NCBI RefSeq assembly: GCF_037042905.1
Contig: NC_087246.1
Coordinates: forward strand, 37,200,001-37,264,000
From: Lytechinus pictus
Lineage: Eukaryota
Reading direction: 5' to 3'
DNA length: 64,000 bases
Part shown: piece by piece, positions 1-64,000 of the stretch
Position numbering within the stretch: position 1 is the first letter of the stretch
How the letters are laid out: each line of letters starts with the position of its first letter
Notes under the pieces: model-generated
The model's input: only the letters and a program-made list of their open reading frames with translations
Database searches by the model: none
What the model was told of the DNA's origin: nothing
Position numbers and translations under genes: made by a program

Positions 1-3000
1 GAGAGTCCAGAGCAGAGCCCTCCTTTGTCTTCATAACATGGTTGCAGCAATGGAGCTGGAATCATTAGGTGGTCAACAAGCCCTGGCTTTGCTTCTAGAT
101 AAGCTCCTAGTCCTAGCAATGAATGAACCAGGTATACAATATAGTCTAATGTGGAATTTTTTCATGGTTTGTTGGTAAATTGCTGATTAATTTACACAAG
201 TTTCATAAATTAATAAATGACAAAATGGCAAACAAAAGCTGGAAATAAAAGGTAGAATGAAATGAGCCAAAAGCTAAATTGGAAATGAAGAAAAGGGACA
301 AGAGAAAAGAAGAGAAGAACTTAATAACACGTCCAGGATGCCGAGGAATGATAATATCAGGGATGCCACTTTTCCGTATTTATACGGAATTCCGGCTTTT
401 TTCCTGCCATCTGTCTTATTTCCGTATTTCCGACTTTTCCTGTTTTCTGTGTATTAAAAAAAACGGAAAGTCCTCCTTTTTTTCCCCCTATCTCTCCCGA
501 TTGCGATGCATGTCGATCGACCGAGTGAGAGATATTTCCCTGAGATATTTGCTTTTATACAGCACATAATTTATAAACGCGCGCACTGCCTACTACGTTC
601 ATTGAGTTATGCTTTTATCAAGGCTTTCTGATTAGAATTATCGATATCCTGGCCAATCAATGCGAGCGACAAGTTCCGAACGCACGCACATAGACAAGCG
701 CAAAGCAGCGGCACGAATCGTGGTATAATAGCGACTGGTAAATACGTCTGTAAAGATGATGACGTCATCCAAGATGGCAACTTACGATGACCAACGAAGG
801 AATCGAGGATGACTAAGTTTTGATCATCATTTGAAAGGGATTAGCGGTAACTGCGGTCTAAGGTACGATGTTTCTGAATTTTATATATTTTCTCGTGAGT
901 TTGGATGTAATTATTTTTTTATAATGTGACATTTTATGTTAAAAAAACGATCCGAAAATCGGGTTTCCGCTGAATGTTAGATCAAACGTTACTGCTGCAT
1001 GCTGATACGGAACCCAGGAACGCTTTCCGGGCCGGAGCTCCCTGGGTTAGCTGATCGTTGTCTTTATGTACGGGCCAACAACTCCAACAACTCTTCAGTC
1101 TATGTATTGGTGAGTGGAGCCAACGCGGTTCAGCTGAACAACCAAAATACAGAGACTGAAGCTTTTGGTCTAGCGTTCTATGAGAAACACACAACTACCG
1201 TCAGTTTTTAAAACCTAATTGACTTCAAAGTCATCGATCACAACAAGGTAAGAAGCCACTTGGTCCTCCCCCCCCCCTAAATTTGAAGTGGGGGCGGACC
1301 GGCCCCTCTCCTAATTTTTTTTTTTTTTTTTTTTTTTTGCTTGTTCAATTTTTTATCTGTGACATGTGTCCATCCCAAAATTTAAGGTGGACCCCCCTAA
1401 ATTTTGTTTTTCTTGGACACTGTCCCGGCCCGCGATAATTTTCAGTATTTTTGGAGGACACCTAGTGGCATCCCTGTAATATAGAATGGGAAGAAAGATG
1501 GATGGCATATAACATTGTGTATGAAGTCTATCATAAGCATGGTAAATTTTGTGCAATAACGGTCACAATCAGGACAAAGAAATCCTAAGCCAAAGGCTAG
1601 ACATATCCCCCTGTTATACGTTACATGTCCCTACCTAAGTAAAGCCTTACACTGGCAAGAGTTCTGTTTACTTTGGCTAAATTAATCTCCAAAGCTACCA
1701 GGGGCTCTGCCCCAGACCTCCTAAAGTAGGGGCTCTTCATCTGTAACCTTCTAAGGGCTCTATAACGGGCCCTCTGTGTTGACCCTTCCTGCATTAAGCT
1801 TTACGTTGAAGCACTGGCGTACGGGGGAGGGGGGCTTGGTTCCACAGCCAAAGGAAAATAAAAGAAAATAAAGGAGGCAACGAAATGAAATGAATTGAAA
1901 AAAAATGAAATGTGATATGTTATGTTATTTGCTGAATATAATGTAACTGAACATGTCAAAATGTGTTTCAAAATTAGATTCACATAAAAAGTGATTTTTG
2001 TTTCTCGCTCGCTCGGGACTTATATTAAGCAACTTTTTGCCACACGCCATACTGTGCCCCTCTTTTTTTTAAAAACTTGTCACGCAAGTGCCGCATAGTG
2101 CTTCGCCCTAATGCTCGCGCACAATCATTAAAAAATCCTGTTCACAGCTAGTGGCAAGTGACCGAGACAATAAAAAGAGAAAAGGGAATAGAGAAGGGTG
2201 AAATATGATATGTCAAAAACTATTTTTAAAAAATGGATTTTTGTCATTAAAAAAAATTTGTTTGCTCGCTCGCAACTATTTAATTTTTTAAAAATATTAT
2301 TATAAATTTTGCCCGATACGCCCTATCTGGTTCCCTCAAAATTTTTGCCTCATTATGCCACTGCTTGTTCATACTATCATATGACCAGGAAACTTACATT
2401 TGATTTCAAGATGGAGATATTTTACTGCAACCGTTCCCATTCACATGAAATGACATTTGGGATTACTTGTACTTTGGAATTCATCATTGACTACAAATTA
2501 TTCTTTCACATCATTTACATGTATGGAGTAATTGATTACTCGTTGTAATTGATTCTCCCGCTGTGAGAACAGTTTTCAGAACTGAAGTGGCTACCCTGGG
2601 TAAATATACCGTTAGTATTATTATATATTTTTTTTCCTAGTTCCAGTCGGTGGTGAATTGATAGAGGCCTTGACTAGTGCACTGAGAGCTGTCCTTCAGA
2701 AAATGGCTCAGAATAATTACATCCCAGAGGTAAATATTGAAATCCATATTGAATTGTTAGCAATGGATCATGCAGTTGTTATTAATATTTGTTCTGTTAC
2801 AAATATGTAATTAATTTTTTAGCTACAGTAAATCAATATAGACTTCTTGTTTCACATAACAGACCAGCAGTTGAGTGCAAATTGCAATTTATTTAAAGAA
2901 TTAAAGGACAAGTCCACCCCAACAAAAAGTTGATTTGAATAAAAAGAGAAAAATCAAACAAGCATAACACTGAAAATTTCATCAAAATCGGATGTAAAAT

Positions 3001-6000
3001 AAGAAAGTTATGACATTTCAAAGTTTCGCTTAATTTCACAAAACAGTTATATGCACATCCTGGTCGGTATGCAAATGAGGAGACTGATGACGTCATCCAC
3101 TCACTATTTCTTTTGTATTTTATTACATGAAATACAGTCCGACCTCTCTTATCCGGCCTCCCCTTATCCGGACGCACACTTGCCGATATATATATTTTTT
3201 TTCAATTCAATCTAGTACGTTGGAAAACGAGATTTCAATCTAAACTCAATCAATCCTACGCAAACTCACTTTGATTACATATATTTTCCAATATAGTCTA
3301 CCTACAACCACATTATTTTTCATGAAAATATCTCACCCAAATCACTGGAAAAATAATTTTCCAGTAAATCAGGATAGGTGCTGGTCCCAACGTGTCCGGA
3401 TAAGAGAGGTCGGACTGTATGAAATATTCTAATATCCTCATTGTCAAGTGAAACAACAATTAATTCCTCCCTGAACATGTAGTATTAGCATTGTTTAATA
3501 CGATACAGTTCAGTCAAGTTGGTGCGTATTGTCAAATCTGTAAAATATGAAATATTGTATAATTCGAACAATAAAAATCAAAAGAAATAGTGAGTGAAGG
3601 ACATCATTGTCTGTCTCATTTGAGTTTGAATTTGAGTTGTGCATATCTGATGTTTTGTGAAAAATAAGCGAAACTTTAAAATGTCATAACTTTCTTATTT
3701 TACATTCGATTTTGATGAAATTTTTAGCGTTATGCTAGTTTTATTTTTCTTTATTTATTCAAATCAACATTTTTATGGGGTGGACTTGACTTTTAATTTT
3801 GTTACTGACAATTGACTTGCAATTGATTTCAATTTTCTTGCACACTCTGTAAGCCTCATCTGGTTTCAACTGTTATCAATTCGATAGATTTACAATACAG
3901 TGCGCCATCTATTGGTTGCAGCGGACAGGCCAAAATTCTCAATGTATCATGGGAAAAGGTCTACATCTGTTGCGCGTGCTAGTGCTAAAGTGAATGCATG
4001 CATGCGATAATTCAGCACCAGCTGACGTGGCTGGACCGGACATGCTGTTTACTAGGGTCCAGGAGGAAGGAGAGGAATTTGCCCGCATATTTCTTTGCGA
4101 AATTTAGACCGTTTTTGGTGAATTTGTGCGCTGCCCGCGTCTGCACGCAATGTCGACCCCAAAGTTAGAAATGTGGCCTGTTCGCTGCAACCGATAGATG
4201 GCGCACTATATTGGTTCAGCATTATGCTTGTCTGATTTTTTCTTCACCATGAAAACCTTTAGAAGTTTCATGGTTCTAACTGGTATCCTGAAAAGAAACG
4301 TCAGGTTTTATCATTGTATTGAAGCTTTCTTTGTCTCTTTGTTTATCAGGCATTGACAGAGGTACACCTGACCAGGCTATGTTCATTTGGTGAGGCCAAC
4401 GCATCAAATAGAATCAAAGTAAACCTTGTAGGAGTGCTTGGTAGCATAGGTAGTGTCCTGGCTAAGAGAGATAGAACAGAAGAACTGCTCACGGTGAGTG
4501 AACTTCTCTCTTTCTTTTTGAGTGAGGCTATGTATTCAAACCTCTGCCACATTCAATTCCTCACAAAAAGGCATGAGCTAATGCATCTCCTTTTGCAACT
4601 TGTGTCACACATCTCTCTAATCTGGTATTTAAAGGAAGATTTTCATGTGTTTATGGGGAATTTGACATCATTCGGATATAAGTCACCCAGATTGGAATGA
4701 GATTTATGACCAGGCCCCATTACACAAAGGATAGCAATTAATCACTAATTTGAAAGATCAAATCTGATTGGTATCTCATCAGTCTACAGAGCAAAATGCA
4801 TGTGCAACATTAATCTTGATAGGCCAATACAGTTAGCGATTAATCGCTGACCATTGTGTTACGGGCCCCAGCAGACGTGATGGAATGCCACTGGAAATTA
4901 CCTTATGGTAAGTCAATATCTCCCTCCCTGGCCGGAGAGTTGCTGGAGGCTGAGCAGGCTTGGCCAAATAATTTCTTGCTGGTAGACCCAAGTTTTCTTG
5001 TCCCCAAAGATGTCTCTGTTACAGGTGTGTTCAATGCTTTTCATAAAGTCTGGGGTCAGCAAACATCCCACTCACCATGAAAGTTGTTGCCTATCTCTCT
5101 GTAATGATGAATATTCTGCTTTTATGTATTAAAAACAATGGCCGGTATTCTGAAGTCGGGTTTAACTTAGACCACGGTCTAACTCTGCTAAAATTGCGGG
5201 GAGCCAGAATAAAAAAATTATGTTTAATGTATATTTCTTATGTTTACTCTTTTGTTTCCTTTTGCTTTCATAATGAAGGAAAATACTTCAGCTATCATTC
5301 CCAGACAATTATGAACAAGTTGGGTGTCATATGAGTTTAATAAATGGAATGTGTAGTGTTAGGGATTTGTGCCCCAATTTGGCTCTCCATAGTTAAGCCA
5401 CAGCTTTAAACCAGGGTTTAATTTAAACCTGAGTTCAGAATACGGGCCAATGTCTCTTGAAGTGATTTATATAACTATTTGGTCATTTGATCCTGGCTTG
5501 TCTATCGGCATCACATACCTGATCTCCACTCCTTTGAGTAGTCAAGTCACTCATACTGCTTAGCCAACAACAGTAAAGATTGCATCATACCTGCTGGGTG
5601 TTTCATAAAGCTAGTCGTAACTTACGAATGACTTGACGCGCGACTGGTGACTCTTTCTCGTGGTACATGATTATCCCTATGTAGCTGACATAGCACCTAA
5701 GAATGTGTTCCAGTTGTGCGTAAAGACGTCTGTAACTTGACGAACAGCTTTATGAAACACGTACCAGGTACACATGGGGCCCATTTCACAAAGACTTGCA
5801 ACTATGGTAACTGGCATTATTGTAACTCCCATGAAATCCTTGATTGTGATTGACTGCTGAGTCCTGTTACCATGGTAATACCAGGATAATTACCCTAGTT
5901 TGAACTCTTTTATAAAACAGGCCTTAGGATAGAGATGGGTACGTGTGGATGAACATCTATTATATACAGGATATTGCTTTTTCATCTTTATAGGCTGTTG

Positions 6001-6738
6001 GAAACCAGCTGCTGGAAGTAGCCACTAAGGATGGGTCTCTGTGGGTAGCAGCAGAGGCCCTGGATGCAATCTTTGATACCTTTGGTGATGGAGTAATGGC
6101 CGATAGGGTGGCCATCGAACTAGGACTGACTGCCCGTCTGAAAGCCTTGGTGCCACAGCTCAAATCAAAGGTACAGGTAACTCTTTAGGGGACCACAGGA
6201 ATCTGTTCAATTTAGGTGAAATTTTACTGAGAAGATGTTATTATTACATGTTCTGCATTTTTCTCAAAATTGTGTTTCAAGTTGGTGATAATTCGACTTA
6301 TGGAAGTTTGATTTATGAAGAGTCTATTGTAGGTAGGTAGAAATGAAGACGTGAGAAAGATGAAAATGGTCATTGGTAGATTTCAGGGTCTTTTCATATT
6401 AATAGGGAAAATGTTATAATAAAAATGTGATCTTTAAATTGTTACTCCTAAGATGCCCTGATATTATATGACAATTGGCTCAAATTAGCTTTTGGTCGAA
6501 ATTTTGTAGTCCCACATAAGCATTTCTGTGTCTGTTTCCCCAGTCAGAATTCATATGAAAGAAATTCTCCCAATCATTAATCACCTTCTTCTTTCTGTTT
6601 TCTATTCAGTTACGGCAATGTAGAGGAACCTTGGGTGAACACTTGCCCATCATCATGAATGCAAGGACAAACCTAGGAAGGTTCATTAAGTATAAAGAGA
6701 ATCAAGAGCTTCTACTAGGCACCTATCCATCTGCTTAA
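1..6738 (+). CDS. HEATR3: HEAT repeat-containing protein 3, 3' part; exons <1-131, 2641-2729, 4350-4493, 5994-6170, 6610-6738
   Basis: GT-AG exons join in phase to give RVQSRALLCLHNMV...ELIEALTSALRAVLQKMA...IKVNLVGVLGSIGSVLAK...LLEVATKDGSLWVAAEALDAIFDTFGDG...NARTNLGRFIKYKE...SA*. This matches the HEATR3 C-terminus as I recall it. Stop TAA at 6736-6738; gene is 5'-truncated by the window edge. Confidence 0.93.
358..1476. mobile_element. Non-autonomous DNA transposon, 12-bp TIR, 6-bp TSD (hAT-like)
   Basis: CAGGGATGCCAC...GTGGCATCCCTG flanked by TAATAT on both sides; lies in a HEATR3 intron. Confidence 0.75.
2905..3792. mobile_element. Kolobok-like MITE family A with nested insertion
   Basis: TTAA|AGGACAAGTCCACCCC...GGGGTGGACTTGACTT|TTAA; long imperfect TIRs; four more copies in the window. 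Confidence 0.85.
3135..3417. mobile_element. pogo/Tigger-like MITE nested in the family A copy
   Basis: Perfect 22-bp TIR CAGTCCGACCTCTCTTATCCGG; TA TSD; absent from the other family A copies. Confidence 0.9.
3898..4208. mobile_element. TA-flanked MITE (Tc1/mariner-like)
   Basis: ~35-bp imperfect TIR CAGTGCGCCATCTATTGGTTGCAGCGGACAGGCCA / TGGCCTGTTCGCTGCAACCGATAGATGGCGCACTA. Confidence 0.75.
5140..5448. mobile_element. Harbinger-like MITE
   Basis: GGCCGGTATTCTGAA...TTCAGAATACGGGCC with 3-bp TSD AAT. A related copy at ~40374-40832 carries a nested palindromic MITE. Confidence 0.75.
5594..5764. mobile_element. Short palindromic MITE (second copy 15294-15469)
   Basis: GGGTGTTTCATAAAGCT...AGCTTTATGAAACAC termini shared with 15294-15469. 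Confidence 0.7.
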
Positions 6739-7841
6739 ACCAGTCACAGCTTCCCTCAATCAGTTCTTCAGTCTTCCCTGCCCCCTCCCAACCCTTCCCC
6801 ACTTCTCATACTTGTGCTTTCCTCATTGTTTTTGCCCACTTTCATTCCTTTTCTTCATTTTCTTCCTCAAATCAACAGTTTACAAACTTTATATCCCCTT
6901 GAGGGTAGTGTCTTATAAAGCAAATTGTCTCTCACTGACCAATTTGTTCTGAGCCAATCAGATACAAGGATTTCAGTAGCTTATAACAGTTGTCAGTAAA
7001 AAAATCACTGACATATTTGCAGCATGAAATGCTCACTTGTACTTTTTCACCTTACCTTATTGGATTCCTCTTTGAAACCTTTCTCCTTTTGTCACTCTTC
7101 TTTTCATCATTTCATCATTTTCATCCCTCTTTATTTTCCTGTCATCTTTTAATCACCATCTATAAGTTAAATACCGCTGTACCACTTCCTATCATTATAT
7201 CTGTTTGGATTATCCTTTGAGTGTGTAAATAAGCAATATTTATTGTAAATATGAATAGTAAAGAGAAATATATTTTAACTTTTCTCATTGCCAAACAGAA
7301 GCTTCCCGAGTTAGTCTTATGCAGGCTTTATTCTTCCGTGTATAAATATATTTGTGAGATCATTATTGTAAATAATTTATGCAGAAGAATCCAAGTAGTA
7401 TTGAGAATGTGAGCTGGGGGGAGGGTTTGCTTCATAAAAAAGCTTGCATAAAATCATGCATACTTTTAATGATGTTGAATATAGAAGCCAAGCTGAAATT
7501 TGATTTTTTTTCAATTATTGAATCTGATCTGCCAGTCATGAAATATGCAGGGATACATGTTGATTGATATTTGTTAATGATTCACAGGCATTGATAATAC
7601 ATGGTGTATTTTGGGCCACAATCTGAATGGGATAATTGAAAATATGTTGTATTTTTGTTCCTTTAAAAACTTGAGGAATCTCATTTTATAGAATTTTGTA
7701 TTCAAGTCTTGAATAAAGTCAGGCTTAACATTAGGAACATCTGTATAAATTGTCTTTAAGGCCCACTCACTCACGGCATAACATAGCTTAGCTATATTTT
7801 GGGTTCAAATTCAATGATATATTTGTAATATATATTGTTAA

Positions 7842-8435
7842 AGGGGTGGTCCGGGCTGAAAATATTTATATCTAAATAAAAAGAGTAAAATTCATAGAGG
7901 AAAATGCTGAAAATTTCATCAAAATCAGATAACAAATAACGAAGTTATTAAATTTTAAAGTTTATAAATATTTTGTGAAAACAGTTACATGCACATCGTC
8001 ATGAATATTCATTAGGTGGGCTGATGTCATATCCCCACTTTCCTTTTTCATATGTTATTACTTGAAATCATAAATGTTTCATTTTTTCATACATGTGTAA
8101 ATGATGCGTCTCTACTATGATGAAATAAGTCACGGCAGTAAATTACCAATGCACTTAATCAGTTGTCAGTCCAATTGTTTTCGTTCTTGGTACAAAAATT
8201 TTGAATAAACCTAATTTCATATAATAAAATACAAAAGAACAAGTGGGGATATGACATCATCAGCCCACCTAATGAATATTCATAAAGACAAGCCGAGAAT
8301 TGTTTCACCGGAATAATGCAAATCTTTAAAATTCAATAACTTTGTTATCCGATTTTGATCAAATTTTTAGCATTTTGCTTTGTGAATTTTACTCTATTTA
8401 TTGAGATATAAATATCTCCAGCCTGGAGTATCCCT
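7842..8435. mobile_element. Kolobok-like MITE family B
   Basis: TTAA|AGGGG...CCCT|TTAA with long TIRs; homologous to 27806-28354. Confidence 0.8.
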
Positions 8436-9043
8436 TTAACATATATCTGAACACCATATACAATGTTGCTGAGCTTTGTCATATCTTGATGGGGTTTTTG
8501 GTTTATGTATTTGTTATTTCATTACAGCAAAAGAATGTCCTTCAATTGAATATACAATGTCAATATTGTACATACATATATTTTAATTTCAGGTATTTTA
8601 AATTTTTACCATTTTCAGCATACAGGACTTAAGTTTTTATTGGTTTTGAGCTTGCTTTAATGGCTATTTACAGAAGTGAATATTTTAATGGTGGTGGAGT
8701 TCACTTGTGAAAAATCACAAAAATGAAACCACGCTTAAGTTTTAGTATTGCATTAAGATTAAGAGATTTGCTATTATGTGAATGAATCTTAGGGCATGAG
8801 ATGTCATGTGGAAAATCCATATTACTTTGAGAATGCTATTGCGAATTATAAGTTAATTGATGATTATGAGGTGTAAAGTCTAATTCTAATTAGTACTGAC
8901 CTATAGGTTTGCCTAAGTCAAATCTATTTTATCCACAGATGTCAGTTTAACTTGGAGAGATTCAACCTAAAGAGGTATTTAAAGTTTTACATAATGCACA
9001 AGTTTACATGTAGTTTTAATTTTGTGTGAATTAGTGATACTTA

Positions 9044-9759
9044 TGCCCGGTTGACACTTGCACGCATTGTGGTGCCCGCATTGCCCCGCATTGATGCGTG
9101 CCAGTGCGGGACACTTTATGGCACGACTTGGCTATATCAGTTCACGCAATGTCCCGACACGTTCACGACATGTTTGTGCATTGTTTGCGCATAGTTCGCG
9201 CATAGTTCACGCAGTGTTCACGCACTGTCCCGACGTGCTTTCAGCAAATATTCTCGACACCCTATTTCTGTGACGTATCTAGCGCAAATTTAAATATTCA
9301 ACGTTCTGGTGTTGACACCCTCTACGTTCGTTGATTAGAACGACTCACATTGATCACGTGGTCTGCACTCACAATTTTGCGCATGTCATTCGCGAACTAT
9401 GCGTGAAGTATGCTTGACCTATGCGCAAAGTATGCGCGACCCTGTCGTGAACTAGTCGCGAACTGCGTGCCACTACCCCGGGGGTGGGGTACCCACTGTT
9501 TTTACGCCACGCACTGGCACGCATTGGCACGACTTGTTTGCGCATAGTTTGCGCACAGTTCACGCACTGGTGCAATGCGGGAAGTGCGTGGCAAAATTTT
9601 CAACATGTTGAAAATTTTTTTTCGCTCTTCACGCATTGCTGCGCATTGCCGCTCATCGTCCCGCCCCTTCCCGCAAGTGTCGAAGCATTGGCACGCATGA
9701 CGCAATATCAGTGCGTGAACTATGCGGGAACCGAAAATCGTGAAAGTGTCAACTAGGCA
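9044..9759. mobile_element. PIF/Harbinger-like MITE with GC-rich internal ~11-bp degenerate repeats
   Basis: TIR TGCCCGGTTGACACTT / AAGTGTCAACTAGGCA; TTA TSD; reiterated CACGCA/CGCATAGTT units inside. Confidence 0.85.
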
Positions 9760-12700
9760 TTAGACTGCCACGATGACGATCATTTCCTCTGGCTTTGAAA
9801 TTTGTTAAACCGTTTGTGAAATAGTGACCACATTTTCTGATTTTGCACAACAACTGTTAATGTACTTGTACGTGTAGAGTTATAGGGGTCATACAAAGTG
9901 AATAGAGAAAGGGTAAGAAAATCTCAACACAGAGTGTGCCCATTTTGTCACATTAGCAGGTTTTGTTCAATGTTAACAAAAAATAATAATCACGATAATG
10001 ACTAAAATCCCTAAGTTGGCAAGGTGATAGGAAAAATCATCATTGTTCATCCATGCCTATTGGCAAATATTTAATACATTAACATATTATTTATTAATAC
10101 ATATATCTTGTACATGTACTTAACTTGAAAATGAATAATGTGGCAATGCAAGAAATATAGTCCTGCCAATTTGAAGATTAAAAGTTGATCAAATAAGGAT
10201 TCCAGTATATCATTGACAAAAAAGGGTAGAAGTATAAATAGCTCATGTCAAATTTGCAGGTTTGTCTTTGTTATCATGTAACCATATCATTAATTTGATT
10301 TTGTCTGTTCCCCAATGCCTCAATTGCCTTAATTATGAAATGGCTACCAGTATCAAAGGGAGTAAAATTCAGACTTTATTATCATACATACAAGTGAATT
10401 GATAAACAATTAGACTCTTGTATTGATTCTATGATTGGCAAATATTCTTATTTGAATGATATGAACAAATCATGAAAAAGGTGAATTTTAAATAAATTTC
10501 TTCAATATTTATGTGTATAGTAATCTTCACAAGTCAGTTAATGTTTGTAAAACTGAGGGACTTGTATGGATAATAGTACACTCGTAGATGGTGAAGTTGC
10601 TGTAATGAGTTTGGAAAGTAATGCAAACTTTTACGAAGTCTTCTGATGGCTGTATAGATGTTCAATTACTTTATCCTAGGATTCACAAACAAGAAAAATC
10701 ATGAATGATACCACATCTTTATTGTGTAACCCATTGCAAAAGTCTCAACTAAATGTGATTCTAATGGTGTTCAAAATTGCAATTACTGCTTTTTACATTT
10801 GGCAGAATGTGGAGTTTTGCCTACAAGTGAATCCTTTTAGAATTTTTCTTAAGCAGTAAATGTTGACAAAGGCAGTACTGCTGGAGAGCAGTAGTTTACA
10901 GGGTCTTTTTACTGCCTGAGAAAATTATTATGATCATAATGATAGTACTCCGAGAGATTTTGATTGTTTAAACCGTTCCAAAGAGGGTGCCCAGGGCCCC
11001 GTAACATAATGCTTAGCGATTGATTATGTGGCTAATTTCTACAATTGATTGAATTGAGTATTTGGTATGATCAATCGCAGAAGTCGGCCCCATGATCAAT
11101 CGCCAAGCATTATATCACTGGACCCAGGCCATCTAGAATTATGTGATTATATACATATATACTTTTTATCATTTCAAAATCCATCCTCAAATTTTATGTT
11201 GTGTTGGTGTGTCAGTGTGAAACCTGTTGGAAGGACTAGCCACTAGGCAAAAAGCAGGCTATGTACTTCCAAACAGCCAAAGATAAGGTGAGTGTTGGCT
11301 CATAAATAGCTTTTAATGTGTCATCTAATCCACCTGCAAGTTTCACAATAATGCGCATAAGAGAGAGAGAGAACATTTACTGGTATGTTGATGTATATAT
11401 ATATATAATGTAAATGGATTTTCGAATAAAGTGTATAAAAACATCTTTGCTCTTATAATTTATGTTTGCTTTTTTTTTTTTTTTGGGGGGGGGGGCTTGT
11501 GTTACAACATCAAGCAGAGAAGTTTGCATTACATAATTAATTGCCTCAAGCAAATGTGAATAAAGAGGATATAAATACAAGATACAAGAAGTGAAATGGG
11601 TAATGTTAGTAATCGGTATTCCCTTTAGAGGTGATGGTGTGAAAAGTTTAACATACGAGATGGAAAATGTGATTTCACCCTTTTTAAGTGCCATCACGAA
11701 TCAACTACGTAGCGAGTCGGGAGGGGGGGGGGCAATGCCAACTGACCTGGGTCCTTTCTTCACACACACACACACACAAACCCCTGAAAAATAGAAGCTC
11801 TTTCTTATTTAATCAAGTCATTTACAAAAAGTACATGTACAAACAAAACAACCAAATAAAGCAATTTTCTTTCAAGTCAAACTTGTCCAATTTTCATGTA
11901 CTGCCCAATATTGCAAATGTGTTTTCCTCATTCTGCATACTGTACATAATCATATATCTAATAAAACTATCTGACATAATATTAACATCTTATTGTACAC
12001 TTTCCTTACATTATGATATTTGTGTTTGCATATGATTAGATCATGGAAGAAACTTATGATTATAAAATCAAGAAATTTTGAGAGGCTGGCACTAGGGGAG
12101 TGTTTTATCAACATTTTCACCAGACAAGTTGTCAGATCTGACAATTTCTTCTTGATTGTCTGAGAAACACTCTATGGTTACTATCTGATAAAACAGGACT
12201 TGTCGGATGACACATTTGACAGGTCCTTTCATAAAACGTTCCAAGGGACACCTCCCACTAATATAAACAAAATATCCCACCAAAGTACTAGTGGATAGCT
12301 TCTAGATCTATAATCTTGTAACTTGCTCTTATCGTCACTAAAGAAGTTCAAATCCAACTGAAGTCTTTTCTTTTTAACATGAACAGTGCTTGGCATTGTG
12401 ACACTAATCCAAACTTTCTGCTTTCTATACAAATTTTCTCGTGCTTCTCAAAATAAAATGTTTAGATAGACGGCGCTATATAACTAGTATTACAAATAAC
12501 AAATGAGTGAAAACAGCTTTCAGCTATCACATGCATACAGTAGTACTGATCATAACAAAACCTATCCAGTGAGAAATCACTGATAAAACTGCTTCATAGG
12601 GTCCTTGGTTGAAGCATCCATCCAAAAATGCAATGATAATCGAATTTTGAAAGTCAAGTAACACAAAATATACAATTCATTGTTCAAGTAAGCAGTTCTT

Positions 12701-13209
12701 TAAGTCTATAGGAAACTATGAATAAAAAGTTCCAATTACCTGTTAATATATCTCTCTTTTACATCCCTCAATGTTACACCTTAATCTATTTATTGTTCTC
12801 TGGTTGATTGATTTTCTTTTTCATAATGTTTACAAAAAGCTTGAGGATTCCGAGCATTTGACATATAATGTTTTACAATTACAAAAGGGAATCATATCGC
12901 CCCATGAGTATTTTCAATCCACTATTATAACTCGACTTTTCTTCACGTTTACCTCGAGGGCTAAATACCGACTACATAAACATAGTAGCTCAGCAGTTTG
13001 TGTTCAGAACTAAAAGTGATTTCTTTCATTAGTTCTATCTTGCACTACAGTGATTACAACCAGAACCACTGGTATTGAATTTTGGTCCTTGGTGAAAGCT
13101 ATTTTGGATACCAATGGCATCAACTATCTGACACTCATTGGGGCTGTTTCATGAATTTGTTTGTAAGTTACCCACAAGTTAGGCACAGATATCTCAAGAT
13201 ACCCTACAC

Positions 13210-13406
13210 TGGAGCTGCTAATTAGTAGGATTTTATCCTATTCAGTAGGATGATGAAAGGGACACTAAAAATGATTTTTACCCTAGAGATAGGATTTTTG
13301 AAACTTGCAATGTGCTTTTCAAAATTTTAAAGAAAAGTAGGATTTGAGGCTTGAAAATAGCATTAAAAACATAGAATTTTTTTTACAATTTAGGTTGGCA
13401 GCTCTG
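13210..13406. mobile_element. ~200-bp MITE, CAGAGYTGCC-type termini, near 6-bp TSD
   Basis: Homologous to 29406-29626; flanks CTACAC/CCACAC. Confidence 0.7.
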
Positions 13407-13537
13407 CCACACTGTTTTTTAACATATCATGAAATATTGAAGTCTAATCTCGTGGCACCTCATACTCTAGTCGTTTGAAAAAGTCCATCTTAACCAACAC
13501 ACAACTTCATAAAACACCCCTAGAAGTACTCTCATTT

Positions 13538-16500
13538 TCAATATGATGCCTTTAGCTCTGCTGCAGCTGGTTGGTCTATAAACCAGTGTACAACTCCATT
13601 CGTTAGCTTTACCCTTGAAGCAGGCAGAGGGGGATCTTCATTGCCTTCAAGAACTCTCTGGAAATAAACAAGAATCAGGAGCCACAGATTAGGGTACAGA
13701 GTTTACACAAACATGTACATGACAATGTAATCCATAACTAGTCTGCAAGCACAGACCCAAATTTGACAATTTAAGAAAATTATACCATGTCTATCTAGTG
13801 AAGACTAGATTCCAAGCTTCATGTCTGTGTCAAACAAAAACAGCCGAATTGCGAGTCTAGTCTCACTCCTTCAGACTCTACATTGTGCACTATGTAAAAG
13901 CCAAAACCAGTGACTGATGTCAAGGCCAATATGAAAAACTTTATATGAAACTCCATACAGTCAAACCTGTCTTTAGTGGCTCCCAAAACTGTGTTCCAAT
14001 TGGAAGGGATATTTTGTCTATACATGCCGCCTGTCTACAGAGGCCACTTTCTCTATTCCCCTTGGATGGCCTGAATAGACATGGTTGACTGTGCATCATG
14101 ACTTAATGAAATATATAAATATAATATGAATATGTAACTACATATAAACAATATTCCCAAGCCTTTCAACTGAACTGAAGTATTGCATCCAGAATCTGCT
14201 TCTCTAGTATCAAGAGAGAGAGAGTTCAAGATGGCTGCAAATTTCACAGGAAAGAGAAAAGAGGACAGGGATGTGGAAGGGGGAAGAAATCTTACTTGAA
14301 GTATAGCTGCCTTGCCAGCCCCAGCGGATGCATACATGGCACTTCTGGCTGCATTGATGACTGGATAGGTCAAAGTTACACGACAAGGAGGGGGCTTGGG
14401 AGAATCAGAGACCGGGGCAGCTACTAATTCTGTTTCCTAATAATAGATAACACAGAATGAAAACATATGGAGATATGAAAAAACCAAACAAATATATCCA
14501 GGGGCCCTTAGTATGAGAGTTACATTCAAAAGCAGTTAAAAAATAAAACTTCAAATGCAAATACGAAATGATTGAGTGATAAAAAAAAACTGAGTTGCTT
14601 CTGATTGCATAACTTTCTGCAACTGACCCCATAAACATGATGGCAAGATTCATGAGAAATCAGTACTTTCCTATCTACTGCTGATAGTACATTATAAAAA
14701 AAGGATACACATTTATATGAGAATGGTTGGTTCTTCACTCACATATATGCTTTTCACACTGCACACAATTTCCTTATTCCTGGGAAATTGGTGGGGCTAG
14801 GGGGGGGGGGGGTCTTAACCCCACCAATTTCCCGGGGTTAAGCTTAGCCCACTTCGGTTTCACACTATGTTTTCCCAAAGTGGGCTGCCACGGTAAATAG
14901 TACGGTATTATCTGGCCCTGCAAAAAAGCACGGTTAGCCAGCTTATTGCAGTTCTAAGAGATGCAGTGTGAAACGTCATCGGGCTAAGGAAAAGTGGCCA
15001 GGAGTAATTTGTCAGATAAATAAATATTGTTGCAGAACAGCAATAAGCTGCATTTCAAAGTTAAAACCCATCTTGTTTTTTTGGAAGCAGTATAGGGCAT
15101 ACTGTACCGCAAGCTATGCATATAACCTGTAAAGCTAAGCATTTTATAAAATTTGTTAGAACTAGGTAATTACCAAAGTTACGGAATTAATGATAAATTG
15201 CAGGGTGCTTCACAATTTTAATCAAATTATTTCAACTGATTGTAACATGCAATTGAATGTTAACAAGTATAATGAAACAGGGTATTGGTTCCCGTGGGTG
15301 TTTCATAAAGCTGTTTGTAAGTTACAAGCGACTTTACGAATGACTGGTGATCCTTTCTTGTGGTAAATGATACACACCATATTTCCACTGGCGTTGATTT
15401 AGTTCCAAAGGATCACCAGTCGTTCGTAAAGTCGCTATTAACTTACGAACAGCTTTATGAAATACCCACCTGGTTGGTTCATTGCCCAATGGTGATTAGT
15501 CTAACCTTGCAATATATTCAGTCATGGGTTAGCAAGTGAAACTACAGTATGTACCTCAAGAACTTTGTGACCAGGAAAGAGTGAGCATGTATGTCCATCT
15601 GGGCCCATGCCTAACACAAGAAGATCAAATACAGGCCAAGGGGATCCTTCTGCACATGGAACTTTCTTGATCATCTCTGCATAGTCCTTGGCTGCTTCAT
15701 CCACAGGCAGTTCAGGTTTGACAGCATACAGCTGACTTCCAGGTAGACTAGTCTTTCCGATCAACTTTTCCTGAGTTATAAACACAAGAAATTATGACCT
15801 TTACTAAAACAAGTGGTATGCCTCTGGCAGTCTCGTCTGCATTACGTGACTCAATATAGCAGACTTAGGAAAAAAACTAAAATGACTACCAGTAACAATA
15901 CATTAAAAAAACATTCATATTAAGTTCATTGACCCTAAATGACATCTGACCTTGATCATGTCCAAGTTTCATGCAATAGATCTATTTACATTATTTCAAA
16001 GTTATAATACTGTTTCAAAACTTAACCTTGGTTAAGATTTTAATGCTGATACCACAACAAAGTCAGTTTGTTGAATATAAGTTACCTTACCATTGATCTT
16101 GATCATTTGACCTGAAACTCGTGCAAGATGATCAGTGACACTTATGTAGTTTCATGAATAGATCCATAAACTTTCAAATTTAGTAATTTTCAAGAACACA
16201 CTGAGAGTATACCGACTAGGAGATCATTTGGGTGTGAAAACGACCCACAACGAACAACAACAACAAAAATACCCCCAACATGGTCAAAGTTCATAGACCC
16301 TAAATGACCATGGAAAGACTTCCATATCATATGTCCCCTCTACTTATTAAAAATTTCTTCGACAAAACCACCTAGGTTTGTCATCTTTTTCTTCTTTTAA
16401 TATTATCTGCTTACTTCCGCCCAGTTGGCCTGATATTTGAACCTCTAGTTGCAGAACGGGGCATCTCCAACTTTTCCTTTCTGAATTGCAATATGTTAGA

Positions 16501-18246
16501 TATGTTAAACCTTAAACTCCATTTTTTTTCTTGTTGCAATTTTACTGGAGGGGACATGGAAGTGTTGCCATGACCTTAATCATGTCACCTAAAACATATC
16601 CAAGATGACCAGTGATACCAGTACTTGATTACTCTTGTTATGTCCAAATGTTTATAAACTCAAGATCTAGATCTAGAGCAGTAGAGGTCTAATGTTAAAG
16701 GTCAAGTCCACCTCATAAAAATGTTGATTTGAATCAAAAGAGAAAAATCAGACGAGCATAATGCTGAAAATTTTATCGAAATTGGATGTAAAATAAGAAA
16801 GTTATGACACTTTAAAGTTTCGCTTATTTTTCACAAAATAGTTATATGCATAATTTAGTCACATGCAAATGAGAGAATCGATGATGTCCTGCACTCACTA
16901 TTTCTTTTGTTTTTTATTGTTTGAATTATACAATATTTCAATTTTTACAGATTTGACAAAAAGGACCAACTTGAGTGAACCATATAATGTTAAACAAGGG
17001 TAATTCCACATGTTCAGTGAGAAATAAAACTTTGTTTCACAGGACAATGAGGAGAAAATTAGAATATTTCATATTTCTTATAATAAAATACAAAAGAAAA
17101 AGTGAGTGAGTGATGTCATCAGTTTCCTCATTTGCATACCAACCGGGATGTGCATATAACTATTATGTGAAATTAAGCAAAACTTTGAAATGTTATAACT
17201 TTCTCATTTTACATCCGATTTTGATGAAATTTTCAGTGTTATGCTCGTTGGATTTTTCTCTTTCTATTCAAATCAACTTTTTGTTGGGGTGGACTTGTCC
17301 TTTAAGTTAGATCTAGAATTGATAGATCTACTTTCTAAACTTTAACGTTAAAGATGACATTTCAAAATGACCCCCTTTTTCAGATCTTATTTTCAGTTCT
17401 TTAACTTAGATACTCTGAAAGACAAAATTCCATTCAAGAGCCGCCCCGCTCGCAAGACCATAAAGACCCCCGTTAAGAATCATCTTTTCCCTAGCCCAGC
17501 TGTCAAAATTGTCTAGCGCGAGCACCGCATGCGAGAGCTGCACGCATGGATTCACAACTCCCTCCGCTAGCACAGCAGCTCCATGCACTGCTAGCCTGTA
17601 GCGCCCACATTATGGCTTTATGCACAGCACTAGTGTGCATCATACCCACTGTACTGCGATCCCGTTCCGTAGGCGTAGACCCTGTCCCTGTTGTTGTTTT
17701 TCACACCGCCCGGTAAATTAGTTGCCAAGGCCAAGACTCAAGAGGCAAGACCCTGTATTTTTTTTTACCCTTATGGTCAGTTCCTTAGACCCCCTTTTCA
17801 GCAGGTTTCATGAGACACACCCAGCACCCCCATAAAACTATAATTTGAGTGCCCCCCCCCCCCCCCCCCCGGGCATGGTTTGCAAGGCCAAGGGCAAGGC
17901 TCGCCGCAAATTTTGTTAAAATTCATGACAGTCACATTTATATAATCCAATATGTTTTGGATCATTCCATATTATCACAGTTTACCTTATATATTCTGTA
18001 TGTACTGTCTGCGTGATCGAATGTAACGAGTCTCTCGTCGCAGAAATAGATGTGCCATTTATCCCATTGCAGGTCACCAATTTCAGGCAGTCCGTCTCCC
18101 AAGAACTTCGCCACACTTCCTCCCGAAACTCCCAGGTAGAAAGCACCTCTGGCTGCGATGGCACTTCGGCTGCTTTCTGCTACAAAAGAACAGACCGCTG
18201 CAGGAATTTCTTTTGTGGGCAGAATATGTACCTTTCTGCATTCCAT
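13538..18246 (-). CDS. PGLS: 6-phosphogluconolactonase, 245 aa; exons 18246-17986, 15770-15555, 14436-14296, 13657-13538
   Basis: All introns are GT-AG and phase 0. Family motifs [50 protein letters not shown] and LPASRV...WFID. Stop TGA at 13540-13538. Confidence 0.97.
14748..14977. mobile_element. Harbinger-like MITE
   Basis: TGCTTTTCACACTGCA...TGCAGTGTGAAACGTCA imperfect TIR. Confidence 0.5.
15294..15469. mobile_element. Short palindromic MITE
   Basis: ~60-bp inverted arms GTGGGTGTTTCATAAAGCTG...CAGCTTTATGAAATACCCAC. Confidence 0.8.
16699..17301. mobile_element. Kolobok-like MITE family A
   Basis: TTAA|AGG...CCT|TTAA; opposite orientation to the 2905 copy. Confidence 0.88.
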
Positions 18247-20756
18247 GCTCCACGAATTAGATATTTACAGTGTTCTTCACGGAAAATAAAGTAAATGCCT
18301 CAAAGGAATATCTAATAACGACCGAATTGCATTAATTCAGGCCCGAATTCAGCACAATTTCCAAGAGTAAAGTCTTGTCATTTCCCTTCCTGGAACGTGA
18401 ACTTTCTCAAGGGCCTAGGGGTAAATTAACGGATATTTTGGAGGGACAAACATTTATTTAAAAATGTGCAAAGTTGATGTTCAAAAGGGCAAATATTGCC
18501 CTAAAATTATACCCTTATATTAAAGATGAATAAATTCAACTTCATTTTGATTATTAAGATACAATTCATATGACTATCTGAGAATCTTTGTTCATAAATC
18601 TATGAATCTTGAATCGAATCGACTTGTACCTGAGCTGTGCTATCCCTGTCTTAAAAATACCATGGGAAAATTTCTTATAATATTCATCCGCAACATTAAC
18701 ATTGCATTTTATTAAATTAAATACTTTTAGTGTTACATCTATCATTTTACCTACCTATTAATAATGAACCATCGAACTAATTTGTTTTTTAAACTTTTTT
18801 AATTATATGAATTTAAGATCACGTTTTAAAATTGCACCATACAGTGTTATTTTATTTCTACCATGCACTTATTAGGTGAGTAATGCGTTTGTATATGGAT
18901 GTTATGGTTATGGGAATCCGAACTGAACTGAGCTAGCTGAGCTGCTGTGCTTGTTGTCATTCTTTCTAGCCACTAAACTAACTAAATATGATACTTATAA
19001 GAGGTAAATATAGCAAAATGTGGTCTCTGTATATATGAATACCTGCTTTGCTTTTGTTCTGAATATTATTATAGATTCCCTGCCAGGTTTCGACATGATT
19101 TTTAGGCAACCGGTAGGCCTGGCTGTACACAGGGTTGGGTTTCGTTTTCACGTAATCGTCGTAAGTTTAGGTTCCTAGATCTCCCATTTCCAGACGCGTT
19201 ATGAATGATGCCTCACGGATTGGTTGTCGGAACAGTTATACTTACGATGATTTCGAGAAACCGACCCCATTTGTAATTGGAAATTTTGAACATGACATAC
19301 CGTATTAATTATTAGATAAATGGCGACTGTTTCTTAATTAACATTAGGGCTATTCCACGGTTACTCACGTTACATTTGGAGACACCTTGACTCATACTTG
19401 GAGTTGGAGCTGTAACTCCATTATTATTGATAGGAACTAAACATCTCTTTATCACAACATAGCATAGTAGTACGCAGTCTGACTATCCTTTGTAATTGTA
19501 TAAAAACAAAACTTGGGAAATTTAATTATGCTCCTGACCTGGCAAATCTTTGAAATGTGTCGGTTACTCATGTTACATGATTTGGACATGCATAAAATGA
19601 AAAGTGGACATAAGTGAAAAGTGTCCTCATGCAAGGCTTTTATGAAAGTTGATTATATCCATTTCAAAGAAGTATATTAGGGAGACAAATTTGTATATAA
19701 TTAAAAAAATAAAGAACACATGGTTTTTACTAGGGATGCAGATAAAGTGGTTACTCACGTTACGGTTCAGATGGGCTATATGTACAAAGACACATTGAGC
19801 TCATGTCCACCAACCTATGGAATTGCCCATTAACTTAATACTAATAGTAGGCCTAGATACTAACTAACAAGTAACAGTAGGCCGGGTGTCTGGAGAAAAA
19901 TATTATTTTTCTTATTTCAAGAAAATATCACATTTTCTTTGTGAATTTGAAGAGAAATGACCTTCAGACTGACAGAAATGTAACATTTTTGAAAAAAATC
20001 TGATTATTGGCTGCAAAAAAGAAGGATGAAATTAGGCCAATTTTCAGCATTTCTCTGCCATAGACTGTGTAGTTAAGAAATGGACACACACAAATCCAAA
20101 TTTTTAGCTTCCGAGAGCTGTTATAAATCTATTATTAATGCCAAAAACTTGTCCATAAAGAGTCCAATAGGATTTTTTATGCTCTTTCTGATGGTATGAT
20201 TTTTATAAAGATTTGGAAACCAGATCACAATGAAAAATTGCGACAAAGTGAAAAAATTGTGCAAAACAGAAATTTTATTTTCCCATAGAAAACGCATGGG
20301 GAAATGGCAATCTCAACACACACAAAAATAAGGGTTTGCAATTTATCTCTAAATCCTTATTTCAAATGATCATATAAACTTGTCCTTACTGTCAAAAGAA
20401 GCCCCTGAATTTTCTCTTTCCATACATGCCAAACACAAGTTAATAATCAATTCAGATCACATTTTTCTAGTAGCCTGAACTTCCCAAAAAAAATGTGCCA
20501 TATTTTCCCCTAAATCAGCCTGTCTTATGCTGACACTTTTCAGTGTGGCTTCAGACACCCTACTAACAGTAACAAGTAACATGGAGTGGGCTCCAATCCA
20601 AAGCCGCTTAAGTGTGGACCTATAATATTAATATATGAACATGAGATTTTACTTTTTTTTTAGACCAAAAAAAAAGCTTCATCTCTGTCTGTCTGTTGTT
20701 CGCTGAACTCTGTTGCTGTTGGCCGTTGGCTCCACTAACTCACTAACTTAAGTCTA

Positions 20757-20891
20757 CCTCAGGCGAGGGTTCGGATAGGCTCCACTATATACTTCATGCT
20801 CCACCTATCAGATAGGTCACGTGGAGCGGAGCCGGAGGGTAGTGGTACTGTAGTGAAGTGTAGTGGAGCCTCTCCGAACCATTGCCTGAGG
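20757..20891. mobile_element. 135-bp TA-flanked palindromic element
   Basis: TA|CCTCAGGC...GGTTCGGATAGGCTCCACTA...TAGTGGAGCCTCTCCGAACC...GCCTGAGG|TA. Confidence 0.65.
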
Positions 20892-21934
20892 TACACTAAC
20901 ACTAAGTCTAAAGTAAAGGCACTAAAAAAAAAAGAGAAATGTAAAAAAAAAAATTAAAACTCCCCGAAACAGACGGCTGCCAGTCTAGAATTTACATATT
21001 TATTAGAAATTTAAAATAGAGTCTAGAATTTTGGCTTTAACTTCATAATTTATAAAATTTTGTCTTGATGCCAGAAAATTTCAATTAAATTCCCGGAAAA
21101 GGCTTTTTTCTGTCCTGCCAAATCTTGCATAATTGTCTCAAGTATGACCCAAAGTAGGGTAAAGTCCCCCAGTCTGTGCACACGTTTATCTGCACAATTC
21201 TAGTAAAAGAAGCTACGCAATGACCAAAAAAATCACACCTGCGATACATACAGTACATGTAGACAGATAGATAAATCTATTCAATAAAAAAGCCAACTCA
21301 AAATGGTGGGAAAATATTGAATTTTTGGCATTTCATTGACAGCCATAGAAATGCAGCCATTCTAATCCAAATCTCTGAATCTTGTGTAAAATGAAGTGGT
21401 GCGCAGATATGGGGCACCATTTTTTTGTTCAATCAGAATGACTGGTCAAGGTTCTTTCCAAGAATATCATTTAAATTTGTATAATATTTTTGGCACACTT
21501 AAAAGAATATAAGGAACATTATCAACTGAAATTTTTAGTAAAAAAGAAAAGAAATTCAAGTAATCTTAACTTAAATAATTAGGTTTGCAGACTTGGGGCC
21601 CCCTTCATTATTTACTTTTTATGTGCTCTTTTTTTCATACTCCATTTTTCCCCCTGCTCCTTCCTATTCTTTTTTTGTAACTACCCACCAGTAAAAAGTT
21701 CAAACAAAAGTAAATGGTTTGGCATTCTATTAGACATGTACAAACAACCTAATACAAAAGCCCCCTTTGTCTTTTTTTTTTTTTTGGGGGGGGGGGGGGG
21801 CTGATGACTGTTTCACAGTTACCTCTATGCCATGGAGAGTCAGTTTGGGTGATCAGCAACAATGAATATTTGATTCCTTGAAATGATGAAATGCTTGTAC
21901 GTTCATTTTTTGCCACAGGAATCATTTCATTTCA

Positions 21935-24900
21935 ATGATGAAATCCAAGGGGAAGAAAGATGGAAAAACTGCAGCAGGTGGATCCAGAGCTCCAAATGAC
22001 ACTAAGGATAGTGGTGGTGGTGGTGGAGATGGAAAGGTGGTGTCCCCACCCCCCTATCGACGAAAACCTCGAAAAAATGGCTGGAGCTGCCCCCTTCATG
22101 TCCTCCAAGTTGTGGCCTGGTTCTTTCTCCTTCTCTTCAATGTCTTCTACTTTGGTATGATGGTTCCAGTTCTTCCCTATGAATGGCAGCCAGCTGGGTA
22201 TATTGTATCCTTTGAAATGAGTGAGACCTTATTGGTTATTCCAGGGGAGTTTTTGATTCTTCACAGGCAGGATGTTAATGAACCCTTGAGTGGGATTTCA
22301 GGGGCATATTATATCAGTTGTCAGTGAAAAACAGATTTTTGTTTCATGAAATGCTCCCATGAGCTGTCTTTATGTTCAGTTCAGATTACCAGCGGGGCTC
22401 ACCTCCATCCATTTTGGATAAGACACATTTTTTACCCATTCAGCCTGATTATATGACATAAGCCCCAGTTGTTCTTGGTTCCGTATTCAATATCAGGGTC
22501 CCGTCTTACAAAGAGTTGCAATTGATCCAATCAAACCACAACTATGGAAAGTTAGCAACATCAACTTCTAAAATGCATGGTTGTTCAATATTTTCTAGAT
22601 ATGATGTATTTTCATGCATTCATCTTTTTCTTGAAAATAATGTGTGCTTCTCTTTGTTTACAAAGAAAATAATGAAAATCTGTACATGTAGAAAAAAATA
22701 TGACATTGATGGATCTCCATATTGAGATTGATTGGATCAATCACAACTCTTTGTATAAAGACAGGACCCTGAAGTAACAATATCATTATTTTCCAGAAGA
22801 AGAAGGAAATCTGACAAGAGAAAACATTCTTTCATTGAATAATAGCTGACGTGGCTCAATAAATGTTGCAGATTTACTCAGTAGCCCCTTAAAATAGAAC
22901 AAATATATTTTTTTTTTTGCCTGGTAGTGGTAGGTATACATTCTGTTCAGTATTTAAATTTCCAAATAATTCTCCTTCCCATTTCGATTTATTACAATGT
23001 ACCAATATTTGTATCAGGCAAGTTTGTTGTTGACAACAAACAAGTAATGATACTGACACAACTGGAATTTCTAAATATGATCATTGTCATGATGAATAAT
23101 AAAAAAAATGGTCCTCTGGGAAAATAAATAAACAGCTATCATGTAGAGGGGTGTAAGAGTCAGATTTTTTTTCTTTCAGTTTTCTGTGTTCTTTGTCTGT
23201 ACAAAAATATAGGAGGTTTTGTGATTTCAGCTGTTTTTCAATTGAGGTCAATCACACACCCGCATGAAAGAGAAAAAAAATTGGGAATGCTTGACATTTA
23301 GATGAACGTCAAATTATTGCACTGTATTATCTAAGTGAAATTCATGTACCGCTCTTTAATGTGTTAGTTATTTATTTTGAAAAACACTTAAACTAATGCT
23401 TTTGTCAGCATGAACAAGTTAAACATCCTTGACCAGTTCCTTTTATTTGAATCCAGATTGTAGGCATTTTTGTGCTGTGTCATGTGATCAGTCATGTGAC
23501 TTGTCTCACAATCAACCCTGCTGACCCCCACACTTTCAAGAGGAGTACGGAAAGAGAGATGCCCGTTTTCAACCGTCAGCTGCATGCACATGTTATAGAG
23601 AACAACCACTGTTATCTTTGTGAAGTTAATGTGTAAGTTTTTGAAAGTGTTTTGGTTGAAGGATGAATATTGTTTCTTATTTTCCTCCACTCATAAAGAA
23701 ATTTGTTAAATTTCAGTTTTGTCAACTAAAAAACAAAGATTTATCTGAGTAAATTTGATATGAACTATAAAAGAAGTGGGATTACTATTGTGGTAACTTT
23801 GCCATTGAATGGTAACTTTCATGGTATCCTTTATTTCAATTGACTGTTGAGTATTTTTGACATGGTAGATACAAAGACAAAGTAAGTTTTCCACTCCATT
23901 CCCTATAAATAATTCTGGTCATCTGTGGTATCTTCTGCATTACAAAAAAAAAATTGTTTGTCTTGTACGGTTATTCTTGTTTCTTTTTCTACTTTCTACA
24001 GACATAAATCATCAAAGCATTGCAGTGCATGTAATAAATGTGTCATTGGATTTGACCACCATTGTAAGTGGCTGAATAGTTGCATTGGGTCCCGGAATTA
24101 TAGGTAAGACATATTTACTTCAATTAATTACCTCAAAGTCCAAGTTCACCCAACAACAAGTTCATTTGAATAAAGAAAGAAGAATCAGACAAATCAAAGT
24201 TTCACTCATTTTTCCAAACAGTGACATGCACAACATAGGCAGTATGCAAATGGCATTACCAAGGACATCACATTGTATTTTTTATCTGAAATATTTCAAC
24301 TTTCTATTCTCTATAATGTAAAACATGCTACAACTCCAGCTTGAACATGTTGAATCACCATTATATTACTACTTTTATGATTCAGTGAAAAGCTTCTTTA
24401 TTATATTATCAGTCTACAAAAATTCAATTATTCTGTATGAAATGTATTTGATTTAAGTAATGTTCATGCAATCTGTTGTTATTTGTTATGGCGTCTAACA
24501 TTCCCTTTTTCTTTTATGCAGGTTATTTATAGGCTGTTTAGTGACAGCATTCGTATGTTGTCTCCTGGTCTGTATAGTAGCTTTGTATATTACAATTGTG
24601 TATCAAGTCAACCCATTGCTGCTGCACCCAAATGAATTAAGAGGTGAGTCTATATGCAATTTTGTCGTTTCTTCTCTCAACTACGGTAATATACTAATTA
24701 TGAATGCGTAGAAGGTCACTTCATTTCACTTAAGCATTTTATTAAATCTTGTGAAATTAGCATCTTTTAAATTTTCAAATTGTGTCGATATGAATATGCT
24801 TTGCATATTTAAGCTATTATGCACGACTGTATTCAGTTCACACTCAATTTAGAATGGAATGTTATAAACATGAAGAATTGTTATGTATCCTATCTGTGCT

Positions 24901-27900
24901 CTCTAAAATATGTATTTCACATGTGTTTATAGGTGTATGCAGATCCTGCTCACAAGGTGTAACTTTTTTTTTTTGGGGGGGGGTGGGGAATCATTGATGA
25001 CCATTATCACAACCTTGATTATTCCTTGTATTGTTATTGGGGAGGGATGGAAGAGAAAATTAAAGTTTTTCATGAGTCTAATTAACCTTGACTTGTTAAA
25101 AGCCTGGTTGACGGAATCTGTCCATCTTTGGAATTGCAGCTTACAGGAATGGGGAACCACTTTCATGCCAAACCACACCTACAACTCCTGCTGCAACAAA
25201 TGAATCGGTCACCACTCAAGCAACTCCTGTGTGCGACTTCCATCAGAATCTTAAGATCTTTGGACCAGTGTCTGGACAAGCTTTCTTTGCTGTCATGATT
25301 GTTCTTGTGGTTCTTCTTCTCGTCAGCATGCTACTTCTAGGTCATCTTCTAGGCTTCCATCTCTATTTAAGTATGTTTCATCATTTTTTTTTTCTTTAAA
25401 GTAAAAAGGCAGGGAGCTTCAAAACCTGTGCACTTTCCATCTTGATTAGATGCTCAAGGTGCTTCAGAGCAGAACAAAACAAATTACATATACAGTAGTA
25501 CATGTTTGAACAATAAGTCAATGTCTGATGATGGAATATACACTGTAGAAAATTCAATGCATAAATATCCACAACTGTTGAATGCCCCCCCCCCCCCACC
25601 CTTTCCGGAGATCTGGGCTGCCCCTCATTGCTGCAATTGGTATCATATTAAAGTGTGAGGTAATCCGCATGGCTGTGTTGTTAGTTTCTCCAAAATAATA
25701 TATATTAATTACATATAATGGTAATTTATGTAGATCATATTTCTGCTGTGATTCTCTGTACATGCTCATAGAATGCTCCTTTTTGCTGTCATTATTCTTT
25801 GTACCATTCCTAACAGTTTTACATGACAAAAAGTATTTGGTTGTACTTTATATCTGTAATATCAGCAATGATTTTATTGTTTTATATTGTTGCTACTGTC
25901 AGTGTCTCAAGGCCTAGGTACATATGACTATATCATGCAGCAGCGTGCTGAAGAAGAGGAGGAATCATCAAGATCTGAGTCTCTACCAAGGGAGAACAAA
26001 GGATGCTGCTCAAGAAAAAGGGTAAGTAGGAAGCTAGTGCTAAGATCGTTCTGCACTGAAGGTGGCTTATTATCAAGTGTGGCCTTAACAGTAGAAGTAA
26101 GAAGAAGCTTTTCTGTTAGACGACTGATGCTTCAAAAGTATCTATGACGGTGGGTGTTACAGGGCTGTAGGGACAGTGATATTCTTGTCTAAAAAAATGG
26201 TCTTTTCCATCTCAATTTGTTTTCCCGTTTCTGAAAATCTGTAAATCTGAGTAGAAGAAATAACCAGTTGTCTCACGATGTATCAAACGTAGTTGGAAAG
26301 CGACGTTTCGTCTGCAAGCTGCTAGACTTCGTCAGGCAATGAGCGAAGACGCTGATGTCAGGCAATGAGCACCACAATGAATCTCTTCCACATCATCTGT
26401 AAATCTGTTTCAAACTTGTGCTGGAAGGAAATTGTGTTTTGTCATAGAATATGTACACAGCAAAAACATGATTTTGTAAATTGCAAAGGTTAATTCAATG
26501 ATTTTTTACATGAAAAATATGGAACCAAAATATATTTACATGTCTTCTTTGATGATATCACCAAGAAATCAGATTCATGTTGTCAGCATGTTCATTTCCT
26601 GTGCTATTGTGTGCCTGAAATATGTATGCATCATGTCCAGATATGCATGTAGGACCAATATGTTTATTTATCTTATTTTCTTGTAGGGGGTGATTTCTTA
26701 CTTTTCATATCAGTCTGGACACTGTTATTTTCTTCCTTTTTTACAGAGTGGTAGAGTTGCACCAACTCAAGGAAGCAATGAAGACATAGAAATGAGAAAC
26801 CCAAGAAGGTAAGGCTTTAATAATTTATACGTGAAATTCCAAAGACCTTGTATACAAGACAACACTGCACTTGTGTGATTGTGTAGCATGGTTTCAATTA
26901 ATGTTTGACTCATGTAACACTTCAATAGCCTGCAACCTGTAATACTAAGTGCATCTTTCTCGCTTCAGCCATGAGGATACAAGCATCTGATTGGCAAGTG
27001 TACTTTTGCAGATGATATCGGGTCATTCTGTCCGCATTCACATCTCTTTTAGTTGTAAATGACAATTAGGACATTACATCTGTTGCTTTTGATATCATTC
27101 TTCTTTATCATTTTTTCAAGGTCATTCTGTTTTATAAATGTCACAGTCAGATAAGTGTATTTTATCAGACCCATACGAATATTAAACTCTACACTGCACT
27201 TTCTAATAGCAGAATTGAACATTGAAAAATGTGATCTTTTATGCACCAGATACCGGTATACATGCAAAATTACATTGAAATTTTTCTCTACTTATGGTTG
27301 TTTCTCTTAATTCCTTAATTTTATTTTACGCGACCAGCATTACAAGGGATGGGGATATATCATGATTCTTTATGAGTGTTTGTGTGTGTACTTGCATATT
27401 TTCTGTATATATATTACTCTTGCTAGCTTTGCTCTTTGTTTATATATTAAGAAAAGTTTTATCTGTGGCAAGTTTGTTAATTCTGTTAAATGATGAAGAA
27501 TTATGTATAATCTCTCTGCTTAAGAATCTCTACACTTTCACTGTATAAATTTATTTTCTATCCATCTTCTGCATGATTTGCACTCCTCTTTCCTATTTTA
27601 CAGCACTGCAAGCACCAATTATTGTGTTACTAATGAGATACAATCTTCAGCTCAGCCTAACATTAACCCTGGTAGTAGTGGGGTTTCAACAAACTAACTC
27701 ATACTTGTACCAATCATCTGTCAACCGTATAATATAAATAGGTACTGACCTCATGTTTTCTTTTCTCTTTGTTCATTCTTTCTGCTCCGACGGAACAGAT
27801 TTTAAAGGGGAGTTCCAGGCTAAAGATGTTAATATCTTAATAGATAGAGAAAAACTGAACTAGCAAAATTCAATCAAAATCTGATAAAAGATAAGAAGTT

Positions 27901-30900
27901 ACTGAATTCAAAATTTTACCAACATTTTGTGAAAATGGTGAAATGCATTTTGCCATGTATAGCAAAAGCTGGGCTGATGAAGTAATCCCTTACCTTTCTT
28001 TTTCATGATTTATTACATGAAAAAATAATCATGTTATATTTACAAGTGTGTATGATATGTCTCACTTGTAACAAAATAAGTTACAGCAATGATCTTTTTA
28101 TTTTTTTTCATTCTTGGATGACAAAATTTTAATAAAAATAATTTAATATAATAAAATACACTGAGATGCAATATGACATCAGCTTGTTCATTGTATATTC
28201 ATAAAAACATGCATAGAGCTTGTCACCAAAATAGTGCCAAACTTGTCATAATGTCATAATGTTTGTTATTCCTTGTCCAATTTTGATAATATTTTCACTG
28301 TTTTGTTGGTCGTAATCTGTTCAAATCATATTATTTTTAGCCTGGAATACCCCTTTAATCCACTTTTTTGTGTATTGTCAATTTGAACACTGAGGGATTC
28401 AATTTAGCCCATGACATCAAATGTCATGATTTAACAGATTGCTTAAAGTTAATCTACCTTTGTGACTTAAGGCAATTATTTTTTGCCCACTACATAGTGT
28501 AAGATTTACTTATGTGTGGTCTTTCCAGTTACATGTAGTTAAAATCATTGAATATTCTTACAAATTACTGTCCGACACCAACAACTATAGATGATGATGA
28601 AATTTCCACTTGGTCTTATTATTTTTTCTACTTATTGAGTTGTCTGGCAATCTTGAAATTTAATTGCCTCTTTATCAGTTTTGCATAATTACCATCAATA
28701 GGTTGTGCCCATTATTTAAAAAAAAAAATGAAATTCACTTGTCCTCGAGCTAACAGTCTTTTAAGAATTCTAGAAAGTCAAAAGGGGCCTAAGCTTTCGA
28801 TCCTAGCAGATTGGCTCTCTTTTATTAGATAAGCAGTTATCAGCTGCTTCTTTTTGCCATTTTTAAGAATTCTGTATAACAAATTATAACTAGATGGAAT
28901 CGGGAAACCCAAGTAGCCAAATGACTTCGTGCCCAATCAGGTATTATACAAAGTGACAAGTAGATCCAGCAGCAATGAATCAAGTGATTATTATATCATT
29001 AACAGACAGTATGTAATTTAATAGTCAAACTAGACATGAGACTTACTGATAATAAGATTAATTTACAAAAATGCTGTACGATTTGAGACTTTCTGATAAC
29101 AAGATTAATTTACCAAAATGCTGTACGATTTCTGAAATAGCTGATCTTGGGTATCTATGATGTATCACTTCTCATCAATTGTATTGTAAACAAAATTGAG
29201 ATTTTGGTAAGTTTCAGGGGAGAAACCTGCCTGGAACTGCATAAATATGTCAAAAATGGGTCATACATGACTGTTAAATCCAATACCATAATTTCTCTCA
29301 TCAGAGTTCAAATGGTCACAAAAGGGGCATGCCTAACCAACTTGCCTCTTCATTCTATGTGCTTCATATGTAAGCCTTAGCTAAACAAATGGTATGTGAA
29401 CCTTGCAGAGTTGCCATTTAGTAGCATTTTATCCTGTTCAGTGGAATTTCTAAGGGGAAATTGACACCAAATGGGTCTTTTCCCCTAGAAATATATTTTT
29501 TTTAACTAGTTAGAATTATTTCTTTGCATGTTTTTCAAAATTTTAAAGAAAAATAGGATTTCAGGCAAAAAAAATGGATAAAAAGAAATAGATAGGACTT
29601 TTTCACAATTAAGGTTGGAAGCTCTGACATTGATAATAAGTTAACAGGGATCATACATTGCTGAAGATTCATTGTTATATGTATATTGTGATTTGCAGCT
29701 GGTGATAATTTGATATAGAAATGTCAATTATTGTTCAGCCCTAAAATATACGGTAAATTGCCATTTCGTCTACTACCAACTCGTCCATTCCCCACATGGT
29801 CTACTTTCATTTAGTCTTATGCCATTCCGTCCATCAACATTTTGTCTAACAACCATTTGGTTCAATCATCACTTTGTCTAATCACCATTTCGTCTCATAA
29901 CCAGTTGGTCTAGTAATTATTTCATTTTCATTCATTTTGCACAATTAACGCTGAGTCCAATTAGACCAAATGGTATATGGACTAAATGGCATTTTGACCA
30001 ACTGGTTATTAGACAAAATGGTGAATGGGCGAATTGGCAATTGGACCAAGTGGATAGTGGACAAAATTATGGTAGACCGAATGATAGTAGACGAGTTGGT
30101 AATTGGAGGAATTGGCATTAGACGAATTGGAAATAAACCAAATATATGCTATTGGCTGGAACATTTCTGTTCATGTCAAAACATCAGGGCTTGAATTAAT
30201 CCAAGGTTATCAAAGGCCATGGCCATGGATGGGTGCCCTGTTGATTGGTCTTAAATGCCCCTCTCATAGGCCTTGGTTATTTGGTATGTTTTTCCCCCAG
30301 TTGTGTATATAAAAGTGTACCATATGGACAAGTTGCCTTGCATGTAATAAAAAAGGAAATTTAAGGCCTGAATTATGGTTGTTAGTGGTTGTTTTGCCTG
30401 ACTGCTAAGCCAGCAGAGGACTGTGGGCATAAAGTACTCTTCTAGGGAACTTGTTAATGATGATAAATGCACTAGCGCACCAATGTGGTGTTAAACCGGG
30501 GTTGCTGGGAATTACGAGACCACCGCTCTACCAACTGAGCTATCATGTCTTTATAGATATAGTGTTTCTTTCACTAGAATATAATCCCATTTTTTCACTC
30601 TCAGACACAATGCAGAAGAATCTAGGGAGAATCATCAAGGACCACTAAGAAATCAAAAAAATGCAATTGTAGAAATCTCCAGAGAAACCACTGTCATGGT
30701 TCATCGGGAGGGTAAGGAACCCAAGAGTGCAAGATCTACCTCAAGTAAAACCAAGGTAATAACTTTGAGCTTTATCACATCAAATGTAACAGGTGTGGGT
30801 TTATAAGGTGGTTTGTAAAGTTAAGCAGGACTTTTATAAAATAATTGCTGAAAAATCCCCAGTAGTTCTGGAAAATCCGTAGATGAATGGGTGATAGGAG

Positions 30901-32536
30901 TTTACAGTAGTAATACAATACTACTTCATGTAAATACTTGATGTACATGTATAATAAATTCCAGATTTTTAAATGTTGATGTCGCTGACAAATGCATAAT
31001 CATGTGGGAAGCTGTCCCATGTGAGATATAAGAAAGTCATTCAGTTATTTTGTGTCATTTGCAGAAAAAGAAGCGGAAGAAGCCGACGCCCCGAGCCCTG
31101 CCACCCCCGCCCCCTTCCCTACCCCAGCCCCAGCGCCACCTACCCACTTTCAACCCGTACCAGACTTCAGGGGACCCCACCCAACCATCCCCCCTCCCCT
31201 CCCCCCTGCCGTACACAGAAGAGACCTGGATGTACCCCCATGGGGTGCTTGGGAGTAAGATGGGGGCGGGGATGATCCAGCCAGAGACGTACATAGAGCA
31301 GCACATCGTGCGGCGGTTCAGTATACCAATGGTACAGGGTGGAGGCGGAGCTACACCCATGCCCTTTCCATTGCATAGTGAGTCACTCGAAACTTCTACA
31401 TCATATACATATTCCAAAGTAGTAGAGAGACTGTTAGGGAGCCAAACCTTTGTCTTTTAAGCAGGAATTATCAAGTGTGTTGTGTGACAATACGGAATTT
31501 CCATTTTCAGATCAAGTTGAAATGGAATTACAGATTTTCAGAAACGGAAAAGACCTATTTTTGAAACGGAAAATCACTGTCTCGACTCATTTCTTTCATT
31601 TGTTATGTTTTTCTTGTCAATATAATGGAATGAATCCCCCTCAAACTTATTTTGCATGAACTTATAATTTATCATTCTCAATGTTTGAACGTGTTACTTC
31701 GACTGTGCTGCATTGCAGAAAAAAGGTACGTTATGGTCATGAGTTTCCCCTTTAATAAAGTCATCTGTTGATATTATTTCACAAACATTCTGTGTTATCT
31801 TCATTGCCCCTCAGCCTCAAACAGTGTGAATGAACTCATGCCCATCAGTGCTAGGAGTGTAGTCCCACCCGTCCCCATCAGCAGTAGGGCAGTTCTCCCA
31901 CCTCTCTCCAGGCAGATAAGCTTGGATCCCCCAACCGCTGCAGTAGACTACCATTCCTCATCTGCTGAATCCCTCCATGAACTAGCAACATCAGAGAATA
32001 CAACCTCACTCAAGAAGCTACAGGAAGCCAATGACCTTTCTGCATCGTTCCCACCCGCCCAACGCAGCCCCTCAAGAATCCAGAGTGAACCGACCAGCAT
32101 CGCTCCCGACGCCTCCTCGCCTCTGGAGAAGAAAAAGAAATCTAAACTTAAATTGAAACTGAAGAAGAAGAAATTGCCAGCAGACTCAAAAAAGGAGGAG
32201 AGCAATAGCAGACGGAAGGCGCAACAGGGTGGAGATGTCACTGAGACAAAGGCATCACGTAGCCCTCAGAGTGAAGGATATCACGAGCTAGCCACAGCCG
32301 ATGAAAGACAGCCTGAGTCGTCTGCACCGACTGTTCCCTTACTAGACCTCAGTGGGTTACGGGGGGAGGAGGAGGACGAGGAGGAGGAGGACAACAAGAA
32401 GAGTGAAAAGAACAGAGATTCCCAAGATGCAGGTAAGACGGTACCCCCTCCTGATGATCCTGTCACCAACCTGGATGATGATGACAGCTTATTAAGGGCA
32501 GCAAACAGAAGGAGATCCCTTATGCTCATGAGATGA
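21935..32536 (+). CDS. ZDHHC1: DHHC palmitoyltransferase, ZDHHC1/ZDHHC11 type, ~755 aa; exons 21935-22204, 23457-23632, 24002-24103, 24522-24643, 25140-25370, 25903-26021, 26747-26808, 30605-30755, 31065-31377, 31815-32536
   Basis: [11 protein letters not shown]-terminal motif, INPAD, CYLC...[43 protein letters not shown] and GTYDYI. Exon phases are consistent and total 2268 nt. The low-complexity C-terminal exons are less certain than the DHHC core. Confidence 0.9.
22205..23456 (+). other. U12-type (minor spliceosome) GT-AG intron in the ZDHHC gene
   Basis: 5' splice site GTATCCTTTG at 22205; branch site TCCTTGAC at 23426-23433, about 24 nt from the AG at 23455-23456; phase-0 join AGYI|IVGIF keeps the frame. 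Confidence 0.9.
22497..22768. mobile_element. Harbinger-like MITE family C
   Basis: Homologous to 37179-37445 and 41057-41326; CWG target site. Confidence 0.8.
26299..26340 (-). ncRNA. Minimal hammerhead-ribozyme-like motif (Penelope-type), probably degenerate
   Basis: Minus strand reads GC-CUGACGA-A-GUCU(agcagcuugc)AGAC-GAA-ACGU-C-GC: intact core, 4-bp stem II, palindromic ACGU stem III, but only a 2-bp stem I. Confidence 0.5.
27806..28354. mobile_element. Kolobok-like MITE family B (older copy)
   Basis: TTAA|AGGGGAGTTCCAGGCT...AGCCTGGAATACCCCT|TTAA. Confidence 0.78.
29406..29626. mobile_element. ~220-bp MITE, near 6-bp TSD
   Basis: CAGAGTTGCC...GGAAGCTCTG; flanks ACCTTG/ACATTG; homologous to 13210-13406. 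Confidence 0.7.
29752..30139. mobile_element. MITE with GG...CC ends, near 8-bp TSD and periodic internal repeats (Merlin/MULE-like)
   Basis: GGTAAATTGCCA...TGGAAATAAACC; flanks AAATATAC/AAATATAT; reiterated CCATTTCGTCTA-like units; partial inverted copy at ~55720-55920. Confidence 0.7.
30400..30548 (-). mobile_element. Degenerate tRNA-derived SINE head
   Basis: Minus strand GATAGCTCAGTTGGTAGAGCG (A box/D arm) with decayed B box GGTTTAACACC; no intact cloverleaf. Confidence 0.6.
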
Positions 32537-34279
32537 GGTCTCATGGTCAATGCTTTATAATCCTGTAGGCTCCTGGAACCATTAAGATTAGAGTGTATCT
32601 CTGCTCTGTAAACTTCAGAGAAATAATAATGTAACAGGAATAGAGTGTTATGAATAATCATTTCCAGGCTTATTTGATGTCTGCTCAATCAAATAATCTC
32701 AATGGAATTTACATTGTGCTATCAAATTTGTGTCATATGTATGCTGCATGTAATTGTGATATTTCATATCAAATGACAATCACTGCTCTCCCCCCTCTCT
32801 CTCTCTCTCTCTCTCCCTCTCAATTTCTTAAGAGACAATGTAAGACCATCATTCCCTTGTGGGCCTACTTTTCAGTGGCATTCAATTAAAACCAATCAAA
32901 CCTCATTACTGACAGTTGAATTGTGAAATACTTTCAATGCTACACTTTTGTTTGAAAAAATATGGGTTGTAGTTTTAGCCCCCCATAGTTTAGTGATTAA
33001 AACCTTCTATTACAGTATTCAAAGATTCATAAAATCTTACAAACTCAACTTTCTGCTTCTTTGATTTTTTTTTTCCTTCTAAAATAATCTTCAGGATTAA
33101 TAGCTGAATATTATTAAAGGTGTTTTGTCTTTCATTGATCATTGTTGTGAAAGAAAAATAATAATTTTAATATGCTACTGAAGCGATGTCACAAAACCTT
33201 TCTTTTTTGCATTTCCGCTCTTGTGGTCTTGACGCAGCATGATGAAAAACATCCACAACCCAGATATGATGGGAATCAGTCGATGAGGCCCTAAGATGTG
33301 GTCGTATAATATGCGCACAGCCCCACTGAAATTAGTGTTAATTTGCCGGGTTTCGAACCGTTGTGAACAGGGCCAATTAATATTGATTTTAATGGAGCCT
33401 ATTAGGTATTCATTCTGCCGTAACTTGGGCCACCACAAACCAATTCATGTCAGATTTGTTGTTTGGATGTGTTTCATCATGTGCTCTTCTGAAATGTGCT
33501 CATGAAAATGCTGAAATGCACAAAAAGAAAAATGATGATGTCACACTTTAGTACTCTCTATATAAGGGCATTTAAAGCCAGGAAATCTGAAGTCTGTGTA
33601 CATAGTGTAAATTGATTCCATGATCTGTTATTCTATTTATTAGATATGTATGTTTGTTCTCACTTGTGTCAATGAGCTACCAGTGACACCTTCTGCCAAA
33701 GAATTATCTGTGCAATGTTCTTGTAATTAAGCCTTGAAAGTATACTTTTTTATACTGAAAATTCTCTGTTTTCTTATAATGATTTAAGAATCATCTCTGT
33801 TTTGTTGTTATAATTTGAGAATCATTTTATATGTATGTGCTGTGATTTAATGATTGTGGTCTGAAGAGTTCAAAGAATAGAGAAAAAAAAATGGTGTTAT
33901 TATTCTGGAATTCTCGTATATTGACATGTCGACACTCATGTTTTCACAAAGTAGCCATTTCTACTAGCATGATCTAGCCTTTCCAAGTTTCAATATGCAT
34001 GCTTTTCTTGGGTTTTTTTTTTATACATGTACATGTATGCTTTGAAATGAGATTTATTAGTATACAGTACTAAAGATTATATAATTACAAAGATGATGAA
34101 TGTGAATGAAAAATCATTTAAGAAATTATGATATTGATATTCACCCTGATTTTATATATTTTTTTCTGTTATAAAAAAATTAGTATTCCTGGAAGCAAAA
34201 GAGAGTTCATAAAAACAAGCGAATGCATGGGCTCTCTGTTATGCACATTGAGGAATAGTATAGTTTGGGAACAACTTAA

Positions 34280-34863
34280 AGGTCAAGTCCACCTCAAAAA
34301 AGTTGAATTTGAATCAATAGAGAAAAATCAGACAAGCATAATGCTGAAGATTTCATCAAAATCGGATGTAAAATGAGAAAGTTAGGACATTTTAAAGTTT
34401 TGTATATTTTTCACAAAATAGTTATATGCACAATTTAGTCACATGCAAATGACAGAATCGATGATGTCCCTCACTCACTGCTTCTATTGTGTTTTATTGT
34501 TTGAAATCTACAATATTTCAATTTTTACAGATTTGACAATAAAGACCAACTTGACTGAATCATAAAATGTTAAACAATGTTAATTCCACATGTTCAGGGA
34601 GAAATAAAACTTTGTTTCACAGGACAATGAGGAGAAAATTAGAATATTTCAAATTTCATGTAATAAAATACAAAAGAAATAGTGAGTGAGTGATGTCATC
34701 AGTTCCCCTCATTTGCATACCGACTGGGATGTGCATATTAATTTTGTGAAATTAAGCGAAACTTTAAAATGTCATAACTTTCGTATTTTACATCCGATTT
34801 TGATGAAATTTGTATTTTTCTCTTTTTATTCAAGTCATTTTTTTGTTGGGGTGACCTTGTCCT
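34280..34863. mobile_element. Kolobok-like MITE family A
   Basis: TTAA|AGG...CCT|TTAA; closely similar to 16699-17301. Confidence 0.88.
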
Positions 34864-37178
34864 TTAATGGTATTTCATGAAGCATCTTGTAAGTGATTTT
34901 CACTTACTAATGACGTAGATGATGATGTTCCCTCGGCATTCCACTTATGGATGAATTATCATTTTTGTGTGTTAATGTGTTTAATCAAGTGTATTTCCAG
35001 TCCATGGAGATGAAACAGGAAAAAATCTCTCTTCATTTTTGTTCAGGTATTATATTTCAAATTGGTCTACACCCATGCTATCTACATGTACATACCGTTT
35101 GGGCTCATACCACATGGTCTAATCCTTGTTTGTATACAAGCAGTTCGACGTCACAATCGAAAAGATGTGACTGGCTTTATACTGCTAATACTGGGCCTTA
35201 TTATTTGTAGACCAACTGACTATAGACCATTATTCGGAGAACAGGGTCAAATTTCTGCTTGTAATTTGATAACGCTAGTGTGACTTTAACATTACCGCAG
35301 ATATGAAAAGTTAGTAACAAAATCAAATATTTTTATTAATTATACATTTATCTATGCACAATATTTCATGAAAATTGTCTTTTATAAAGACATAAAAAAT
35401 TACTTGAGGTTTTTCAGACATGTCAGTATGTAATGAACGGCTGCAGACTACTGCATTCTAAGTAGCATATTGTGGCAAGGACTTTATGAATATGTTTCAA
35501 GATCAAGACATCGATTCAAATGCTTGTCGTAAGACAGAAGAAAGAAAGGAAGGAGATGGAAAAGAATAGAAATTATTTGTGATAGATTAGATTTTCATCT
35601 TGCATCTTTCTCGAAAGGTTAATTAAGAGCATTTCATAATCCTGCTTGCGCTTTGCATCTTTCTTGTGACATCGTTCCTGCTCATTAAATCCTGAGATTG
35701 GTCGTCAAATGTTATCTCCAATTAATTGTGTTTCTCTCTTATTGAGATTACAAACCTCAATTTTATATTCTCACTTGCATTGCAGTGTATGCTATCAAGG
35801 AAAAAATGTTGACTTGCAAGTTGAAAAGCAGGCCTCTCATGATAATGAATATTGATGTCGCATTATTGGGGAATGCTCAAATTTTATGTTAATTATTGTT
35901 GAATAGTATTAACATACATGTATCATTTTATTTTCAAAATTGTATTTTGATTCATTCTATTCCCCGAGGTGGAAAACCAAACCAGCATGTATTTTCTATG
36001 TGTTACTGGTAGACTGTATTACATAATTTGACATTGAATTAATCCATTAAAAAATTTGCAAATGCTTATTTATAATATGTATTGTGTCTACGATGATTGT
36101 ATTTTATTTTTCTTAACTCATTCTGGTCAAGACTTTTATTGTGTAAATATGAATCATTCGACTCTTGCCGTTTTGTTTTGAATAAACAAAGTGATTTTCA
36201 ATATACATTGTACTGAAGAATACTTGTCAATTTTTTTTTCTTGGGGGGGGGGGGGCAGTGTATGTGTGTCAGGAGGGGGGGGCAGTAGGTTCATATATTT
36301 ATTTCCTGTTATCCCTCTTTGTCCCAACACAAATCTACATGCTCTCTTTAAATCTCCATCAAATTACATTTTAGCATTACACTAAAACACAATTTCAGGG
36401 TACAAGGAACTCCTCCACAGAACACGCCAAACCTTAACAAAAACTTGCATTGGATGATCCATATTGGATCTATTTTAATTATATTTTCACACATACATCG
36501 TCACAATACACTTGTGATACAGCAAGCATATTAAATTTAAGTGTTTATCGAGTGAGAGACTGTGTCATCTGCAGTTACCACAGCTTTTTTTACAGGGTAA
36601 AATGATAAGTGCAACAGAGCTAAGATTGTTTTCAATCTTAAGATTCTAACCAAGCAATCCACTCCCTTTTTCCATCAATCTCCAGATCTAAGTTATCCCA
36701 TCGCTTTGATCTTATCATTTGAGTAGAGAGTATTGTAATATGAATGATTACCCAGGGGCCAGTTAAAACGCAACAAAAAAACCAAGCGCAATTGCCTTAC
36801 GCATGTTTCATTGGTTGAAAATAAAGTTGCATTTGATTTTTGGAGTTGTGTTTGATCATAACTCTTTCTGCAATGGATACCTGAGCCAATAGCCCAGTGC
36901 ATCTTCTTTTACAAAGGGACTGGATAATTCATCAAATACTGTGCTATTTCAGACCAAAATCCTTAGCCCTCTCAGGATTGTAATTTGTAAATATCCAGCT
37001 AATAACACCTGCAATAAAAATATAATCTTGATATTCCAAGCCCCATAAAAAAGCTTAGCGATTGATCGTATGGCTGATATTTAGAGTTGATCATACACTA
37101 TCATTAATGCTATCAATCATAGAAATCAGTCCTGCAATCAATCACTAAGCTTCATGTTAAAGGGCCCTTACAGATCAG

Positions 37179-37445
37179 GGCCCCATCTTACAAAGAGTTG
37201 TGATTAGTCCGATCAACCACAACTATGGATGGCCAGCAACATTAACATCTAAAATGTATGTTATTTCAAAATGTTTTCCAGATATGATGTGTATATTCAG
37301 AAATTAATCGTTTTCTTGACAATGCAGTGAGTTCGCCTTTGTTTACAAAGGACATTTTGCTAATTTCCTGTAGAAGAAATTATAACACTGATGGATTTCC
37401 ATAGTTGCGATTGATTCAATTTGTAACTCTTTGTAAGATGGGGCC
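37179..37445. mobile_element. Harbinger-like MITE family C
   Basis: TIR GGCCCCATCTTACAAAGAGTT; CAG TSD. Confidence 0.85.
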
Positions 37446-39642
37446 CAGAAATAGTGGGATAATTTGCAAACTCGGGATGATGGGGTTGAGTCTTATATAT
37501 TATATGACTTGCAACACCTGGTCCAAGTATCACAACGCCTTAGTGGTTGATCGTAGGGCTGATTTTTATGCTTGACTGCATTGCTCATCATGTGCAATCA
37601 AACATTCAAATCAACTTTACAATCGATCGCTCAGTTTTGCAATAACCACATATGAAAATATTCTAGCATACAACAGACTTGTTGAATTTGCTTTCATTTA
37701 AGAATATATACATAAAAAAAATAATGTGTTTCACTTTAAGAATACATATGAATAAACTAGTAAATTAATATAAGCAATTAAATACAAATATAAAAGTAAA
37801 TCATTAGGCACACAACATAAAAATGTATCAAAAATATTATGATAAACTGTTCAAAATCATGAAATGCAATATTCAAACTGCATGTATTGGTGGATTACTA
37901 CACTAGTGACTATCTGAACTCATGGGTTACATTATCAATGAGACAAATTGAACAAAGACACATTAAAGGAACCTATGCCCCCCCCCAAAAAAAAAAAAAA
38001 AAAAAAAAAAACTTGTGGTCTCTACTGCCACAAGGGCAAATGAAGGTCCTTTTTGATGCCCCAAAGACTGAAAAATGTAATTTTTCTGTTTAACCTGTTG
38101 GCAATTTGATTTCATTTTAAAATACATAGCCCATTAGTCCGAAGTGTTATTTTGCACCAGGACAAAACAAATTTTAAAAAGTTAAAAAATGTCAAAAGAA
38201 ACTTCAAAGAATTTCATTCTAATAGCTGATGGTTTGAGGAATATCGCGAAAGTAGAGGAGGAACTTCAAGGAAGTGAACGTTCATCTTGATTTTTTCATG
38301 AGCACATTTAACATGCTGATGCTCAAGTGAAAGATCTCTTTGTCTGAAAATCCAAGGTTAAACTTTTTTTTTATGTCACAGGTTCGTTCTTGTACCATTT
38401 GATAAAACTACTGTTAGAACAAATTTGATTGGTCCACTGATTTTTGAAGTCCCGAGACTAAAAAAAGTGTTTCCTACTTTCGTGACATCTATCTTATTAG
38501 CTCTAAAGCCATATCTGAACAAACAGCAATTTATCCTCTTTTTTTTGGGGGGGGGGATCTATGGGTGATTGGTGAACATTCAGAAGAACCAAAAACAGTT
38601 TAAACTGTTTGACAACATTTCTGGCATAAAAGAGAAAGGCACGTAATCAATTAATCAAAATCAAAGGTTTGCAAGTTACAGAAAAATACATTTCCAGGAA
38701 ATGTTCCACATTACATTGATTTCTATTTTTACATCACACATACACTATATAAAAAAATAAATATATCCTAACTACTACCAGCAGCATTTTTTTATCATAG
38801 ACTCAATACTAGTAATCCTTTAGTAAGGCTTTACTGACATAGCAATGACCCTGCAAATTGATCCAGAAATCCTGAAATTCATACAAAGCTGCATATGTAC
38901 AGTTTAAGTGTAACACCGAGGACCCATTACAAAAGGTGGTCATAAGTCCATTTTGTTGCAAGAAACTATGATCAATTGCAAATCTACTTAGGGTTCCCAG
39001 GTTTATCACCGTGTATTCCAAGTTAATTGCAGTTGATTAATTGTAAAATTGCAACAGGAAATTTACAATCGATTGTAAATCTATTTCAGGATCCCAAATC
39101 AATCATGTCTTCCAATTAATCACAAGCGATCAATTGAAAAATTCAAACAGAAAATTTTCAATTGATTGCAAATACTTCCTTATTACAACACATTAGTTCT
39201 TTAAAAAATCTGAGATATTTGTTTATGAATCTAAGATATAATTATTGTCAAATTCAGTGCATGGTGTTAAAAGCAATTTCCCATCGTCATATAGTTTTTA
39301 TGTCAATCTGATGTACATGTACACATCTTACTGTTAAGTACTGATTTTGTAATTAAGTTTGCATTTCTACAGAATTTAATGTTCTAATCTACAAAGCCTT
39401 TAAATATATTGCATCTACTATTGCTATTTTCTACCCAATATATACATTTTTTGCCATTATTTATTCAATTAATTTGAGTTTCACTGTGAATCAGTCATCA
39501 GATGACTGGATCTGGGGCCTGTTTCATAAAACTTGTTATAATAACAACTTTTCAATAACAGTTAAAAGCTGTTACTGAGATGATTCAATTCAATTGGTTA
39601 ATACTAGAAAACTAGTTATAGAAATTACACTTATTACATGTA

Positions 39643-40177
39643 CAGTGCGTCCCAGAAAAAATGAAATCATGATTCCCACTTCTTTTTTCTTCAAAGGCAA
39701 ATTAATTATGATATTCCATTTATATCATCATACAATTCAATTATTCCTCTATATTTTGATACCTAATATGTGACAAACACTTCACGCATTAATGAACAAG
39801 ACAAGTTTGAAATTTTAGTGTCAAAGTCAAGTTGCGCAGAAAACTTCGACAAGATTGATTCGTCATACGACTACCGTGCCTATTCAACAATTGACTCATT
39901 AGCATTTCTTTCATATTCTTTGTTACATTTCTCTCACTGATCCCTGAAATGAGAGTCGTTTCAGATTCTTTCGTGAGTTTCTGCACAAATCGTTTCTGAC
40001 AGGCCTCAATATTTATTGTTTGTAATCTGTCGTGTGTAAATGATTTGCTAAGCTGTTAGTCTCAAAATAAAGATGAGATTCTACTCCTAACATAAGTATC
40101 AAATTCATAGTAAAAACATGTTTGATAATTTTGAAATTTATCTCTGAACACAGGTTTCCTTTTTGTGGGACGCACGG
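39643..40177. mobile_element. Tc1-like MITE nested in an older palindromic MITE (~39513-40207)
   Basis: TA|CAGTGCGTCCCA...TGGGACGCACGG|TA. Confidence 0.8.
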
Positions 40178-40977
40178 TATATAACAAGTCTTTATGAAAT
40201 GGGTCCTATGTGTTATCGCCATGAAAATAGAAAAATGACATAATACAGTTGAGCAGTCATTAAAATGTTTCAAGAAGCTGGACGTCTGGTTCCCATGGCT
40301 GATCAGATTAACTCATCTACTGAATTTTCCCTTGAGTAATCCCAATCAAAAGCCTGATCGTATTGAACACATAGGCTTATATTCTGAAATCAGGTTTAAT
40401 TTAATCTCTGGTCTGAAGTTGTGGTTTAACTATGGAAAGCCAAAAGTGACCCAAACCTGTGAAAGTCTAGGGGCCTGTTGCATCACACTTTTTACCTGAG
40501 AAAACTCAGGTATCTTTTACCTCAGTTTTTGCCCTGTGTTAAAGTCAATGGCAGAAATCAGACTAACCTTAGTTTTCACCGGAGTTATCTCAGGTAAAAA
40601 GTTTTATGCAACAGGCTGCAGGTTCAATTTTCAGCACATTTGACACCCAAATCATCCCTAACTGTCTGGGAATAATGACTAAAATAGTTTTTTTCATTAT
40701 CGAAGCATGAAAAAAGAACAACGTAAGCATGAGAAACATACAATATACACAGAATATTGACATTTTCGGCTTCCCATAATTTTAGCCCAGTTAGACCTTG
40801 GTCTGTATAAAACTAGACTCAGAATACTGGCCTAATATAATTCTATTGACTGCTAATTGAACTCACACTTAACCATTCCTAGAGTGGCTGTTACACCTGA
40901 ACGGATTAGCCAGCGTATGCTGGCAAACGTACGGCAAGCCGTTTTTATCATTTAATACACTATATCTCTAAAAATTA

Positions 40978-41421
40978 TCTTCTTCTTCTGGGGTCACTAC
41001 ACAAGACCTGTCCAGTGGAGGGTACAAGATCTGGCTTTGAGTTTAAAGGACTCCAGGGCCCCGTCTTACAAAGAGACGCGATTGATCCAATCAATCGCAA
41101 CTATGGAGGGCCAGCAACGTCAACATCTATTTTGCATGTTTGTTTAAAATATTTTCTAACTATGATGTATATTCATGCGTTCATTGTTTTCTTGAAAATT
41201 CACTGTGCTTCTCTTTGTTTACAAAGGGCATTGTGCAAGTGTCCTGTAGAAAAAATTATGACACTGATGGATTTCCATAGAGTTACGATTGACTGGATCA
41301 ATTGTAACTCTTTGTAAGACGGGGCCCAGATCTTCGGCAGTGCACGGATCTGGTAAGAGGGGGCAGATCAGAAGGTGTAGCATCGTCCGATCCTCCCCAC
41401 ACTCGCAAGCAGTGTACCCAT
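40978..41421 (-). mobile_element. 5'-truncated LINE 3' end (RTE-like) interrupted by a MITE
   Basis: Minus-strand peptide GYTACECGEDRTMLHLLICPLLPDPCTAEDL|ESFKLKARSCTLHWTGLV* (CxC..HxxxC knuckle), followed by a (GAA)n tail; frame is restored on removing 41057-41326 plus one TSD copy. Confidence 0.75.
41057..41326. mobile_element. Harbinger-like MITE family C
   Basis: 19-bp TIR GGCCCCGTCTTACAAAGAG; CAG TSD. Confidence 0.9.
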
Positions 41422-42073
41422 CTATTATCAGGAAATGTATTCTCATGACAAGTAATTCCCATATGTTCACAACCCAATATGAATTCTCATTATGAAGAAT
41501 TTTGATTTTTATTTCGTGATATCAAGAATTGAAATTTTGTTTTCAAGAGATGGGATTGAATGATTTAATGACTTGCCACATGCCATAATACTCTGGCTAT
41601 ATCATCTAGTATCAATGAATACTGATGGTGGTGGTGGTGGTAGTAGGACTCAAAATTTCAGACCACTTTTTCAATATCTACATCATTCTGACATTCAGGG
41701 GTAAAAATCAAACCATCAGAGAGATGTGCTTAACTTTGGCACAAACAACGTTGACAGTTCAACCTTTATTGCACATGACACTCCATTGAGGGTGCCCTGT
41801 ATTTCAAATTTCAAAATCTTCTCACCCTCAGAAGACGTCTACCAGTATACTGTTTAATTAATACAATTTAGAAATGTGAAATTGCTCTATACTTTGTTCA
41901 AATAAGTCTTTTCTCTACATTTTTTTTCTCCCAACATTAGAGAGTAGCCAATCTCCATATAAAACAAACACAGCAAAGCACACTCTCTTAACACTGGTTC
42001 TCCCCCATGCAACGTTTTTTGTGACATCATCATCAAACATATAAAGTTGTCATACAGAGGGATATATTCTTGA

Positions 42074-49190
<7,117 letters not shown>

Positions 49191-49926
49191 CTATGCAATA
49201 TTTAGTTTTGGTGATGCTTTCATCCGTAGAAGTCTCAGACCTGCAGACCTGGATATATCCACGATTAATCAGGATCTGAAAACAATAATTCAAAGCAATG
49301 TTAGATATATACAGTATAAATAAATATTAAACAATCATATCAGATCTTAGTTATATAAATGTAGATCTGATGATTATACCATAATTATAACATAATCCTA
49401 ACATACAATCAAATATTTACAATGCCCTTCAAAATGTTTGGGAACACCAATCACATTCATATAAGTTTGCAAACTTTTTTATTTTTCCCTAGAATTGTTT
49501 TTTCTTGTTAAGTAAACTTGTTGTACCACTATTTTGTGGAAATGTGGGCACCAGAAGGTACGAGTGGCAGCCCTGTTGTGTTGAGTGCATGGCATCAGAA
49601 AGTTGATAGTTGAGCATGACGGAAGGATGAGTTTGGGTGCGTGTGTCCTGCCATGAGATTTCATGCTGTTGGGCTGAGTGAGTCTTTGCTTTCAGAGAGG
49701 ATTATTTTTAAAAATAGGCCTATATGATTTTAATTGTTTTTTAGATTACGCAACAGACTCTTTATACTGCTGACTCTTCATTTGAAAAAAGAATCAAAAT
49801 TTTTAATATAATTAGAAAAAAGTTTTTCCTTTGAAATTTTGACGACACCGTAATTGATTGCAAATGCGATGGTCCGATAAATCAGCCAAATTAAAGCTAA
49901 AGAGTGCAGTGGTGAGTGGATCCCCG

Positions 49927-50121
49927 TCGATTTCATTTTTAAAGAATCCATTAAAAAAACGAGAAAAATGTTATGAAAAGATGGGAAGAGCTTACGGCCC
50001 TGTTTACTTCGCCATCTTGATTTCTTTGTCTTCCGCTTGGCGACAGCAGGCAAACCGCGCGATTTTTTTCATAACATTTTTCTCGTTTTTTTAATGAATT
50101 CTTCTTTAAAAATGAAATCGA
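49927..50121. repeat. ~53-bp inverted repeat with 86-bp spacer
   Basis: 49927-49979 is the reverse complement of 50066-50121, apart from a 3-nt indel and one substitution. Confidence 0.92.
49996..50060 (-). promoter_or_regulatory. Putative non-coding first exon and core promoter of SLC66A2
   Basis: CpG-containing patch with YY1-type CAAGATGGCG (minus strand, 50019-50010), followed by donor GTAAGC at 49995. Candidate acceptor TTTTCAG precedes 49275 and opens the ATG-containing exon. Confidence 0.6.
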
Positions 50122-50165
50122 TATCGCAGAAATGTCGTGAATGAAGTTGAACCCCATGTACATGA

Positions 50166-50320
50166 TTTAAGGCTAGATCTTTTAGAGGGAAAGTATAAAT
50201 CTCGGGGGCGAAAGTTTCTGGTTTTGTGGCCGTACTTGCATGACTATGCCTTAGCGTCCCAGGCTTCATGGGGAGTAAGCCTACGTAGAGTAGATGAATT
50301 TTACTCCCCAGAAGCCTCCA
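50166..50320. repeat. Direct repeat copy 1 containing a long hairpin (candidate structured RNA)
   Basis: About 91% identical to 51991-52146 (13 substitutions and 1 indel by hand alignment); hairpin at 50261-50317. Confidence 0.9.
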
Positions 50321-50810
50321 AGCCAGGCTAGCCCAGGGCAGGAGGGCCCTGCATAGTATACATCCACTGGTTCACCCCGACCATTCGCCATACAGAAAAA
50401 TGTACGGGGTGGGACTGATCTGAGACCAGTGCCGCTAACACTGTCATTTCTATGTAGGAACGCGCGAAGTAAAAGAGTCTGACTTACCAATTCTTGTGTT
50501 GACCCAAATGCAGATTTTGGTTCTACTTAAACAGGATTCCAATGCCCAATGTGTCAAATATCGTTCTTCAATTGAAGATTTCTTTCTAAATCGGGTAAAA
50601 TCATAAGGAAATTTTTCCTTATTCTCGTCTGGTCCATAGTCTCCTACGTAAGTATTTCAGCACGCCCTCTTGTGCTGAATAAAAGAAAGCTAGCCACTGA
50701 ACAGTGGCAACCACAGAGCTGGTTACAATAAGCTCCTACCTGTTTCCGGTGAAGCATAATAATAGGGAGCTCCGCGATCCGGGGACTGTAGTCTTTTTCT
50801 CACCTGACAC

Positions 50811-51037
50811 CACTAACGTACCTAAGGGGCAGGGAGGGCACACTGCACCCCCTGACGAGTCACAACTCATGCAAGGGACGTACCCCTGCCCTCCTGACAA
50901 GTCACAACTGATCCCTGTGACGAGCCACAAGTGGCCCCCTCTTTTGAACTTGAAGACCTTTTTTTTTTTTTTTTTTTTTCAAATTTTTTGGCGGACGAAT
51001 TTGCCCCCCCCCTTAAAAAATCCTGGGTACGCCACTG
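50811..51037. mobile_element. hAT-like MITE
   Basis: CACTAACGTACC...GGTACGCCACTG with perfect 8-bp TSD CCTGACAC; same family as 62439-62739. Confidence 0.88.
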
Positions 51038-51990
51038 CCTGACACTCAATATTTTGTTCACTATTTTTTTTTTACACAAGAATTATTGTTGTCACAGGCG
51101 GCGGAGGGGGGGGGGTACACATTCAATACCCCTTAAATTTCAGGAGGAGGGGAGAGTTCCCCTTAAGAAATAAAGAAAAAAAAAAAGAACAAAGACTGAG
51201 AAAAAAGTAAGAAATAAAAAATCAAAAGAATTAATTTACGCTCAAAAGAAAAAAGAAAGAAAGGGTAAGGGAAGAGGAAAACAGACAAATGATGCTCTGG
51301 ATACAGTACTAGAAATATTATAGATAAGCCCCCCAAAATAGCCATTTGGAGTTTTTGGACTTTTTTATTCTTTAAACATGTTTATCTAGACGAAACAAAA
51401 TTGCCAATCTGTCGAGGCTATCGAGACATGTTTACCAGAATGCATCACGAGTAGTGTTTCATCCATCCGGGTGGATGAACCTCTATGGCTTCGTGATATT
51501 TTTTTTCTTTTTCGATTTGTCACGATCAAACACCATTGAACGAACCAAGAGTAGTGACGGTCACCGGAGGTGGAAAAATCTGTGAGTTTTTAGTCATTTT
51601 TCATATTATTTTCAGCAATTAGATCATATTTGTTATATAAATTTATGTCAAGTATCACACTTGATCAAGTTCGATAAGGTCATGATGTTTGGGTGAGGGA
51701 AGAGGAGGAAAATAGTCGATGCTTTTTTTGGCCATGCTAGTGTATACACACGAGAACGAGGTTATATTATAACCTCGTTCGTAGGATGAGTGTATACATC
51801 CAGATCCAGAAAAAATATCATGATCATGGAGTCTTCAAGGCTAAGTTTGTCAAAGTTATTAAAAATCTCACATACCGGCAGACTAACTTACTAGGATGGG
51901 GGGTCGGGTGTCCGGACACCATATTTTTGAAGCCTTCTTTTTTGTCTTTCTTTGGATTACACTAAAGTAAAGACAAAGTTGAACCCCAGT

Positions 51991-52146
51991 TTTAGGGCTA
52001 GATCTTTTAGAGGGAAAGTAGAAATCTCGGGGGCGAAAGTTTCAGGTTTTGTGGCCGTAAGTGCGTGAATATACCTTGGCGTCCCAGGCGTCAGTGGGGA
52101 GTAAGCCTACGTAGAGTAGGTGACTTTTACTCCCCAGACGCCTCCA
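51991..52146. repeat. Direct repeat copy 2 containing a long hairpin (candidate structured RNA)
   Basis: Paralogue of 50166-50320; hairpin at 52086-52143. Confidence 0.9.
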
Positions 52147-54169
52147 TAAGTTGAGGCGTTGCCCTTCTCAACTCCGCCGACTGCGGCGGGGGAGCTCCTC
52201 ATCTTTTGACCGTCGACCCACTCAAAAAATGACTCACCAATTGAGCTGCCAATATTTCCCGCTTGCATTCCTTTTAGGCTTTAGTTTCTGTTCTCCAGAA
52301 CTTCCAGAAGTATTAATTTAATTGGTGTGGATCCTTGTTATGTATGTGGCATCAGTCGATATTCTTTGAAATACATTCGATCCGACGTGATATCTTGCTA
52401 CTTTTTGCCACGCAATTGATGCACACGTATCATTTTATTTCGATTCATTCCGAGATTTTGTAAACAAAGATAATGCCACGCCTAATGAGTTTGAAACGAT
52501 GAGGGCGACAAATGGTTGGTTGCAGAGTTGGTTGGTTTTTTTCTTTCTCTTAGACTAGTAATCTTTTTTATTTATAATGACAACCCGCATAACCATTTAA
52601 AAATAATTATTGAATTTTTTATTTCACTTGGTGAGTTGGGAAAATAAGATTAAAGAACATCAACAACAAAATTTCAGCCATCAAACTTCTCATATGGGGA
52701 AGTATTATTAACAAAAAAATTGGGCAAAAATAATGAATAAAAATGTAAAATGTCATTATAGGCCCACCAAGCCGCCCGACTTTGTGGTCAGATTATTTTC
52801 CCCTTTTAGGCCTAACGTATAGGCTACTAGAATTTGATTTTTTTTAGCTAATACCTTGTATCTTCGGGCGTAGGACTAGTCATAAGCCCCGTGGGGTGAT
52901 TAGGCTCTTTTATACAGCATATAATCTCTAAATTATATACATGTAACACCTTCAAAATGTGTTTGTCGGGGATGCCGAGGGGTAGGGGGTAGCCTACGCA
53001 CCTCCGACCCCAATCTCCTGAATGAGTTAAACACCTGCGTTGATCAGAATGACTGAGGAGAACCACAACCCCTAGCAGGTGCGGATAAAAAATAAAAATA
53101 ATCACTCTTTAATGAAGCTATTTTGAGTTCTTTCATTTTCTGTCTCTCTCTCTCTCTCTCTCTCTCGTTTTTGTTGCAATTTTACGGGCTGCACCTTTAA
53201 CCGACGCCCGCACCTACCCATCCCCCCCCCCCCCGGCTCTGGCCATGCCTAAACACCACGGAGCTGTTGTAATAACTGATTTAGACCTTTTTGGGGGGGA
53301 CTATACATGAATAGGCCTACACGGGATCTAGAAATGAACGGACTTTGGACCGTTTTGACGCAGAAAGTTCGAAGTCCAAGTGTACAGTTAAACATTTTGG
53401 AATAATCTTGATGTCCAGTTAAGTCTGAAGTCCACACAATAGAGACTCTCATTGTAAATAATCGACAAGAGTTATAAGCGATATTACTTGTACATGATGA
53501 TTTAATAGAAACATTAATTTCAATGAGGCACGTTAATGTATGATATTTCATTTGCATTTTCGTCATGATCATCGGGATAGCCCACAAACAATTAAATGTC
53601 ATCCGACAGACGGGACCTGGAAACGCTTTTTTGAACAAGGGGTGCTTGTTTGACACACTATTACAAGCAAAAACCGAGACAAAACAAACAAACAAAAAAA
53701 TTATCGCTCCAAAATGAAAGTGCTTTTAATTAAACTTCTTTATCAAATTCTAGCATACCAAACCTAATTTCCAGCTGGGATGCTGCCTATGGTGTACAAC
53801 AATATTTTACAGCACCCTAGAAAAATTGGGAGAGGGGGCTTCACCCACAGCACCTCCGCTTCCCAGGGCCATGTCATCTGATAAATTGAAGTGAAAGAAT
53901 GCCAGGTTCAGTTGACCAGCACATGTGCGTTATGGGTATCAGATATAGGCCTATCTTTCATTATGAGTTGCAATTATTTCCTTGTCGTATTTACTAATTG
54001 GCGGTCAGTTATAATGCCTATTTTCTTTGTTCCAATGATCGATCCATAAAGTGCGTTACACGTACCTCAGTCAGGGTCAGGTCTGATGGTCAGGGACAGG
54101 CCTGATGGTCAGGGTTATCCAGCACAAAACGTCATCATACAACGGTAGGGCTCTGTTTGATAATTAACC

Positions 54170-55687
54170 ATGGACGGGGAGATTCAATCGACAGGCCAAA
54201 GAACTCGTAATTGCCTTAGAAACATTGACAGCAATGTCGATCAAGAGGATGGTGACGATAAAAACATCGTCCAGCTTCGACGCAGCCTCAGCGTCTTCGA
54301 CGGTATCATGATCAACGTCGGCATCATGATTGGTACCGGAATCTTCATATCGCCCAAGGGGGTAGTTGCCGGGGTAGAGAGCGTCGGGGCCACCCTCTGT
54401 GTTTGGGTGGCTGCAGGAGTCATCACGCTCCTGGGTGCACTATGCTACGCCGAGTTGGGCACCACCATCCCTGCATCAGGGGGCACTTACACCTACATTC
54501 AAGTTTGCTTTGGAGATTTTGCAGGATTTATCAACTTCTGGGCGAATGCCGTTATTGTTTCGCCATCATCGAACGCTGTCGTTGCCTTGATGTTTTCAAT
54601 CTACTGCCTTGAACCTTTTTACCCGGACCCGGATTGCCCACCTCCGAAGATGGCCATCAAACTCTTTGCAATCTTGAGCATTTCGTTCACTATGTTTCTC
54701 AATTGCTGGAGCGTCAAACTTACGACAGTCTTACAAAACACTCTGGCGATATGTAAACTGATTCCACTGTGTATCTTACTCATTAGTGGTATTGTGAAAA
54801 TTGGCATGGGGAGCACTGAATACTTCGAGGAATCCTTTGCATCGACCGATGTCAGCGGGATAGGCACGGCACTTTATTCCTCTCTGTTCGGCTACGATGG
54901 TTGGCAGTCGATCAACGTCATAACTGAAGAACTTAAGAACCCATCAAGGAATCTTCCACTTTCCTTGATAATCTCTATATCGATAACATCCTTTGTGTAC
55001 ACTCTGACCAACGTTGCTTACTTCACCGCTCTGTCTCCCTCAGGGTTGGTAGCTTCTGACGCTGTAGCCTTCAGCTACGCACATCTCGTCCTTGGAAAGT
55101 TTGCAGTCATAATCCCCATCACGGTCGTCCTGTCAACCCTAGGTTGTCTCAACGGATCAATCCTATCCTCATCCAGGGAGTTCTTCGTTGGAGCTAGAAG
55201 AGGACACCTACCCCGTTTCCTATCAACAATTGGGATTCGCCACAAGACACCCATTCCTAGTGTCATTCTAAACTCCATCATCACCATAACCTGGTGTTTC
55301 GTAGATAATGTCTTCACCATTATCAACTTATTTAGCTTTGTCCAGTGGGTCTTCTTCGGAAGTGCAGTCACCGGTCTGATTTATCTGAGGATCAAAGAAC
55401 CAAATCGTCCTAGACCTTTCAAGGTCAACATCATCTTCCCTATTATATTTGTTGTAGTGTGTATCTGTTTAACAATCCTAGGATTCATCGGGGCACCCGT
55501 GGATTCACTCATCGCAACTGCGATCATCATAAGCGGTATCCCCATATACTTTGTGCTTGAGCATCAACCGAGCCCTAGAGGTAAATGGGCGAAGGGCATG
55601 AAGAGGAATATATTAGTCTTCTTACAGAAACTTTTATTTGTTTCACCAGAAGAACTTAAGAAACATAACAATTTTCATCTAATTTGA
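54170..55687 (+). CDS. Intronless SLC7 L-type/heteromeric amino-acid transporter light chain (b(0,+)AT/y+LAT/LAT-like), 505 aa
   Basis: Single ORF with IGTGIFISPKGV, GALCYAELGTTIPASGG, extracellular Cys (PDCPPP), LFGYDGW...TEELKNPSRNLP, GARRGHLP, TPIPS and PRPFKV; about 12 hydrophobic segments. Confidence 0.95.
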   Translation: MDGEIQSTGQRTRNCLRNIDSNVDQEDGDDKNIVQLRRSLSVFDGIMINVGIMIGTGIFISPKGVVAGVESVGATLCVWVAAGVITLLGALCYAELGTTIPASGGTYTYIQVCFGDFAGFINFWANAVIVSPSSNAVVALMFSIYCLEPFYPDPDCPPPKMAIKLFAILSISFTMFLNCWSVKLTTVLQNTLAICKLIPLCILLISGIVKIGMGSTEYFEESFASTDVSGIGTALYSSLFGYDGWQSINVITEELKNPSRNLPLSLIISISITSFVYTLTNVAYFTALSPSGLVASDAVAFSYAHLVLGKFAVIIPITVVLSTLGCLNGSILSSSREFFVGARRGHLPRFLSTIGIRHKTPIPSVILNSIITITWCFVDNVFTIINLFSFVQWVFFGSAVTGLIYLRIKEPNRPRPFKVNIIFPIIFVVVCICLTILGFIGAPVDSLIATAIIISGIPIYFVLEHQPSPRGKWAKGMKRNILVFLQKLLFVSPEELKKHNNFHLI

Positions 55688-57323
55688 AATCAAAATAGTT
55701 TCGTCACCCATCTTTGCATAATGAATGAAAATGAAATGGATAAGACAAAACGACCATAGACGAAATGGTGATAAGACGAAGTGATGATTGGGCCATTATG
55801 GTTAATGTACCAAATGGTTGTTAGACGAAATGTTGATGGACGGAATGGCATTATAGACTAAATGAAACTAGACCATGTGGTGAGTGGATGAGTTGGCAGT
55901 AGACGAATTGGCAATTTACCTTTCTTCTCTCAACTCATTGTGTGGATGTTGATTCTAACTCCTAAAACTGAGCAAACATTCTGTGATCCCTTGAGAAAAG
56001 TAGTTAATATAGTTCATCCCAACCAGATCAAAGACAATCACAATAATAGTATAATGCGGAACACAAAAGAACTCAGAATGATAGGTTTGGGACCCCAGTG
56101 AAGCACAATTGTTAACGGGTCCCTTAACTATAGCAAGGGGTGCAACATTTACAATGAGAGTAACCTTCGAACTAACGATGCAACAATTAGGCCTGAGTCT
56201 TCTCCTGAATATACCATCATCGCATCATTTTATTCAATCCTTAACCTAGTTTTATTATCAATTTGGATCAAGCTAATAGAGTTTTCATGTCATGACCCAA
56301 TTAAGGTATTTAAAAAAAATTATTAAATACTTCACCCTATAAAGATATGCATTTTGTGACAAAATCTTTGTAGATTTATTCACCAACACATTGGTTATTT
56401 TAACAACCCCTTTGGTAGATATCTGATATTTATGCATTCGATCTGTATGTCTTACTTCTCGATGCTCTACCCATGTAGTAAGTACACTTGACGAATTCAA
56501 CGACTAACACATTCAACCCAACTTCAAACTGTCAAACATGGTATTCCCAACAGTACCATTTGGTCTAAACTTGTCTATTTTTGTCGAGTGAAAATTGTTC
56601 GAGCTTATTCTGTTTGAGTGATAAAAGATTACCCTAGATTTGGTGACTTTTCGGCCCATGAAATTCAAAATATAAATAGTGTCTTATGTTACAAGAGTTC
56701 AGCGATCGAAATAATGTATAACCACTGTCGGGGCTGCGGAACGGTTTTGAAAGTGTGGGTGGGGATGGGGGCTGACCATGCAAACAATCAATCGGATGGT
56801 CATTTTTACGTTTTTGTAAGCGTTTTCTGAAAAAAATGGAGGAGGGCTGCGGCCCCGAGGTATTATTCCTTGATTTACTTATTTTCCCTATAGACTATGC
56901 GGTCTCTAGTACTTCGCCCTTGAACAATGAACGTGATATTGGGTGGAAATGAAATAAAGTAAGCAACGCTTTGACCTCTATCATGTCTATGTCGCAGCCG
57001 ACAAAAGGAAAACAATTAACCTGTCACCAAACAAATATGTTTCCGATTATAATTATGTGGTATATATAAAATGGTGTTGGTTTGGCAGGGGCTTAGGAAC
57101 GATTTTTAGCACTACCCCCACACCAAAAAAAATTAAGGTTAACCTTAAAATAAAGGTGATTTTTGTCTTAAAAAATGGAAAGCCCCCCCCCAAAAAAAAA
57201 AACATAATTTCCAAGGGCCATGTGGTTTGGAGTCGATCAGTTTTGTTGTTACTGATGTGGCATCTGGTAATGTAATGGCATCAACCCCCCCCCCCCCACC
57301 TTCTCCCCTAGTGTGTATAGATC

Positions 57324-57630
57324 ATTCTGTCGCTTGCCTGACCTCAAGCTGAGGACACATCTGTTTTTTCAAGGATCTCGCTGGTCAAAAGAGTCTGTCA
57401 TCGTGTTACATAACAGCGATAACAGTCTCTCTGTCGCGTGCGACCTTACCTGACCTCAATAGCTCTATGATCTGACGATAGAACTGTTTTTGCATGCATC
57501 AGTCCAGTGTCTCACTCGTCAAAAGTGTCTGTCATCGTATTACGTAACAGCGATAACTACATGTAGTCGTTCTGTCGCGTGCGACCTCACCTGACCTGAA
57601 GTTGAGGATAGTAACTGTTGTGCATGCAGG
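57324..57630. repeat. Tandem repeat, ~2.5 copies of a 105-140-bp unit
   Basis: TCTGTCGC...CCTGACCT recurs at ~57326, 57430 and 57571; GTCAAAAGWGTCTGTCATCGTRTTACRTAACAGCGATAAC at 57384 and 57518. Confidence 0.85.
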
Positions 57631-57870
57631 CTATGTATGATTGATAGGCCATTCGCTATGATTTATATAAACACAAGCGGAGGACGTTGCTCTTCACAGC
57701 TCAGTCACTCTCATCCGAGAGAGCACACAGCGTGAATACAGAGATTTTTGAAGAGCATGCATTTTTGTTAGAGGTGGCAAATTAGTGCAAGCCTAATGTG
57801 TTATTTTTATTCCAATATCACCCATCCTTGATTAAACACAATTTGATCCAATTAACCTCAACGATGACAC

Positions 57871-58071
57871 GACATTTGCTCCTGCGACAATTGCTCCGGT
57901 GTTAATATCTCAGAAGGTATAAGATTAGAGTTAGGATTGTAATAGAGTTTTTGGTTCAAAATAATGTAAAGATTAGGATTAGTGTTTATTTAGTTTTGGA
58001 GGTTAGATTTTATGTTTTGCTTAATGTTGTTCCATCGGAGCAATTGTCGCCGGAGCAAATGTCATGGAACC
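57871..58071. mobile_element. Palindromic MITE
   Basis: GACATTTGCTCCTGCGACAATTGCTCCG...CGGAGCAATTGTCGCCGGAGCAAATGTC. Confidence 0.75.
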
Positions 58072-60128
58072 ATTTTAAATCGTCAGGTCGGCGAGATAGG
58101 CGGGGCTATGATCGACAGGGAGGACCATCACCCATATTTATTGTTAAAGAATAGTGTAACACTCTACGGTGGTTTATATATTATATATATATATTTGTAG
58201 TTGTGGCAAGATAGCGTTCGATGGCGTAATATATGCTAATGTTACTATGAATGAAGACACAGTAAACAATGTCGAATAAGTTCCAATATATTTAGACTTC
58301 CTTTCTTGATGGTAGAAAGTATTAAGAAACTGTAGATGCACAAATATGAACTATCGATAAGTATATATTAAAGTGAAGTAATATGTATAACAATATATGA
58401 ACGCTCTATAGGACCCCTGGACTTGATGTGGGGATCACATTGTTTCTTAGACCAGTTGACTCATAATATTTCTGGATAAGAAGGAAATGGTTGTGTTTAT
58501 GAAGACCACAGTGAGTGAAAGTGAGAGAGACTGGGAGAGGGAGGGGAGGGGGAGAGGGGGGGGGGGGGAGAGAGGGGGGGGGGGAGAAACAAGTATGAAG
58601 AAGAAACCTTGAGCATGTCAAGTCCTTAATGGCCATTTTCATGGAGGAAGCCTTGTGAGTGTGACGTACCATTCGAAATATAGTCTTGGAGCCCACCGTG
58701 CGATTCCATATCCCCAATTCTGTAGACCACGCCTTCTTCTCTCGTCTCTCCCCATCTCCCGATCTTTCTCCCCTTATCTCTCACTTAAACCAAACCACCC
58801 TGTTTCTTTCTCCCCTCCTCTCTCCCTCTTCTCCCAGTCTCTTCCGAATTACTTCTTACTTGTCTTTCTTCAAGGAGCTTGAAGCACTGTTCGAACTACG
58901 ATTCGTCGCCCTTTTACTAACTATTCATCATCTTTCCAGCCACTGATTTTATTTCTTCATCAGTGGCGGCACCAGGATATTTTAAGTGGGGGAAGGGGGG
59001 GGGGAGATAAGTGGAAAGCTAAGAAAATGTTTGGGGCAAGGGCGGACAAAAATATCCGAGAAAGTATTGGACTTTGAAAAATAGTATTTTTAGAGCACAT
59101 GACAGCATTTACCGACTACTGAGTTACATTTTAAATTATTCCTTTATAATGATAGTAATGATACCGGTGACGATGATAATGATGATGTTGCTGATAATAA
59201 TATTGATAATAATATAATACAAAATAACAATGATAATAAAAAATAATAATACAGATAATAATAAGGAAATTACGCAATATTCAATATTCAGGTTGTCTTA
59301 ATCACCCCCCTTTAAAAATACCCAGGGGCCGCCCCCAAAATCAGATTTTGTATAATTTATTACCATGGAAGAAAACAGAGAAAGAGGGAGGGGTGAAAGA
59401 TTTTACTTTTAGTCATTGGCAGAAGGAGCCAGGAGAGAGAGGAGGGGGGCAGTGTGTGTGTGAGAGAGAGAGAGAGGAAGAAAGTGTGAGAGAGGGGAGG
59501 GAGAGAGAGGCAAAATAAAACGAAAATTAGATGGGAGCGATGGATCTTCCACAGAAAGAGCAGATGCGAGCCATGAGTCGCTGCGTTCAGGAGAAAGACT
59601 GGTATCCGAACACATCATCAATTCAAACATGTGTTCCTCATTTCCAGAAAAGAAATCTATTATGAACACACTGATCATGGAATAGTCACTAAATGTCAGA
59701 AGACAGGCTAGTTATTGGGAATTTCATGTTCTCTTTTCGAGGTAAATTCTCCATGGACCTAGTAGATCCACGGTTTCTTGGACTTCTCAGTGCATTGGCA
59801 AATATTTTTTTGGTTGCGGCAACGTAAGCTGACATGGATGCTGGAGTAAGCATGGATATACATAGTTTGGAAAAAAGAAATAAACTTAAAGTGCAATGAA
59901 TTTTGTTGTTAGTAACCAGGCCAAACTTTTCTTCAATGATCTACTTTAAGTAGTGCTTTTCATCAAATTTGTCTTTAATGAGGAAAAATTGCCATTATTA
60001 TCGATTTACAATCGATTTTATTCGCAAAGCCAAACTGGCGGAAAAGCTCTGACAGGCCTGGATATGGATCGCATCTTTTAAACTCTTATACAAAAGAAAG
60101 AAAGAATATCAATCAAATCCTAGTGAAA

Positions 60129-61703
60129 ATGATTTCAAACGAGAATGAATTCAAGCGTCGAACATCGCTCTCATCCAGTCTACGTCGACTTCAAAAGCGA
60201 CATGGTACGACGTCGACAGGTGGCCTGGAGCTTATCGAACACGATTACTCGCAACAAGAAACCGACGTCGAGTGTCGACCAAGTCCCGATGGAAATGCCA
60301 GGGATAATGCCAATCATTATTTAGAATCTGATCAAGCAAAAACGGAGGATAAATCGTTCGTAATCGAAAGAACGTTTGGGTCCATGCACTGCACATCGAT
60401 CCTATTAGGGGTCCTCGTCAGCTTCGGCTCGCTCTTTTCAGTAAGGGAAATTTTCATGAATTGTGGCGGTCTCATTCCCGCCCTTTTTGTTTGGATTTCG
60501 GCCGGTGCGATGATGTTTGTCGGGGCGCAGTGTTACGCGGAGCTAGCGACATGCATTCCCAAGTCGGGTGGAGATTTTGTGTACCTCTATCACGCCCTTC
60601 CCACGCCCATGCCCGCCTTCATGCAGGTCTGGATGGGACTGGTGATGGGTTCTGGGGCGACGATCTCGGCGCTTGGGAAGATGGGCGGAGTCCAGTTTCT
60701 TAAGTTGGTGTGCAGACGATGTGATGATATCGACAGGAGTTCACCGCTTGTCATCATTGTCGCAGCCCTCATAATATGTGAGTAATTAAGTATTAAACTA
60801 AAGAATTATATTATTGTCCCAACAGTCTGCTAATAAAATCAGCACAATTTTCTATTTGATGAATGTGTAATGCCAGGCAAAGTCACTTTAATGCCAGGAT
60901 TTATCTAATCTTTCCTCTGATTTATTATACCTTGAACCCTGAATCCCTTTCAGTAGCTACAAATCTTTTCAGTGATGAAAACGACAAATCCGTAAGCATT
61001 GCCTTGCTTAAAACAAACTTAACTGCCGATTATTTTTTTTGTATTGATTTAATTCGAACAATCAGCATTAGTGTGCTCAAGTCAGAAAATAGATACCTTT
61101 TAGTCTCTATAATCCAATTAATAAATACCTTTACTATATTATTTGATTAATATAATCACTTCAAATATTTGTTCGTTTCAACCTGTATTAGGCATGTGTA
61201 CTGCCTTTGATTTTGACAACATTAAGAAAAGGGTTGTTTTTAACTTGGTTTGTCTGCAACGGGCTCCTGGGGGACATGCCGAAAAACTTTGAGGCATAAC
61301 TTTCCAAAGTATATAGCGCTTACATTATGTGCCGCCAAAGGGATTTCGGATATTATTAAAGTATCATTAATATCATAAGAGAGGCTGACAATCAATCAAA
61401 ATAGCTTCCAAGGATGTAGAAATAGGCATTATTTTTAATAACATTCTAAGTTTTATCATATGATGTGGTAGAAAGTAGATAGACTAAAATTACATTATGT
61501 TTTAAGAATGGTATAACACCTTCATGCTGAATGGCTTTTATGCGATCTTATTGGGTGAAGCTTTCCTCTTGTTCCAGGTTTACTAATCATGATGCATTGT
61601 CGCAGTTCTCTCTTGTCAGCCTGGTTTCAGGTATCACTGACATGTATCAAGTTAGGATCATTCGCTTTTATCATCGCTCTCGGATTCGTTCACATAGTCA
61701 CCG
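60129..61703 (+). CDS. Second, divergent SLC7 light-chain-like transporter, 5' part; exons 60129-60777 and 61578-61703, continuing beyond the window
   Basis: GAQCYAELATCIPKSGGDFVYL motif; donor GTGAGT at 60778; phase-1 126-nt exon CLLIMMHCRSSLLSAWFQVSLTCIKLGSFAFIIALGFVHIVTG with TTCCAG/GTAGGT boundaries, equivalent to the TM4-5 segment of SLC7 light chains. Confidence 0.85.
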
Positions 61704-62108
61704 GTAGGTAGATGACACCTTTATCAGGATATTCGAGGGCAAAGCGAAATTATCAGTCCTTATAATTAATTTTAATGATTCGCGTTCAGAAAATTTAAAG
61801 GGAAGTCTACCTATATAATGTTCAAGTACAAAAGAATAATGACAGGAGCATAGTTATTCATTGGAGAAAACCATTCTCAGAATATCGGTTATGATAACTT
61901 AAATGTGACGTCACATGCATGCGGGCAGCTCCTCATATGTCATGTGATATTATAATTTATACATTTTTAAAAAGACAACATTGCGCCGGGGGGGGGGGGG
62001 GTGTCGATTTTTTTATTCTTGACTTGTCAAGCTTATAGTTGTTTGATTTAAGAATATCCGAAGTAAATTCATCCGTTGTAGATAATGGGATTTGGTATTT
62101 TGACAACA

Positions 62109-62303
62109 CACTCTAACAAAGGTTTACCCAATATTGGGTAAAATGGGAACATGCATGCATGATGGTTGGGTAAAGAGATTTTGTAAATTTTACGCCATGA
62201 TGCATCGAAATAGTCCAATATGGGTTAAGAAAATACCCAACGAACATGCATGTTCCCTTTCTACCCAATATTGGGTAAAATTTTAATCAGTGTTCTTAGA
62301 GTA
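62109..62303. mobile_element. CACTA/EnSpm-like MITE, 2-bp TSD
   Basis: CA|CACTCTAA...TTAGAGTA|CA; absent from the sister duplicate. Confidence 0.7.
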
Positions 62304-62438
62304 CATGAAGATGATACTAAACTTCAATTTAGACTTAAATTAGTCATTGTTTCATCAAACATAGATTGTTAAAAGCAATTACGTATATAAATCCAAAGCC
62401 AAAGTATTGTAATTCCATAATATTGCATGGTATCGTGC

Positions 62439-62739
62439 CAGTGGCGTACCTAGGATTTTCGACAGGGGGGGCAAAACCGTCCGCCAAAAAATTTGACAAG
62501 CAAAAAAAAAAAAAAAAAAAAAAAAAAGGTCTTCGATCACACATAATAACTTTCGTACCAGAAAAAAATGGACAAGCAAAAAAAAAAAAAAAAAAAAAGG
62601 TCTTCAAGCTCGTCAGGGGGGCATTGAAGGTCTTAAAGCTCGTCAGGGGGGGCAAAGATACGTTTTTGCATGGGTTTTGACTCGTCAGGGGGGGCAGAGT
62701 GCCCCCCCTGCCCCCCCCCCCCCCGTAGGTACGCTAGTG
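62439..62739. mobile_element. hAT-like MITE
   Basis: CAGTGGCGTACCTA...TAGGTACGCTAGTG with perfect 8-bp TSD TATCGTGC. Confidence 0.9.
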
Positions 62740-62883
62740 TATCGTGCTTGATTACATAATGTTCAAGTACAAAGTAGGATAATGACAGGAGCATAATAAT
62801 TCATGGGAGAAAATCATTCTCAGAATATCGGTTTTGATAACTTAAATGTGACGTCACATGCGGGCAGCTCCTCATATGTCATG

Positions 62884-63106
62884 CACAGTAAAAACGTTGT
62901 TTAAGATTTTATACAACGCTGTTTACTATAATTATGAACCTTACAGTATTTGTTTAACCGTTTAAACAATCATGTTTAATTTATTGAAAAGTAGATATTG
63001 AAAATTAAACTTTGTTGCTTAAGATTTAAACACTTGTTTAAACTGTTTAAACAATTACTGTAAGGTTCATTATAGTAAACAGCGTTGTATAATTTTTTTT
63101 ACTGTG
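62884..63106. mobile_element. CACTA/EnSpm-like MITE, 2-bp TSD
   Basis: TG|CACAGTAAAAA...TTTTTACTGTG|TG; absent from the sister duplicate. Confidence 0.78.
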
Positions 63107-64000
63107 TGTAATGAAAAAGACATTGTATGGATTTAGGTCACTGCAGGGTAAAAGATGACCGGGCCGTTGGCGCCCGGGTGGGGGGGGGGGTCGATTTTTT
63201 ATTCTTAACTTGCATTGTCAAGCTTATAGTTGTTGGATTTAAGAATATCCGAAGTAAATTCATCCCTTGTATACTTGACTTGGAGATAATGTGATTTGGT
63301 ATTTTGACAATATGAAAAGAATGTACTAAACTTCAATTTAGATTTAAAGTAGTCATATAATGTTCAAACATACACTCTTAAAAATGTTGGGCAACATACT
63401 GTCCACACAACAATTGGTTAAAACTTTATCAAATTCTGGATAGTTTCAAACCAAAAATGCGTGCTTAATTATAGAAAGTGTTACATTGTAAAACGCTGTA
63501 AGAATTGTAAGCACGTTGTTTAAGGTTTAAGACCGTCATCTACCGAAAGGTTGTTTAAAGTTTTTAACAATTGTTAAAACTTTTTTGAAAATGTTCGAAC
63601 TTTTTAAACAACTTGTTTAAAACTTCAAACAACATGTTTAAAACTTTGAACAATATAGTTGTTTGAGTGACGGATTTAAGCAACTCGGTTAAAATTTTAA
63701 ACAGCATTTTACGGTGTATTTTCCTGCATTGATGTGATGGAGAGGAGAATGCACTTTCTTTTATACCATGCCCTTCGTTATATTTGAGTAGTGTATCAGA
63801 CTTGATGGGATATGAAATACAAGGGCGTAGGCTGGTTTGAGCATGGGGAGGTGCACACCCCGTGGAAGTGGAACTATCATGGGGGTGCACATCTTGCGGG
63901 GAGGTGGAACTAAAGTTTGGAAAATCAGCTGTTCAAAGCAGAATGGGTTCAAATTCCGTTTTGCTTGCCAGTGTCGGAACTACTCTGCCTCGGCGGGAGG

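What the first reader, a model, noticed from the sequence alone, without database searches (positions are those of the whole stretch)
50144..52243. Two paralogous structured elements with a compensatory base pair, each bracketed by splice-like sites: candidate unidentified intronic ncRNA pair
Seen: 50166-50320 and 51991-52146 are ~91% identical and share a ~17-bp stem. The pair T50265-A50313 in copy 1 is G52090-C52139 in copy 2, a double change that keeps the pairing. Beyond the hairpin the copies are unalignable, yet both stay GC-rich and self-complementary (copy 1: CACTGGT/ACCAGTG, CACCCCG/CGGGGTG, ACTATGC/GCATAGT; copy 2: AGTTGAG/CTCAACT, CCGCCG/CGGCGG). They then reconverge on TGACTYACCAATT (50480, 52230), which on the minus strand is a consensus donor G|GTRAGT (50487, 52237). 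The other conserved end reads TACTTTCCCTCTAAAAG/ATCTAG on the minus strand, an acceptor-like site. Inference: two short introns (~310 and ~235 nt) of a minus-strand host transcript or extended SLC66A2 leader, each holding a structured RNA with a constant and a variable domain. An ACA-nnn (GGCCACAAAA) follows the structure in both. I could not match them to any RNA family I know.
Basis: partly seen in the sequence, partly recalled or inferred. Interest (0 to 1): 0.75.

Follow-up and report, generated by a model that had tools for sequence, protein, structure and literature searches.

The report
Transposon arm copies inside one intron
The two "paralogous structured RNAs" are two broken copies of a very common miniature jumping gene, whose ends carry a conserved hairpin, lying inside one real 3-kb intron of a transporter gene; this is ordinary, and nothing shows a new RNA gene.

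Summary
The sequence observation holds.

The interpretation does not hold. Both stretches are arms of a dispersed foldback-type miniature DNA transposon ("element A"). It is 525-600 bp long, has ~260-nt inverted arms, termini TAGCCTGGAGGC...GCCTCCAGGCTA and an 8-bp target duplication. The first look found about 1,500 candidate arms, and all 40 scored were real.

The T-A/G-C difference marks subfamilies. Of 106 intact hairpins genome-wide, all are T-A or G-C and none is mixed.

The "variable domain" of copy 1 is a second, young 1,428-bp transposon ("element B", 8-bp duplication TATACATC). That of copy 2 is single-copy intron DNA.

Stranded RNA-seq shows one real minus-strand intron, 52237 to 49276. 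It joins a non-coding leader exon (52238 to about 52414) to the first coding exon of an SLC66A2-like (PQ-loop) gene. The two short introns and their acceptors have no read support, and unique intron DNA has zero coverage.

Earlier notes of this scan judged other hairpin families in this genome to be ordinary MITEs. Interest is low.

The parts
48794..49275 (-). First coding exon (exon 2) of the SLC66A2-like PQ-loop gene
   Evidence: The ORF at 48792-49103 hits Pfam PQ-loop PF04193 at E 2.5e-10. RNA-seq depth is 9-54 with first mate on +. Piece 48794-49275 of an X1 contig covers it.
49276..52237 (-). Real intron 1 (2,962 nt, GT..AG on the minus strand). It holds both element-A copies and element B.
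   Evidence: Joint 49275|52238 with ends CT..AC on the + strand: 4+2+28 reads in X12/X13/X14, and X1 contig record 1 joins 52238-52414 to 48794-49275.
52238..52414 (-). Non-coding leader exon 1 of the SLC66A2-like gene. The start of transcription lies between 52414 and 52485.
   Evidence: Depth is 4-31 in bins 52218-52485 and 0 beyond 52486. The contig piece covers 52238-52414. The stretch is single copy in the genome.
49927..50330 (.). Element A copy 1, a truncated foldback MITE: the innermost 53 nt of the left arm (49927-49979), the 86-nt centre (49980-50065) and the full right arm (50066-50330). The right arm has a 4-nt insertion before the terminal GGCTA.
   Evidence: Inverted repeats I1/I7. 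BLAST against full-length elements L004, L005 and L022. Terminus alignment.
50261..50317 (.). Subterminal hairpin of copy 1 (AGGCTTC-A-TGGGGAGTAA ... TTACTCCCCA-GAAGCCT), T-A subfamily
   Evidence: Folds. Pattern match at C2:37250262-37250316.
50357..50364 (.). Left copy of the 8-bp target duplication TATACATC of element B
   Evidence: Read directly. The same 8 bases recur at 51793-51800. Six other B copies also have 8-bp duplications.
50365..51792 (.). Element B, a young 1,428-bp non-coding DNA transposon (CACTGG...GAGTG).
   Evidence: Copies are 96-99% identical over the full length. At least 15 are near full length and the first look found 2,490 candidates.
50482..50487 (-). GTAAGT inside element B, used as a splice donor in transcripts of one or more B copies
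   Evidence: Loose ends at 50487/50488: 8 reads in X13 and 3 X1 contigs, with different partners. No joint lies within the window stretch, and the partner sequence is absent from the window.
51793..51800 (.). Right copy of the 8-bp target duplication of element B
51968..52146 (.). Element A copy 2: only the outer ~178 nt of one arm, G-C subfamily, with the last 5 nt of the terminus (GGCTA) missing
   Evidence: RNA loose end at 52146 reads GGCTA, the canonical terminus from other copies.
52087..52143 (.). Subterminal hairpin of copy 2 (AGGCGTC-AG-TGGGGAGTAA ... TTACTCCCCA-GACGCCT)
52147..52237 (-).
   Evidence: Single copy. The fold has z -2.3, and 5 of 200 shuffles fold as well, so it is weak.

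Best explanation
The two elements are two independent, partly deleted insertions of one non-autonomous cut-and-paste DNA transposon family (element A). A is a foldback-type MITE of 525-600 bp with ~260-nt inverted arms, termini TAG...CTA and an 8-bp target duplication, which points to the hAT superfamily.

Both insertions lie in the single 2,962-nt first intron of an SLC66A2-like gene on the minus strand. The shared hairpin is the subterminal palindrome that every arm of this family carries about 10 nt from its tip.

The T-A versus G-C 'compensatory pair' is a difference between two subfamilies of the transposon, inherited from their source copies. It did not evolve at this locus.

Inferred, not shown: the palindrome is kept because the element needs it to move, either as paired inverted binding sites for the transposase or as a DNA hairpin. 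Alternatively, or in addition, mismatches are erased by template switching or conversion within the palindrome. It is not kept because the host uses an RNA.

The sequence after each copy is unrelated flank. Copy 1 is followed by 26 nt and then a young 1,428-bp transposon B. Copy 2 is followed by unique intron DNA up to the real splice donor at 52237.
For: Copy number and spread:
- The first look found 1,499 candidates for the arm alone. All 40 scored are real matches at 86-95%, on many chromosomes.

Full-length architecture:
- Full elements have a left arm, an ~86-nt centre and a right arm.
- The conserved terminus GCCTCCAGGCTA is followed by unrelated flanks in about 100 arms.
- 8-bp target duplications are seen in 8 of about 12 complete elements: L004, L005, L008, L016, L039, L040, L032, L034.
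- The 4-5 kb versions contain no ORF of 120 aa or more apart from one 126-aa ORF over the left-arm terminus of L034, which was not scanned, and no Pfam domain in the 10 internal ORFs of 63-98 aa that were scanned.

Hairpin across the family:
- 106 exact hairpins occur genome-wide. Among the 100 listed, 53 are T-A and 47 G-C. The T..C and G..A combinations are both absent.
- Left and right arms of the same element carry the same allele in 13 of 13 pairs.
- On 53 arms not chosen for stem integrity, 97.4% of cells are paired and 5 pairs show double changes. No shuffle of 500 reaches the observed covariation, and slid registers give only 42-57% pairing.
- The subfamilies also differ in linked linker bases.

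RNA evidence:
- There is one real intron, joint 49275|52238.
- Unique intron bins 49404-49939 have zero coverage.
- Reads over the repeats mostly run on into unlike sequence (0.53-0.67 of laid reads).

Other:
- Rfam gives nothing above E 1.6, and all hits are far below gathering scores.
- Published work shows that template switching can create and maintain compensated hairpins without selection on each change (PMC8794818, PMC5453318; found, abstracts only read).
Against: - The autonomous partner was not found. None of the top 30 hAT dimerisation-domain loci carries A or B termini within 1.5 kb, so the superfamily call rests on duplication length and the TAG start only. The terminal TAGCC fits the hAT YARNG motif in 4 of 5 positions.
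- Four of about 12 elements lack a clean 8-bp duplication.
- The RNA libraries are long-RNA libraries, so a small processed RNA from the hairpin cannot be excluded.
- The reason the hairpin is kept (protein binding, DNA structure or mutational homogenisation) is not resolved by any test here.
Confidence: 0.9

Rival explanations
1. One reading: two short introns (~310 and ~235 nt) of a minus-strand transcript each hold a structured non-coding RNA, snoRNA- or mirtron-like, with a constant hairpin and a variable domain.
For: The region is intronic on the minus strand and the donor at 52237 is real. The hairpins are very stable. An ACA motif follows on the minus strand.
Against: - Neither proposed intron has a joint, while the 2,962-nt intron has 34 reads.
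- Unique intron DNA has zero coverage.
- No Rfam match.
- The constant domain has about 1,500 first-look candidates in the genome, all 40 scored real, with transposon termini and target duplications.
- The variable domain of copy 1 is another transposon.
- The 13-mer reconvergence is within chance.
Confidence: 0.02
2. The copies are transposon-derived, but the hairpins (or the 53-bp inverted repeat 49927-49979 / 50066-50121 of copy 1) are processed from the intron, or from the many transcribed family copies, into small regulatory RNAs (endo-siRNA, piRNA or a MITE-derived miRNA).
For: - Family copies are transcribed on both strands somewhere in the genome: reads over the repeats come with foreign flanks in both mate orientations.
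- Full elements would fold into ~260-bp double-stranded RNA.
- The hairpin is kept across subfamilies.
Against: - No small-RNA data were available.
- A 17-bp bulged stem is shorter than the stems of animal microRNA precursors (established knowledge, not tested here).
- Hairpin conservation is equally expected for a transposition signal.
- Nothing is specific to the two window copies.
Confidence: 0.07
3. The pair arose as a local tandem duplication of one intronic element, later split by the insertion of element B, so the two are true paralogues at this locus.
For: Both copies have the same orientation, 1,825 nt apart, and B (1,428 bp) lies between them.
Against: - Each copy is closer to copies on other chromosomes than to the other. 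Copy 1's best match is 95% against 91% to copy 2.
- They belong to different subfamilies in the hairpin and in linked linker bases.
- Their truncation points differ, and no flanking sequence is shared.
Confidence: 0.02

Closest known systems
Long-TIR / foldback-type MITEs of cut-and-paste DNA transposons (hAT-like non-autonomous elements)
   Same: Small size (525-600 bp), no coding capacity, long inverted arms around a short centre, an 8-bp target duplication, termini starting with TAG, about 1,500 first-look candidate arms, several subfamilies, and frequent truncated and solo-arm copies in introns.
   Different: No matching transposase was found here. The fifth terminal base departs from the hAT YARNG consensus. 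Each arm carries its own 17-bp subterminal palindrome whose inner end repeats the terminal TAGC..AGGCTTC in inverted order. I did not check whether the family is already in a repeat library, because none was available.
Compensated hairpins produced by template switching (Monttinen and Loytynoja 2022, PMC8794818; Loytynoja and Goldman 2017, PMC5453318)
   Same: Paired double changes occur in a perfect stem without observed intermediates, in DNA that forms a quasi-palindrome.
   Different: Those papers concern RNA genes and human mutation clusters. Here the carrier is a transposon arm, and selection on transposition competence is an equally good cause. No ancestral reconstruction was done.
Intron-hosted small RNAs (H/ACA snoRNAs, mirtrons)
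   Same: Intronic location on the transcribed strand, a stable hairpin, and an ACA motif nearby.
   Different: No covariance-model match, no bracketing splice junctions, no locus-specific RNA coverage, and a high genomic copy number with transposon hallmarks.

Membership tests
MITE / non-autonomous class II transposon | Terminal inverted repeats | tested here: met
   Arms of ~260 nt in inverted order in L004, L005, L022 and others. The conserved terminus is TAGCCTGGAGGC / GCCTCCAGGCTA.
MITE / non-autonomous class II transposon | Target-site duplication of fixed length flanking complete copies | tested here: met
   8-bp duplications in 8 of about 12 complete elements; the rest are unclear or offset by a few bases.
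MITE / non-autonomous class II transposon | High copy number, dispersed, no coding capacity | tested here: met
   1,499 first-look candidates with 40 of 40 scored real. 106 exact hairpins lie on at least 18 contigs. No ORF of 120 aa or more apart from one 126-aa ORF over the left-arm terminus of L034 (not scanned), and no Pfam hit in the 10 internal ORFs of 63-98 aa that were scanned.
MITE / non-autonomous class II transposon | Empty (pre-insertion) sites in other individuals or species | not tested
   No related eukaryote genome is available to the genome tools.
hAT superfamily | 8-bp target duplication | tested here: met
   for element A and for element B.
hAT superfamily | Terminal YARNG motif | tested here: inconclusive
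   A starts with TAGCC, which fits 4 of 5 positions. B starts with CACTG, which fits 4 of 5 positions, the third (R) failing. The motif is recalled from established knowledge, not checked against a library.
hAT superfamily | Autonomous partner with a hAT transposase and the same termini | tested here: inconclusive
   62 matches to PF05699 in the genome. None of the 30 fetched loci has A or B termini within 1.5 kb. The remaining 32 matches and more distant flanks were not examined.
Rfam RNA families (snoRNA, miRNA and others) | Covariance-model score at or above the family's gathering threshold | tested here: not met
   The best hits are 12.6-18.9 bits against thresholds of 40-100, with E 1.6-9.
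Short intron / mirtron | Spliced reads joining the proposed donor and acceptor | tested here: not met
   Only joints 49275|52238, 49276|52238 and 49275|52271 are seen. None is at 50179/50173 or 52004/51998.
Spliceosomal intron (the large one, 49276-52237) | GT..AG ends with spliced reads on the gene's strand | tested here: met
   CT..AC on the + strand; 34 reads, all with first mate on +, plus one contig.

The most novel reading that the evidence does not exclude
The 17-bp subterminal palindrome is a required structural signal for moving this hAT-like MITE family: a DNA hairpin or cruciform, or a pair of inverted transposase-binding half-sites. It would then be kept by selection on transposition. 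This would explain why three diverged lineages carry different but always compensated stems, and why all four stem halves of an element (two per arm) share the same allele.
Probability: 0.3. Interest if true: 0.4.

Novelty: new member of a known kind. Interest (0 to 1): 0.15.

Why it matters
The result removes a false candidate for a new RNA class. It also shows how a transposon family can mimic the classic signature of a structured RNA: a conserved stem, a compensatory pair and splice-like borders.

It gives a corrected 5' structure for the SLC66A2-like gene: a non-coding leader exon at 52238 to about 52414 and a 2,962-nt first intron.

For transposon biology it offers a tidy case of a subterminal palindrome kept intact across subfamilies (106 concordant hairpins, none discordant). 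That case could be used to test selection against template switching as the source of compensated changes.

Tried and rejected
- **Rfam scan.** An E-value scan of 49800-52600 on both strands found only chance-level hits.
- **Autonomous element.**
  - Five far-apart arm pairs were fetched.
  - L032 (5.2 kb) and L034 (4.2 kb) are single elements with perfect 8-bp duplications, but they hold only nested repeats and no transposase. L034's one 126-aa ORF lies over its left-arm terminus and was not scanned.
  - L033 is a large palindromic duplication, flanks included.
  - L035 and L036 were cut at 10 kb, so each lost its outer arm. They were not scanned for ORFs and give no test.
  - The top 30 hAT-domain loci lack A and B termini.
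- **Homology of the two downstream 'variable domains'.** Rejected. The only similarity is the 13-mer, which is within chance.
- **B's donor at 50487 feeding SLC66A2.** Rejected. There is no joint to 49275, and the partner sequence of the loose ends is not in the window.
- **Tree of arms without stem columns.** It suggests several T-A/G-C switches, but it is noisy and recombination between subfamilies cannot be excluded. I therefore claim at least three lineages with compensated stems, not a number of events.
  - The runs tool was busy at first.
Full report
**What is there**

50166-50273 matches 51991-52098 at 89%, and 50269-50320 matches 52095-52146 at 94%. A genome search puts the pair at 91% over 155 nt.

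Each stretch folds into a hairpin of 7 + 10-11 bp with a small bulge. The energy is about -34 kcal/mol, z is about -3.9, and none of 200 shuffles folds as well.

The compensated pair is real. Copy 1 has T50265-A50313 and copy 2 has G-C at the same stem position.

**It is a transposon arm**

A search of the window's own genome with 50144-50500 returned dozens of strong matches on many chromosomes, in two separate blocks.
- The first 180 nt of the query form one family, element A.
- The last ~140 nt form another, element B, with 99-100% identical copies.

With the arm alone, the first look found 1,499 candidates, and all 40 that were scored are real matches at 86-95%.

Many matches come as inverted pairs a few hundred bases apart. 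Reading one such pair (L004) and comparing all loci shows the full element:
- a left arm of ~260 nt,
- a centre of ~86 nt,
- a right arm that is the inverted copy of the left,
- 525-600 bp in all.

About 100 aligned arms end in the same GCCTCCAGGCTA and are followed by unrelated sequence. Eight of about twelve complete elements have an 8-bp target duplication directly outside TAG...CTA. No coding capacity was found, even in two 4-5 kb versions that carry perfect duplications; the one ORF of 120 aa or more, 126 aa over the left-arm terminus of L034, was not scanned.

This is a foldback-type MITE. The 8-bp duplication and the TAG start point to the hAT superfamily, but I could not find the transposase.

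**The two window copies**

- Copy 1 (49927-50330) keeps the innermost 53 nt of the left arm, the centre and the whole right arm.
- Copy 2 (51968-52146) is only the outer 178 nt of one arm and lacks the last five bases.
- They are not each other's nearest relatives. They belong to different subfamilies that differ in the hairpin and in linked linker bases.
- So they are independent insertions, not a local pair of paralogues.

**The compensatory pair, seen family-wide**

A pattern search that left both positions free found 106 otherwise exact hairpins in the genome. Of the 100 listed, 53 are T-A and 47 are G-C. Separate searches for the two mixed forms found none. Left and right arms of one element always agree (13 of 13 pairs).

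I then took 53 arms that were not chosen for stem integrity (alignment A1) and counted pairs on them:
- 97.4% of cells are paired.
- Five pairs show changes on both sides.
- No shuffle of 500 reaches the observed covariation.
- Slid registers pair in only 42-57% of cells.

A third, older lineage has GGCTCC/GGAGCC and GGAGAG/CTCTCT instead.

So the stem really is kept, but as a feature of the transposon and at the level of its source copies. What keeps it is inferred, not shown. The candidates are paired inverted transposase sites, a DNA hairpin needed for movement, or homogenisation by template switching. Template switching is known to create compensated stems (PMC8794818, PMC5453318, abstracts only read). 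A tree without the stem columns hints at repeated switches, but it is too noisy to count events.

**The 'variable domains' and the splice-like sites**

*After copy 1.* There are 26 nt of flank and then element B (50365-51792). B is a 1,428-bp non-coding transposon with the 8-bp duplication TATACATC on both sides. It has at least 15 near-full copies at 93-99%, and 8-bp duplications are seen in six other copies.

*After copy 2.* The DNA is single copy.

*The shared 13-mer.* TGACTYACCAATT is the only similarity between the two downstream regions, and 41 of 200 shuffles score as well.

*The acceptor-like and ACA motifs.* These are part of the arm itself.

**RNA evidence**

Three stranded, rRNA-depleted RNA-seq runs of the same species label, plus one set of transcript contigs, were laid on 48600-52600.
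- They show one strong joint, 49275|52238, with GT..AG on the minus strand (34 reads and one contig). It links a leader exon (52238 to about 52414; no coverage beyond 52486) to the exon that starts the PQ-loop protein (PF04193).
- No joint uses the proposed acceptors.
- Unique intron bins (49404-49939) have zero depth in all three runs.
- Reads over the repeats are few, lie on both strands and mostly run on into unlike sequence. For example, they continue with the canonical GGCTA at 52146. They therefore come from other copies.
- Loose ends at 50487/50488 show that B's GTAAGT is used as a donor in some B copy. The partner sequence is not in this window.

**Verdict**

No Rfam family matches.

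Earlier notes of this scan on the same genome, reportedly the sea urchin Lytechinus pictus (unchecked by me), reached the same kind of verdict for other hairpin families.

What remains mildly interesting is the strictly compensated subterminal palindrome of the family, and the corrected 5' end of the gene.

Noticed in passing
window 50365-51792 (element B); donor at 50482-50487, minus strand: A young 1,428-bp non-coding transposon (8-bp duplication, ends CACTGG...GAGTG) carries an internal GTAAGT that RNA reads and contigs use as a splice donor. The downstream partners differ, so B copies seem to give chimeric spliced transcripts. B's first ~70 nt also repeat its terminal CACTGGT in inverted order (ACCAGTG at about +60) around a CACCCCG/CGGGGTG stem (a 72-nt fold gives z -2.95), as element A's end does.
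   Followed up: partly
window 54170-55687 (+): An intronless 505-aa amino-acid permease ORF (Pfam AA_permease_2, E 3e-61) lies head-to-head with the SLC66A2-like gene, about 1.7 kb from its leader exon. It may be a retrocopy or a single-exon paralogue of an SLC7-type transporter.
   Followed up: no
window 50811-51037 within B; also 62344-62680: Older relatives of B lack B positions 448-674, which is a T-run plus the motif GGCGGACGAATTTGCCCCCCC...CCTGGGTACGCCACTG. A similar motif recurs near 62400-62650. This suggests a small nested repeat (SINE-like) that is shared between places.
   Followed up: no
L033 (G000:C17:5685900-5692450): Two element-A copies 5.7 kb apart have flanks that are reverse complements of each other. 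The whole locus is therefore a large inverted duplication or an assembly palindrome, not one long element.
   Followed up: no
window 49275|52271 and 49276|52238: There are minor alternative joints beside the main one: 10 reads in one run use 52271 with non-canonical ends, and 3 reads carry six extra letters (AATTGG) at the joint. These may be allelic indels near 52272, or alignment ambiguity.
   Followed up: no
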